The notes under the pieces: model-generated
Databases searched by the model: none
The model's input: the letters and a program-made list of their open reading frames with translations, nothing else
Told to the model about the DNA's origin: nothing
Shown here: in pieces, positions 1-64,000 of the stretch
Position numbering within the stretch: position 1 is the first letter of the stretch
Layout: every line of letters starts with the position of its first letter
Assembly (NCBI GenBank): GCA_964016885.1
Contig: OZ024740.1
Coordinates: 290,036,001 to 290,100,000, forward strand
Length of the DNA stretch: 64,000 nucleotides
Direction: 5' to 3'
From: Eledone cirrhosa
Lineage: Eukaryota
Made by a program: the position numbers and the translations under genes

Positions 1-794
1 GTTTACAAGCAGAGCTCTGTGTCTAGTACGAGTAATGTATGGTTGAGGTGTTTAGTTGGGTAGTCTATAGTAACTTTAATACTCTGGTGGATGGAGTTAG
101 CTATTTGCTGGATGCCTTCCATGGTATTCTTCTCTAATTCCTGACTCTTCTCCTGTGGGGTGTTTTTACTATGATGTTTATGTCATCTATGTAGCGGGAG
201 TACATAGTCATGGTTATACAATTGTCATCTAATTGTTTCTTAAGTCTTCTGTCCCTCCATACCATAAAGAGGTTAGCTATGTCACCTGCAATGCTAACGC
301 CAATGGCTGCCCCATCCTCTTGGGCATGTTTTGCCATTAAACTTGAACAATGTTCCTTAAGAGATAGTTTTATATTGGTCCCCACCGCATGTGCGATAAT
401 TTTCTTTAATTCATCATGGTTTTCAGGGTTCCGTATGGCTCTGGTCCACCCGCCCCATCTTTCGGTGTGGGTTTTCTTGGCCATTGAGGTCATGTGTGTC
501 TAAATAATCTTTATTGTGTGTGAATTTAAATAGGAGTCCCAGCTCACAAAACACAACACACAAAAACAAGATAGTGTAGGCCAGAACGAAGGAGAGAAGC
601 AAAATTTAAAAAAATCGGTCACTGAGGAGGTCACAGAATGTGTGATGAAAGAGCTTCGACAATATATAAACAACCATCCAGTTATCGAAACAACTAATCA
701 ACCAACCGGAAATTTGGAAATTTATAATAAATGGAAATGAAAACCAGCAGGTGCGTGTGTTTTTATTGGCAGCATGACCCTCCCAAAGTATAAC

Positions 795-797
<3 letters not shown>
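1..797 (-). mobile_element. 5'-truncated Penelope-like (Naiad-type) retroelement: RT fragment on the minus strand capped by an inverted pseudo-LTR
   Basis: ORF 134-493(-) has GAAIGVSIAGDIANLFMVW and YSRYIDD (PLE RT motifs). 535-797 is on the opposite strand, carries a hammerhead and ends in gtgcgtgtgtttttattggcagcatgaccctcccaaagtataac, related to the termini at 25690-25772, 39066-39170 and 52051-52240. Confidence 0.8.
618..660 (+). ncRNA. Minimal type I hammerhead ribozyme (PLE pLTR)
   Basis: gtca CTGAGGA g GTCACA gaatg TGTGAT GAAA gagc TT cgac: core boxes, 6-bp stem II, short stem I gtc/gac. Confidence 0.65.
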
Positions 798-837
<40 letters not shown>

Positions 838-935
838 TATGTATGTATTTAAAAGGTAAACAGAAATAACAACACAATCGGTACAGTATATGGAAGGGAT
901 ATATTAGGTTAACGCTTAATATAAGAGGAAGGGAG

Positions 936-970
936 TTCTAACGTTTCTGACGCTAGACCTTCATCAGAAG
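936..970 (-). ncRNA. Degenerate minimal hammerhead motif
   Basis: Reverse complement reads CTGATGA aggtctagcgtca GAAAC GTTA; stems I and II are poor. Confidence 0.4.
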
Positions 971-1024
971 GAAGAATGAGAAATAAGATAGATTGAGAGG
1001 ATGGGTGGGCTGGAATTGGAAAAA

Positions 1025-1063
<39 letters not shown>

Positions 1064-1244
1064 AAATTAAACTAAGGGTGTCATGTCAGAGAGAAATGCA
1101 CCATATCCACTGTAGAATATGCTCCAAGATTCCAATGAATAGATCCAAGCATTTTATATCAACTAGAAATTGATTGACATATATATATATCTAAAATAAA
1201 CTTATATATATATATATATATAATATATAATATATATATATTGA

Positions 1245-2089
1245 TGATCGCGAATAAATGGCTATCGTTTATTTATCTAGTATTTCTTCACAGGTGCCTT
1301 TTTAATCTTATAGCCTGGTTTAATTGTTTTTTTTTTGAGTGGTTGATTATGCTAATTGGGAAAGGAAATGGAGTATATATCTTATCAAATGATTCTAAGG
1401 ACATAATTTATAGTATATTGCTCTGATTATTTAATTTATTAATTCACCATTGAGCCACATCGTGAATGGTTGCCAATAACATATCTATAACTTTGTCTAG
1501 TTTGTGTATATGTAAATCTTTATATTTGATAATCTCCCATAAGGTTGAGATGCAATTTGGGCAATATTGGGCTGCGCTTTCTAGCAACCAGCCTACTAGC
1601 CGTAAGGCACCAATCTCATTCTTTCTGACTTGACCACTGCCACGTCACAGCTTTTAGCCATTTTGAATTCGTTTCTGGCGGGGATCATTTAAGAAAAATC
1701 TTTGTCCAAGTGAGTTTGTTTCCTGATGAGTTCAAAGCTCAAGAATTTATCCTTGATAGGATATTTCCGAAAGCGAACGAAACCCTAAGGGTATAAAAGT
1801 AATCGTGGTATGTGTATATGCATTTTTTCTTCTAACTTTAATTTTATACCTAATTGTGTATGGCTGACGATATATTTAATCGATTTCCACGTGCTATTGA
1901 AATGATGGGTAAATATTCTATGGCTGTTGATCGCGAATAAATGGCTATCGTTTATTTATCTATTATTTCTTCACAGGTTCCTTTTAATCTTATAGCCTGG
2001 TTTAATTGGTTTTTTGTGTGGTTGATTATGCTAATTGGGAGAGGAAATTGAGTATATATCTTATCATATGATTCTAAGGACATAATTTA
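1245..2089 (+). mobile_element. Non-coding element with ~165-bp terminal direct repeats (period ~683) and an internal hammerhead, inserted in (TA)n
   Basis: 1245-1410 recurs at 1928-2089; (TA)n on both sides. Confidence 0.7.
1718..1798 (+). ncRNA. Type I hammerhead with extended stem II
   Basis: CTGATGA gttc...gaac GAAA CCC TAA GG GTA; stem III ACCC/GGGT; stem I weak (ttt/aaa). Confidence 0.65.
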
Positions 2090-2147
<58 letters not shown>

Positions 2148-2487
2148 ATAAATATATATGTATATATATATGTATGTGTGTGTGTGTGTGTGTGTGTATA
2201 AATATATATGTATATATATATGTATGTGTGTGTGTGTATGTGTGTGTGTAATGTGTGTTTGGATGTATTTTAATATATTTACTCAAATTGCTTCATGGTA
2301 ATTGGTGACGCCTCTTTACGTGCTTAATTCAATTCACATTCAGGTTGGCTTTGGCTCTCACTTTTACGAATACAATCTCCATTTCTTCCCTTTTTTCTTC
2401 TTTCTTTCTTTTCCCCTTCTCCACATTCATTGTTTTGCAATTATTACTATATTATAATTTTCATTTTCATTTTACTTTCTTTCTCTC

Positions 2488-2537
<50 letters not shown>

Positions 2538-4554
2538 ACTCTTTCTCTCTCTGTTTCTCCCTATTTCATTCATTATCCCTTTCTTTCTATATTCCTCTTC
2601 TTTTTTACTTTTTCGTCCTGTCTCCCCTTTTCTCTTTGTTTCTCAGATACGTCTTACCACATTTCTTTCTTATTTTCTTTTTAAATATTTTCCTTCCACT
2701 CTATTTTTTCCACTTGATTTTGAGCTTTCTTTCCACCCATTCCGTTCTTCTTTCTTTCTCTTTCTAAAATTATACATGTTTCTTCTTATACAATATTTGA
2801 TTATATCTCTTTTGTTATAATTAGTATTAGATTTTTATGATTCTTTCTCATCATTTCATCTTTTCCTTCGTTTGATTTCTTCCATTTTCCCATCTACACC
2901 TGTTGAAACCAATTTTCAGATTTCATCTTCATCAACCATTTGGTGCCAAAATGAATCCTCTTTTTAAAACAGATAATAACATTTCCTGTGATTTTTTTTT
3001 CACACTTAGAGTATTGTGATATTTTTGCTCGGGAGGATTTGGTGGGGAAGGTGATGATACAAATGATATCCAATGTTCAGAATTGAAATTCTCAAATTAC
3101 TATGCTGAGTTCAAATTTAGAATGGCTTTACTTTTCCATTAATCCATTCTCCTTTCTGTTTTTTTCTATCCCTCCTGCAGCAATTTCATCAAATACACAC
3201 ACTATCGTCATAATACAAAGAGATGAATACACTGCATAAGACACTTTGCTTTCTTTATAAAGGCAGGATACATTGGTCAAAGTAGACTTAACCCTTTAGC
3301 ATTCACATTACTCTATATATACTATTATATTTTCATGGTAAAGGCTTTACCTAACATAATTATCTCACATAATATCGAATCTATGAGATTTTGAAAGTAT
3401 TTATTTTGAGAACAACACCTTAACATCGCTTTGAGTGACCAGTTACAGCCAGTTTCAACAGAAAGAGGTAGAGAATTCTAGCCGGTTTTGGCCGGTTTGA
3501 CCATTAAAGGGTTAAATATATAAACGATAGAATATTTTCTCGGTTAGTGTATTTTCTCATCGTTCTGCTGGTTCAGAACCGAATTACAAATAAACAACAA
3601 CTACAACCACGCCCTCCCCCACCACCCCTACCAGTTCTATGACAGTTTCTGAAACAGCAGGCAGTGTAACACTATCACAAAAGCCTACATAATTCAGCTA
3701 CCTATCATGTTTTCATAATCTCTACTGTGTCTCCCACAGACGACAAAAGCTTGAACTATACACATTCCCAATTCCTCCCTCTCCCATAAATACTGTCTAA
3801 AGTATCGCCCCCACCCCCCATCCCTCTCTCTCTATCTCTCTCTCTCGTTCTTTCTCTAAACCTACATTGTTCAACAGCAGTTCAAGTTGTACATCAACCA
3901 TTTGAGAAGGTTTATGAAGAGAACAATTGACACGTTCTTCTCAGATCTTTGACAGGTCCTGCTGGTGGCATCACTGTTCCTCTTGAGCTTATCCTGAACC
4001 AAAACGAAATTCTGGTAGCATGCCTAGGCTAAATACTTTGGGAAGTAATCAATAATCTCTGGTCATTAAGTTCTCTGAGAAGACTGTTCAACACATCCTG
4101 GCAGCGGTGGTGGTTAGTGTTCGTATTAGGGTTGTTGTTGTTATTCTTGTGCATGTGACGGCAGTGTGAAAGTTCTTAAAAGCGGGAAGTCAGCTTCAGA
4201 CTCTTCCGGTGCTGTTTGTTTGTGTTGTTGTTGTCACTATTTTTTAACTTTGGCTGTTTCACCTTGTGGCCATCTAGTTGTTCATATCAGTGGAAGAATT
4301 TTTCTCGTTCACCATATCTATTTAAAGAGAAATTAAGAGGAATTTATGAAAAGAAACACAAATTGAGCCCTTAAGGACTCCAGATTGAAGGAAACCAACT
4401 AGCTCCCTAAGATGATGGTTGACTTAGGCACAAAACAATATATAACGTTAACAAATAACGTTTGAAAATATGCAAACAATAAACTTACTCTGTGGATTTG
4501 TAACACGTCTCGGGGGGCTCAACGACAATAATAATAATAATAATAATAATAATA

Positions 4555-5458
4555 ATTGTTTCTGCATTTGGCACATGGCTAGCAATTTGAAGGGAAGGAA
4601 AACTCGATTAAATGCACCCTATTGCGTTATTGGTACTTTATGTTATTGACTCCTAAGAATAAAAGGCAAAGCTAAGCTTAGTTGGAATAATAATAATAAT
4701 TGTTTCTACTTTAGGCACAAGGCAATTACCCAGTGTATTACTGGTACTTTATTTTATCGACCCCGTAAGGATGAAAGGCAAAGTCAACCTCGGCGGGATT
4801 TGAACTCAGATCAATAATAATAATGATTTCTAGTATAACACAAGGCCAGTCATTGGTGGAGGGGAAAGTCGATTAAGTCGACCCCAGTACGTTACTGGTG
4901 CTTTATTTTATCGACCCCGTAAGGATGAAAGGCAAAGTTAACCTTAGCGGGATTTCAATTCAGACTGTAAAAAGGCCATAATTCTATGCTGCAAAACATG
5001 GCATCTAACCCTCTACCGATACTGAATAATAATAATAATTGTTTCTACTTTAGGCACAAGGCCAGCAATGTTTTAGGGAGGAGGGGAGAGTCGATTAAGT
5101 CGACCCCAGTACGTTACTGGTGCTTCATTTTATCGACGCCGTAACGATGAAAGGCAAAGTTAACCTCGGCGGGATTTGAACTCAGGCCGTAAAGGGCCGT
5201 AACTCTATGCTGCAAAGTAAGGTGTCCGACTCTCTACCGTTACTGCCAATCCACCGCCCTTAGTTGGAATAATAATAATTGTTTCTACTTTTGGCACGAG
5301 GCCAGCAATTATCCCAGTGTATTACTGGTACTTTATTTTTCGACCCCCCCGTAAGGATGAAAGACAAAGTTAACTTTGAACTCAGACCGTAAAGAGCTGT
5401 AACTCTATGCTGCAAAGCATGGCATCCGGCCCTCTACCGATACTGCCAATCCACCACC
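4555..5458 (-). mobile_element. Head-to-tail cluster of ~5 full or partial tRNA-derived SINEs
   Basis: Repeated core ctttgcctttcatccttacggggtcgataaaataaagtaccagt, A box TGGCAGTATCGG, B box GAGTTCAAATCC, (TAA)n between copies. Confidence 0.9.
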
Positions 5459-5937
5459 TAATGAACACCAGCAATATTTGTAGTTATAGAAACAACAGTA
5501 GCAGCAACAATGCCGTGAGATCCAATGGATAGCAATACAAAAAGATAGGTGAGGATATTAGATACACCTGCCCACCTTCAGACACATAGGAATGTTATCC
5601 CCTTCTCTCTCTTTGTATGGATGTATTTCTTCGTTCTCTCTTTTATGCCATTCCTCTTCCTCTCCCCCCGCTTGCCTCTGCCCATTCCTTCACTCCCCAT
5701 CTCATTATCTACTCCATTTTCGCCCCTCTTTCATACACACACATACAGCCGCACAATTAGATATTGAATAAATTAACGTCTCGTTCCAGCGAGATTTCCA
5801 GAACTATCTGTCTGTTTGGGCAAAGCTGAAACCAAGCGAAAGGTGGTGTAGCTGTGCTATCTCTGTGTGTATGAGGGCGTGTATGTTTATGCGTGTGAGC
5901 ATGAAGTGGTAGTATATTGTGTGTATGTATGTAATAA

Positions 5938-7393
<1,456 letters not shown>

Positions 7394-7712
7394 GAAAGAG
7401 AGAGAAATAATTGAGCGAGAGAGATTGAGAGAGGTGGAGGGAGAGGGAGAGGGAGAAACGTTGTCATGAAACGTAAGAAAGGTCAGTGGTGTGGCTTTAG
7501 ATGATTGACCTTTTCATTAGATTCTGGTTTGCAGCGTAGAGGAGGGGTGGGTATAAGAGGAGGCGGTAAATATAAAGAAACAATAAGAAGATGCGAAATA
7601 ACCCCCCCCCCCCCCACTCTCTTCCTCTCCCTCTCTCTCTCCCTCCCTCTCTCTCTCTCTCTCTCTCTTTCTCTTTCTCTCTTTATATATGTATATATAC
7701 ATACATACATAT

Positions 7713-8298
7713 ATAAAATGAGATTAAGATTCCCACAGGTACTAAGTACCCACGGAAATATATAGGGTGTCTATAATACATTTGTTGTTCAATGGTACTA
7801 ATTTGAGATACCAGAACTATAACATTGAGATGAGCGGAACAAGTAAACATTAAACAAACTTTTAAATAAATTAAAATACGATTTAAATATTCACCTGTCC
7901 AAAATGCTATTACCGACGGTTTCGCTTCACAAAAGATTGGAAATTCAAAGAATTTCCAACGGAAAGATCAGCTCTTCAGACAGCTATTTCCATTCTATAG
8001 GACGTAACGTTTCACAGTTTGTAAATATATCGTTTACTACCCTAAGTATGAGGTCAGGCCGTTAAAGTGACCCGCACATAAACAGACCGTTAGTAAAAGC
8101 GGGAATATTATAGACGTGTTGTTTGCCACGCACTAAAAATAGCAGCAAGGTACAACGTTTTTTTCTCTACACACATGGGAGAATATACATAAAATGAGGT
8201 TAATATCCCCACAGGTATTAAGTACCTACGGAAATATATAGGGTGTCTATAATACATTTGTTGTTCAATGGTACTAATTTGAGATACCAGAACTATAA
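7713..8298 (-). mobile_element. Non-coding element with ~110-bp terminal direct repeats (period ~476) and an internal hammerhead
   Basis: 7713-7822 recurs at 8189-8298; flanked by TA/CA microsatellites. Confidence 0.75.
7906..7984 (-). ncRNA. Type I hammerhead ribozyme with long stem II insertion
   Basis: RC: gctgt CTGAAGA gc[..ttggaaattc tttg aatttccaa..]gc GAAA CCG T CGG TA atagc; stem I 5 bp, GUA cleavage triplet. Confidence 0.85.
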
Positions 8299-8299
8299 A

Positions 8300-8342
<43 letters not shown>

Positions 8343-8365
8343 CGTGTATATATATATATAGATAA

Positions 8366-8519
<154 letters not shown>

Positions 8520-8669
8520 AATTTATTTGTCCTTACCTTCTCACATGACTGAGTGTTTAAAATCACGTGATGCGACAATAAATGAACATTTTATAATCAA
8601 CATTCTGGTTCGAATTCACTCGAAAGAATTTGGTAGACAGCAAATCACACTTTACTATATTCTGGCCTT

Positions 8670-9497
8670 ATGGCGATGAACTAGCAATATCGGTAGAGCG
8701 TCGGACATGCTTTGTGGTGAATATTTATGATCTTTTATGTTCTGAGTTCAAATCATTCCGAAGTTAGCTTTTCCTTTCATCTTTCTGGTAGCATTAAAAT
8801 CAATACCAGTAACGCACTGTGATCGATTTAATCGATTTCACCTTCCCTTCAAATCGCTGGACTTGTACTAAAAGTAAAAACAATTGTTTTCTAATCTTTT
8901 GCTTATGTTATTCCTCTGTGATTTATGTTCTGAAATCTTTACCTTTTGTTTTCAAATCTTACGGAAGTTACTTTTGCTTTCCTCTTTCCGGGACCTATGA
9001 AATAAAGTATAAATCAAGTATGTACTGAGGGTTCTTTAAAATTGACTTTCATTACCTCAAATTGCTAACCTTGTGCTAAATTTAGAAACCGTTATTATTA
9101 TTATCATCACCACGAGGGCGGTGGATTGGCAGTATTGATAGAGCGTCGGACACCATGCTTAACAGTATAGAGTTACTTCCCTGTGTGTTCTGATTCAAAT
9201 CCAGCCGAGGTTAACTTTGCCTTTCATATTTACGGGGTCGATAAACTAAAGTACCGGTAATGCACTGGGGTAATTACTGGTCTTCTGCCAAAAGTAGAAA
9301 CAGTATTAGGGTGGTGGATTGGCAGTATCGGTAGAGGATCGGACGCCATGCTTTGAAGCAGAGAGTTACGGCCCTTTATGATCTGAGTTCAAATCCCGTC
9401 GAGGTTAACTTTGCCTTTCATCCTTACGGGTTCGATAAAATAAAGTACCAGTAATACACTGGTTAATTGCTGGTCTTGTGCCAAAAGTAGAAACAAT
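8670..9497 (+). mobile_element. Three to four tRNA-derived SINE copies
   Basis: Same SINE core and A/B boxes at ~8670-8885, 9115-9305, 9308-9497. Confidence 0.85.
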
Positions 9498-9599
9498 TAT
9501 TATCATCGTTTTTAACATGTCACTCTGTAGTTAATATAAATTTGTGGATCATTGCAGATAGTGAATTTTATTTTTCTGTGATATACTCTCGTGAAGTAT

Positions 9600-10340
9600 T
9601 ACATGAAAGCAGACGGGAATGTGTACATTATTCGATACTAAACAGATATCTGTGATCTTTCAGCAGCACTTTACCGAATACTTGCGTAGTCAAAGTGAAC
9701 TAGAAAATGTAAACTTAAAGGGCAACCTGAGCAACTTAAAGCGTAATAGGTGAATTGGAATGAAAAATTTATAATATCATCAGAAATGTGTGAGGTGTTT
9801 TTGAAAAAATTATAAGTAATCAGAATGGAATGATTTATCTTGCTAACTTATTTAAAAAGGACAGATTTGTTCACTCCAGTCATAGTTGACATGTACCACA
9901 AGCTGGATCTTTTCCAAGCTGTGAGAGCCGGTGACTGGTTACACATGGAATGGCTGGATTGCCGATCAGAATCTCGTAGTTCTTTAGTCTCGTCTTTAAT
10001 GGTTGAACCACTATATTTTATAGCACTCTCTGGTTGATTTTTGTCATAAATGACCACATACCAGAACCGTTTAGTATCACACGATTGCTTTGTTTAGGCT
10101 TCCTTCTCTTACCAATTCTTACACGGACATAGAAAGGTGATTTTTATATATGCAAATGATGTCACTCTCATGATGCCGAAAATTTCGAAAATCAAGATAA
10201 CCGGCATAAAACTGGTGGAACATGATGTAGTAACAGGAACACGAACTAATCAGCATAAATCAATATGCCTTGAAGCTGGACACTGGAGAGGCAACTGCCT
10301 GTCCAATCTAGTATCATCTATGGTCTTCTGTGAAAATTAG
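9600..10340 (+). pseudogene. Ancient Tx1/L1-clade RT remnant
   Basis: YANDVTLMM...VTGTRTNQHKSICLEAGHW aligns by eye with YADDVTVM...FTGAKLNRDKSVGLQLGTW of the element at 37480-37620; FQQHF at ~9658. Confidence 0.65.
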
Positions 10341-11412
10341 AAATTCGTATTTTATTGACTAAAAGAAATTAAAAGCAATCAACATCGAAATCAGGATAGT
10401 TCGGGATTACACTGCCATTCTGTCGATTCTGTTTTCTTTTAACACTTTATTGTATACCAACACCTTTAAAGGCAGATCGAAGTACCAAAATCATATCTTT
10501 CACCAACATTTGTTTAATGTCAACGAAACCACAATTCAATATTTCTCAGAAAGATACAACGACTGAAACACTATTTTGTCCATATTTCTTCTGGCTTAAT
10601 CTACTATCAATAGTTGAAACCATTGATTTTAACAATAACATTAACCCGCATTAACCCCTGTTTTTTTATCATCGTTAGTTTACACAAATCTCAGACTAAC
10701 AAGAACCAAACGCGAAAATATTCTATCTACTGTATATTCTTCGCGAAATCTGAACATCCACAAAATTATCTTAGTAAGTTATTCACCATTATAGAAGCAC
10801 AAGTTGTAGCCTCCAAACTTTTCTTAAATCCGGTAGAAGTAACATTTTGACACGTTTTTTCCAACATAAACCATAAGACTGTTTCGATATTTCCATAGGC
10901 AGCCTATTAAAACGGATAAAATACGGAAGACCTAGAAGCTGCATTTTTGTATTCCTTCCTTCTATCCCTCTTTCTTTTACTGTTTCTCTTCCTCTTTGAC
11001 TCACACTCACGCTGTATATCATTCCATTTACTCATTCACTCTTCATTCTCTTCCTCACTCTCTCATCTCATTTATTTGTTTTTCTTTCTTTCTTTCATTC
11101 TTTCTTTCTTTCTTTCTTTCTTTCTCTCTCTGTGTCTCTCCATTTGCAATAATGAAGTAATTTTGTTACTGGAAGCTTTACCTAAAAATAGTCGATATAG
11201 ACGTTTTATTTCGCCAGCAGCAAACCACAGAAAACATTACAATTTCCACCCATCTTTCTCCACTGTCTGCCTTGGTTAATACAAACAATTTAAGCGTTTG
11301 AGGTCTTCACCATCATGTTCTCCCATTGGCTATCAAAGTTCTTTCGGAAATAAAACACAACAGCAACACCATCACCAGCAGCAACAGCAGCAGCAGTAAC
11401 AACAAAAAAAAA

Positions 11413-11443
<31 letters not shown>

Positions 11444-12223
11444 GTTGGCTATGTTGAAAACGACAACAATGGAAACATTGACAACAACGACAGCGACATA
11501 ACGATAGCAACAATGAAAATGCTATGGGAACCCACCACTATTATTATCACTACGCAATAACAAGAATCAACACTAGTAACAATAGCTATATGAATAACTC
11601 AAGTGGATCAGGGTTGGCCCGGGGCTAAATAGCAAACATGAAAATAGCAATATGAAAATCCTATCACCACCTACATCAGTATGCGGTCGTTTGACATACT
11701 AGAAATAGAAGTCAACTTCCCCTGAATGCATACCCTACTGTTAAAAAAGAACACATTAGTCCTAGATATATATATACTATATATTTCATTGTTTTACGAC
11801 TCATGACAATACAATCATTCCTACTAACACTGTGGTCGCTAGTACCAGCATCGCCACCGCCGATTTCTTCCAGAGAGAGAGATACAGTGAGTTAGAAGGA
11901 CTTTAATACTGAACTAATATTTTGTTCGAAAAATTGAACGGCCTCGAAAAATTGAACGGCAAAGTAGACCTAAGTGAGATTTTAACTCGGGGCGTAGTGA
12001 GCCGTAACACAGGCTAAAGTATGTTCAATCCAACGCTTTAACAACTCTGCCAATTTACCGCCTTGTATAATAAAGACAACACTAAATAGCCGAAATAAAA
12101 GCGAAGCTAGAGCTAAATATGTTTATATTTTTACAAAAAATGGGATAATGACTTTGATTGTAAAGAACATTAGTATAGTATATATGTGTGTGAGTGGATG
12201 TGATAAGGATCTATATTTAAAGG

Positions 12224-14480
12224 TTAGTTCGCCTCGTAGTCCCAGTGGGCAAAATGGAGAAGCCAGAGGATCGTGAGGGAGACACGATGGTATAGCCACA
12301 CCAACTGGCGGGGCTCGCTCTTGCGAGTTGCCAACTCCACCCCATTACTAGTGAGTAGGGATATGGTCCAGCGGCCCAAAACGCCGAAAGTCTCCACTGC
12401 CACAGGCTTGACCTCATACCTATGAGAGAGTGGTCGATACTGCCACAGTTTGATCTCTTCGGCCTGACGCATAAAGAAACTTGGGCTGGTAGCGGAACGC
12501 AATAGGTTGTCACAGGAGAAGATATCGCAACACATAGCATCCAAGATAAGGTGTTTATCACCATGAGGCGGAAAATTGTTATGCCGTCTAGCCATTTACC
12601 TTTCCCTCAGTCTAGCCCCGCTGGCTCGGGTTGGAAAGGTAGCCTGTGCCGCACTGGTCATGCTTTATAATCTCGTTGAGAGCCGTATAGAGGTGACAAA
12701 CATTACAACAACATGACAGTGGATCTGCAGCAGCACTTGTTATTGGATCCGGAAATCGAACCTGGAGGAAACACCGATGCACAAACAGCCAGGGTCAATC
12801 GAAAGTGATGGCACTGTGTTGAGCCAAGCACCGCTGTAGGGTTGTGAAGCCGGGTGAAAACATACCGGACAGTTCTGGCCAAGCCGGCGTACCAGTATGT
12901 CCGAAGTCATGTTGCACTGAATGGCTCCCATTTGTTGTTGGGGTACTGGGAATCTACAAAGGGGAGATGGGGAATGACGTCCGCAGGGCGGAAGCCGAGC
13001 TGGTTCTAAGTCACGTAGGCCGCCTAGCATTTCCTGATCACAGTAAGTTGTGTTGTGGAGAACCCTCTTGATAAGGACACAGTAAGCGGTCAGCGACGAA
13101 AGAGATGCTAGCAGGGCCAGTAAAATTGGAGACTAGAGACCGAGGTCATATCTTACGGGTAAGGTGGACTGTTGCCAACCAGTGTCATCAAACCGGATAT
13201 TGCATATATCCACATCAGCCGGTCGGATACAGGCGTCGAGATCTTTAAGGAGAGATACATGGCTGTGGCACGGAGCCCCGCTGAATGTGTATAGAAGCTT
13301 AGGAATGGCGAAGCAGTTCCTTAACCAGAAGAATGTCGGATGGGCATCAATCAGGTTCTGTAGGGTTGTCAGAGTTTCGAGTTGGTGAAATCCTAGTCGT
13401 GAGGATGGAGCGAATGGTAGGCCGGAGGAGCGATGAACCGAGGATAAGGACGTCTTAATTAAGGGTCACCTACACCTGGTAGAGAAATGATCGCACATCC
13501 GACATGGAGACCACGAAGCCTTCTACCTCCTAATTGACGTTCACGACCTCCAACTTTGACGAGCTGATCTTGAAGCCGATCCTCACTAGAGCGGGAACCA
13601 CTGATCGGTGATCGTCGCATTGTCCAGGTGCCAGACATTAAGAGGAACTGTGATGCTTCAAGTAATGTTTTCTACCCCAAGAGCGAAGAGAAGGAGGCCC
13701 AATGGACCACTCTGTTGATCGTCGGTCGAAGGTGGTATGAGTTTGACGAGAGTGAAGAGCTTGCTTGGGAATTGTACGACAGGTAGGCCAGTGGATAGGC
13801 GGTCAGGGCACGGCTGAGGCAAGTAAGTGATGGCGGAGCAGATAGATAAAGTCATTTCTCATTGATGGTGAGGTGCCTAGAATGACTCGGCTACGGCTTC
13901 GGCAATGAGCGGGGAGAACAAGTCTTTGAGGTGGCCGTGTTGGAGATCATCGGCACCTCCCTTGCTGCTGACAGGGAAAGACCTCAGAACATAGATGATG
14001 TCTTCCTCAGAAGCCATGTATAACGGCTGATGGTCTGAGATCATAGAAGGCTAAGGACGTTGGAGCCAGAAACCGGACAAGACTTCCTCGGTGGAGTAGA
14101 GGACGGTGTCATCAGAAGCAACTACTCTGACAGCAGCCGAAACACCAGCCTCGATGTGTTTGGCGCTTATCCAGTCGCGTAAAAGCTTTGAGCTTGCATC
14201 ATGGGCGTGTGAATGAGCAGAGTGTAACATGCTCTGACACACAAGGTATGTCGACAGGCCGCCACGATCACCACCAGCTTTGGTGGGGACCGAGGGCGTG
14301 TGGAGAGAAATAGAACAGTCCTTCCCAATCTCTTAGCAGACCAAAGTCCAAGGCTTTTTCGATTGAAGATACGGCACCAGGGCAGCTTTCAGGATTTTAA
14401 GTGGGATCATCCGAAGCCACCTGAACCGAGCGATGTTGACCAACGATGGTTGGCAGTCGGGACGGCACGTTATCACTTGG
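12224..14480 (-). mobile_element. Degenerate CRE-like non-LTR retrotransposon (RT plus restriction-like endonuclease)
   Basis: Fragments GVSAAVRVVASDD, QQSGPLGLLLFAL (QQGDPLGP motif), SGAWLNTVP, KPVAVETFGVLG, WLYHRVSLTI; many stops and frameshifts. Confidence 0.8.
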
Positions 14481-14559
14481 AATCGACTTTATCTTTCATC
14501 CTTTCAACGTCGATTAAATAAATAAATTGCTGGCCGTTTGCCTTAATTAGAAATCATTA

Positions 14560-14990
14560 TTGGGGTATCGGTGAATTGGCAGTATCGGTTGAGGGTTGGA
14601 CGCCATGTTTTCTAGCATAGTTACGTCCCTTTACAGTCTGAGTTCAAATCCCGCCGAGGTTAACTTTGCCTTTCATCCTTACGGGGTCGATAAAATAAAG
14701 TACCAGTAATGTACTGGGTAATTGCTGGCCTTGTGCCTAAAGTAGAAACAATTATTAATATGTCAGACAACACGGCGGTGGATTGGCAGTATCGGTAGAG
14801 CGTCGGACTCCATGTTTTGCAGCATAGAGTTACTCCCCTTTACGATCTTAGTTCAAATCCCGCCGAGGTTTTTTGCCTGTCATCCTTACGGCGTCGATAA
14901 AATAAAGCACCAGTAATGCACTGGGATCGATTTAATCAACTTGCCCCTCCCCCAAAATTGCTGGCCTTGTGCCTATAGTAGAAATCATTA
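14560..14990 (+). mobile_element. Two tandem SINE copies
   Basis: SINE consensus at 14560-14752 and 14773-14990. Confidence 0.9.
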
Positions 14991-15528
14991 TTAATATCTC
15001 AGACAAAAACACTTGCTGAGGAGATTTTGATTTAGAATGTAAAAAGGACGTATTCTTTTAGATTGATAGTTCAGGTTCGGTACGTGTCGTATTCCCCTTT
15101 TATCATCTGTGAATGAGAAATTAAGCTAGATACTGGAATTGATCTAATCAAATACTTCTTTCCTTTATCTTCATTTTTTGCCAGTTTTTCTATGATAACA
15201 TGCAATATAGCCAATTCTGAGAGAGAAAGAGAGAAGGGGGAGAAATTACTTTAGTATTTGGTGGGTAATTTATCTATCGACTATGCAACGATGAAAAGCA
15301 ATGTTGGCCTTGTCGGAATATGAACACAGTGTACAAAGAACAGGAACAAGGTACTGTATCCGATGTTCTAACGATTCTACCAAATCATCGACTTTTAATC
15401 AACTACACTCTCCTAAAGAGTTAAACTCCTTTACTTTTCATCCTCCTGGGGCGATGTAATAAAGCATTAAATACTGAGTGAATTAAATTAACAAAATTGA
15501 CAGTTTCCTCCTATATTAGAACTCACCA

Positions 15529-15639
<111 letters not shown>

Positions 15640-15851
15640 TGTATATGATTCTGTACCTCATTTCAATGCTCAACAAAATCCAATATGATGATAGCCTACT
15701 ACAAAAAACCAAATCTATTATCACCTGATCTTGTTGGATTTTTTACTTCTATACTACATCAGCGTTATTGACCCAACCATAGCCATGTAGTCACCAGGAT
15801 ATACTGTGTATATATATATATATATATAGGGAGAGAGAGAGAGACAGACAG

Positions 15852-15988
<137 letters not shown>

Positions 15989-16007
15989 TATACATACACA
16001 CATATAT

Positions 16008-16126
<119 letters not shown>

Positions 16127-17096
16127 GAGGGAGAGAAAGATTACTCCTATGATTTGTGGTCTACCTGTTCTCATCACAGAAAACTCTCTCTTTCTCTCTT
16201 TCTCTCTTTCTCTCTCTCTCTATATATATACATATATAATGTGTACGTATGCATGAATATATTTGTATATCTTTATAATCCTAATCAGTCATTTAAATCA
16301 ATTCTAATTTCTTCTTTGGTCAAAAACCTGCCCACATTACCTAAAGAAAACGTATACATTTAGTTGTTAACTTGCTTCAATGTTTAACTATCTGCAAACA
16401 ATGCTTCGAGAAACACTTAATTGATTAGAACAGATTACAGTAGATTGCAACAGATTAAGGTTTTATTTTTGATTCAGAAATATTCTGAAAATACCTATGC
16501 AGGAAATTGTCTCTATTTAGTCAAATATGCATTAGTAAATAAAACCTTTTGTACATTCTGTTGAGGAAATTGCTTTTGATTTTTCAGGCGTTGCAAATAA
16601 ATTTGTATCATTGTAACTATGCCAAAGCTGCATAGATTATTTGAATTGCATCACTCTGTACTAGAATTATCATTCATTCTTATATACAAAATTACTTCCA
16701 ACTTATTTTATATAGCACTGTCAAACAAAAGATAATGTGATTATCAATGGAAGAAAAATTACGTCGAAGATAAATTAATTGTAAATACCAAAGAAAGATA
16801 TGTGAGTTATAGAAAGATATCATCGTTCCACTTTGGCTTCGTAAATAGAAAATGTGAATAGCTTTAACGTTATGATTAGTTCTATTCTTATATTTACAGA
16901 AAATGTGATAACAATTACCAGAATGACATATTTAAAAGACTAAAGCTATAACCCATTTTAAAATTCTTAGTAACGTTAAATTTCTTAACAGTTTGTCAAA
17001 GTTCATTGTTAACATTTTCTAACAAACTTCCCCTACCCCCACTGGTAAGAAAATGTGATCAGTTCTTTTTCCTTTTACGGGAGATGTAACGAAAGA

Positions 17097-18385
17097 TGAG
17101 GGTGGGCTGAAAAATTCATAGGCTGGCTATAAAGGAGTGATGCTAGAGCTGTGAAAGCTTTCATGCATTTATTTAAAATCTTATTAATAACTGCATCGTT
17201 TCATCCCAGGTAAACTGACATCTGATTGTTCAAAGAAGACTTCAAAAGTAACTAGTTTCGACTTTTCTTGAAAATAGACAAAATTCGGTATCAAGGTGGT
17301 AATATCAAGTACTTGAAGAAAAAGGGTTTAGCCCCTAAAGAAATTCATGCTGACATGGTTACTACATAAGGCGATGTCACTCCAGCTTTATCAACAGTGC
17401 AGAGGTGGGCAGCTGAATTTAGGAGGGGAAAGGAGTCTTGAAGATGACCCAAGGTCTGGATGGCCAGCAACTGCCAACACCGAGGAAACATTGATTGGGA
17501 TTAGCACATGGTGAAGGATGACAGATGATTGACTATAAATCAAGCTATTAGCTAATCCCGTGAGAAAGTTGAGAATATTCTGCACAATTAATTTGGCATG
17601 ACGAATGTTTGTGCTCAGTGAGTGCCACGTCTTCTGACACCTGATCAAAAGTGCACCAGGCTGATCACATCACGGGACAATCTGACATTTATTTAGGCGG
17701 ATCCAGCTGGTTCCCTTGAACATTTCCTAGCACAGGATGAGTGTTGGGTTAATTACGTTGAGCCAGAGACAAATAGACAATTCATACAGGGGAAACACCC
17801 TCCTCACCTTCTCTAAAGAAGGCCAAAGTCGTTTCATCTGCAGGAAGGGTGATGGTCTCAGATTTCTGGGATACAAAAGGCATTGTGCTTATTTGCTTAT
17901 TGACTATCTTCAAAAGGGCCATACCATCAATGGTGAGTATTGTGCAAATTACTGAGGCAGTTACGAAAGGTTATCAAGCAAAAACGCCAAGGAAAAGTGA
18001 CGAAAGGAGTCTTGTTTCATCAAGACAATGCTCCAGTACACAAGTCTTTGGTTTCAATGGCTGCTGTGCGTGAATGTGGCTTCGAACTAGTTGACCACCC
18101 TCCCTATTCTCCTGATTTTTATTTATCTGACTATCATTTGTTCCCTAACACGAAAATAACCCTTGAATGGGAACAAGTATAGCAGGGATGACGACGTCAT
18201 ATCTACTGTGATGACTCTTTTGACCAATAGGATGAAAGCTTCTTCACCAATGAGATCCAAGCGCTGCAAAACCGATGGAAAAAGCGTGTGGACCACAAGA
18301 GGGACTATGTTGAAAAATAAACCTCATCTGGTCATATTTGATGAGAGTATGTTGATCAGCTTATCAACGTTTCAGCCGACCCTAG
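17097..18385 (+). mobile_element. Full-length defective mariner DNA transposon (~1.29 kb)
   Basis: Imperfect ~30-bp TIRs (gagggtgggctgaaa / tttcagccgaccctag, TA at right end); FHQDNAPVH...HPPYSPDFYLSDYHLF D,D34D motifs; frameshifted. Confidence 0.92.
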
Positions 18386-18750
18386 TAAATACTGAGGTGG
18401 CGAAGACAGAAAGCCCCGTGGTTAGATATTTTGCTTCCGAACAAAGTAGTTTTTTATCGTCCTTTGAAACGTTGGGCCTTTGTGCTGATGTCATTAAGGA
18501 TCAGACAGATTTACTTTTATCTCCACCGACTCTCCCCCAAGCTGCAATCACCAGTGCTCTAGAAACATCAGTAGTAACAGCCAGGGGTCTGCTAACTCTG
18601 CTGCAGTCTTCACCTTCCTTTTCATTTACTTTCCCTCTTCTGAGTAGACTACCCTCAAGTGGTCTTTATAACTACACGTATATCGACTGGACTTTCAGCC
18701 CCACATCACCAATTTCATGGAACTTTACTCCGTTCTCTCATTGGGATAAA

Positions 18751-18948
18751 ACACCGTTATAGATAGTAGCACCGTTATAGATAGTAGCACCGTTATAGAT
18801 AGTAGCACCGTTATAGATAGTAGCACCGTTATAGATAGTAGCACCGTTATAAATAGTAGCACCGTTATAGATAGTAGCACCGTTATAGACAGTAGCACCG
18901 TTATAGATAGTAGCACCGTTATAGATAGTAGCACCGTTATAGATAGTA
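18751..18948. repeat. 18-bp minisatellite (gcaccgttatagatagta) x ~11
   Basis: Contiguous near-identical units without spacers. Confidence 0.95.
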
Positions 18949-19624
18949 TCAGCGATAGATAGTATCAGCAATGGAAAGACCAACAGAAACATTATCTCCC
19001 TGGTCCGATTTGACGAGATCTCGCCAACTCGGGATCTTATCGATCGATCAGAGCGATAGTATTATGGTTTTCGGCCATCCTTAGAATCGAGATATTCATA
19101 AGACCCCAGCTGTATTGTGTTGTGTGTCACCTATATGCGCACCACATGACCGCAATGGTTCTTCAAAGAGATAACAAATCAAGGGCCATCCACCATTGCA
19201 ACAACATTTATGTGTAAATTAATGGTTCTACCAGAGTAGTCTATTTTCTGTTTTTTTTTGTTTCGTGTACTGTTTGAATTTGGTTTTCTTTTTTACCTTT
19301 GAAAATATTGTTGAGGCATGTATGTTTACGTTAGTGCTACGTTTTTTTTTATTTCATTCTGTCTCTGTCTGTCTCTTCCCTCTCTGTCACTTAATCGGCT
19401 ACATCACAATGTGAGAAGGGTCGTGTGGTACCACTCACAGTATCCCATTCTTCAAACAGTGAAAAGTATTGGGCAAGGAGCTAGAAACCTAATATAAAAC
19501 AAACAAACAAAAAAAGGCTAACAACTTTTAAGGGAAGGGAAAATCGATTAAATTGACCCCAAGACTTGATTAATACTTTGACACCTGGAAGGATGAATGG
19601 CAAATTGGACCGTGACAGGATTCG

Positions 19625-19776
19625 AAATCATTACCACCGCTATCATCACCACCACCACCACCATCATCATAATCACCACCACCATCACCACCACCACCAC
19701 CACCACCACCATCATCATCAACACCACCACCACCAATAAGAACAACAACGACACGAAGATGCACCGTCCTGTCCCC

Positions 19777-19807
<31 letters not shown>

Positions 19808-21850
19808 GTCGTCATCATCATCATCATCATCATCATTTCCAGAAGCATCACCACTATGGCACCTTTCATCACATTCACAACTACTATGAGCTCTGTTGTC
19901 ACCACGCCATCACTAAACCGCCACCATTACCGCAGCTACCACAACCACCGCCATCATAAATAACAGTAAACATCTCAACTTCAACCACCACCACCACTAC
20001 TACTACATAAACAACCTCCACATACACCATCACCACTACCGCCGCTACAACTGTCAACACCAATCCATCACCATCATCAGCATCATCATAATCATCACCA
20101 CCACCATCATAACTATCACGTCGACGACAACCACCACCACCACCACCACCACCACCACCACCGTCATCTCCACCGCCACCACAACCATCAGCATCGCCAC
20201 CACCACCATCACCACCGTCATCGAAATCGTCACCACCACCACCACCACCACCACCACCACCACCACCACCACCACCACCACCATCACCACCACCACCACC
20301 ACCACCACCACTTTTACTGCCATCAGTACCCCCATCACCACCGTCAACACAGCTATCGCCACCGTCACCACCACCACCACCACCACCACGACCACCACCA
20401 CCATCACAACAATCGCCACCACCATCACCACAACCAGCATCAACACCATCACCGTCACCAGCACTTCACATCCACCACTACCGTGGCTACTATCATCAAT
20501 AAAACACACCGCCGTCATCACCATCACCAACACCAATACACCAGTACTACCACAACACCACAACAATTACCGCAGCCCCAACCACTATTACCCACCACCT
20601 ATACAACCGTCACCACAACAACCACCTCCATCACATCTACATCCACCATCTCTTATATAGACAGTGACGCAACATTCACACTACACGCACACACACGCAC
20701 GCACACACACGCACACACACGCACACGCGCGCACACACACACACACACACATACGCGCACGCACACACACACGCACGCACACGCACACACGCATACACAC
20801 ACGCTATCATTACACCGCCACCTCCACCACCACCACCACCACTACCACAACACCAGCTATCACTTCTACAAACACCACGATCATAAACACCACCTCAACC
20901 ACCACCATCACCTCCTACTCCACCACCACCAGCACTACCACAAGCACTATCACCACCACCACCACCACCACCAACACCACCGCTCTCACCAGCAGCACTA
21001 CTACAAGCACTACCACCACCACCACCACCATCACCTCCACCACCACCACCTCAACCACCACCACCACCACCACCACCATCACCTCCACCTCCAACACCAC
21101 CGCTCTCACCAGCAGCACTACCACAAGCACTACCACCACCACCACCACCACCACCATCACCTCCACCACCGCCACCACCACCAGCACTACCACAAGCGCT
21201 ACCACCACCACCACCACCACCACCATCATCACCTCCACCACCACCACCGCTACAACCATCACCGCCACTACCACCACCACTACCACCAGCACTACCACCG
21301 CCACAGCACCAGCTATCACTTCTACAAACACCACCACCACCACCACAACAACAACAACAACAGCTATCACTTCTACAAACACCACCTCCACCTCCACTAC
21401 CACCACTACCACCACTACCACCACCACTACCACCACCACCACTACCACCACCACCAACACCACCACCACCATCATCACCGCAAACACCACCGCCGCCACC
21501 ATCACCATCACCACTACCAACGCCGCCACAATTATCACTATTGTAACCACCACATCCATAACCATCACTTTACAGTCATTACCACCACCACTACCACCAC
21601 TACCACCACTACCACCACTACCACCACCACCACCACATCCACCACCACCACCACCACCACTCATCACCACCACCACAATACCCCATCACAACCATTACAC
21701 CACCACCATCACCAGTACCACCACTACCACCACCACCACCACCACCACCACCAGCACCATCACCAGAACCACTACCACTCAACACCACCACCACCACCAC
21801 CACCACCACAATATCCCCCCATCACAACCATGACACCACCACCATCAGCA
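19625..21850. repeat. (ACC)n/(ATC)n/(ACT)n low-complexity tract
   Basis: Degenerate trinucleotide repeat open in several frames on both strands. Confidence 0.9.
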
Positions 21851-22149
21851 TCAACACGCAGCAACCCTCAATGCTATTATCCTTACCAAGTACTCACTTG
21901 CTGCTTTCCTACTCGGCAAGCGTGAAGCAGCGAGCCATTTCATTGGTTGATCTGTGCTGTTTTGCGACGACAGTACTACGGAAGCATAAAAGCAGCAGAA
22001 ATAAATGTCATTAACTTTTCTGGTTCATCGTATAAACTGATGTACGTTTCCACAAGAAACTAACACCAACCAAATCAAATTCACATTCACTACCATAATC
22101 ATCATCAATTTTTTTTAATTTTTTTTGTTAGTCTTTATTTAGTCTTTAT

Positions 22150-22455
22150 TGTGTTGTATCAGGTGAAAGAATGGTATTTAACTAATGTATTGGTACGCGA
22201 TGGGGCCCACCCACAGCCCCGGCGGACAGAATGGAGAAGGCGTTTCTCCGGAGGACGGCAAGGGAGACGCGCTGGAAAAGCCTCTCCAACTCGCGCGGCG
22301 CTCACACCTGCGGCTGGCCAGCTCAGCGCCTATGGTGGTGAGTAAGGAGGTAGCCCTGGGGCGGAGGACACCAGAAGTCTCCACTGCCCCAGGGGAACGA
22401 CCGCAAACCTGTCGGAGGGCGACGGGTATTTGAAAAAAAAAAAAAAAAAAAAAAA
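22150..22455 (+). other. GC-rich ~280-bp insert ending in a ~23-nt poly(A); probable short retrocopy or LINE fragment
   Basis: Abrupt composition change; short ORF to TGA immediately followed by an A-run at 22433-22455. Confidence 0.4.
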
Positions 22456-22744
22456 TTATATCATAATCATTAAGGTTGCCACCATAATCACTATCACCAC
22501 CACCTCTACCACCAACAGCACTAGCAATAGCGACTGCACCAGCCCGCCAACACCATCATCATCATCATCATCATCATGATCATCATCATTATCGCAGTCG
22601 ACGTCGTCATCATGATCATCATCATCATGATCATCATCATTATCATCATCACCACCTTCATCATCACCATCGCCATCACCATTATTTTCAACGCCATCGT
22701 CATAAACCTTAACTCTATCGTCGTCGTCGTCGTCGTCGTCGACG

Positions 22745-22782
<38 letters not shown>

Positions 22783-22974
22783 TTCATTATCTTCATTATC
22801 ATCATGATCGCCCTTATCATATATAAGTGTGTATGTGTAAATATCACCATTATCATACATGTTAATATGTAAATATATATATATATATGTATGTGTGTGT
22901 GCATGTGTGCATGTGTGTGTGTGTGTGTGTGTGTGTGTGATATTTACACTCATATACGTATATGTATGGTATTT

Positions 22975-23013
<39 letters not shown>

Positions 23014-23218
23014 AAGGTAAATGCTAAAGGCTCTTGAAGTCGGGATGGAGTCGTAGGGGCGCCCATCCTGACATACGCGTGTCTTCGCCACTCTAAAAAT
23101 GCCGGAATTATCCCTCTCCAGGTCGAAACACACATGGTTTCTTCCATAGAAAGAAAGAAAGTGAGGGGAAGAGAAAGAAAGTGTGACAGAGAGTGAAAGC
23201 GAGAGAGAGAGGGAGGGA

Positions 23219-23299
<81 letters not shown>

Positions 23300-23608
23300 G
23301 AGAAGAAAGAGGGACAGAATCGATGCCAGTACTGGAATAATACTTTATTTATCGATCTCAAGAGAATGAAATGCAACGTTGACCACGGCAGGAATGGAGC
23401 GCGGATCAAAAGAAACACCGGAGTATTTTTAATGTGCCTCTCTAATGACACTGCACTGCCAATTCGCCATATATGATTTGCAGAATTGCTAGAGCGTCGA
23501 ATAGAATGCATTGCAATAATTGTTCAGGCGTAGAGCTGATGCAGTATTTTCTCTCCCCCTCTCTATCTCCCTCATATCCACCCCTTTCTCTCTCTCTCTC
23601 TCTCTCTC

Positions 23609-23655
<47 letters not shown>

Positions 23656-23772
23656 CGCTCGTTCCAGCTGCCACGTCGTCGTGGATATTCCGCTGAGTTA
23701 AATATGAGATGATTACGAGATTCTCTTTGCCTGCTTCAGCAAAACTTCAGTACCTGACAACTGGGATACATG

Positions 23773-23908
<136 letters not shown>

Positions 23909-24399
23909 CACACACGCACATACACACATGTATATATGTGTGTTTATATATATATGTATATATATATATATGTATATGGAAAGAGAGAGGGGGAAAGAGA
24001 GGAGGAGGGAGAGAGACAGATAGGTAGATAAAGAAAGAGGGAAGGGGAGAGAGAGAGAGAAAGTGAGAGAATGAATAAAAATAACCAGGATAATATCACA
24101 TGAATTTATTTAATAGATTTACAAACGTTTCTTTCAATACAGTAGGAAGTACCATTTTATTCCCCTGCACTCTATTCCTTAGAATCATTAAACAATATAA
24201 AAAACATAATTATTTACCAACCGCATGTCCGAACGTCTTCATTTCGAAAACGTATATAGTTTTATCGCTAGTATAGGTGAGCTGATTACCCTCAATTGCA
24301 TATAACGCTGTATAAGTTGGCTCAACTTAAAAGTAGAATTAAACTTCGGTATAGTTGTATACATACATGTATATGAATTTCATATATCTAAAGATATAT

Positions 24400-25264
24400 G
24401 GTACGTTTAATAAACATTTTGAAAGCCCAGCTATGAATTGAAGACAGAATTGAGACAGAATCAGAGTATACAAAGGAGCCAAGGAGAAATATAAGACCCT
24501 TATAGAAATGGACATGAAAGGAATTTGCCCATTATACAGGAGTAAATCATCGAATAGCTTAGATAGGACTAAATATAAGATAGGGAAAGCCACTTCATGG
24601 TACGGCAATCAGAGATACCAGAATGTCATATTCGTGGCTGTTACCCCTGGAGGGAAATTAGCTAAGCAATGTAGAAAGGCCCTAAGAAAAACCAATCTAA
24701 AGATTAAAGTGGTAGAAAAGCCAGGAACTACCATAAAATCCATGATCAGCAAAACATACCCCTTTAAGAAAACCCACTGTACTAATAGGAAATGTGTTAT
24801 ATGTAAAGAAAACCCACTGTACGAATAAGAAATGTGTTATATGTAAAATAAACTCCCAGATAAGTTGTAAAACTAGAAATGTAGTCTATAGCATAAGATG
24901 TACAGAGGGTACTTGCAGAAACATGACAATGACATACATAAGTGAGACAGCTCGGAGCATAGGAGAAAGAGTAGACCAAAACTGGGGGGGGGGGGGGGGG
25001 GACGAAAAGGACAAAACCAACAACAAAAAAAATGGTTCAGTATCATATGAACACGCTAGACAAAGACATGAGGGTAATATAGACAACATAGAAATTAAAA
25101 TAATATCTAAGCATAGAAATGACTCAACAGGTAGGCAAATCAGAGAAGCAACTGAGATAGAACTAAGAAAAGCAAAGTTAAACAGAAGGAATGAAATAAC
25201 AACAACAATACTGACCAAACAAACAATACTGACCTAAGGGAAATATAAATAAATAAATAAATAA

Positions 25265-25315
<51 letters not shown>

Positions 25316-25770
25316 AATACAATAACAGCCAACACATATAAACACACACTAGTGAACAAAGATAGAATGCAAAAACACATACACTCAAACATGAACACAC
25401 ACACCAAACATTAAACACAGACGCAAACACATGCGCAAACAGAGCCAGAGACAAGAATAAATAAATAAATAAATAAAATAAAAATGGCGTAGGCAGTACG
25501 ATACAACGAGAGGAAACATAATAGTACTACTGTTGATGTCACAGATGTGTGACGAAAGAACTTTGATAGACTATATATATATATATATATATATTTATAT
25601 CTGTATTTTTAACCATTGGTTAATCAGTGATAACCATTGATTTCCAGATAAATTAACTATGGAGATATAAAATATACAGAAGCGAAAACCAACCCAAACC
25701 AAACAGAGGCGTGTGTTCTGTTATAATTTCTGGCAATATTATAACAATATGATCCTCCCCAAGTATAACA

Positions 25771-25772
<2 letters not shown>
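24400..25772 (+). mobile_element. 3' part of a Penelope-like (Naiad-type) element: thumb/linker, Cys-rich motif, GIY-YIG endonuclease, pLTR with hammerhead
   Basis: IFVAVTPGGKLAKQ, KIKVVEKPG, CTNRKCVIC...CKTRNVVYSIRC...YISETARSIGER...RQIREA...LNRRNE; frameshift from a 40-bp duplication at 24766-24847. Confidence 0.88.
25523..25570 (+). ncRNA. Hammerhead of the PLE pLTR (core A6 mutated)
   Basis: CTGTTGA t GTCACA gatg TGTGAC GAAA gaac TT; homologous to 618-660 and 39269-39312. Confidence 0.6.
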
Positions 25773-25817
<45 letters not shown>

Positions 25818-25944
25818 AAAGTTTTATTTAAAATGTTGGGTTACAACGAGTAAATATTTTATAACTGATATAAAAGCACTCAACAGATTTTGGAGTATTT
25901 TACGATATTAAACAAATGGAAATTACATTTATAAAACCATATTT

Positions 25945-26007
25945 ATTTCATTATATATATTTCAGGGATATCATATTAAAATATGGTATGCCTTCTTCAG
26001 ACAAAAT
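25945..26007 (-). ncRNA. Type I hammerhead (mirror copy)
   Basis: Reverse complement of 26475-26537. Confidence 0.8.
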
Positions 26008-26091
26008 ACAATATATAGACAGTTTTATAAATAAATTTGACATACCTTAGAGTTTACAACTTCCATTTAAAAAGTTGTTACGGTAGTAACA

Positions 26092-26400
26092 ACCGTAACT
26101 ACTGTAACTACCGTAACAACTGTTACTACCGTAACAACTGTAACTACCGTAACAACTGTAACAACCGTAACTACTGTAACTACCGTAACAACTGTAACTA
26201 CCGTAACAACTGTAACTACCGTAACTACTGTAACTACCGTAACAACTGTAACTACCGTAACAACTGTAACTACCGTAACAACTGTAACTACCGTAACAAC
26301 TGTAACTACCGTAACAACTGTAACTACCGTAACTACTGTAACTACCGTAACAACTGTAACTACCGTAACAACTATAACTACCGTAACAACTGTTACTACC
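26092..26400. repeat. 18-bp minisatellite (accgtaacaactgtaact) x ~17
   Basis: Contiguous units built of two related 9-mers. Confidence 0.95.
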
Positions 26401-26474
26401 GTAACAACTTTTTAAATGGAAGTTGTAAACTCTAAGGTATGTCAAATTTATTTATAAAACTGTCTATATATTGT

Positions 26475-26537
26475 ATTTTGTCTGAAGAAGGCATACCATA
26501 TTTTAATATGATATCCCTGAAATATATATAATGAAAT
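26475..26537 (+). ncRNA. Type I hammerhead ribozyme
   Basis: attttgt CTGAAGA aggc ataccatat ttta atatgatat ccct GAAA tatata TA atgaaat; 7-bp stem I with GU pairs, palindromic stem III, AUA triplet. Confidence 0.8.
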
Positions 26538-26578
26538 AAATATGGTTTTATAAATGTAATTTCCATTTGTTTAATATC

Positions 26579-26653
<75 letters not shown>

Positions 26654-26657
<4 letters not shown>

Positions 26658-26860
26658 ATTCAATATAAAGAGAGAAAAACAGATATATACAGATTTGTAT
26701 TCAGATTATAAGGGACCAACATTTGCTACGTTGAACAGTAGACTAAATATATATTTCTCTCTTTATATTGAATTATATTACACGACCCGGAAAAATTTTT
26801 GCTTGCGCTAATTTTAATTGAAAGGGACCTTAATGTGTTTGTAACTCAATATATACTTTA
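26654..26860. mobile_element. Small foldback (24-bp arms 26654-26677 / 26754-26777) with right-hand tail, in (TA)n
   Basis: tataattcaatataaagagagaaa ... tttctctctttatattgaattata. Confidence 0.65.
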
Positions 26861-26921
<61 letters not shown>

Positions 26922-27190
26922 AAAACAATGAAATAAAAAATCAACTCATTAGAAATATACTTCACTGCTTTACGATCGTTTCTAGGTGATGATCGTAACT
27001 ATACCTCGTTATCGATCTATGTAAGGTTAGTTACAAACTCTATGTATATATATATATTTATATAAATGGAATAAATGAAACGGAATTTCATTTCTCACTC
27101 TTAGTACGGCTGTTACTTAAATATAATATGTATACGTACATACATATATGTATACAGACGTACAGTAGTATGTATATATATACATACATG

Positions 27191-27257
<67 letters not shown>

Positions 27258-27375
27258 GTATGGGTTTACCGAACATTTATTATAATGTTCGGTTTGTTTG
27301 TAAACAAACAGCCCGAATTAAGCCGTACAGTGTTTAGCAACCATCGTTGCCCTTTTGTTCAACACTGACAAAGGA

Positions 27376-27418
27376 AAGATGTACTAGTTTCAAGCCTATT
27401 AGCTATCGTCAGCATCGT
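27376..27418 (-). ncRNA. Minimal type I hammerhead (mirror copy)
   Basis: RC: acgatg CTGACGA tagc taata ggctt GAAAC TA GTA catctt. Confidence 0.85.
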
Positions 27419-27880
27419 ATACCTTCCTGCAAGATGATTGAACGTCTGAAAGTATATACTTTCCTGATTCATATTAATGGCTGAGCAGCCTAATTTTCAT
27501 ATCGAGTGAGTTAGTCGGCCGGGCGCACCGGAAACGATAAATGGAAAAAATGAAACGAAATTTCATTTCTAACTCTTAGTATGGCTGTTACTTAAATATA
27601 AGTATGTATACGTACATATATATATGTGTGCATGTATATATATATATATACATACTACTGTACGTCTGTATACATATATGTATGTACGTATACATACTTA
27701 TATTTAAGTAACAGCCGTACAAAGAGTGAGAAATGAAATTTCGTTTCATTTTTTCCATTTATCGTTTCCGGAGCGCCCGGCCGACTAACTCACTCGATAT
27801 GCAAATTAGGCTGCTCAGCCGTTAATATGCATAAGGAAAGTATATACTTTCAGACGTTCAATCATCTGGCAGGAAGGTAT

Positions 27881-27923
27881 ACGATGCTGACGATAGCTAT
27901 TAAGCTTGAAACTAGTACATCGT
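27881..27923 (+). ncRNA. Minimal type I hammerhead ribozyme
   Basis: acgatg CTGACGA tagc tattaa gctt GAAAC TA GTA catcgt; perfect 6-bp stem I, palindromic ACTAGT stem III, predicted cut after 27917. Confidence 0.9.
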
Positions 27924-28306
27924 TCCTTTGTCAGTGTTGAACAAAAGGGCAACGTTGGTTGCTAGACACTGTGCGGCGTAATTCGGGCTGTTTGTTTACA
28001 AACAAACCGAACATTATAATAAATGTTCGGTAAACCCATACGTACATATAATATATATGTGCATGTATGTATATATATACATACTACTGTACGTGTGTAT
28101 ACATATATGTATGCCAACGAAATCACTAAGACAACAATATTACTAAACCGACTACCGTCGGTTTAGGATGTACTTATACACACACACACACATATATATT
28201 TATATATATATATAACGAAGGAAATGTTGTAAGGAACCAGGTGGACCATAACGCACCAAAGTACTCAATACTTAGGGTAGTAGAGTGGGTAATAGGAACA
28301 AGTGAG

Positions 28307-28400
28307 ACCCCGACGGCTGAGCTCAAGCCGTTTCGACGGCTAATTCTGTACTGAATGAAAATTTATTCTGGTATTTAAATAGCCGAGCTTATCAAGGGGT
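28307..28400 (-). ncRNA. Hammerhead, U3-A8 variant (mirror copy)
   Basis: Reverse complement of 28889-28982. Confidence 0.75.
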
Positions 28401-28888
28401 AATTCCATATATGGTCAAAGAGATAATCACCAGGATTGGTCACATCACAAGTTAGTAGTAAATCTGTGATGGCAAATTGGTGGGGGAAGGGGTAGCTAAA
28501 CCTGTTTATTTATTTATTTATGTATTTCTTTAGCCTAGCATTAGCGAGAGACTTAAGTCTTAGCAACCAGACTTTGCTTATTTATTTATTTATTTATTTA
28601 TTTTTATTTTATTTTTTCTCTCTCAGTACCTTTTATAGTTTTACCCTTCATTGTTCTACTTACCGTTTCGACCTCCTCCCCCTCCCCCTCCCCAGTATCC
28701 TCTTTGACCTCACGCCCAGCTGTAGCTGGCACTACCAACGCATGAATGGGTCTACTCCACCCCTCTCCCTTTTTCTCCTACCGGCAGGTTTAGCTACCCC
28801 TTCCCCCACCAATTTGCCATCACAGATTTACTACTAACTTGTGATGTGACCAATCCTGGTGATTATCTCTTTGACCATATATGGAATT

Positions 28889-28982
28889 ACCCCTTGATAA
28901 GCTCGGCTATTTAAATACCAGAATAAATTTTCATTCAGTACAGAATTAGCCGTCGAAACGGCTTGAGCTCAGCCGTCGGGGT
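28889..28982 (+). ncRNA. Type I hammerhead with U3-A8 core variant and long stem II
   Basis: acccc TTGATAA gctcggcta...tagccgtc GAAA CGGCT tgagctc AGCC GTC ggggt; GUC triplet, predicted cut after 28977. Confidence 0.75.
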
Positions 28983-29006
28983 CTCACTTGTTCCTATATA
29001 TATATT

Positions 29007-29046
<40 letters not shown>

Positions 29047-29108
29047 ATTTAAAATGAAATAAAAACAATGAAATAAAAACAAAGAACAGGTTCCTTATAT
29101 TGAAAAAA

Positions 29109-29235
29109 TCATCATTTTACGATCGTTTCTGGGATATATATTTGTGTGTTGGTATGTATATCATATTAAAGATGTATTTAAAAAAAATATTACAAATTAT
29201 CAGAGGAGATATATTGCCATCTTCAGAAATGATGA
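29109..29235 (-). ncRNA. Type I hammerhead with ~85-nt stem II insertion
   Basis: RC: tcatcattt CTGAAGA tgg...cca GAAAC GATC GTA aaatgatga; perfect 9-bp stem I. Confidence 0.82.
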
Positions 29236-29607
29236 AGTATATTTATTGAAAGAAACAAAGTATTAATACAAAAAGTCTGTTTGGGAACAGGTTTTGAATT
29301 GACCAATAGAAAAGAGTTAGTGGTCAACTTGATAGAATAACAGTAGTAGAACTTTATGCTAGGAGTGGAGGAATGTAAATTTATGCTTTGAATGACAAGA
29401 ATACAATGGGGAAGAGAAAGGGGTTAAAATGAGGTCAAGTCAATGAGATAGTGAAGGAATCTCCCCCCCCCCCAAAAAAAAATTGATGTTATTAAAGAAT
29501 GTTGTTAAAAGCGAAGGGAAAGAATTTTTTTGTGGGATGAGAGTGTTAGTGAGAAATACTACTCCTGTTTAAATTTCTAGGAACCTAGATACATAAAAAG
29601 AAATTAA

Positions 29608-29811
29608 ATTTTCCAAAAGTGATCAGATTAGAGCAAAAATCACGAGCACTCTATCTCAAAATTATTTTTGAAAAGCATAAGAAATGCGCAACCGGTAAAA
29701 ACTTAAAACTAAAACCGAATACTAACTAATACTTATTACTAATTTATACTTATTTCTAATTAAACTATTTTTCACTGGGAAAAATTTGTCAGCATTTTCT
29801 TTTCCTCTTTA

Positions 29812-29816
<5 letters not shown>
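29608..29816 (+). repeat. Dispersed repeat, same family as 50867-51075
   Basis: Near-identical ~200 bp (gatcagattagagc...cttttcc..ttactaatat), ending in (TA)n. Confidence 0.85.
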
Positions 29817-29851
<35 letters not shown>

Positions 29852-30044
29852 CATATATGTGTGTGTGTGTATGTTTATACATACATTTAAATGTGTTTGT
29901 GTGCTTTTTTCGATGGAAGTGGTTCAGTGTTTTCATCAACGTCAACAATCGATAGAATTTGTTGGCAACCCAGGAGACAGCTTTCATTTACAATTACATT
30001 CGTATTCCTACAGAAAATTAGCAATAAATTTATTCTAAATAATA

Positions 30045-30230
30045 ATTGTTTCTACTTTAGGCACAAGGCCAGCAATTACCAGTGCATTACTGGTACTTTA
30101 TTTTATCGACCCCGTAAGGATGAAAGGCAAAGTCAACCTCGGCGGGATTTGAACTCAGATGGTAAAGGGACGTAACTATGCTGGAAAGCATGGCGTCCGA
30201 CCCTCTACCGATACTGCCAATCCACCGCCC
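30045..30230 (-). mobile_element. tRNA-derived SINE
   Basis: SINE consensus. Confidence 0.9.
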
Positions 30231-30353
30231 ATTCTAAATAATAATGCTTTGCTTTCTCCTCTTAAGTGACAATAACTGTTTAAATAGGTTGTTATTACAG
30301 GTGATTAAGTGTAGCACTCAAGAATCGTAATAACCAAGTTTCGATGGGATACA

Positions 30354-30390
<37 letters not shown>

Positions 30391-30391
<1 letters not shown>

Positions 30392-30553
30392 AGGATTGTA
30401 CACTTTTTCGGGGGTGTGTGCAACCCCCATCACGTCCCCTCCCTTTTGAGGTTATTTTCGATTATTTTCATGTTACACCCTTTTTACTCGATTATATGTA
30501 AACCCCCCTTTGTATTTGTCCCTTCTTTTTATGCCTTTATGGTAAATAAAGAA
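30391..30553 (+). mobile_element. 3'-terminal fragment of a Tx1-like LINE inside a (TATC)n tract
   Basis: Matches the 3' UTR at 38880-39050 (ttgtaca..tttcgggg.gtgt..caacccc ... aataaagaa). Confidence 0.8.
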
Positions 30554-30627
<74 letters not shown>

Positions 30628-30639
30628 ATCTATCTATCT

Positions 30640-33497
30640 CGAAGAAGATAGACGAGTTTTTGTTTCGCTCCTGCATTTTGTTGGAATTTATTACGAGAAG
30701 CGGTAGGTTTGTTTAAGCTACTTATTTGTTGTGTTTAACCCCTCGCCTGGGCCTGCAGACGTTGGGTAAAATAAATTTCGCCCCTTTTTGGGGCGAAATT
30801 TGATAGTTATATGTTAGCGATAAAAAGTCGTTTAGTGACAATAGACGCCATTAACACGACGCATGCCCCCCCCCCCCCCAAAGGCAAGTGATAGGGAGAA
30901 GGTAGCAGGGCAACGCTGTAAGCCTTCCCTCCTCACTCCCGCAAAAGACACCACGGAATCAAGAGAAAAAATTGTGGAAATGGGTGAAAACCCCAAAAGT
31001 AACAATTACACAAACAAGAACAACAATGACAATAACAACGCAACCAACAACAGCAACAATAACAATAACAACACAACCAACAACAGCAATAATGACAACA
31101 AAGGAAAAAGCAAGCCTACACGAATAAGAACAACAACAATGATAACAACACGAAAGAAAACGGACCCACAGCTGCAGTCCCCTTCGCACAGGCGGTTCGA
31201 GAAACGCAGACATACAAGGCACTGGACATCTCGAATGCCAAGAAATTGCTGAAAGAAGCAAGGAATTGTGTAAGTTTCGGGGAAGGTGGGGAATTCACAA
31301 TTACCTCCCCCGAAGAAATTAGAAGAGACACAGTTCTCAGAACCGTATATTTTTAGGACAGTTTCGAACGCGACTAGGAAACCGGCTCAATTGTCCCAAA
31401 GCGAAATTGAGCTGGTCCTAAGTAGTGCCTGGAAGGATATCGCTTTCATACAGAAAGAGAAACTGTATGGAAGCATATCTGTTTTAATGCAAGATGAATT
31501 GGCGGCACGGAAATATTCTGTGTCGCCAATTGTATCCAAAGCATACACCTTTTTCCCCACATATTTGGGGAAAAGAACTCAAAAGATAAGAATCTTGGGC
31601 ATCAGGCCAAATGTGAGCATTTGGTGGATACTAACGGGATTCTTAGAAGATGAGGACACAATCCTTTCGATAGGCGAATCCACCGGGGGGCGTATTCGGC
31701 GGCAATAGTCTTGAAGTTTTGGTCCAAATGAGACCAGAACGGATAGTAAGAGTACCGCAGCGGGTATCCCTGGATGGAGTCGCCTTCATAAACATTTCTG
31801 TTGAGGGCAGGCGGCCTTCATGCTACCACTGTTCAAGAAGTGGTCAACTTAGAGCTTCCTGTCCCCTTTTAAATGCCCCCCCCCCCCAAAAAAAAGACGC
31901 TTCTGTCCACTCCACACACAACAACACAACCACCACCACAACAACAACAACAACAACCACAACAACACGAAAAAATAACAACAAAAGACACTGTCCCACC
32001 CAACCCCTCCCCACCTAAAACAAATACAAAAGCAACCACAACAAAACCCCAAAATATATCCCTCCCCAACAAAACGGATGAGGACCCCTTATCAACGTCA
32101 CCCAGTGACGACGAGGGAGAACCCTTTCAACCGGCAAAAAATAAAGAAAAGAAGGTACCACATCAACAAAAATACAACAAACACACAGCCACCATCACAA
32201 ACAGAACAAACATAACAAACAAAAAAACCCGCCCCTCCCGAAAACATAACACATACTACAAAACGGAAACACACACAAGAACAACAAACAAAACAAACAC
32301 AACACAACAAAAACAGTATACATACATCAACACAAACAACAAAACACTTGTGCAAACAATAGACAAAGACCCTTCGGTGGAAACCGAAGGGAAAATGTTC
32401 ACCAACGCGGCGACTAAACCGCATTTAAAAATGATTAGGGTCCCAAGGGAACCTGCGCAATGCTCAAACAGAACTTTACCGGGGACATGGGGAACCCCTG
32501 TACTAGACCTAGCAACCGCGTTCTTTTGAAATGTCTCCCCACGACCACCCCAGACACCCCTCCCCCACCAAACGCTCCCACCTCACCACACACTGATGTC
32601 CCCACCACATCCCAAACCACCATCCCACCAAACAACCCCGCCGACACCCCCATGGAAATTGTGCAGCCTGATCCACAGGAGAAGGACAGGTAGGTGTCTT
32701 TTCCTTTTTCTCCACTCTAAACTCTTCACCACCAATATGGCTGTTATAAGAGTTGGATGTTTAAATGTGCGTGGCCTGGGGTGTCCTGGAAGCACGGCAA
32801 ACTCTTAAATGACCTCAGGTCGCACAGAATAGATGTGATAACTATTTGCGAGTCCAGGATCAGCAGCGAACACCAACTGGCTCCCATCTTCGACGACTTT
32901 GAGATCTATGCATCTCTCTGTCAGCCGAGGGTGGGGGCGGGGTGGTCGTTCTGCTGCGAAGACACCTGGGCCTCGCAAAAAGGAAGATACATCTGGACCC
33001 GGAGGGCCAACTGGTGGTTCTAGACGTCGGCAGTAGTGAAAGTGGAGCCTTCAGGCTGGTGGCAGCGTATGCCCCACATGGGACACCGCAACCGGACTTC
33101 TTTCAGCGCCTAGAGACTTTTCTGGGAACGTCTCGCACCTTGCTTTTAGTGGGGGACTGAAATGGTATCCTGGATGCACGTTGGGACTATGTAGGGCATG
33201 TCACGATAGAGGGGATGTAACAGCCTCAAACGGTTAATCGGCCGATTTGATCTGGCTGATAGATATCGACTAGATTTTCCGACTGTGCCACTGTGGACGT
33301 GGACTAATCGCAGCGGAACATCTAGGTCGTACTTAGATAGGTTCCTAGTTAGAAATAAGGATAGGGACATATTAAGCTGTCCACGAATGTTCATGGTTGA
33401 CTATTCGGATCACAAGTTGGTGACCGGAGTGGTCAAACTTGATAGAACCCATAGACAAGGACCCGGTTACTGGAAGCTAAACTTGTCCTTACCGACA
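30640..33497 (+). mobile_element. Tx1/L1-clade LINE copy A: 5' UTR, disrupted ORF1, APE domain of ORF2, 3'-truncated
   Basis: ORF1 zinc knuckle CYHCSRSGQLRASC; ORF2 from 32737 MAVIRVGCLNVRGL...LLLVGD...SYLDRFL...YSDH. Confidence 0.9.
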
Positions 33498-33499
33498 AT

Positions 33500-34602
33500 A
33501 GTTCACAAAAAGTTTTTTTTTTTAAATGGCTGAAGCTTCTTCACCAACATTCGAAGGAGGAAAGAGGAAGATATGCTTACAGCTTCCCCCTGCCACTGTC
33601 ATAGAAGCAGATGTCAAAGACAAAGGTCAGCCAGAGGAAGGATTTGACGTTGCCATGGCAACAAACCAAAAGTGTGAAACAATGAACAAAAACTACACAA
33701 ACCAGCGGCACCAGCAACAACAAGAACAACAATGCTACGAACGAAAACAACACTAACAACAATAACAATAACAACAACAACAAGTCCAATAACTGCAACA
33801 AGGAAGTAAACGACAAAATATCGTTTGCGCAAACCGTAAAGAAAACGGTAAGCTACACTCCGGTAGATATTTCAAATGCAAATGAGCTTTTGAATAACGC
33901 CAGACAGTACATAACTTTTGGGGAGAACGGATCATTTTCCATAAACTCTCCCCCAGATTTGCGAAGAGAAGCTGCCTTGAAAACTGTGGTTTTCAGGATA
34001 GTCTCAAACAAAACCCGAAAACAGACTCAACTTTCACAAGGCGAAATTGAGTTGGTTTTAGAAGATACCTTAAAAGACATTGTTTTCATTCAGAAGGGTA
34101 GACTCTACGGGAGTTTATCCATTCTGATGAAAGACCAACTGACAGCACAGAGATACTCTGTGTCGCCAATTGTGTCACCGTTATTCACCTTTTTCCCCAC
34201 TTACATGGGGAAAAGAACACAGAAAATAAAAATCCAAAGCATCACACCAAATATTGATATTTGGTGGGTACTATGTGGATTTTTAAACCTCGAAAAAGAC
34301 ACAATAATATCGGTAAGTAAGTCCTCCGGCGACCTGTTCAGCGGAACTAGCCTGGAAATTCTGGTCCAAATGACACCAGAACGAATAGCTAGGATCCCGG
34401 AACGTGTGCTGCTGGATGGGCTTATATACATAAACATTTTGGTCGAGGGTAGGCAGCCCTCATGTTACAACTGCCTAAGCAGGGGTCACCTGAGAGCTTC
34501 CTGTCCTCGGCTAACTAGCCAAAAAAAGGCATTACTGCCAACACCTGCAACACCAGCACAACAATCACCACCACCACCACCACTACCACCACCACCACCA
34601 CC

Positions 34603-34638
<36 letters not shown>

Positions 34639-37600
34639 TAAAAATAGTGACAACAAAACAAACGACAAACACAGTCCCACTCAACCCCTCCCCACCTAAA
34701 ACAACTCCAGAAACACCCACACATATAACAGCTCCACAAAATGTACCCCTCCCCAACAACACGGATGAGGCCTCATCATCGTCACCCAGTGACGATGAGG
34801 GAGAGACTTTCCGACCAGTAAAAATAAAAAAGAAAAGACATAACACAAACAAAAATGCAACAAACACACAAACACCAACACAAGCGACGCAAACAGCACA
34901 AACAAAAACACCCCCTCCTGAAAACAAAACACTTACTACAAAACGTAATCACACACAAGAACCACAGACAAGAAGCAAAACAACACAACAAAAATGTTAC
35001 ACCTACATAAATACTAACAATAAAACTTTAACATGCACCATATATAAAAACCCTTCGGTGGAGGCCGAAGGAAAAACTTTTACACACCCTTCGGAGGATC
35101 CAAATCTTAAAATGATTAGGATCTCCATGGACACACATAAACAGTTAAGAGAAAAATTTCCTAACGACGTAGGTAACCCCTGCGTCAAACCCTATAACCG
35201 CGTCCTTTTGAAATGTTTCCGTACCCCCACCCCAGACACTCCCACCCCAGACATCCCCACCCTACCAGAAACCCCCTCCCACCAAACATCTCCGTCCCCA
35301 CCCCGCCAGAGACCACCACCCCACCAAACAACCCCTCCAACACCCCCATGGAAATTGTGCAGCCTGGTCCCCAGGAGACGAAGAGGTGAGTGATTTCTTT
35401 TCCTCCTCTTTTAACTTTTCAGCACCAACATGGCCAATATAAGAGTTGGATGTGTGAATGTACGCGGCCTGGGGATGCCCTGGAAACAGGGAAAACTCTT
35501 AAACAACCTCAGGTCGCACAGTATGGATGTAGTAGCCATTTTCGAGTCCAGGATCCACAGCGAGCGACAACTGGCCCCCATCTTCAACGACTTGAGATCT
35601 ACGCATCTCTCTGTCAGCCGGGAGATGGGGGTGGGGTTGCCGTTTTGCTGCGGAAACACCTGGACCTCGTAACACAGACGGTACATCTGGACCCGGAGGG
35701 TCGACTGGTGGTCCTAGACGTTGACGGTAGTGAAGGTGGAGCCTTCAGGCTGTTGGCCGCATATGCCCCATCCGGGACACCGCGGCCAGACTTCTTCAAA
35801 CGTCTAGAGACTTTTCTGGGAACGACCTGCTCCCTGCTGTTAGTGGGGGACTGGAATGGAATCCTAGATGCACGTTGGGACTATGTGGGAGCATGTCCCG
35901 ATAAAGGGGGTGTAACAGTCTCAAACAGTTAATCGACCGATTTGACCTGGACGATAGATATCGACTAGATTTTCCGACTGTGCCACTGTGGAGGTGGACT
36001 AATCTCAGCAGAACATCTAGATCGTACCTAGATAGGGTTCTAGTTAGAAAGAAGGATAGGGACATGTTAAGCTGTCCGCAAATGCTCATGGTTGCCTATT
36101 CAGATCACAAATTAGTGACCTGCTTAGTCAACCTTGACAAAACCCATAGAGAGGTACCCGGCTACTGGAAGCTGAACTTGCCGTTACCGACAAACAAGGC
36201 CTACAGTAGACGGATTAGCACTTTAGTTAAGCAGCACTTGACGGGGGCCATTGTTAACAGCAGATGGTGGTACTCTCTCAAGAGGGCAGTTAGATTAGAC
36301 TCAATAGGTTTTAGTAAAGAATTAGTGTTAGATAGAATTAAGACCGAAAAGAAACTGGTAGATAAAGTAGAAGAGGCACTTAGGAGTGGCAACGTAGCCA
36401 GCGTGCTAGCGACGAGAACGGCCTTGGACCAGTTCTTCGACGCAAAGCATGAAGGCTGCGTTGTCAGAAGCAAAATATGTGCTCTGGGAAACGAGGGAGC
36501 CAAAGCTGTTAGCTGGGCTCGAGTGACGGAGGCGAAAAGTGGCAACAAGTCCACGATTCTGTCTTTGAAGGACCAAGAGGGACGCGTGATACGTGAGCCG
36601 AAGCAGATGTGCGCGGCCTTTCAGCGGCAATTTGCTCAACTGTTCGGCAGGGCGGCGCGCCGGGAGGGGCTATGGATTTCGGTCGTTACCTCGACGGCCT
36701 ACCGTGACTCTCGGACAGCAAGGCGAAGTTCTGCGAAAGGCCGATTTCGGCCGCTGAGATAGGGGACGCGCTGAACCAATGCGGCAAACGCAAATCTCCA
36801 GGTCTCGACGGTCTACCCTACGAATTTTACGTAGCAATGCCGGACTTGTTCTCCGGTCTCCTGGAAGTGGTCTACTGCAACTGGCAGCAGAACGGGAGAA
36901 TGCCCAGTTCTGTGACCAAGGGCGTAGTCACGTTAGTCAGGAAGGACGAGAATAAGGGTGATGACATAGGCAACTTCCGGCCCATAACTCTGCTCAACAC
37001 TGAGTTACAAATTTTGGCCAAGGTGTTGGCAAAGAGGCTGGTGCTTGTCGTCGAAAACCTGGTGGGAGAAGCGCAGACATGTGCAATCACGACCAGGTCC
37101 ATACACGACAACCTCCACCTCACGCGATACATCATAGAGAGAGTAGGGTGTAAACCCGGCTTCGATGGGGCTCTGATCAACTTGGATCAGTCTAAGGCTT
37201 TCGATAGGGTTGACCATCGTTATCTGGATGCGGTGCTCGAGGCGGCAGTCTTTGAACCCGTGTTCAGGGGCTGGATTGCTGTAATGCACAGCAGCAACAT
37301 CTGCTCAAGTGTCAAGGTGAACGGTTACCTCTCGGAGCCATTCCAAATCACGCGATCCATTCGACAGGGATGCCCTCTCTCCTCCCTTCTGTACGTACTG
37401 ACTATCGAGCCACTACTGCGAAAGTTGGAGCTGTTCAGGGCATCCCTTTGGAACCGGGACTGCGAAAAGCGGCGTCGGCCTACGCCGACGACGTGACAGT
37501 AATGGTGTCGAGCACCTCGCAAATCGGGGAGGTCAGCACCTTACTGGAGGAATACGAAAGGTTTCACAGGAGCGAAGCTGAACCGGGACAAATCCGTCGG

Positions 37601-39052
37601 TTTGCAACTCGGAACGTGGATAGGCAAACCGATGCCTTCCGATGGCGTCGTCGGACGCTGGACGGAAGGACCTGTAAAGCTGCTCGGGGTCTGGTTTGGT
37701 CCGGACCTCCAGGTGGAGAAGAACTCGAACGAGGTGACGGCCAAGGTGTTTGCGCTCACCCAGAAGTGGGCCGAGTGCAAACTATCCTTGAAAGGTCGAG
37801 CGGAGGTGGCGAACACTTTTATAGCGTCCGTCATCTACTACCGCTTGACCGTCGTGCCTTGTCCAGCCAAAACGCCCACCACTTCCTTTGGAAGAAACGG
37901 GCTCCTTTGGTGAGAAGATCCATCTGCTGCCAACACCCTTCAAACGGAGGGCTGGAGGTTCCGTGGCTGACGATGCTCAAACACGCGCTCAGGCTGCGGC
38001 ACCTCCACGTATTCCTCACCGGACAACCGGTTCGTGAGGCGAGCCTTCCCAAGACTCGTCCCGCTGACCGAGCTGCAGTCCTGGGTCAAGTAAATACCGA
38101 GGAAAACGGGCGACTGGCACATCGAATGTGCTCAGGCGCTCACAGTCCTCTGGCAAACGGCCCGGCGATCAGTGGAGACTCCACTTCGACATTCTATAGA
38201 GGGTTGGTCCTCAGAAAGTGCGACGACACGTTCGGAGAAACTCTGGGCGTAGGGAGGACGAACTGGCCAGTCTGTTCGGTAGGACCTTCCGCCCGGGACC
38301 AATGGACAACTTACAAAGTCCCTGGCCTGGCAGTGCTACCGAGGAGCTCTACCAGTTCGAGACAAGCTCTACAGATACGGGTGCCCGAGTAGGGACCCTT
38401 CGAAAAAGATCTGTCCGAGATGCGTGCGCGACGAGAAAACTGTCGCGCACGCATTTGTACAGTGCCCGGGCGTTACCGATCTGTGGGGCTATGTAGAACG
38501 ACTATTGTCGCGGGTGGGACTAATCCAGTTGACCACCGAGTCCATTGTCATGATCAAACCGCCACCCTGCTTCAAAAACGAGGGAGATGCGGTTTTCCTA
38601 TGTGTTATGGCTATGGTGAAAGAGGTTATATGGTGGACGAGGTTAAAAGAGCTGAGGTCAGACACCTTTCTCTCCGGCGAGCAACTGATTCGTTTTTTCA
38701 AATATCATTTTGGAAGAAGAATCAGGATGGAGAGAGAGGTGCTGAACCCCAGCAAATTTTATAAAAGGTGGGTGAAAGATGGCTCGAGTGGTTTGGCCTT
38801 CTCTCTATATAAGCCTGTAGGTTGAGGAAAAAGAGGAAGAGAGGAAGGGAGTACTCACTCTTGGTGCTCCTGGAGATGAGGGTTGTACATTTTTTCGGGG
38901 TGTGTACAACCCCTGTGTAACGCCTCCCCCATATTGGGGATTTCAATTGTTATTTGTTATTTTATTAATAGTTTTATTTTCATATACCTGTATGTAAACT
39001 CCCTACTTGTATTTGTCCCTTTCTTATGTCCCCTTGTGGCTAATAAAGAAAT
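33500..39052 (+). mobile_element. Tx1/L1-clade LINE copy B, near full length, frameshifted
   Basis: ORF1 33526-35389 with CYNCLSRGHLRASC; ORF2 35430-38825 with APE, RT (FRPITLLN, LDQSKAFDRVDH, IRQGCPLS, YADD) and C-terminal HAFVQC; AATAAA at ~39042. Confidence 0.95.
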
Positions 39053-39065
39053 TTATCTACATAGA

Positions 39066-39360
39066 TATATGCAGAGGGGAGGGTCATATTTGTGTAATAT
39101 TGCCAGAATTAATAACAGAACACACTCACTGTTTGGTTGGTTTTCGCTTTTCGCTTCTGTGTCTTTTATATCGGTAATCTAATTTATTCGGTCCTCAATG
39201 TTGCCATTGACTGACCGACGGTAAAAAATAATACAGATACAATATAGACACAAACACATATATAGTTTATCAAAGTTCTTTCGTTGCACATCTGCAACAT
39301 CGTCAGTGGTGCTATTGTTTCCTCCCGTTACATTGTATGTCTACACCATTTTTATTTAGT
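39066..39360 (-). mobile_element. Solo PLE pseudo-LTR (same family as 25480-25772)
   Basis: Reverse-complement similarity over the terminus and hammerhead. Confidence 0.75.
39269..39312 (-). ncRNA. Minimal hammerhead ribozyme
   Basis: RC: acca CTGACGA t GTTGCA gatg TGCAAC GAAA gaac TT tgat. Confidence 0.7.
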
Positions 39361-39714
39361 CTTCTTAATTCAATGTACATCTTTAAAAGTTAATAACTTT
39401 GAATTATACACGATAAACATACACGTTGAACTGTATATATTAACTTTATATGAATTTTATGCAATGCAGTATATTTTCACAAACATTCTACCTAAATAGC
39501 AATTTTCGCGGTACCTCGTGCTTACTAACTAGCTTTACAACTTGTTGAAGACATTCCCCAGATGCTAATTATTTATAATAAACTATAGACAATTACCATG
39601 ATTTTAAGTACTGCCATGCCGCAAATCTCTATAAACAAGGCGGCCGTTTACAACCTCGTGTACATATAATGCTATAAATATCTATATTTATACAAGGACT
39701 TTATAAATCCCCTA

Positions 39715-39818
<104 letters not shown>

Positions 39819-39819
39819 G

Positions 39820-39921
<102 letters not shown>

Positions 39922-40319
39922 ATTTAAATATATATATATAAACATATGAGATATATATATATATATACAGTATATGTATATATGTATCTATATCTATATC
40001 TATATACATATATACATATATATATGTGTGTGTGTGTGTCCGTGGAGGTCTCTGTGTATATTCATTATTTTGCTATCAAGCCTGTTTGTGTTCCTGTGAG
40101 GTACGTGTCTAACTTTGGAAAAGCACGTCTATGATATTTGAGTTCTCGCGAGTATGTGTGTATTGTATATGTTTCAATGACAAGTTACTATGTATGTATG
40201 TATGCATGTGCGGAAGAACTCATAAGAGTCAACGGCCATCCAAAAGTGTGTAAAAATGTATATGCACATGTACATATGTATGTATATGTGTATATACATA
40301 CATATGTACATGTGCTCAG

Positions 40320-41532
40320 ATGACCCCTTAGCCTTTGTCAAGGCAGAATTCTAGGAAAGGAAAACTCTGATATAACACCTGCAACCCTGATGGTATCCAA
40401 TGATGTTGACTTGTTCTTCTTTTTGGTAAATATCATCTTGGTTAAGAGAGTGGGACTGGTTTTGTGCAGTGCCTTTGCTCACTATAAAAGCTTCACGGCA
40501 CAGGCATTGCTTTATATCTGGAGATCTCTCTGCACTTGTTGTCACATGGTACCATGGGCCCAGCACTGTGTCAATAATTGTCACAAGTGTAGTGTTTGTA
40601 CCAGAGTTTTCATGTCACAGGCTGGACTAAAAAGTCACACTCGTTCAGCGCATCGGTAGGGGTTCTCCTACATGGATATAAAGTAGTGGCCGTACTCGAA
40701 AACGAGTTGGCAACCACCATGTATGTATGTATGTATGTATGTATGTATGTATGTATGTATGTATGTATGTATGTATGTATGTATATATGTACCAAAACAA
40801 CTCTTTTATGGAGAGTTGGTTAAAGGAAAACGACCGCCACATAAACCAAAAAAGAGGTATAAGGATTCCTTGAAAGCCTCTCTGAAAGACGCTAACATCT
40901 CTGCTGATACATGTGAAAATATTGCTGCTGATCGTAATAAATGGAGAAAGACTGTATCTGAGGGAAAAGTTGCTTTTGAGGCATCTCGAATCGCATACAA
41001 GAAAGTAAAGCGGGATGTGAGGAAGGGCATTGCTGTTGCACTTCCATACGGCGAGGGTCCTCCTATGGTGCTGACATGCAGTGTCTGTGCGAGACTCTGC
41101 CTAAGCAAAGCTGGACTCGAAAGTCATCTTCGCAGTCATAAAGTAAGACCAGTGGTTGACTACCAGGCTGCTGTTGGAGATGCTACTCATCATGCTTGCC
41201 AAACATGTGGTAGAGAATGTAAATCAGCAGGAGGGCTCAAGCGACATGCAAAAGTAAATGAACTCCAACCACAGCCGACTATTCCCAGTGAATGTTTTGG
41301 TTGCCGACTCTGTGCAAGACATTTTAGATCATTGGCTGGGCTAAAAAGCCACATTCGATCGCAGCGCTGTTAGTTGCTATCGTGTGTGTGTGTGTGTATA
41401 GATATGTTTATGTGTGTGCGTGTATGTGTATATATATATGTATATGTATATTATTATTGTTGTTATTATTATTATTATTATTGTTATTAATGTATATGTG
41501 TGTGTGTATATGTGTGTGTGTGTGTATATATG

Positions 41533-41599
<67 letters not shown>

Positions 41600-42298
41600 C
41601 TTTTTTTATTTTTATTTTATTTTTTATTTATTTATTAATTTATTTTTCTCCTCGTGCAATGGCCATACTCGATAACGAGGGGGCAGCCATCATCATGTAT
41701 GTATGTATGTATGTATGTATGTATGTATGTATGTATGTATGTATGTATGTATGTATGCATGTATGTATGTATGTATGTTATGTCAGGTCGCTCTCGAGTG
41801 CTACTGGTAACATGTAACCCAGTACAACCTGTTTCATGGTGGGGTCGTCGGCGACTAAACCGGCAACCCCACAAAGGTTGCTTGGGGACGAGGGTTATAT
41901 TTGGATACCCTGCAGGATGAAATACAAGACCCGGCAAAGGGCTGAGGAACTCATTAGTACTTTGTTTTTCCACCTGGGAGAGAAAGGCCTCCAGTTGTTG
42001 TCACAACACCTTTCTAGGAGAGGGAAACTCTGAAAAAAAAAAACGTGCGGCTTCGGAAGCATCCGATGATGTTGACCAGTTCTCTTTTTCGGGTAGTGTT
42101 TTCGATGCTCAGAGAGTGGGATTGATCGAGTGCAAGGCCTTTCCCCACTTAAAAAAACCTTCAAAGTACAGGCATTGCTTGGTCAGGATATGTTACAGGT
42201 TCGTGTGGCTGGCCGTAGTCTAAAAGTGCACCAAACTCTATAATCTAACAAGCGATTGCAATACTTTTAGCAGAGTTTGCAGCCATCATGTATGTATG
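40320..42298 (+). mobile_element. Cluster of RTE-clade LINE 3' ends and RTE-related non-autonomous elements with (TATG)n tails
   Basis: 40790-41373 PKQLFYGEL..GKRPPHKPKKRYKDSLK..DRNKWR plus three C2H2 fingers; shared 3' end gcagccatcat(gtat)n at ~40715, 41690, 42285. Confidence 0.8.
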
Positions 42299-42770
42299 TT
42301 CTTCTGGTTTTATAATTTCACAAAGTTTTACCAATAGAGAGAGAGTCGGTTTCTAACATAGACACAAGACTCTCTCATTGGAATGTACACAACATCAACT
42401 AGGTAGATATGTATGTATGCATGCATGTGTAGATATGGATGTTATTGTGTTATTGTATGTGTGGATGTGTATGTTTTGAGTTGTATGTGTGCATGTGTAT
42501 ATGCTTTGTATCTGTACATGTGTATATGCAGTTATTAGATGCGAAATTTTTGGAATGTTTTACATATTTTTACTGTTCCATTAATGGATTGTACTTGTAA
42601 TTTCCTAACTAGTTGTGTTCTTTCTGTTCCTGTGAAGCCTAGCTTCTCAAGATTTGTATTGAGGCAGTTACTAACATATCCCAGTGTCCCAATAATCACA
42701 GGCATAAATCTGAAGGTGTAATCAGGGTGGAGTATCTGCAGATTTCGCATCAGTTCTGCATAAATATTCG
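42299..42770 (-). mobile_element. 3' end of an R4/Dong-like RLE retrotransposon within (TATG)n
   Basis: YAELMRNLQILHPDYTFRFMPVIIGTLG...QSINGTVKICKTF followed by a 3' UTR. Confidence 0.7.
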
Positions 42771-44899
42771 TATGTATGTATGTATGTATGTATGTATGTA
42801 TGTATGTATAAGGTGGTGAATTGGTCGGATTAAAAAAGCCTCTACATATGTTTCGGCTTACTATTCTCTAGTTTCCAATCACGGCAAGTCAGTTTTGCCT
42901 TTCATCCTTTTGAAATCGATAAATGAAGTTTCACCTAGTACTGGAGCCGATTTTTTCTATTTCATCCCTATTTCCCCCTCTCTATCTCTCTTTATCTGGA
43001 AGAAATTGGTTATTACGACCTGGCAACGGGATGGGCTTCACCAGGTAAAAATGCGTGTGTTGAAACGGTGCCCCCTTCTACATTTCAAGCAGAGCGCGCC
43101 TCTCAGTTATTTTCGCCTCTACCGTTTGTTGACAAGCAAAATCAGCGCACAATTTCTTTCCCTTTTTTTATATATATTTAGTTGTTCTAGTCTAGTCGAC
43201 TTGCTAAGTGAATATTGTTGTCTGAGAATATCTAATACAATTGAAACATGTCCGTTGCTTACACCAAGTTGACTTATAGACAAAATTTACTCCTATTGCG
43301 TTGTCTTAAATTTTAAAGAAAGGTATTTTATCAGACAATAAACAGATAGATGGAATAATAAATGAGTAACTACATGAATGAATGACTATAAAATAATTAG
43401 AAAAACACTACAAATATTTAAAAACGGAAAAGGAAGGAAAAGTCAAGTGCTATCCGGTCACAGAAGAATCGGAGGGAAAGGGTGAGGGTGATGGGCTTTG
43501 GGCCTAGGGCGTGGTGGTGTTAGGGCTGCGTCCCGCGGATATAACCACAAAAATATTTCCGCGGACAATGGCCAGCGACATCCGCTGCAACAGCCACCCC
43601 ACCTCGCAGGGATCCTTCCTCAAACGGACTGCTGACGTTTCAATCCTACAGAGGAGCTCGGCAGTACGCCTGAGGTCTCGACGCTGCTCAGTAGTGCGAA
43701 GAGGAGGTGGCCTGACATTTCCCGGTATATGTGTGTGTGAGTCTTCCTTTCCTCAGTATTGCCGAAGCGACTACATTGGAGCAGGAGAATGCGTCACAAC
43801 ATGTGACGTCCCAGATGAGGGATCTACCTTCGATGACTTGGATCGGCTTAGGCTACAGGAGTTCTCCCCCTTCCTTGCTTCTCAGTATCGGAGTTTCGGT
43901 CGAGAAATTGAAGGAGATATACATACTCATAACTAAATTTATCTAAACATGTGCGTGAGTACATGGAAACCAGATAATCCTATGCACACGCTTACATATA
44001 AATATATATATTAACTCTCTGTGTGCGTGCTTGTGTTTATATGTATGTGTGCAAAATCGAGTGGAATGAGAAGCTAGCACCTGATTGTACATATGAACAG
44101 GTGTTTTAGCCTCATTTGCTACACAATCAAGCAACATTAAGTTGTACAAATGTGTTTTTATGTCATCTACATGCATCCCCCATTACCTACCCACTTGCCT
44201 ATCTACTACATACTTGCTTACCTATCTTGTTCTTACCCAGAATTTCTCCTACTGATACTTTGAAAGTGCATCATATATTTAATTTCTCAAAATAGTAAAT
44301 CGTCGATGTATAAACAAACGTACACTCAGTGGTCACTTCAGTCAATAATCAATAATCTAGCCACTAGTTGTACATTATTTATGATATTATTAATTGTTAC
44401 TTTTAGTATTGTTGCGTCACAGAAGACTACGTCATTGGTTTTGCTTGTGTCATATCCCTGACAATAAAAGTTGTTAATCCTCTTTCTATGCTTCCTCCAA
44501 AATAATGGGCCTCATATGATGAAAAAATACAGTGCCTTTTGAGCCTCTACATGTTTTTGACCAGTTAAAATTATCAATCGGATCTCCTTCACATCACATC
44601 CCATAGTTGTACATAAGGTAAGATGATATTAGTGTAGTTCTACTGCTGCTACCGATCACTAACCAACAGGACAGCCTTCATGGTTATTTAATCGATAGCC
44701 TGCTGACATCATTTTTGAAGGATTCACGCAAGAGATGTTTTTAAATGTAGGACTACATATTTCTTTAAAAAGTTAAATCTAGCAATGGGATGGTCATGGT
44801 TAGAGTACATTTTATCATAGGTCAGCACCATCAATATTGATCTTGGGTTAATGTCAGAATATTAAGAATATATTTCAAGTGAAATATTGCTATAATATT

Positions 44900-47800
44900 G
44901 ATTTGGGGGTGGGAGAGGAAAGTCGATTAAATCGGCTCGTGCATGACTGGTACTTTATTTACCGACCCCGTAAGGATGAAAGGCGAAGTTCACCTCGGCA
45001 GGATTTGAACTCATAAAGCATGTTGTCCAACGTTCTACCGACTCTGCCAATACACTGCCCTCAAATATTGTTATAATATTAATAATAATTTAATGCTTTT
45101 ATTTAGCTAATTGTACGACACCTGATGCGCTCATCTTTTATAATCTCACTTCTTCCATATAGTGTATCACGTCCCTAAACCGCAATAAACAGGTGGTCAC
45201 TTTCATCTTCCACAAATCTATATGCCTCTAAAACGTCCACGCTATCTACACATACCCTGAAGACACCAGCCTACAGAAATTCAATTTAAATATCAATTGG
45301 AGCGATCTCAACAGGCTGAGGATACTTGTAAAATGTAATACGTATTTCCCCTCCTACTTTGGATCAAATAAAATCATATAAACTGCTGAGTAAATAGTTG
45401 TTTCTTTATTTAAATGAGATTCAGGGAGATAAGACTTACTGACTCATTGATATAACTTATTTAGAACATTTTGCAGATTTTAATTGGGACACTTACCGTA
45501 TTTCCCGGCGCCGAAGACCCTTCGTCCTCGAGGACGCACCCTAATTTTGGCTACCAAAAATCTGAAAAAAAATCATAAACAACCTTCGGCCTCTAGGAAG
45601 CATAGTAGATTTTTGAAACTTATCTTAGGAAAAGAGTAGTGTCTTCGACGCCGGGAAATACGGTATTTATTATTTTAAGGGTTAGAAGGGCGGGGGATTG
45701 GCAGTACTGGTAGAGCATCGGAAAATATGCTTTTTGGCATTGGGTTACGGCCCTTTACGTTCCGAGTTGAAATCTCGCCGAAGTGAGCTTTGCTTTTCAT
45801 CCTTACGGGGTCGATAAAATTAACTACCAGTAATGCACTGGGTTGATTTAATCGACTCCCCCTTTCCAAATTGTTGACCTTGTACCTAAATCAGGAACCA
45901 TTATTTCAGAAAATTAAGACCTACCGTTTCTTCTCCCCCGATCCTCAGTACCAATGGGGACACAATTTGGTAAAACAGTCAAGTGCACCAATAAGTTATT
46001 ATAATTATATAAGTAACCCTTTTAGCGCTGAACCACCTGAAAATTTCCTGGTCTTATGGTACAAAACTGCTTATTTTAAAATGTTTCTCCTTGAATAAAA
46101 CCTTTTAGGATAATTGCATTTCGGAGTTTGTTGTTAAGTAATGTTCTAAATATTAGCTTAATAATAAAAAAACCTAAAATATATTTTATTTAATTTTTTT
46201 AAATGTTTGATTATTTTCAAAATTTATTGAAACACAAAGGCAGTGTATTTGATGAGAAATGTGGTAATAAAAAGGTTACATCAATAACCAGAATACAATG
46301 GCTGTAATTTCACCACCAACTTGTTATTGGTATTCTCATTTTTCATGACGTTTGATGTGGCAGTCACATAAACGAAACTACCAAGCATCAATATACAAGA
46401 GATGTATATATTGTTTATTTAATGGATGTATACACGTTCTGTTTCACTTGTTTTAACTTGAAAGTTACACCAATATGAACAGTCTCATACAATATGAATG
46501 TCTACGCCATTGGTATGTTGAGAAAAAGAATTAATAGAAATATTTAGAGGATTTGATTTAAACATTAATGGTTTTTGATTTAGGCACAAGGCCAATCATT
46601 TTGGGGTGAGAAGAAATCGACTCCAGTACGTTACTGGTACTTTATTTTATAGACCGCGTATGGATGAAAGGCAAAGCTAACCTGGACAGGATTTGAACTC
46701 AGAACGTAAAGGGACGGTACTATATGCCGCAAAGCATGTTTTCCGATACTCTACCGATATTGCTAATCAACCGCCCTAGGCAAACACTCTTAGACTCACA
46801 CACATACATACATATATCGGACACATATTTTTCCCGTTTTATTATATACATATTCGCACACATCTTTCACTACATAAACTTATATTCATGCGCATACATA
46901 CACACATCGCGCTAAGCACACTTACAGTCACGCACACACATGTATATATAATACATTACACAACGCGCACGTTCGAAATTTCATTTAATTTAAATCTGCT
47001 CTCCAAACAAGCAAGTCAATTCGATCGATTTTTAAGTCTCTGATAGGGCGATAATGGGTTTTTAAACCCGAAAATATTTGGAATCATTAAATTTGCTAAG
47101 GCAAGATTCTTTTATTACCTTAATGTTCTTTCAAACGCTTTGTTTGGTTTTAAACATTTAAATTAGTAATAGTATTAAATTAATGATAGACAGCTCTCTA
47201 GATATGATATAAAATTTAAAAACAGGCAAACATCCACATCCACAGAAAGTCAAATAAGGATACCAGGCACATACACAAAAATTCCAACTCGCCCCTAGCC
47301 ATAATTAACAACCTTACTTCTGGAATAATCAAGGAAACCCCTTATCTATCCTTGGACAGAAATAACATTAACAGGGACGCCACCTAAGGTAATAATTCAC
47401 TAGATAGTTATAATAAGAAATAAACATGTGCTCCCATTTTAAACATGTTCTGTTATTAATATATTTAAGGGCAATGGATTAGCAGTATCGGTGTTCTGTC
47501 GGTATTATGCTTTGGAGCATAGAGTTACGACCCTTTACGTTCTGTTTTCAAATACCACCGAGGTTAGCTTCGCCTTTCATCTTTACTGGGTCGATAAAAT
47601 AAAGTACCAGTAACGCACAGGGGTCGATTTAATAGACTCTCCCTTCCCCCAAATCAGAAACCATTGGATTGGCAGTATCGGTAGAGGGTCAGACGCCATA
47701 CTTTGCAGCACAGTTACGTCCCTTTACGGACTGAGTTCAAATCCCGCAGAGGTTAACTTTGCCTTTCATCCTTACGGGGTCGATAAAATAAAGTACCAGT

Positions 47801-48875
47801 AATACACTGGGATAATTACTGGCCTTGTGCCAAAAGTAGAAACAATTATTAACATTTTAAGTTGTGGGGGATTGGCATCATCGGTAGGGCGTCGGATAAT
47901 ATGCTTTGCAGTATAGAGTTATGGCCTTTTACGTTCTAGGTTCAAGTTTCAACGTGCTTAGCTTTGCCTTTCATCCATACGGGGTTGATGAAATAAAGCA
48001 CCAGTAATGCACTGGGGTCGATTGAATCGAATTTCCCCTTCCCTTCAAAATTGCAGGCCTTGTGCCAAAAATAGAAGCAATGATTAACATTCTATTCCAG
48101 ATAGTTATTATTATATTATGCTATGTTACAGACAGAAAATAAAGTTATGTGTTCCAATGACTAAACTTGTAGAATACAAAGAGCATTCATTTTCAAAAAG
48201 TATATGTCTGAAAAATAAAAAGAGATGTATCTGATGTTGCTAGTTATTGATGTATTTAGTATCTATCTCCTGAGCTATTTTGGTAATTCTTTTTTGCTCC
48301 TGTACATCGATATAACATTCAGTCTTTTATTTAAGGCAAATGAATATTTTTATTCATACAGTTTATTTTAAACTTTATTCCACAGATTTTGTTTGCCGAC
48401 GTGGACTACCACAATGCTCTTTGAGTTTTAGTACTTAATTTAAACATTCTTATGAGATATGTTTGTCCTCCAGGTCGAGGGCAATACCAAATATTGTTTC
48501 TACATTTGGCACAAGGCCAGCAATTATCCCAGTGGCATTACTGGTACTTTATTTTATCGACCTCATAAGGATGAAAGGCAAAGTTAACCTCAGCAAGATT
48601 TGAACTAAGACCGTAAAGGGTTGTAACTCTATGCTGCAAAACATGGCATCCCGACCCTCTACTGATACTGCCAATCCACTGCCAAATATTGTTTCTACTT
48701 TTGGCACAAAGCCAGCAATTATTCCAGTGCATTACTGGTACTTTATTTTATCGACCCCGTAAGGATGAAAGGCAAAGTTAACCTCGGCAAGATTTGAACT
48801 CAGACCGTAAAGGGACGCAACTCTACACTGCAAAGCATGCGTACGACCCTCTATTGATACTGCCAATCTACCGCC
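44900..48875. mobile_element. SINE-rich interval (~8 copies: 44900-45062-, 45688-45900+, 46570-46776-, 47468-48080+ x3, 48495-48875- x2)
   Basis: SINE consensus core in each. Confidence 0.85.
45496..45663. mobile_element. pogo/Tc2-type MITE
   Basis: TIRs ccgtatttcccggcgccgaagac / gtcttcgacgccgggaaatacgg, TA on both sides. Confidence 0.88.
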
Positions 48876-50019
48876 AAATATTATCATATATTTAGTATTT
48901 TTCGTATTCATATTGATTCATTGTTGAGGTAGGGTCCCAACATCTCAAGTGTTACACAACATGATATCATGATCAGTGCATTTTGTCACGTCCAGTACGG
49001 TGTTATCACGTTTCGTTAATGAATATATTTTACCTGTGTTCTGTTTTACCTGTACAACGAATAAGATAATCACAGATATCATAAGTTACTCTAACTCAAT
49101 TGGATAAGTCGTGATATCTGTTGAGCAGCTTGCTCTCTATGTCTGAATCATGTTGAAATCAAACTCTAGCAGCTTTGCTGCATGATGACAGAAAGAGCGG
49201 CGTGTCATCAAACGTTGTTGGCCCAGTAGTTGAGAATCCTCAGTCATGTTGTGAAGCTGATTTCCAGATTTTCTCAACCTTATTGTTATTGTTTCTATTG
49301 TTATTTAACGCACAGACACCCATCCTCTTGCAAATATGTATCATGTAGGTAGTCGGTTGTTGTTGAAGTTGCTTAACCACTATATCAACCTTAATTGACG
49401 AAGCATTTGATCGTAGGTGGTTAGCCAGGACTATTCTATCTAGGCGTACATTATTAAATGAGTATTACTCCTTTTTGAGACAGAAGGAAGTGATTTTAAG
49501 CATATTTTACTGCTATTTCTTGCAGTTAGAGCGACTAAGAGGTTTTATGATGTAATAGAACTTCTGGGTGTAGTGGGTGTGATGGTGCTAGTGTCTGGTG
49601 GTTAGATCTTTCTGCAACAGAAAACTAACTGAGCTCTTAACATGTCCAAGTGGTATTTCCTTTAAAGTATTTTTAATTCGTTGTGTAGGTGGTCAGTAGG
49701 CGTGGTCTTAATGCAAACAGTGATGATACAAAGCGCGCTATTTTACTCCTATAGCTAGAAACTAGTCATGTCAATGCTAATGTGGAAATTGTCATTGGAT
49801 GTCAGTATTGTTTTTGTATTTCTGTCAGATGAACGGATTTCCTCAAGCAATTAATCATGTCACAGAAACGTTGGTGATAATGCAGCTGATACAAATGTAT
49901 TGTGGAATATTCAGTACATTTCCAATTGCTATGTCTTTTACTTTTTAATTTAATAGTATTTCCTAGTTACTTTATTTTTCTTTAAAGTATTCACACACAC
50001 ACACACATACAGAGAAAGA

Positions 50020-50135
<116 letters not shown>

Positions 50136-50251
50136 ACTCCATTGAGTAGATAAGAGGTAAGTGGTAAGTATGCAAAGGAAGGGTGACATAGAAAATGATA
50201 CACACAACTAAAACGTCAACTATAATATATTTTTATCGTGAAAAATATTAA

Positions 50252-52030
<1,779 letters not shown>

Positions 52031-52050
52031 TGTATATATATATATATATA

Positions 52051-52295
52051 TATTGTTATACTTTGGGAGGGTCATGTTGCCAATAAGAAACACACGCACC
52101 AGTTGCTTTCACTTCAATTTAATTTATTATATATTTATAAATTTATAAATTTGTAAATATATAATAAATTAAATTGAAGTGAAAGCAACTGGTGCGTGTG
52201 TTTCTTATTGGCAACATGACCCTCCCAAAGTATAACAATATCGGTTTCAACACACGATTTCAGATAAAGAATCTTACTAAACAAATTCAGAAACG

Positions 52296-52300
<5 letters not shown>
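52051..52300. mobile_element. 190-bp zero-spacer palindrome made of the PLE terminus, plus a 60-bp tail
   Basis: 52051-52145 mirrors 52146-52240; sequence matches the PLE end at 745-795. Confidence 0.88.
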
Positions 52301-52344
<44 letters not shown>

Positions 52345-52345
<1 letters not shown>

Positions 52346-52586
52346 GTAGGTCCCGGGTTGAGTCGGGGATAACCACAGTAAGTAAGGTACTCAATACATG
52401 GCAGAGTAAAATATATTTATTGTATAGAAGGAGCTTCTACAGGACTAGTACTGTTTCATTCAGATGAAATCTTCAGGAAGCTGGGTGCCATATTAAATAC
52501 CAGAACTTAATATGACACCCAGCTTCCTGAAGATTTCATCTGAATAAAACAGTACTAGTCCTGTAGAAGCTCCTTCTATACAATAA

Positions 52587-52592
<6 letters not shown>
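52345..52592. mobile_element. Foldback element with 86-bp hammerhead-containing arms and left tail
   Basis: 52411-52496 / 52507-52592. Confidence 0.88.
52432..52482 (-). ncRNA. Type I hammerhead; the + mirror at 52521-52571 has GAAA mutated to AAAA
   Basis: RC: agcttc CTGAAGA tttcatctgaat GAAA CAG tactagtc CTGTA gaagct. Confidence 0.82.
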
Positions 52593-52640
<48 letters not shown>

Positions 52641-52642
<2 letters not shown>

Positions 52643-52829
52643 CGAAGGAAATGTGGTAAGGAACCAGGTGGACCATAACGCACCAAATTACTCAATACTT
52701 GGGGTAGTAGAGTGGGTAATAGGAACCAGTAAGACCCCGACGGCTGAGCTCAAGCCGTCTCGACGGCTAATTCTGTCCAGAATTAGCCGTCGAAACGGCT
52801 TGAGCTCAGCCGTCGGGGTCTTACTGGTT

Positions 52830-52834
<5 letters not shown>
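52641..52834. mobile_element. Short foldback of the 28215 family (57-bp arms, 3' half of the hammerhead only)
   Basis: Tail 52641-52718; arms 52719-52775 / 52778-52834. Confidence 0.9.
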
Positions 52835-52896
<62 letters not shown>

Positions 52897-53012
52897 TTAT
52901 CAATATATATATATATATTTATTAAAATAACAGATTAAAGTCAATTGGATTTTAGTCTTCAAATTTATTATTATTACTATATATATAAAGCTTCGATTTT
53001 ACTAAGCTTCCA

Positions 53013-53059
<47 letters not shown>

Positions 53060-53064
<5 letters not shown>

Positions 53065-53323
53065 AGAATATTTTTGAAACAGCGAGTGGGTTTGAAATTA
53101 TTAGAAATGTAAGCTATCGCCGTATTTTGACTAAAGAAATTAAAGAAATTATTTAGCCTGATAGTGGGGTTAAGAACCCTCGGAGAAATGGAAAAAGTTG
53201 AGTATTGACGTACATGGGAGTCGAACCCACATCTTTGGTTATCCGGACCACATGTACGTCAATACTCATCTTTTTCCATTTCTCCGAGGGTTCTTAACCC
53301 CACTATCAGGCTAAATAATTTCT
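53060..53323 (-). mobile_element. Foldback element with a tRNA-derived centre
   Basis: Arms 53144-53216 / 53251-53323; RC of the centre has a T-arm gtggg TTCGACT cccat. Confidence 0.7.
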
Positions 53324-54199
53324 CTCTCTCTATATATATATATATATACATATAAGTGGAAGCTTAGTAAAATCGAAGCTTTGGCTGTGACCAAGCTAGC
53401 GACCTACAATTAGGAATGAGCAGCAAAGCACTCAATAAGGTTGCAGGCCTTAGAGTAATAACGTACGTTTAGACAGCTTGACAAATTGAAAATTGCAACA
53501 GGTAAACCTAGCCACACAATACCAAAACAACGAAAAAAACTAATCAGGTTAGATAACTGACCTGGACAAATCGAACAATACTTTGCAATACCTCCGATAG
53601 GTTTCTATGAAAACGAAATCATCTATCCAACTCACGTAATATGTAAGCTTGTGGTATTCCATGATCGAACAGTGGATTCACGTCATCAACAGGAATTTCG
53701 TTCTATGCCTCAAGCAGGTGTGAAATGCAACGCCGAACTGCTATATATATATATATATATATATACAGAGAGAGGGAGAGATAGAGGGGGGGGGAGAGAG
53801 AAAGTGAAAGAGAGATACATATATATATATACATTTATATATATATATACACACACACGCACACACACACACACACAGACACACACACATATATATATAT
53901 ATAGAGAGAGAGAGAGAAAGAGAGAGTAGGGGAGTCAGACAGACAAACAGATATATAGACAGATAGATCTAAAGATTGATAGATAGAGAGAGAGACAAAG
54001 ATAGATAGATGTATTTATTCTCTGATGATAGACAGTTGTATAATTAGTTACTTATCGATAATTGGTGCATGGCCACTAGACACCTTGTCAACACTGTGCG
54101 AGGGAATTATGCAGGAAGGAATATATTAATTTAACATTTCCTTGTCAGCGTTAACACAGAGTGGTTGTCACATGACCTGTGTTTTCTTTGTTATATATA

Positions 54200-55810
54200 T
54201 ATATTCTTGCATTTGATAGAGCTGCAATTATGTGATATCCCTTGGGTTTTGTAACCCACTCACGGTGGTAAGATTAGGGTGAGTGGTAAGATTAGGGTGA
54301 GTGAGGTACATATTCTCAGGTGGGCGAAGATCAGGGTCATTACTCAGTATATGTTGAGTAGCCTGCTCTGGCGAACCACACTGACAAGCTGCTGACGGAC
54401 GCAGCCCCCATATTGAGGTTCCATTTGTCAAGTGGTCCATCTGCTGTCAATACTCGCTACATGGAGGCCTGGCTATGCCGTGGCTGATGATGCGCAAACA
54501 TACTCCAAGGCTACGACGTCTCCAACTTTTCCTTTGTAAGGAACAAGTGTGGTCGCCGTTCGCTAGACACGTTTTTCCCCAGCTCGTCTTCTTAACGGAG
54601 CTGCAGTCCTGGGTCAAGCGAAAACTTAGAGGGGGCGCTTGGAGACTAGAATGTCTTCAAGCGATGACAGTCCTCAGCCAATCGGGCAGTAGAATCTGTG
54701 GGAATTCCAGCTTGGTATTTTATAGAGGGTTAGTTTCGACACATCTGTTGGGCATCTAGCTTACCACGTCTGAAGCATGTTGAATTTTGTGTGTCACAGT
54801 TTTGCTGAGTGAAGAGAGAAACAGTGGCTTGATCAAACGTTGTTGACTCAGTAGTTGAGAATCCTCAGCCTTGTAGTTTGAGGCTTTGGTTACCAACATA
54901 TGTGTGTGATGCTCTCTACGAAGGAGTGCAGAAACAATGCTTGAAAACACGCATAGATACTCAATTGGTGTAGAAAGGATACCTTTACACGCAAGGACCC
55001 CAGATGATGTATGTAGGTCGGCTGTCGGTAGTGGATTGTGTTGTGGTGTTGATCCGTTTGTTGCGTGCGTGCTCACTTGTAGCTTGCTGTGTCGTGTGGT
55101 CACAGTTTTGTGATACAGTGTGACTAGAGATGGCATGTGTGCAGTTAAATGAGTAAGTGTTCAATAACATGATGATGATATGATAGTTCCTTGATCACGC
55201 AGAAAATGAATATATATCAATGAACCATGATGACACCAAACCGCTATATTATTAATTTATTGAAAATAACTCACGCTGGAGTTATACTAAAAATACACAT
55301 GGATTTCTCTCCGAGATATAGGAGACGTGTGACATTGAGGTTAATGGTGAGCTGGCGATTGGTCTGTTTGGTATTTAGGTGGAATGCCGTTGCAGTCGTC
55401 TTTGCCATGCTCAATTTCCAAGTCTAGAAATATGTTGACATTTGGGTCATGTCTACTATTAGTAAGCCATCTATGTTCGTTCAGAGTTAATCTGGTGGTG
55501 AAGGGCGAGATCATCTGCGTAGCCATACGGTCATGATATTGTTTGAAGTACGTATGCCATTGATTTACAGATTAAAGAACATGGCGGGCAGTACTGAGCC
55601 TTGAGGGACTCCATTATGAAGGCGGCACAGTCTGCTGGTCTGGCTGCCACAAGTCGTTAGGACAAAGTTCGATTGACTAGGATGTTGCCGATAAACCACA
55701 CCATGTAGCGGACAGAAATTGATCTTAGTAACTTCAGTGTTAGGCCCTGGTGCCACACATACTCTGTGCTGAAGTCGACCAGAATAGCAGTAGCACGAGC
55801 AGTAACAGGA
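54200..55810 (-). pseudogene. Scattered Vingi/Ingi-like LINE remnants, interrupted by a Tx1 fragment (54455-54740, +)
   Basis: WGLRPSAACQCGSPEQATQHI and SRLCRLHNGVPQGSVLPAMFFNL on minus; MPWLMMRKH...LTELQSWVKRK matches Tx1 copy B. Confidence 0.6.
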
Positions 55811-56064
55811 AATCAACAATAAATATGTATCGGAAATTTGAAATGTATTGGACCATATGCAGATGATTATCTCTGTTGTCGATCACTATAAATAATAATT
55901 GAAAAATATCGAGTAAAGATGGTGAAACATTTTACAATTTTACGTGACCTTTGTCAGCTATTATTTATAATGATCAACTATAATTATAATCATTTGGACT
56001 GGAACGGGTACATTTCTAATTTCAAATTTTAATCTTTTCCAAATCTTCTTAAATAAACCGGATT

Positions 56065-56129
<65 letters not shown>

Positions 56130-56455
56130 AGCTTTAAGCGATACTCTGACCAACTCCATCTCACTCAACAAACATTAGGATATACCTAAGTATAATCCCA
56201 ATTTAGTGTGTGGGGTGCTAACTATACAGTATTCCGTGGATAGCTGGTTGTATATTTTATATGAGACATAGTTAAATAAATCTCTCTTTCCTTCCATACG
56301 ATCGTTTCGTTGTGTGTTATGTGTGTGTGTGTGTGTCTGTGTGTGTGTGTGTATGTGTGTGTGTGTGTGTGTGTGAACGTGTGTATATGTGTGTGTGTAG
56401 AAAATGATAGAAATGTCTCTTGTGTGTACACAGTCGAAAACGGATTAAAAAATGC

Positions 56456-56503
<48 letters not shown>

Positions 56504-56512
56504 TGTATAGGC

Positions 56513-56592
<80 letters not shown>

Positions 56593-57174
56593 GAATAATC
56601 GAGTATCGGAAAATCAGCTCACGAATTAACGATAAACAATATCCGATATGAGTGGCAGAGGGCTCAATAATTTGGATAAATCAGAGCTATATATATATAT
56701 ATACATATATATATATGTTTATATATATATATATGTTTATCTGTGTGTGTGTGTGTGTGTGAATGTACTTGCAGACACCTGAAATATAGCTTAATAGAAA
56801 CTTGACAATAAGTAGAGGCAAAATTTGAACTTGTTTATAGAATTCCTTCTGCCTTTGTCACTCTAAGTAATGCTTTTAAAAAATTCCCCTTTCTTTAAAC
56901 CCATCAACCACGACCTCCACCCATCCTGTAGTCACCTGAAATATAGGCATTGTTAGCTTACGAGAAACTTAAAAATAAGGAGTGCCACTCCATTTTGAAC
57001 TTGTTTATAGAATTCTTCCCTCCCCTTTTCACTCTAAATATAAATGATTGCTTTAAAGAATTAGCTTTTAAAGAATTCCATTCTCTTTCAACCAACGACC
57101 TCCACCCATCCCACTCCCCACCCTCTCCTACCACCAGAAAAGATATAAATACCACCATTTTTACTTGAACAGTT

Positions 57175-57225
57175 AGCTTCCTGATGATTTCTCACGAAAG
57201 AAACAGTTCTAGTCCTGTAGAAGCT
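57175..57225 (+). ncRNA. Canonical type I hammerhead at the end of a non-coding element with a ~170-bp-period direct repeat (56823-57111)
   Basis: agcttc CTGATGA tttc tcac gaaa GAAA CAG ttctagtc CTGTA gaagct; all three stems pair; predicted cut after 57219. Confidence 0.92.
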
Positions 57226-57237
57226 CTTCTATATTAA

Positions 57238-57286
<49 letters not shown>

Positions 57287-57396
57287 TGGAAAATGTGTGA
57301 GATCCTTGGTACAGTTAGATATATTTGAAAAAAAAAGGAAAATAATGACTTCACTTGTAGTTCTAAACAATTTGATTTAATTTTAGAATATTATAA

Positions 57397-58026
57397 CTAG
57401 CCGAATTACCCGCGCCTTGCTGCGTTTCACACATTTTTTTGTAAGAAAATGATGATTGATTTTAAATCAGTAATATAATTTATGGAGAAAAACTCTGCAT
57501 TTCAATATTACTCAATGTAAAATGTAATGCATGAAAAATTGGAAAACATTATTTTTTGTAATATTTTATGTATCAAAATTACATTATGAAACCTTATTCT
57601 TATTTTATTTCTTGTAAATAATTTTTTTCAAAATATCAATTCAAAACTTTTGTGAGTAGGCATCATATCTTGTCATATAAATCGAAAGGAAAAACATTTC
57701 AGCGGGGTGTGTGCCTCCGGGGAACCCTAATAGGGGGTTTAACCCCAATTATGGTGTCTTAATATTATTGAAATTTGTTGAAATTTTGTGAATAGGCATC
57801 ATATCTTGTCATTTACCTATGGTTTACATTTCATATAGATCGAAGGGAAAACATTTTCAGCGGGGGTTTGTGCCCCCAGGAAACCCTTTGATTAAAATGG
57901 AATATACTTATCCAAGTACCCTGGGCAATGTAGTTTCAGAATATATATGGTTATGGGGGTCGATCTCCAAAACCATAGGAGTAGTTCGTGAACGAACAAA
58001 CAAACAAACAGACAGGAATACAACTT

Positions 58027-58065
<39 letters not shown>

Positions 58066-58069
58066 TAGA
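57397..58069 (-). mobile_element. Non-autonomous Helitron/HINE-like element
   Basis: RC 3' end cgcagcaaggcgcg...CTAG|T; (TTTG)n near the 5' end; internal direct repeat. Confidence 0.7.
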
Positions 58070-58079
58070 GTAAGTTCTT

Positions 58080-60705
58080 TGTTAACTTCGGAGGGAAGAT
58101 TTTTAAAGATTCCTGGTTAACTTTCCTGGGGGCTGTGGTTTATGTATCTCTGAAAGCTAAGAGATATTATTTGCCATGGGCCCCATCCTGAACAAACTCA
58201 CCAAACGCTACTCGAACTGCGTACACAAAACGTACACCCCAATACTAGTAACATCAACAACAACAGCAGTAGCAACAGTAGCAGGATCACCACCACCACC
58301 ACCACCCACCACGCCAGAATCTACACCACTAATAACATCACCAGAAATACAAGACATTCCCCTCCCTGACCTGGCATACTCGGACATAGAGACATAGGGT
58401 GTTGCAAATTATGAAGTAAAAGCGAAAAAAAGGAAAAAGTGGACAATCCACCCACAAAAGCAGACAATTCCAAAAAACACATCACACCCATAGTACATAC
58501 AACACCAACAGAAATCTCCACAGTACCATCCAATCCACTATTACCAAAACCGTCACCACCACCACCACTACCACCACCGACACCACCGACACCACCACCA
58601 CCACCACCACCAGGCTCACCTCTAGACTCAGCATCAACACAACAAACAACCTCCAAAAGACAATCAAACCCTAGTCCGCAGCAACAACAGCCAATACAAA
58701 AGACAGACTCTTCTCACTATTCAGCAATAAACATTAAGAATAGAAATTTAGAAACAAACTACATAACACCCACCAAAATCGCACCTCTCACACACATAAA
58801 AATTATAACAATAGACCAAAGCACATACACAAACTTAAAAAAGAAATTCCCCAAAGATATTGGAGACTTCCGTGGGACAATATCAAGAAGAATATGCACA
58901 GACATTGTATTAAAAGAACCCGCAACTAGCCAGAAGGATGGAGCAATCGTCCTTCCCCCAAATGACTTGAGGTAAGTGGTCTGTCCCACTTTTCTCCACT
59001 CTTTATTTGAGGATGGCCTTACTCAGAATAGGCAGCTTCAATCCATGTGGATTGGGGTCGTCATGGAAGCAGAGACACCTTCTCAGTGACCTCAGACCAA
59101 TGAACATATATGTGGTGGTCATTAGTGAGACCAGAATTTCCGAGGCACAAGCCTTCGCACCTATTTTCGGCGGCTACGAGGTGTACGCATCTCCAAGCGA
59201 TCCGGGATCTAGAGGTGGAGTCGCTGAATTGTTTCGGAAAAGCCTGGATCTCACGATACGGATCATCTTTCAGGACCCAGAAGGTAAGTTGGTGGTGCTG
59301 GACGTGACCAGCAGCGAAGGATACGCGTTCGGGCAAGTGGCTGTCTTTGCCCCAACAGAAGCAGGAGAGCCTGATATCTTGAGGCGCATAGAGACCTTCC
59401 TAGGAACATCCCATTATTTAGTGTTAGTGGGCGACTGGTGTCTTAGACGTATGCTTAGACTGTGTTGGGCTCGAAAATAGGGGAGGAGGGTGTACAATCC
59501 TCACAAACTTGCTCAGACATTTCCAATTGTCTGACAGGTACCGACTGGATTTCCGAATGTACCAATGTGGACAAGGAAAAACCGATCGGCTCATCCAGAT
59601 CGTATCTAGATAAGGTATTTTGTAGGGAACTAGATAAGACTAGCATAAGCTGTCCTCATTTCAAAATAGTCGACTACATAGACCACAAATTTGTGATATG
59701 TACAGTCGACTGAGATCGGCTTCATAGACTGGGTCCCGATTACTGAACGTATCATTCCCGGGGCGTAAAGATTACAAAGAGTGGATTAGTGAATTAGCTT
59801 ACGGGAGCAATCGTTAATAACACATGGTGGTTCGCCCTGAAAAAGAGCTATTAGAGCAGCATCGATATGGTTTAGTAAGGCTGTAACGATAAAGAAAATT
59901 AGACTAGAGGGGGTCTAGTTAAAACACTAGAAGTGGCACTTTCTAAAGGGATTACAGCCGACGAGCTCGCGGTGCGATTGGCCCTGGTCCAATTTTCAGC
60001 GCAAAACACGAAGGCTGCATTGTCAGAGTCAGGGCACGTGATATTAGACACAAGGGGTCGAAAGCCATTCAATGGGGCCTAGTGGTGGAGGTGGGGCGGG
60101 GAAACAAAGCCACAATCTCGTCTTTGGCGGACCACCACGGGCGCATGGTACTTGATCTCATTGATGTATGAGGTTTTTCAGCGACACTTTGCTCAAATGC
60201 TCAGGAGTGGTGGCGGGACTGATCGAGGAATGGATTTCAGAATCAACTCGATGGCCTAACGTGGATCGGGGCGAGGGAAGTGGAGTGTTACGGAAAACCG
60301 ATAACAGCCGAGAAAATGTGGGACGCAATGGCTAGTTGCACGAGGGGAAAATCCCCTGGCTTAGATGGTCTGTCTTACGAGCTTTACACAAACCTGCCAG
60401 ACTTGTTCGGCGACATCTTAGCGCACGTCTACGCCAACTGGCAACAGAATGGGAGAATTCCCAGTTCGGTGAGTCGAGGGGTGGTAGTGCTGGTCCGAAA
60501 GGACCCAAACAAGGGGGACCATATGGACAGTTTCAGACCCATAATTTTGCTGGACGCAGAGTTTAACATTTTAGCCAATGAGGTAGTGACTAGGTTGGCA
60601 CTTGTCGTTGGTGGTCTGGTAAGGGGCACGCAAAAATGCGGCATTCCGAACAGATATATCTAAGTGATGTCCCCTATATTTCGGCCTTTGTTGTCAATAA
60701 ATGAA
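58080..60705 (+). mobile_element. Tx1-like LINE copy C (diverged, internally deleted)
   Basis: ORF2 from 59013 MALLRIGSFNPCGL...LVLVGDW, SYLDKVF, GKSPGLDGLSYE, FRPIILLD, then jumps to a 3' end with AATAAA. Confidence 0.88.
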
Positions 60706-60723
60706 ACAATAATTATTATTATT

Positions 60724-60922
60724 GTGGTGGATTGGTAATATCGGTAGAGTCGGACACCATGCTTGGCAGTCCTTTATGAGCTGAGTTCAAATCCCGCCGA
60801 GGTTGACTTTGCCTTTTATCCTTACGGGGTCGATAAAATAAAGTATCAGTCACGCACTGATGTTGATTTAATTGACTTTCCCCTTCTCCAAAATTGCTGG
60901 CCTTGTGCCTATATAAGAAACC
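60724..60922 (+). mobile_element. tRNA-derived SINE (further degenerate copies at 61545-61920)
   Basis: SINE consensus. Confidence 0.85.
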
Positions 60923-60926
60923 ATTA

Positions 60927-61162
60927 TCTATATATCTAAAATGTCTGTCTGTCTGACTCCCTAAAACTCGACAACCACCCAAAATACTTATGGTCCTGTG
61001 AGTGTTTTGAGCAAAATATATTTCAAATTTTCAATGCCCTAGGGACCGCATTCTTAATGTTTCTTTTTAGATAGATACATAGATATAACGTTGCGCCCTT
61101 ATAATATCTGTCTGTATGTCTGGCTGTCTGCATTACGACATCATGACGTCGCTATCTGTGTT

Positions 61163-61194
<32 letters not shown>

Positions 61195-61532
61195 TATATA
61201 CAGTGTGTGTATACATATATATATATATAGTGTGTGTATATATATATAGTGTGTAACGTTTTTCGAAATATTTACTTCTGCGTTCACAGATTGATTCTTT
61301 TAGTTTCAGAAGATCCCGTTAAGGGTGAAAGCAGCGATTCTTTGCTTAAACTTTAATCTATTATTTTAATATATATATATATAATTATATATTCGTGTAC
61401 AGATTTTTTGCATACACAATAACAAAATATAAACAAACGTATTTATTTCACGAGGCTCGATAAGGATAAATATATATCAAATATATAAGAACCCTAGAGC
61501 AAATCCCGAGCAACGACGGGCCATTCTGCTAG
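60927..61532 (+). mobile_element. Non-autonomous Helitron-like element
   Basis: A|TC start with (GTCT)n, subterminal hairpin cccgagcaacgacggg, CTAG|T end. Confidence 0.78.
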
Positions 61533-61921
61533 TTATTGCTATTCTTGTGGATTGGCAAAATTAGTGTATAAAACATAATGTTTTGATGGTTTACAATATT
61601 TGATCCAGTCTTATATGTTTGAGTTCATATCTCGTAGAAGTCAAATGAGGATGTCGATAATATGAAGTACCAGACAAGTACTGGGTCGATGAAATCGACT
61701 TTCTCATCCCCACAATATTCTGACCTTGTGCCAAAGTTAGTAACCATTATTGCACACACACACACACATTTGGCGGTGGGTTTGCAGAATCGGTAAAGCA
61801 ACGGGCAACATGCTTCATGCTTACAGGGTGAATAAAATGAAGTACCAATAACGTACTGGGGTTGATTAAATCGAACTTCACCTTCCCATCAAATTGCTAG
61901 CCTTGTACTAGAAGTAGAAAT

Positions 61922-61922
61922 A

Positions 61923-61983
<61 letters not shown>

Positions 61984-62088
61984 AGGCTACTGCTGCTGCG
62001 GCTACTGCTGCTGCTGCTCCTACTACTACTTCTGCTGCTGCTGCTACTACTACTACTACTACTACTACTACTGCGGCTACTGCTGCTG

Positions 62089-62180
<92 letters not shown>

Positions 62181-62183
62181 CTG

Positions 62184-62215
<32 letters not shown>

Positions 62216-62255
62216 GCTGCTGCTTCTGCTGCGGCTACTGCTGCTGCTGCTGCTG

Positions 62256-62345
<90 letters not shown>
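61922..62345. repeat. (TAC)n/(TGC)n compound microsatellite
   Basis: Direct inspection; grows from a SINE tail. Confidence 0.95.
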
Positions 62346-62390
62346 TATACAAACACAAACACATTCACAAACTCAAATATATATATATTT

Positions 62391-62885
62391 TTTATAAACA
62401 ACAATCAAAGAGTGTTTTAGAACATTTAATCACTTACGATCGTTTCATCCAAGCACAAGGCCGATTTTTCGGAGTATATAGTAAAAGTTAAAACACAATT
62501 ATAGTATCAGAAGTTTGTCAAAGAACATTTAAAGGATACATATTATGGGAAGTATTAACATTCATATAAGAGAAGATGGCAACTGTAGAAGAAGCATATA
62601 AAAAATATGAGCATATAAATGCAAAAAGTGTTCTCTAGTATGAATGTTAATGCTTATGCTTACTTCCCATATTATGTATCCTCTAAATGTACTTTGACAA
62701 ACTTCTGATATTATATTTGTGTTTTAACCTTTACTATATACACCGATGAATCCGGTCTTCTGCTTGGACGAAGCGATCGTAAGAGATAAAATGTTCTAAA
62801 ACACTCTTTGATTGTTGTTTATAAAGTATTTCGGGTATGTAATATATAATGTAATTAGATAATATTTAATATTACCCACATTTTA
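62391..62885. mobile_element. Older, imperfect foldback (62391-62574 / 62631-62825) with a degenerate hammerhead in each arm and a right tail
   Basis: Arm consensus act CCGATGA atcc...ggat GAAAC GATC GTA agt at 62431-62476(-) and 62738-62787(+). Confidence 0.75.
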
Positions 62886-62891
62886 TATATG

Positions 62892-62934
<43 letters not shown>

Positions 62935-63023
62935 GCATTCACTCACTCATACATATACATCCATTTCGCTCTCTTTTTCTCTCCCCCCTCTCTCTCTATA
63001 TATGCATATATATATATATATAT

Positions 63024-63095
<72 letters not shown>

Positions 63096-63098
<3 letters not shown>

Positions 63099-63441
63099 AG
63101 GGTGTTAAAGTTTGCTTGAAGCATTGTGAAATGTGTAAAATACGTATTTAAGAAAGCCACAACAATGCAGAGGGGAATCTTGAGGTAGGAAGTGAAAGAT
63201 AGATAGGAAAAACAGGTGAAAGTGAAAATTGAGAGAGACAAAGATGAAAACAAAACAAAGGTAGAAGGGTTACCGTAGTAGAGATTTAATCCCATTAAAT
63301 CTCTACTACGGTAACCCTTCTACCTTTGTTTTGTTTTCATCTTTGTCTCTCTCAATTTTCACTTTCACCTGTTTTTCCTATCTATCTTTCACTTCCTACC
63401 TCGAGATTCCCCTCTGCATTGTTGTGGCTTTCTTAAATACG

Positions 63442-63448
<7 letters not shown>
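63096..63448. mobile_element. Foldback: 155-bp arms (63136-63290 / 63294-63448), 3-nt loop, 40-bp left tail
   Basis: Near-perfect reverse complement; (TA)n flanks; no hammerhead seen. Confidence 0.88.
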
Positions 63449-63517
<69 letters not shown>

Positions 63518-63519
<2 letters not shown>

Positions 63520-63692
63520 CGAAGGAAGTGTGGTAAGGAACCAGATTACTCAATACTTAGGGTAGTAGAGTGGGTAATAGGAAACTGTTCCCGATCCCGA
63601 CGGCAGAGCTCAAGCCGTTTCGACGCTATTTCTGGTACAGAAATAGCCGTCGAAACGGCTTGAGCTCTGCCGTCGGCGTCTTGAACATTTTC

Positions 63693-63693
<1 letters not shown>
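63518..63693. mobile_element. Third copy of the 28215 foldback family
   Basis: aacgaagga tail; inversion centred at tttctg gta cagaaa (~63636). Confidence 0.85.
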
Positions 63694-63738
<45 letters not shown>

Positions 63739-64000
63739 AGAGAGAGAGAGAAAGATATGTAAAATTCCGACCGGTTGGTGCCGCTGTCGGGATTTTACCT
63801 ATCTGTATACCCACTCTGCTGTATCTCCCAATGTATTATTGGTCTCCCTGGTCTCAGAGCCACAGGCTCTCTCTCACTCTCTCACTCTCTTTCTCACTCC
63901 CTCTCTCTTTCTCTCTCTTTCTCTCTCTTTCTCTCTCTTTCTCTCTCTTTCTCTCTCTCTGGCTTCTTCAAGACTAGAACTGTTTCATTCGGATGAAACA

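What the first reader, a model, noticed from the sequence alone, without database searches (positions are those of the whole stretch)
27065..28175. Viroid-like ~430-nt retrozyme unit, circularly permuted and present in both polarities
Seen: both orientations run for more than one unit and start at different points of the unit. The unit is a chain of hairpins (accgaacatt..aatgttcggt, tgtttg..caaaca, gcaac..gttgc, gaaagtatatactttc, ggctg..cagcc, ccgg..ccgg, aatgaaa..tttcatt) with one textbook minimal hammerhead (27881-27923) and no ORF; a 10-bp hairpin ctaaaccgac/gtcggtttag sits in the tail. Established: animal retrozymes are tandem non-coding units with minimal type I hammerheads that yield circular RNAs. 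Inference: an undescribed retrozyme family producing a branched ~430-nt circRNA.
Basis: partly seen in the sequence, partly recalled or inferred. Interest (0 to 1): 0.75.

Follow-up and report, generated by a model that had tools for sequence, protein, structure and literature searches.

The report
Hammerhead retrozyme pasted by Penelope enzymes
This is one older copy of a non-coding 430-base repeat whose hammerhead (self-cutting RNA) motif occurs over 27,000 times in this animal genome; it sits in AT microsatellites as two back-to-back arms, and its youngest relatives repeat a single unit many times on both arms, so it is likely copied from a small RNA circle by Penelope-type retrotransposon enzymes.

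Summary
The repeat is real: two back-to-back arms of a 430-nt non-coding unit, each about 1.2 units long with one hammerhead. It folds far better than shuffles (z -6 to -10). Three corrections: the 'tail' hairpin belongs to an unrelated repeat; the hammerhead is the canonical animal type I, not the minimal one; and the two polarities come from DNA insertion, not viroid-like replication. This locus cannot release a circle, having one hammerhead per strand. The family is huge (27,535 exact motif matches) and carries Penelope-like-element (PLE) marks: (AT)n targets, variable 5' ends, inverted arms, and two fixed 3' ends 59 nt apart, nearly always one per arm. Young relatives are arrays of up to about 20 units per arm that share locus-specific variants and unit length across both arms, which points to rolling-circle reverse transcription of one monomer. 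Older arrays of 127 and 149 units expanded after insertion. No coding parent was found and no RNA data were available, so cleavage and circles are unproven. Verdict: new family of a known class (animal non-LTR retrozymes). The scan found this two-arm pattern before in other units and genomes.

The parts
27045..27063 (.). (AT)n microsatellite, left remnant of the target site
   Evidence: Sequence; 44 of 47 long ends in the family are followed by AT-rich DNA
27062..27617 (-). Minus arm, about 1.2 units (u194 to u275 of the next unit), ending at the long 3' end; its internal (AT)n (27169-27253) is expanded
27376..27418 (-). Type I hammerhead of the minus arm, core intact, one stem I mismatch; predicted cut between 27382 and 27381
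27608..27617 (.). 10-nt microhomology shared by the 5' ends of both arms; the two unit sites involved (about u121-128 and u197-204) pair with each other in the predicted RNA fold
   Evidence: sequence; fold
27608..28113 (+). Plus arm, about 1.2 units (u121 to u196 of the next unit), interrupted near its short 3' end
27684..28113 (+). One complete 430-nt unit: chain of hairpins, AT-rich segment, no ORF
27704..27762 (+). 59-nt 'tail' between the two fixed 3' ends of the family (short end u216 = 27703, long end u275 = 27762); inferred reverse-transcription start sites
   Evidence: recurrent (AT)n loose end at 27762 in 52 and 68 contigs of runs X1 and X3, one sample
27881..27923 (+). Canonical metazoan type I hammerhead (CUGACGA core, 4-bp helix II over a U-U pair, palindromic helix III, GUA site); predicted cut 27917/27918; helix I extends into a long bulged stem
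   Evidence: definition from PMC4209133
28114..28169 (+). NOT part of the element: 56-nt 3' fragment of an unrelated repeat, carrying the 10-bp hairpin
28170..28178 (+). Probable remnant of the short 3' end of the plus arm (about u207-216), followed by (CA)n/(AT)n; inferred
   Evidence: Sequence comparison with 27684-27703

Best explanation
The locus is one older insertion of a high-copy, non-coding hammerhead repeat (an animal non-LTR retrozyme) that sits in an (AT)n microsatellite as two back-to-back arms ending at two fixed sites, and it was likely pasted by a Penelope-like retrotransposon enzyme copying a unit-length RNA circle from both nicked DNA strands. Steps. (1) Shown: loci with two or more hammerheads in tandem exist in hundreds. 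(2) Inferred from known retrozymes: their transcripts self-cleave, probably as dimers, and are ligated to a 420-500 nt circle. (3) Inferred from the ends and from PLE biochemistry: a PLE protein nicks both strands of (AT)n; one strand starts reverse transcription at u275, the other at u216. (4) Shown in young subfamilies: both arms repeat one and the same monomer; inferred: the enzyme ran round a circle. (5) Shown: the arms join at short microhomologies; inferred: the cDNA ends anneal. (6) Partly shown: afterwards most arms shrink to about one unit and a few expand into satellites. This copy has one hammerhead per strand and is probably a dead end.
For: Copy number: 27,535 exact matches to a 19-nt hammerhead motif, control 0; 340 exact motif pairs one unit apart, control 0. 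Ends: of 108 arms in 66 loci, 47 end at u275, 43 at u216, 18 elsewhere; of 34 back-to-back pairs 20 are short/long (one a duplicate), 1 short/short, 0 long/long, 13 have an unclassified end; no convergent pairs (19 of 20, p = 2e-5). In 54 loci taken in genome order, 0 of 30 pairs are long/long, 5.7 expected, P = 0.002. In the youngest subfamily 15 of 22 pairs are short/long, 1 long/long, 6 unclassified. Coding PLE families of the same genome also have two 3' ends at (AT)n, with short/long inverted pairs (read by eye). PLE tail, inverted copies and (TA)n bias are described in PMC8557442 (passages); both-strand cleavage and two internal start sites in PMC11167929 (main text). Monomer bottleneck: subfamily Y2 (about 83% to the window unit), 150 monomers at 26 of 30 loci: 0.05 substitutions between arms of a locus (295 pairs) against 2.32 between loci (10,424 pairs); unit length equal between arms in 63% against 3%; in 18 loci with 3 or more monomers 19 variants are fixed in every unit (6 private), 2 partial, 29 single (1 shared). 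Subfamily Y1 (about 88%): 160 monomers at 22 loci, 29 private singletons, 0 shared, locus-specific lengths. The cleavage junction is exact in 403 of 408 young units. Structure is under selection: helix I pair u397/u3 pairs in 123 of 129 copies as A-U, U-G or G-U; u242/u303 is A-U in 100 and G-C in 23; 10 of 80 consensus pairs have a both-side change.
Against: No RNA, cleavage or circle was observed. In the predicted monomer fold the catalytic core is mispaired, and a two-copy cofold did not give the active double hammerhead. Eight of nine Xenopus retrozyme dimers did not cleave in vitro (10.64898/2026.07.22.740005). For the anole PLE, uncut RNA was the main substrate and start sites did not differ between strands (PMC11167929). 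The bottleneck test rests on sister subfamilies; in the window's own subfamily arms are short and the signal is weaker (rare variants shared 0.34-0.68 per 100 nt within loci against 0.07 between, nested insertions included). Gene conversion or assembly polishing could homogenise arrays. Three variants of L339 that looked private among 10 loci were no longer private in the non-AT part with 26 loci. L243 alternates two unit types (15 shared, 0 single differences) and L253/4 has a 5-unit period, which a monomer circle alone does not explain. The driving PLE family was not identified.
Confidence: 0.75

Rival explanations
1. Same PLE-mobilised element, but the template is a linear uncut multimer from existing arrays; arrays grow and homogenise by unequal crossing-over and conversion, and circles play no part in mobility.
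For: Arrays of 127 and 149 units with 93-94% internal identity clearly expanded after insertion; 5-unit and 2-unit periods exist. Hammerhead cleavage is dispensable for the anole PLE in vitro (PMC11167929). Li et al. propose local amplification.
Against: Young insertions have locus-specific variants and lengths fixed on both arms, and 1 of 58 single-unit variants is shared between loci (0 of 29 for Y1, 1 of 29 for Y2). Arms reach 16-20 units at near 100% identity. The hammerhead is conserved across five subfamilies.
Confidence: 0.15
2. The template is a linear monomer cut at both hammerheads, and the enzyme jumps repeatedly from its 5' end to a 3' end.
For: It would also give a monomer bottleneck. 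A few arms start within 12 nt of the cut site (L004, L018, L107, L160).
Against: 403 of 408 junctions are exact with no added bases. 5' ends are spread round the unit without a visible pile-up at the cut site (judged by eye).
Confidence: 0.05
3. The unit is only the pseudo-LTR of a coding PLE and the locus is a truncated, inverted PLE insertion.
For: All insertion marks are PLE marks; short inverted hammerhead pairs are described for truncated PLEs (PMC4209133); retrozymes are related to pLTRs. Only 50 of 150 scored GIY-YIG places, from 10,596 candidates, were examined.
Against: The unit runs head-to-tail with no ORF between copies. It was found in 3 of 50 PLE loci, each time as a separate insertion (L094 read, L077 and L093 mapped). 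None of 54 loci taken in genome order joins an arm to a PLE ORF. Origin from a pLTR remains likely; being merely one does not.
Confidence: 0.04
4. Endogenised viroid-like replicon that replicates RNA-to-RNA through both polarities.
For: Viroid size, branched fold in both strands (z -7.0 and -6.5).
Against: Hammerhead in one polarity only; the inverted arm obeys the PLE end rule; 0 motif matches in metagenome contigs; the fold is a chain of local hairpins, which fold equally on both strands.
Confidence: 0.02

Closest known systems
Animal non-LTR retrozymes (Cervera and de la Pena 2020, PMC7229834, parts 2-4 of 6 read; Li, Clavereau and Pollet 2026, 10.64898/2026.07.22.740005, parts 1-3 of 5 read)
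   Same: Non-coding 420-500 nt unit, one type I hammerhead per unit, tandem dimers to long arrays, low GC, highly self-paired fold, coexistence with PLEs. The U-U pair at the base of helix II matches axolotl HHR_Amex2 as described.
   Different: Sequence has no Rfam match and no earlier scan match; I could not compare it with the published retrozyme sequences. Insertions are two-armed with fixed ends in (AT)n, which the sections I read do not describe. Cleavage and circles are untested here.
Endonuclease-positive Penelope-like elements, Neptune/Nematis type (Craig et al. 2021, PMC8557442, passages; Frangieh et al. 2024, PMC11167929, main text)
   Same: 5' truncation, partial tandems, inverted 5' arm, tail on one end, two internal start sites, (TA)n targets, hammerhead.
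   Different: No RT or GIY-YIG ORF; tail 59 nt rather than 30-40; arms are multimers of the whole unit; the two start sites split one per arm in the genome, whereas no strand difference was seen in vitro.
Newt and axolotl satellite 2 hammerhead repeats (as described in PMC7229834)
   Same: Weak palindromic helix III expected to need a dimer; very high copy number; long arrays.
   Different: Here most copies are dispersed short insertions with defined ends.
Hammerhead viroids (Avsunviroidae; recalled, and PMC8781251 and PMC9608096 seen as search listings only)
   Same: Size and branched fold.
   Different: Ribozyme in one polarity only; DNA copies with retrotransposition marks.

Membership tests
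Animal non-LTR retrozyme | Tandem units of a few hundred nt, each with a type I hammerhead | tested here: met
   Family. This locus has one hammerhead per strand, so it fails the 'active' criterion of Li et al. (two consecutive hammerheads).
Animal non-LTR retrozyme | No protein coding, no LTR | tested here: met
   (ORF from the conserved ATG is 9-76 aa in 121 copies, mostly 18 or 30; frames broken between subfamilies)
Animal non-LTR retrozyme | Highly self-paired unit | tested here: met
   Circular fold z -6.7 to -10.2 for 5 of 5 natural monomers; covariation modest
Animal non-LTR retrozyme | Hammerhead self-cleavage | not testable with these tools
   Core intact and conserved; activity needs an assay
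Animal non-LTR retrozyme | Expressed as unit-length circular RNA | not testable with these tools
   No RNA holder listed; genomic monomer bottleneck is indirect support
Animal non-LTR retrozyme | Coexists with autonomous PLEs | tested here: met
   9 of 15 ORFs tested hit both RVT_1 and GIY-YIG, most RT scores below the Pfam cut-off; 7 sequence groups
Autonomous PLE or its pLTR | RT plus GIY-YIG ORF joined to the repeat | tested here: not met
   0 of 54 loci in genome order; 3 of 50 PLE loci hold the unit only as a separate insertion
PLE-type insertion (works like) | 5' truncation, inverted arm, tail at one end, microsatellite target | tested here: met
Minimal hammerhead of PLEs (min-HHR) | No helix III or loop 3; long helix II, short helix I | tested here: not met
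   Helix I 6 bp, helix II 4 bp, palindromic helix III present against PMC4209133
Viroid-like replicon | Ribozymes in both polarities | tested here: not met
Viroid-like replicon | RNA-to-RNA replication | not testable with these tools
   No RNA data

The most novel reading that the evidence does not exclude
This family is a still-active RNA circle parasitising a PLE enzyme: one monomeric circle is reverse-transcribed round and round from both nicked strands of an (AT)n site, each strand using a different start site, so new insertions are born as two-armed concatemers of up to about 25 units that later collapse or grow into 50-60 kb satellites. That would be genomic proof of the rolling-circle step proposed for animal retrozymes, and a strand rule for the PLE tail.
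Probability: 0.6. Interest if true: 0.68.

Novelty: new member of a known kind. Interest (0 to 1): 0.5.

Why it matters
How animal retrozymes spread is open: one paper proposes rolling-circle reverse transcription of circles (PMC7229834, Discussion), another local amplification after insertion. This family shows both in one genome and separates them by age. It also gives a small, defined RNA with two mapped start sites for the in vitro PLE system, and a rule (one start site per arm) that the published assay did not see. At more than 27,000 hammerheads it is also a sizeable source of satellite DNA and of inverted repeats that could form double-stranded RNA. The class itself is known, and this particular copy is probably inert.

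Tried and rejected
RNA evidence: no RNA holder listed; the contigs laid are of unrecorded kind and say nothing on expression. Pieces of the unit lie in low-depth contigs of runs labelled organisms B and C; not interpreted. Rfam: 0 matches; ARAGORN: 0; metagenome contigs: 0 motif matches. Search for a coding parent: PF26215 is not in the library; GIY-YIG route and 54-locus sample found none; no recurrent branch into foreign sequence among the loose ends shown, though 419 rows were not shown. A 99-aa ORF in one array is not conserved: rejected. Direct joins of PLE 3' fragments to arms in L229 and L234 were considered as co-insertions naming the driver; two different PLE families are involved and L234 pairs long with long, so sequential insertion is as likely. 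The lower mutation rate in the hammerhead core (0.8% against 3.7%) is not used, because many loci were found with that motif; the same bias partly affects the 0 of 11 core changes between subfamilies. End calls were crude and were redone, where Y2 ends stayed mostly unclassifiable because of long (AT)n. Searches gave no mapping (bad BLAST settings); output was cut in the middle and redone. Loci left out: duplicates of the same place (L010, L103, L111, L119, L120, L122, L123, L127, L131), the two arrays (L128, L129) and one arm at a locus edge. Literature: no description of this family or of the one-site-per-arm rule for retrozymes turned up in searches; the library lacks most subscription papers, the supplement of PMC7229834 could not be read and preprint supplements are closed, so related repeats may be listed there or in repeat databases.

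Full report
Observation. The region holds two arms of a 430-nt unit joined back to back. With u1 at window 27918, just after the predicted cut, the minus arm runs from u194 through one full unit to u275 (27617 to 27062) and abuts (AT)n. The plus arm runs from u121 through one unit to u196 (27608 to 28113). The arms share 10 nt at the junction, and the two unit sites involved pair with each other in the predicted fold. Each arm has one hammerhead. The unit folds far better than shuffles, as a line (z -8.3), as a circle (z -6.7 to -10.2 for five natural monomers) and without its AT-rich part (z -6.1); six control stretches give +1.3 to -2.0. There is no ORF of note and no Rfam or tRNA match.

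Corrections. The hairpin in the 'tail' (28114-28169) is the 3' end of another repeat. It has 370 candidates, the unit is absent from 11 of 11 such loci, and longer copies have a different body. The nine bases after it look like the rest of the arm's short end (inference). The hammerhead fits the canonical metazoan type I as defined in PMC4209133, not the minimal type. It exists in one polarity of the unit only, so the two polarities are not a viroid signature. One hammerhead per strand also means this locus cannot release a monomer by double cleavage.

The family. A 19-nt hammerhead motif matches 27,535 times in the 3.0-Gb genome, control 0; 340 motif pairs lie one unit apart. Five subfamilies of 7-57 sampled copies differ at 23% of positions outside the hammerhead; inside it only a helix I pair, position 7 and a loop base differ (partly biased by motif-based sampling). 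The helix I pair stays paired in 123 of 129 copies through A-U, U-G and G-U, and 10 of 80 consensus pairs show both-side changes. Arrays exist at all sizes: 4, 12 and about 45 units, and 127 and at least 149 units on C28.

Insertion marks. In 66 loci, 90 of 108 arms end at one of two sites 59 nt apart, u216 or u275, mostly followed by (AT)n; 5' ends are scattered. Back-to-back pairs use one site each: 20 short/long (one duplicated), 1 short/short, 0 long/long, 13 unclassified. In 54 loci taken in genome order 0 of 30 pairs are long/long against 5.7 expected. In the youngest subfamily the count is 15 short/long, 1 long/long, 6 unclassified. Coding PLEs are abundant (10,596 GIY-YIG candidates; 9 of 15 ORFs hit RT and GIY-YIG), 5 of 6 examined have the CxxC linker of Neptune/Nematis type, and four families also show two 3' ends with short/long inverted pairs. 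These are the PLE features described in PMC8557442, and the tail equals the stretch between two internal start sites in PMC11167929. No locus joined the unit to a PLE ORF; the driver family is unknown.

Template. Two very young subfamilies, about 88% (Y1) and 83% (Y2) identical to the window unit, form two-armed arrays with arms of up to about 20 units. In Y1, 160 monomers at 22 loci carry 29 private single-unit changes and none shared; unit length (422, 424 or 426) is largely locus-specific on both arms. This sample was chosen for near-identity to the query, which works against finding private fixed changes (1 found). In Y2, arms of one locus differ by 0.05 substitutions and loci by 2.32; 19 variants are fixed in all units of a locus, 6 of them private among 26 loci, against 2 partial. 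The cut-site junction is exact in 403 of 408 units. Each insertion therefore passed through one monomer sequence. Rolling-circle reverse transcription of a circle is the simplest cause (inference), as proposed in PMC7229834. Conversion, assembly polishing, or homogeneous linear sources are not excluded, and L243 and L253/4 show 2- and 5-unit periods. In the window's own subfamily the within-locus signal is present but weak.

Later fate. In the 54-locus sample, copies with closer relatives have more tandem hammerheads (Spearman 0.53, p = 3e-5; the reference set is enriched for young copies), consistent with collapse of arms over time. The two giant arrays keep insertion-type ends but have 93-94% internal identity, so they expanded after insertion; the window's subfamily is only about 91% like them and did not come from them.

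Comparison and verdict. It is a member of the animal non-LTR retrozymes on the sequence criteria; cleavage and circular RNA could not be tested. It works like a PLE insertion but is not a coding PLE, and it is not viroid-like. Earlier notes of this scan describe the same two-arm pattern for other units; none matched this sequence. Novelty: new member of a known kind. Interest 0.5, for the testable mechanism rather than for this copy.

Noticed in passing
window 28215-28997: Another two-armed repeat in the same (AT)n, arms of 213 nt 100% identical; hits in 62 of 259 stored sequences; my hammerhead scan found no motif in it.
   Followed up: partly
window 25901-26581: Two-armed insertion with 191-nt identical arms, a hammerhead-like motif on each arm (26476-26536 +, 26006-25946 -) and an 18-bp tandem repeat between; hits in 19 of 259 stored sequences.
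   Followed up: partly
window 57175-57225 (+) and 52482-52432 (-): Type I hammerheads of another family with a longer helix III; also seen in L040, L092, L101.
   Followed up: no
window 29590-29825 and 50659-51077: 3' ends of a coding PLE family; the second is an inverted short/long pair.
   Followed up: partly
window 28114-28169; L032-L052: Unidentified repeat ending in a 10-bp hairpin at (AT)n. At least 10 loci hold a solo 56-nt piece with the same 5' boundary (query-biased); longer copies carry a 270-nt end and GC-rich tandem repeats.
   Followed up: partly
G000:C28:45.626-45.689 Mb and C28:36.030-36.083 Mb: Satellite-sized arrays of 149 and 127 units that keep insertion-type ends; the first begins with a short inverted arm.
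   Followed up: yes
L229 2584-2900 and L234 2654-2900: 3' fragments of two coding PLE families joined back to back with an arm of this repeat with no (AT)n spacer; co-insertion or sequential insertion.
   Followed up: partly
L243 2627-4773: Four units alternating between two types, 15 shared and 0 single differences: a dimeric template or a very recent two-unit duplication.
   Followed up: no
L146, L021, L002, L005: Other hammerhead families beside this one in the same microsatellites, one with 310-nt spacing.
   Followed up: no
L320-L321 (G000:C1:253.18 Mb): An assembly gap of N lies inside a young array, so some array lengths are lower bounds.
   Followed up: no
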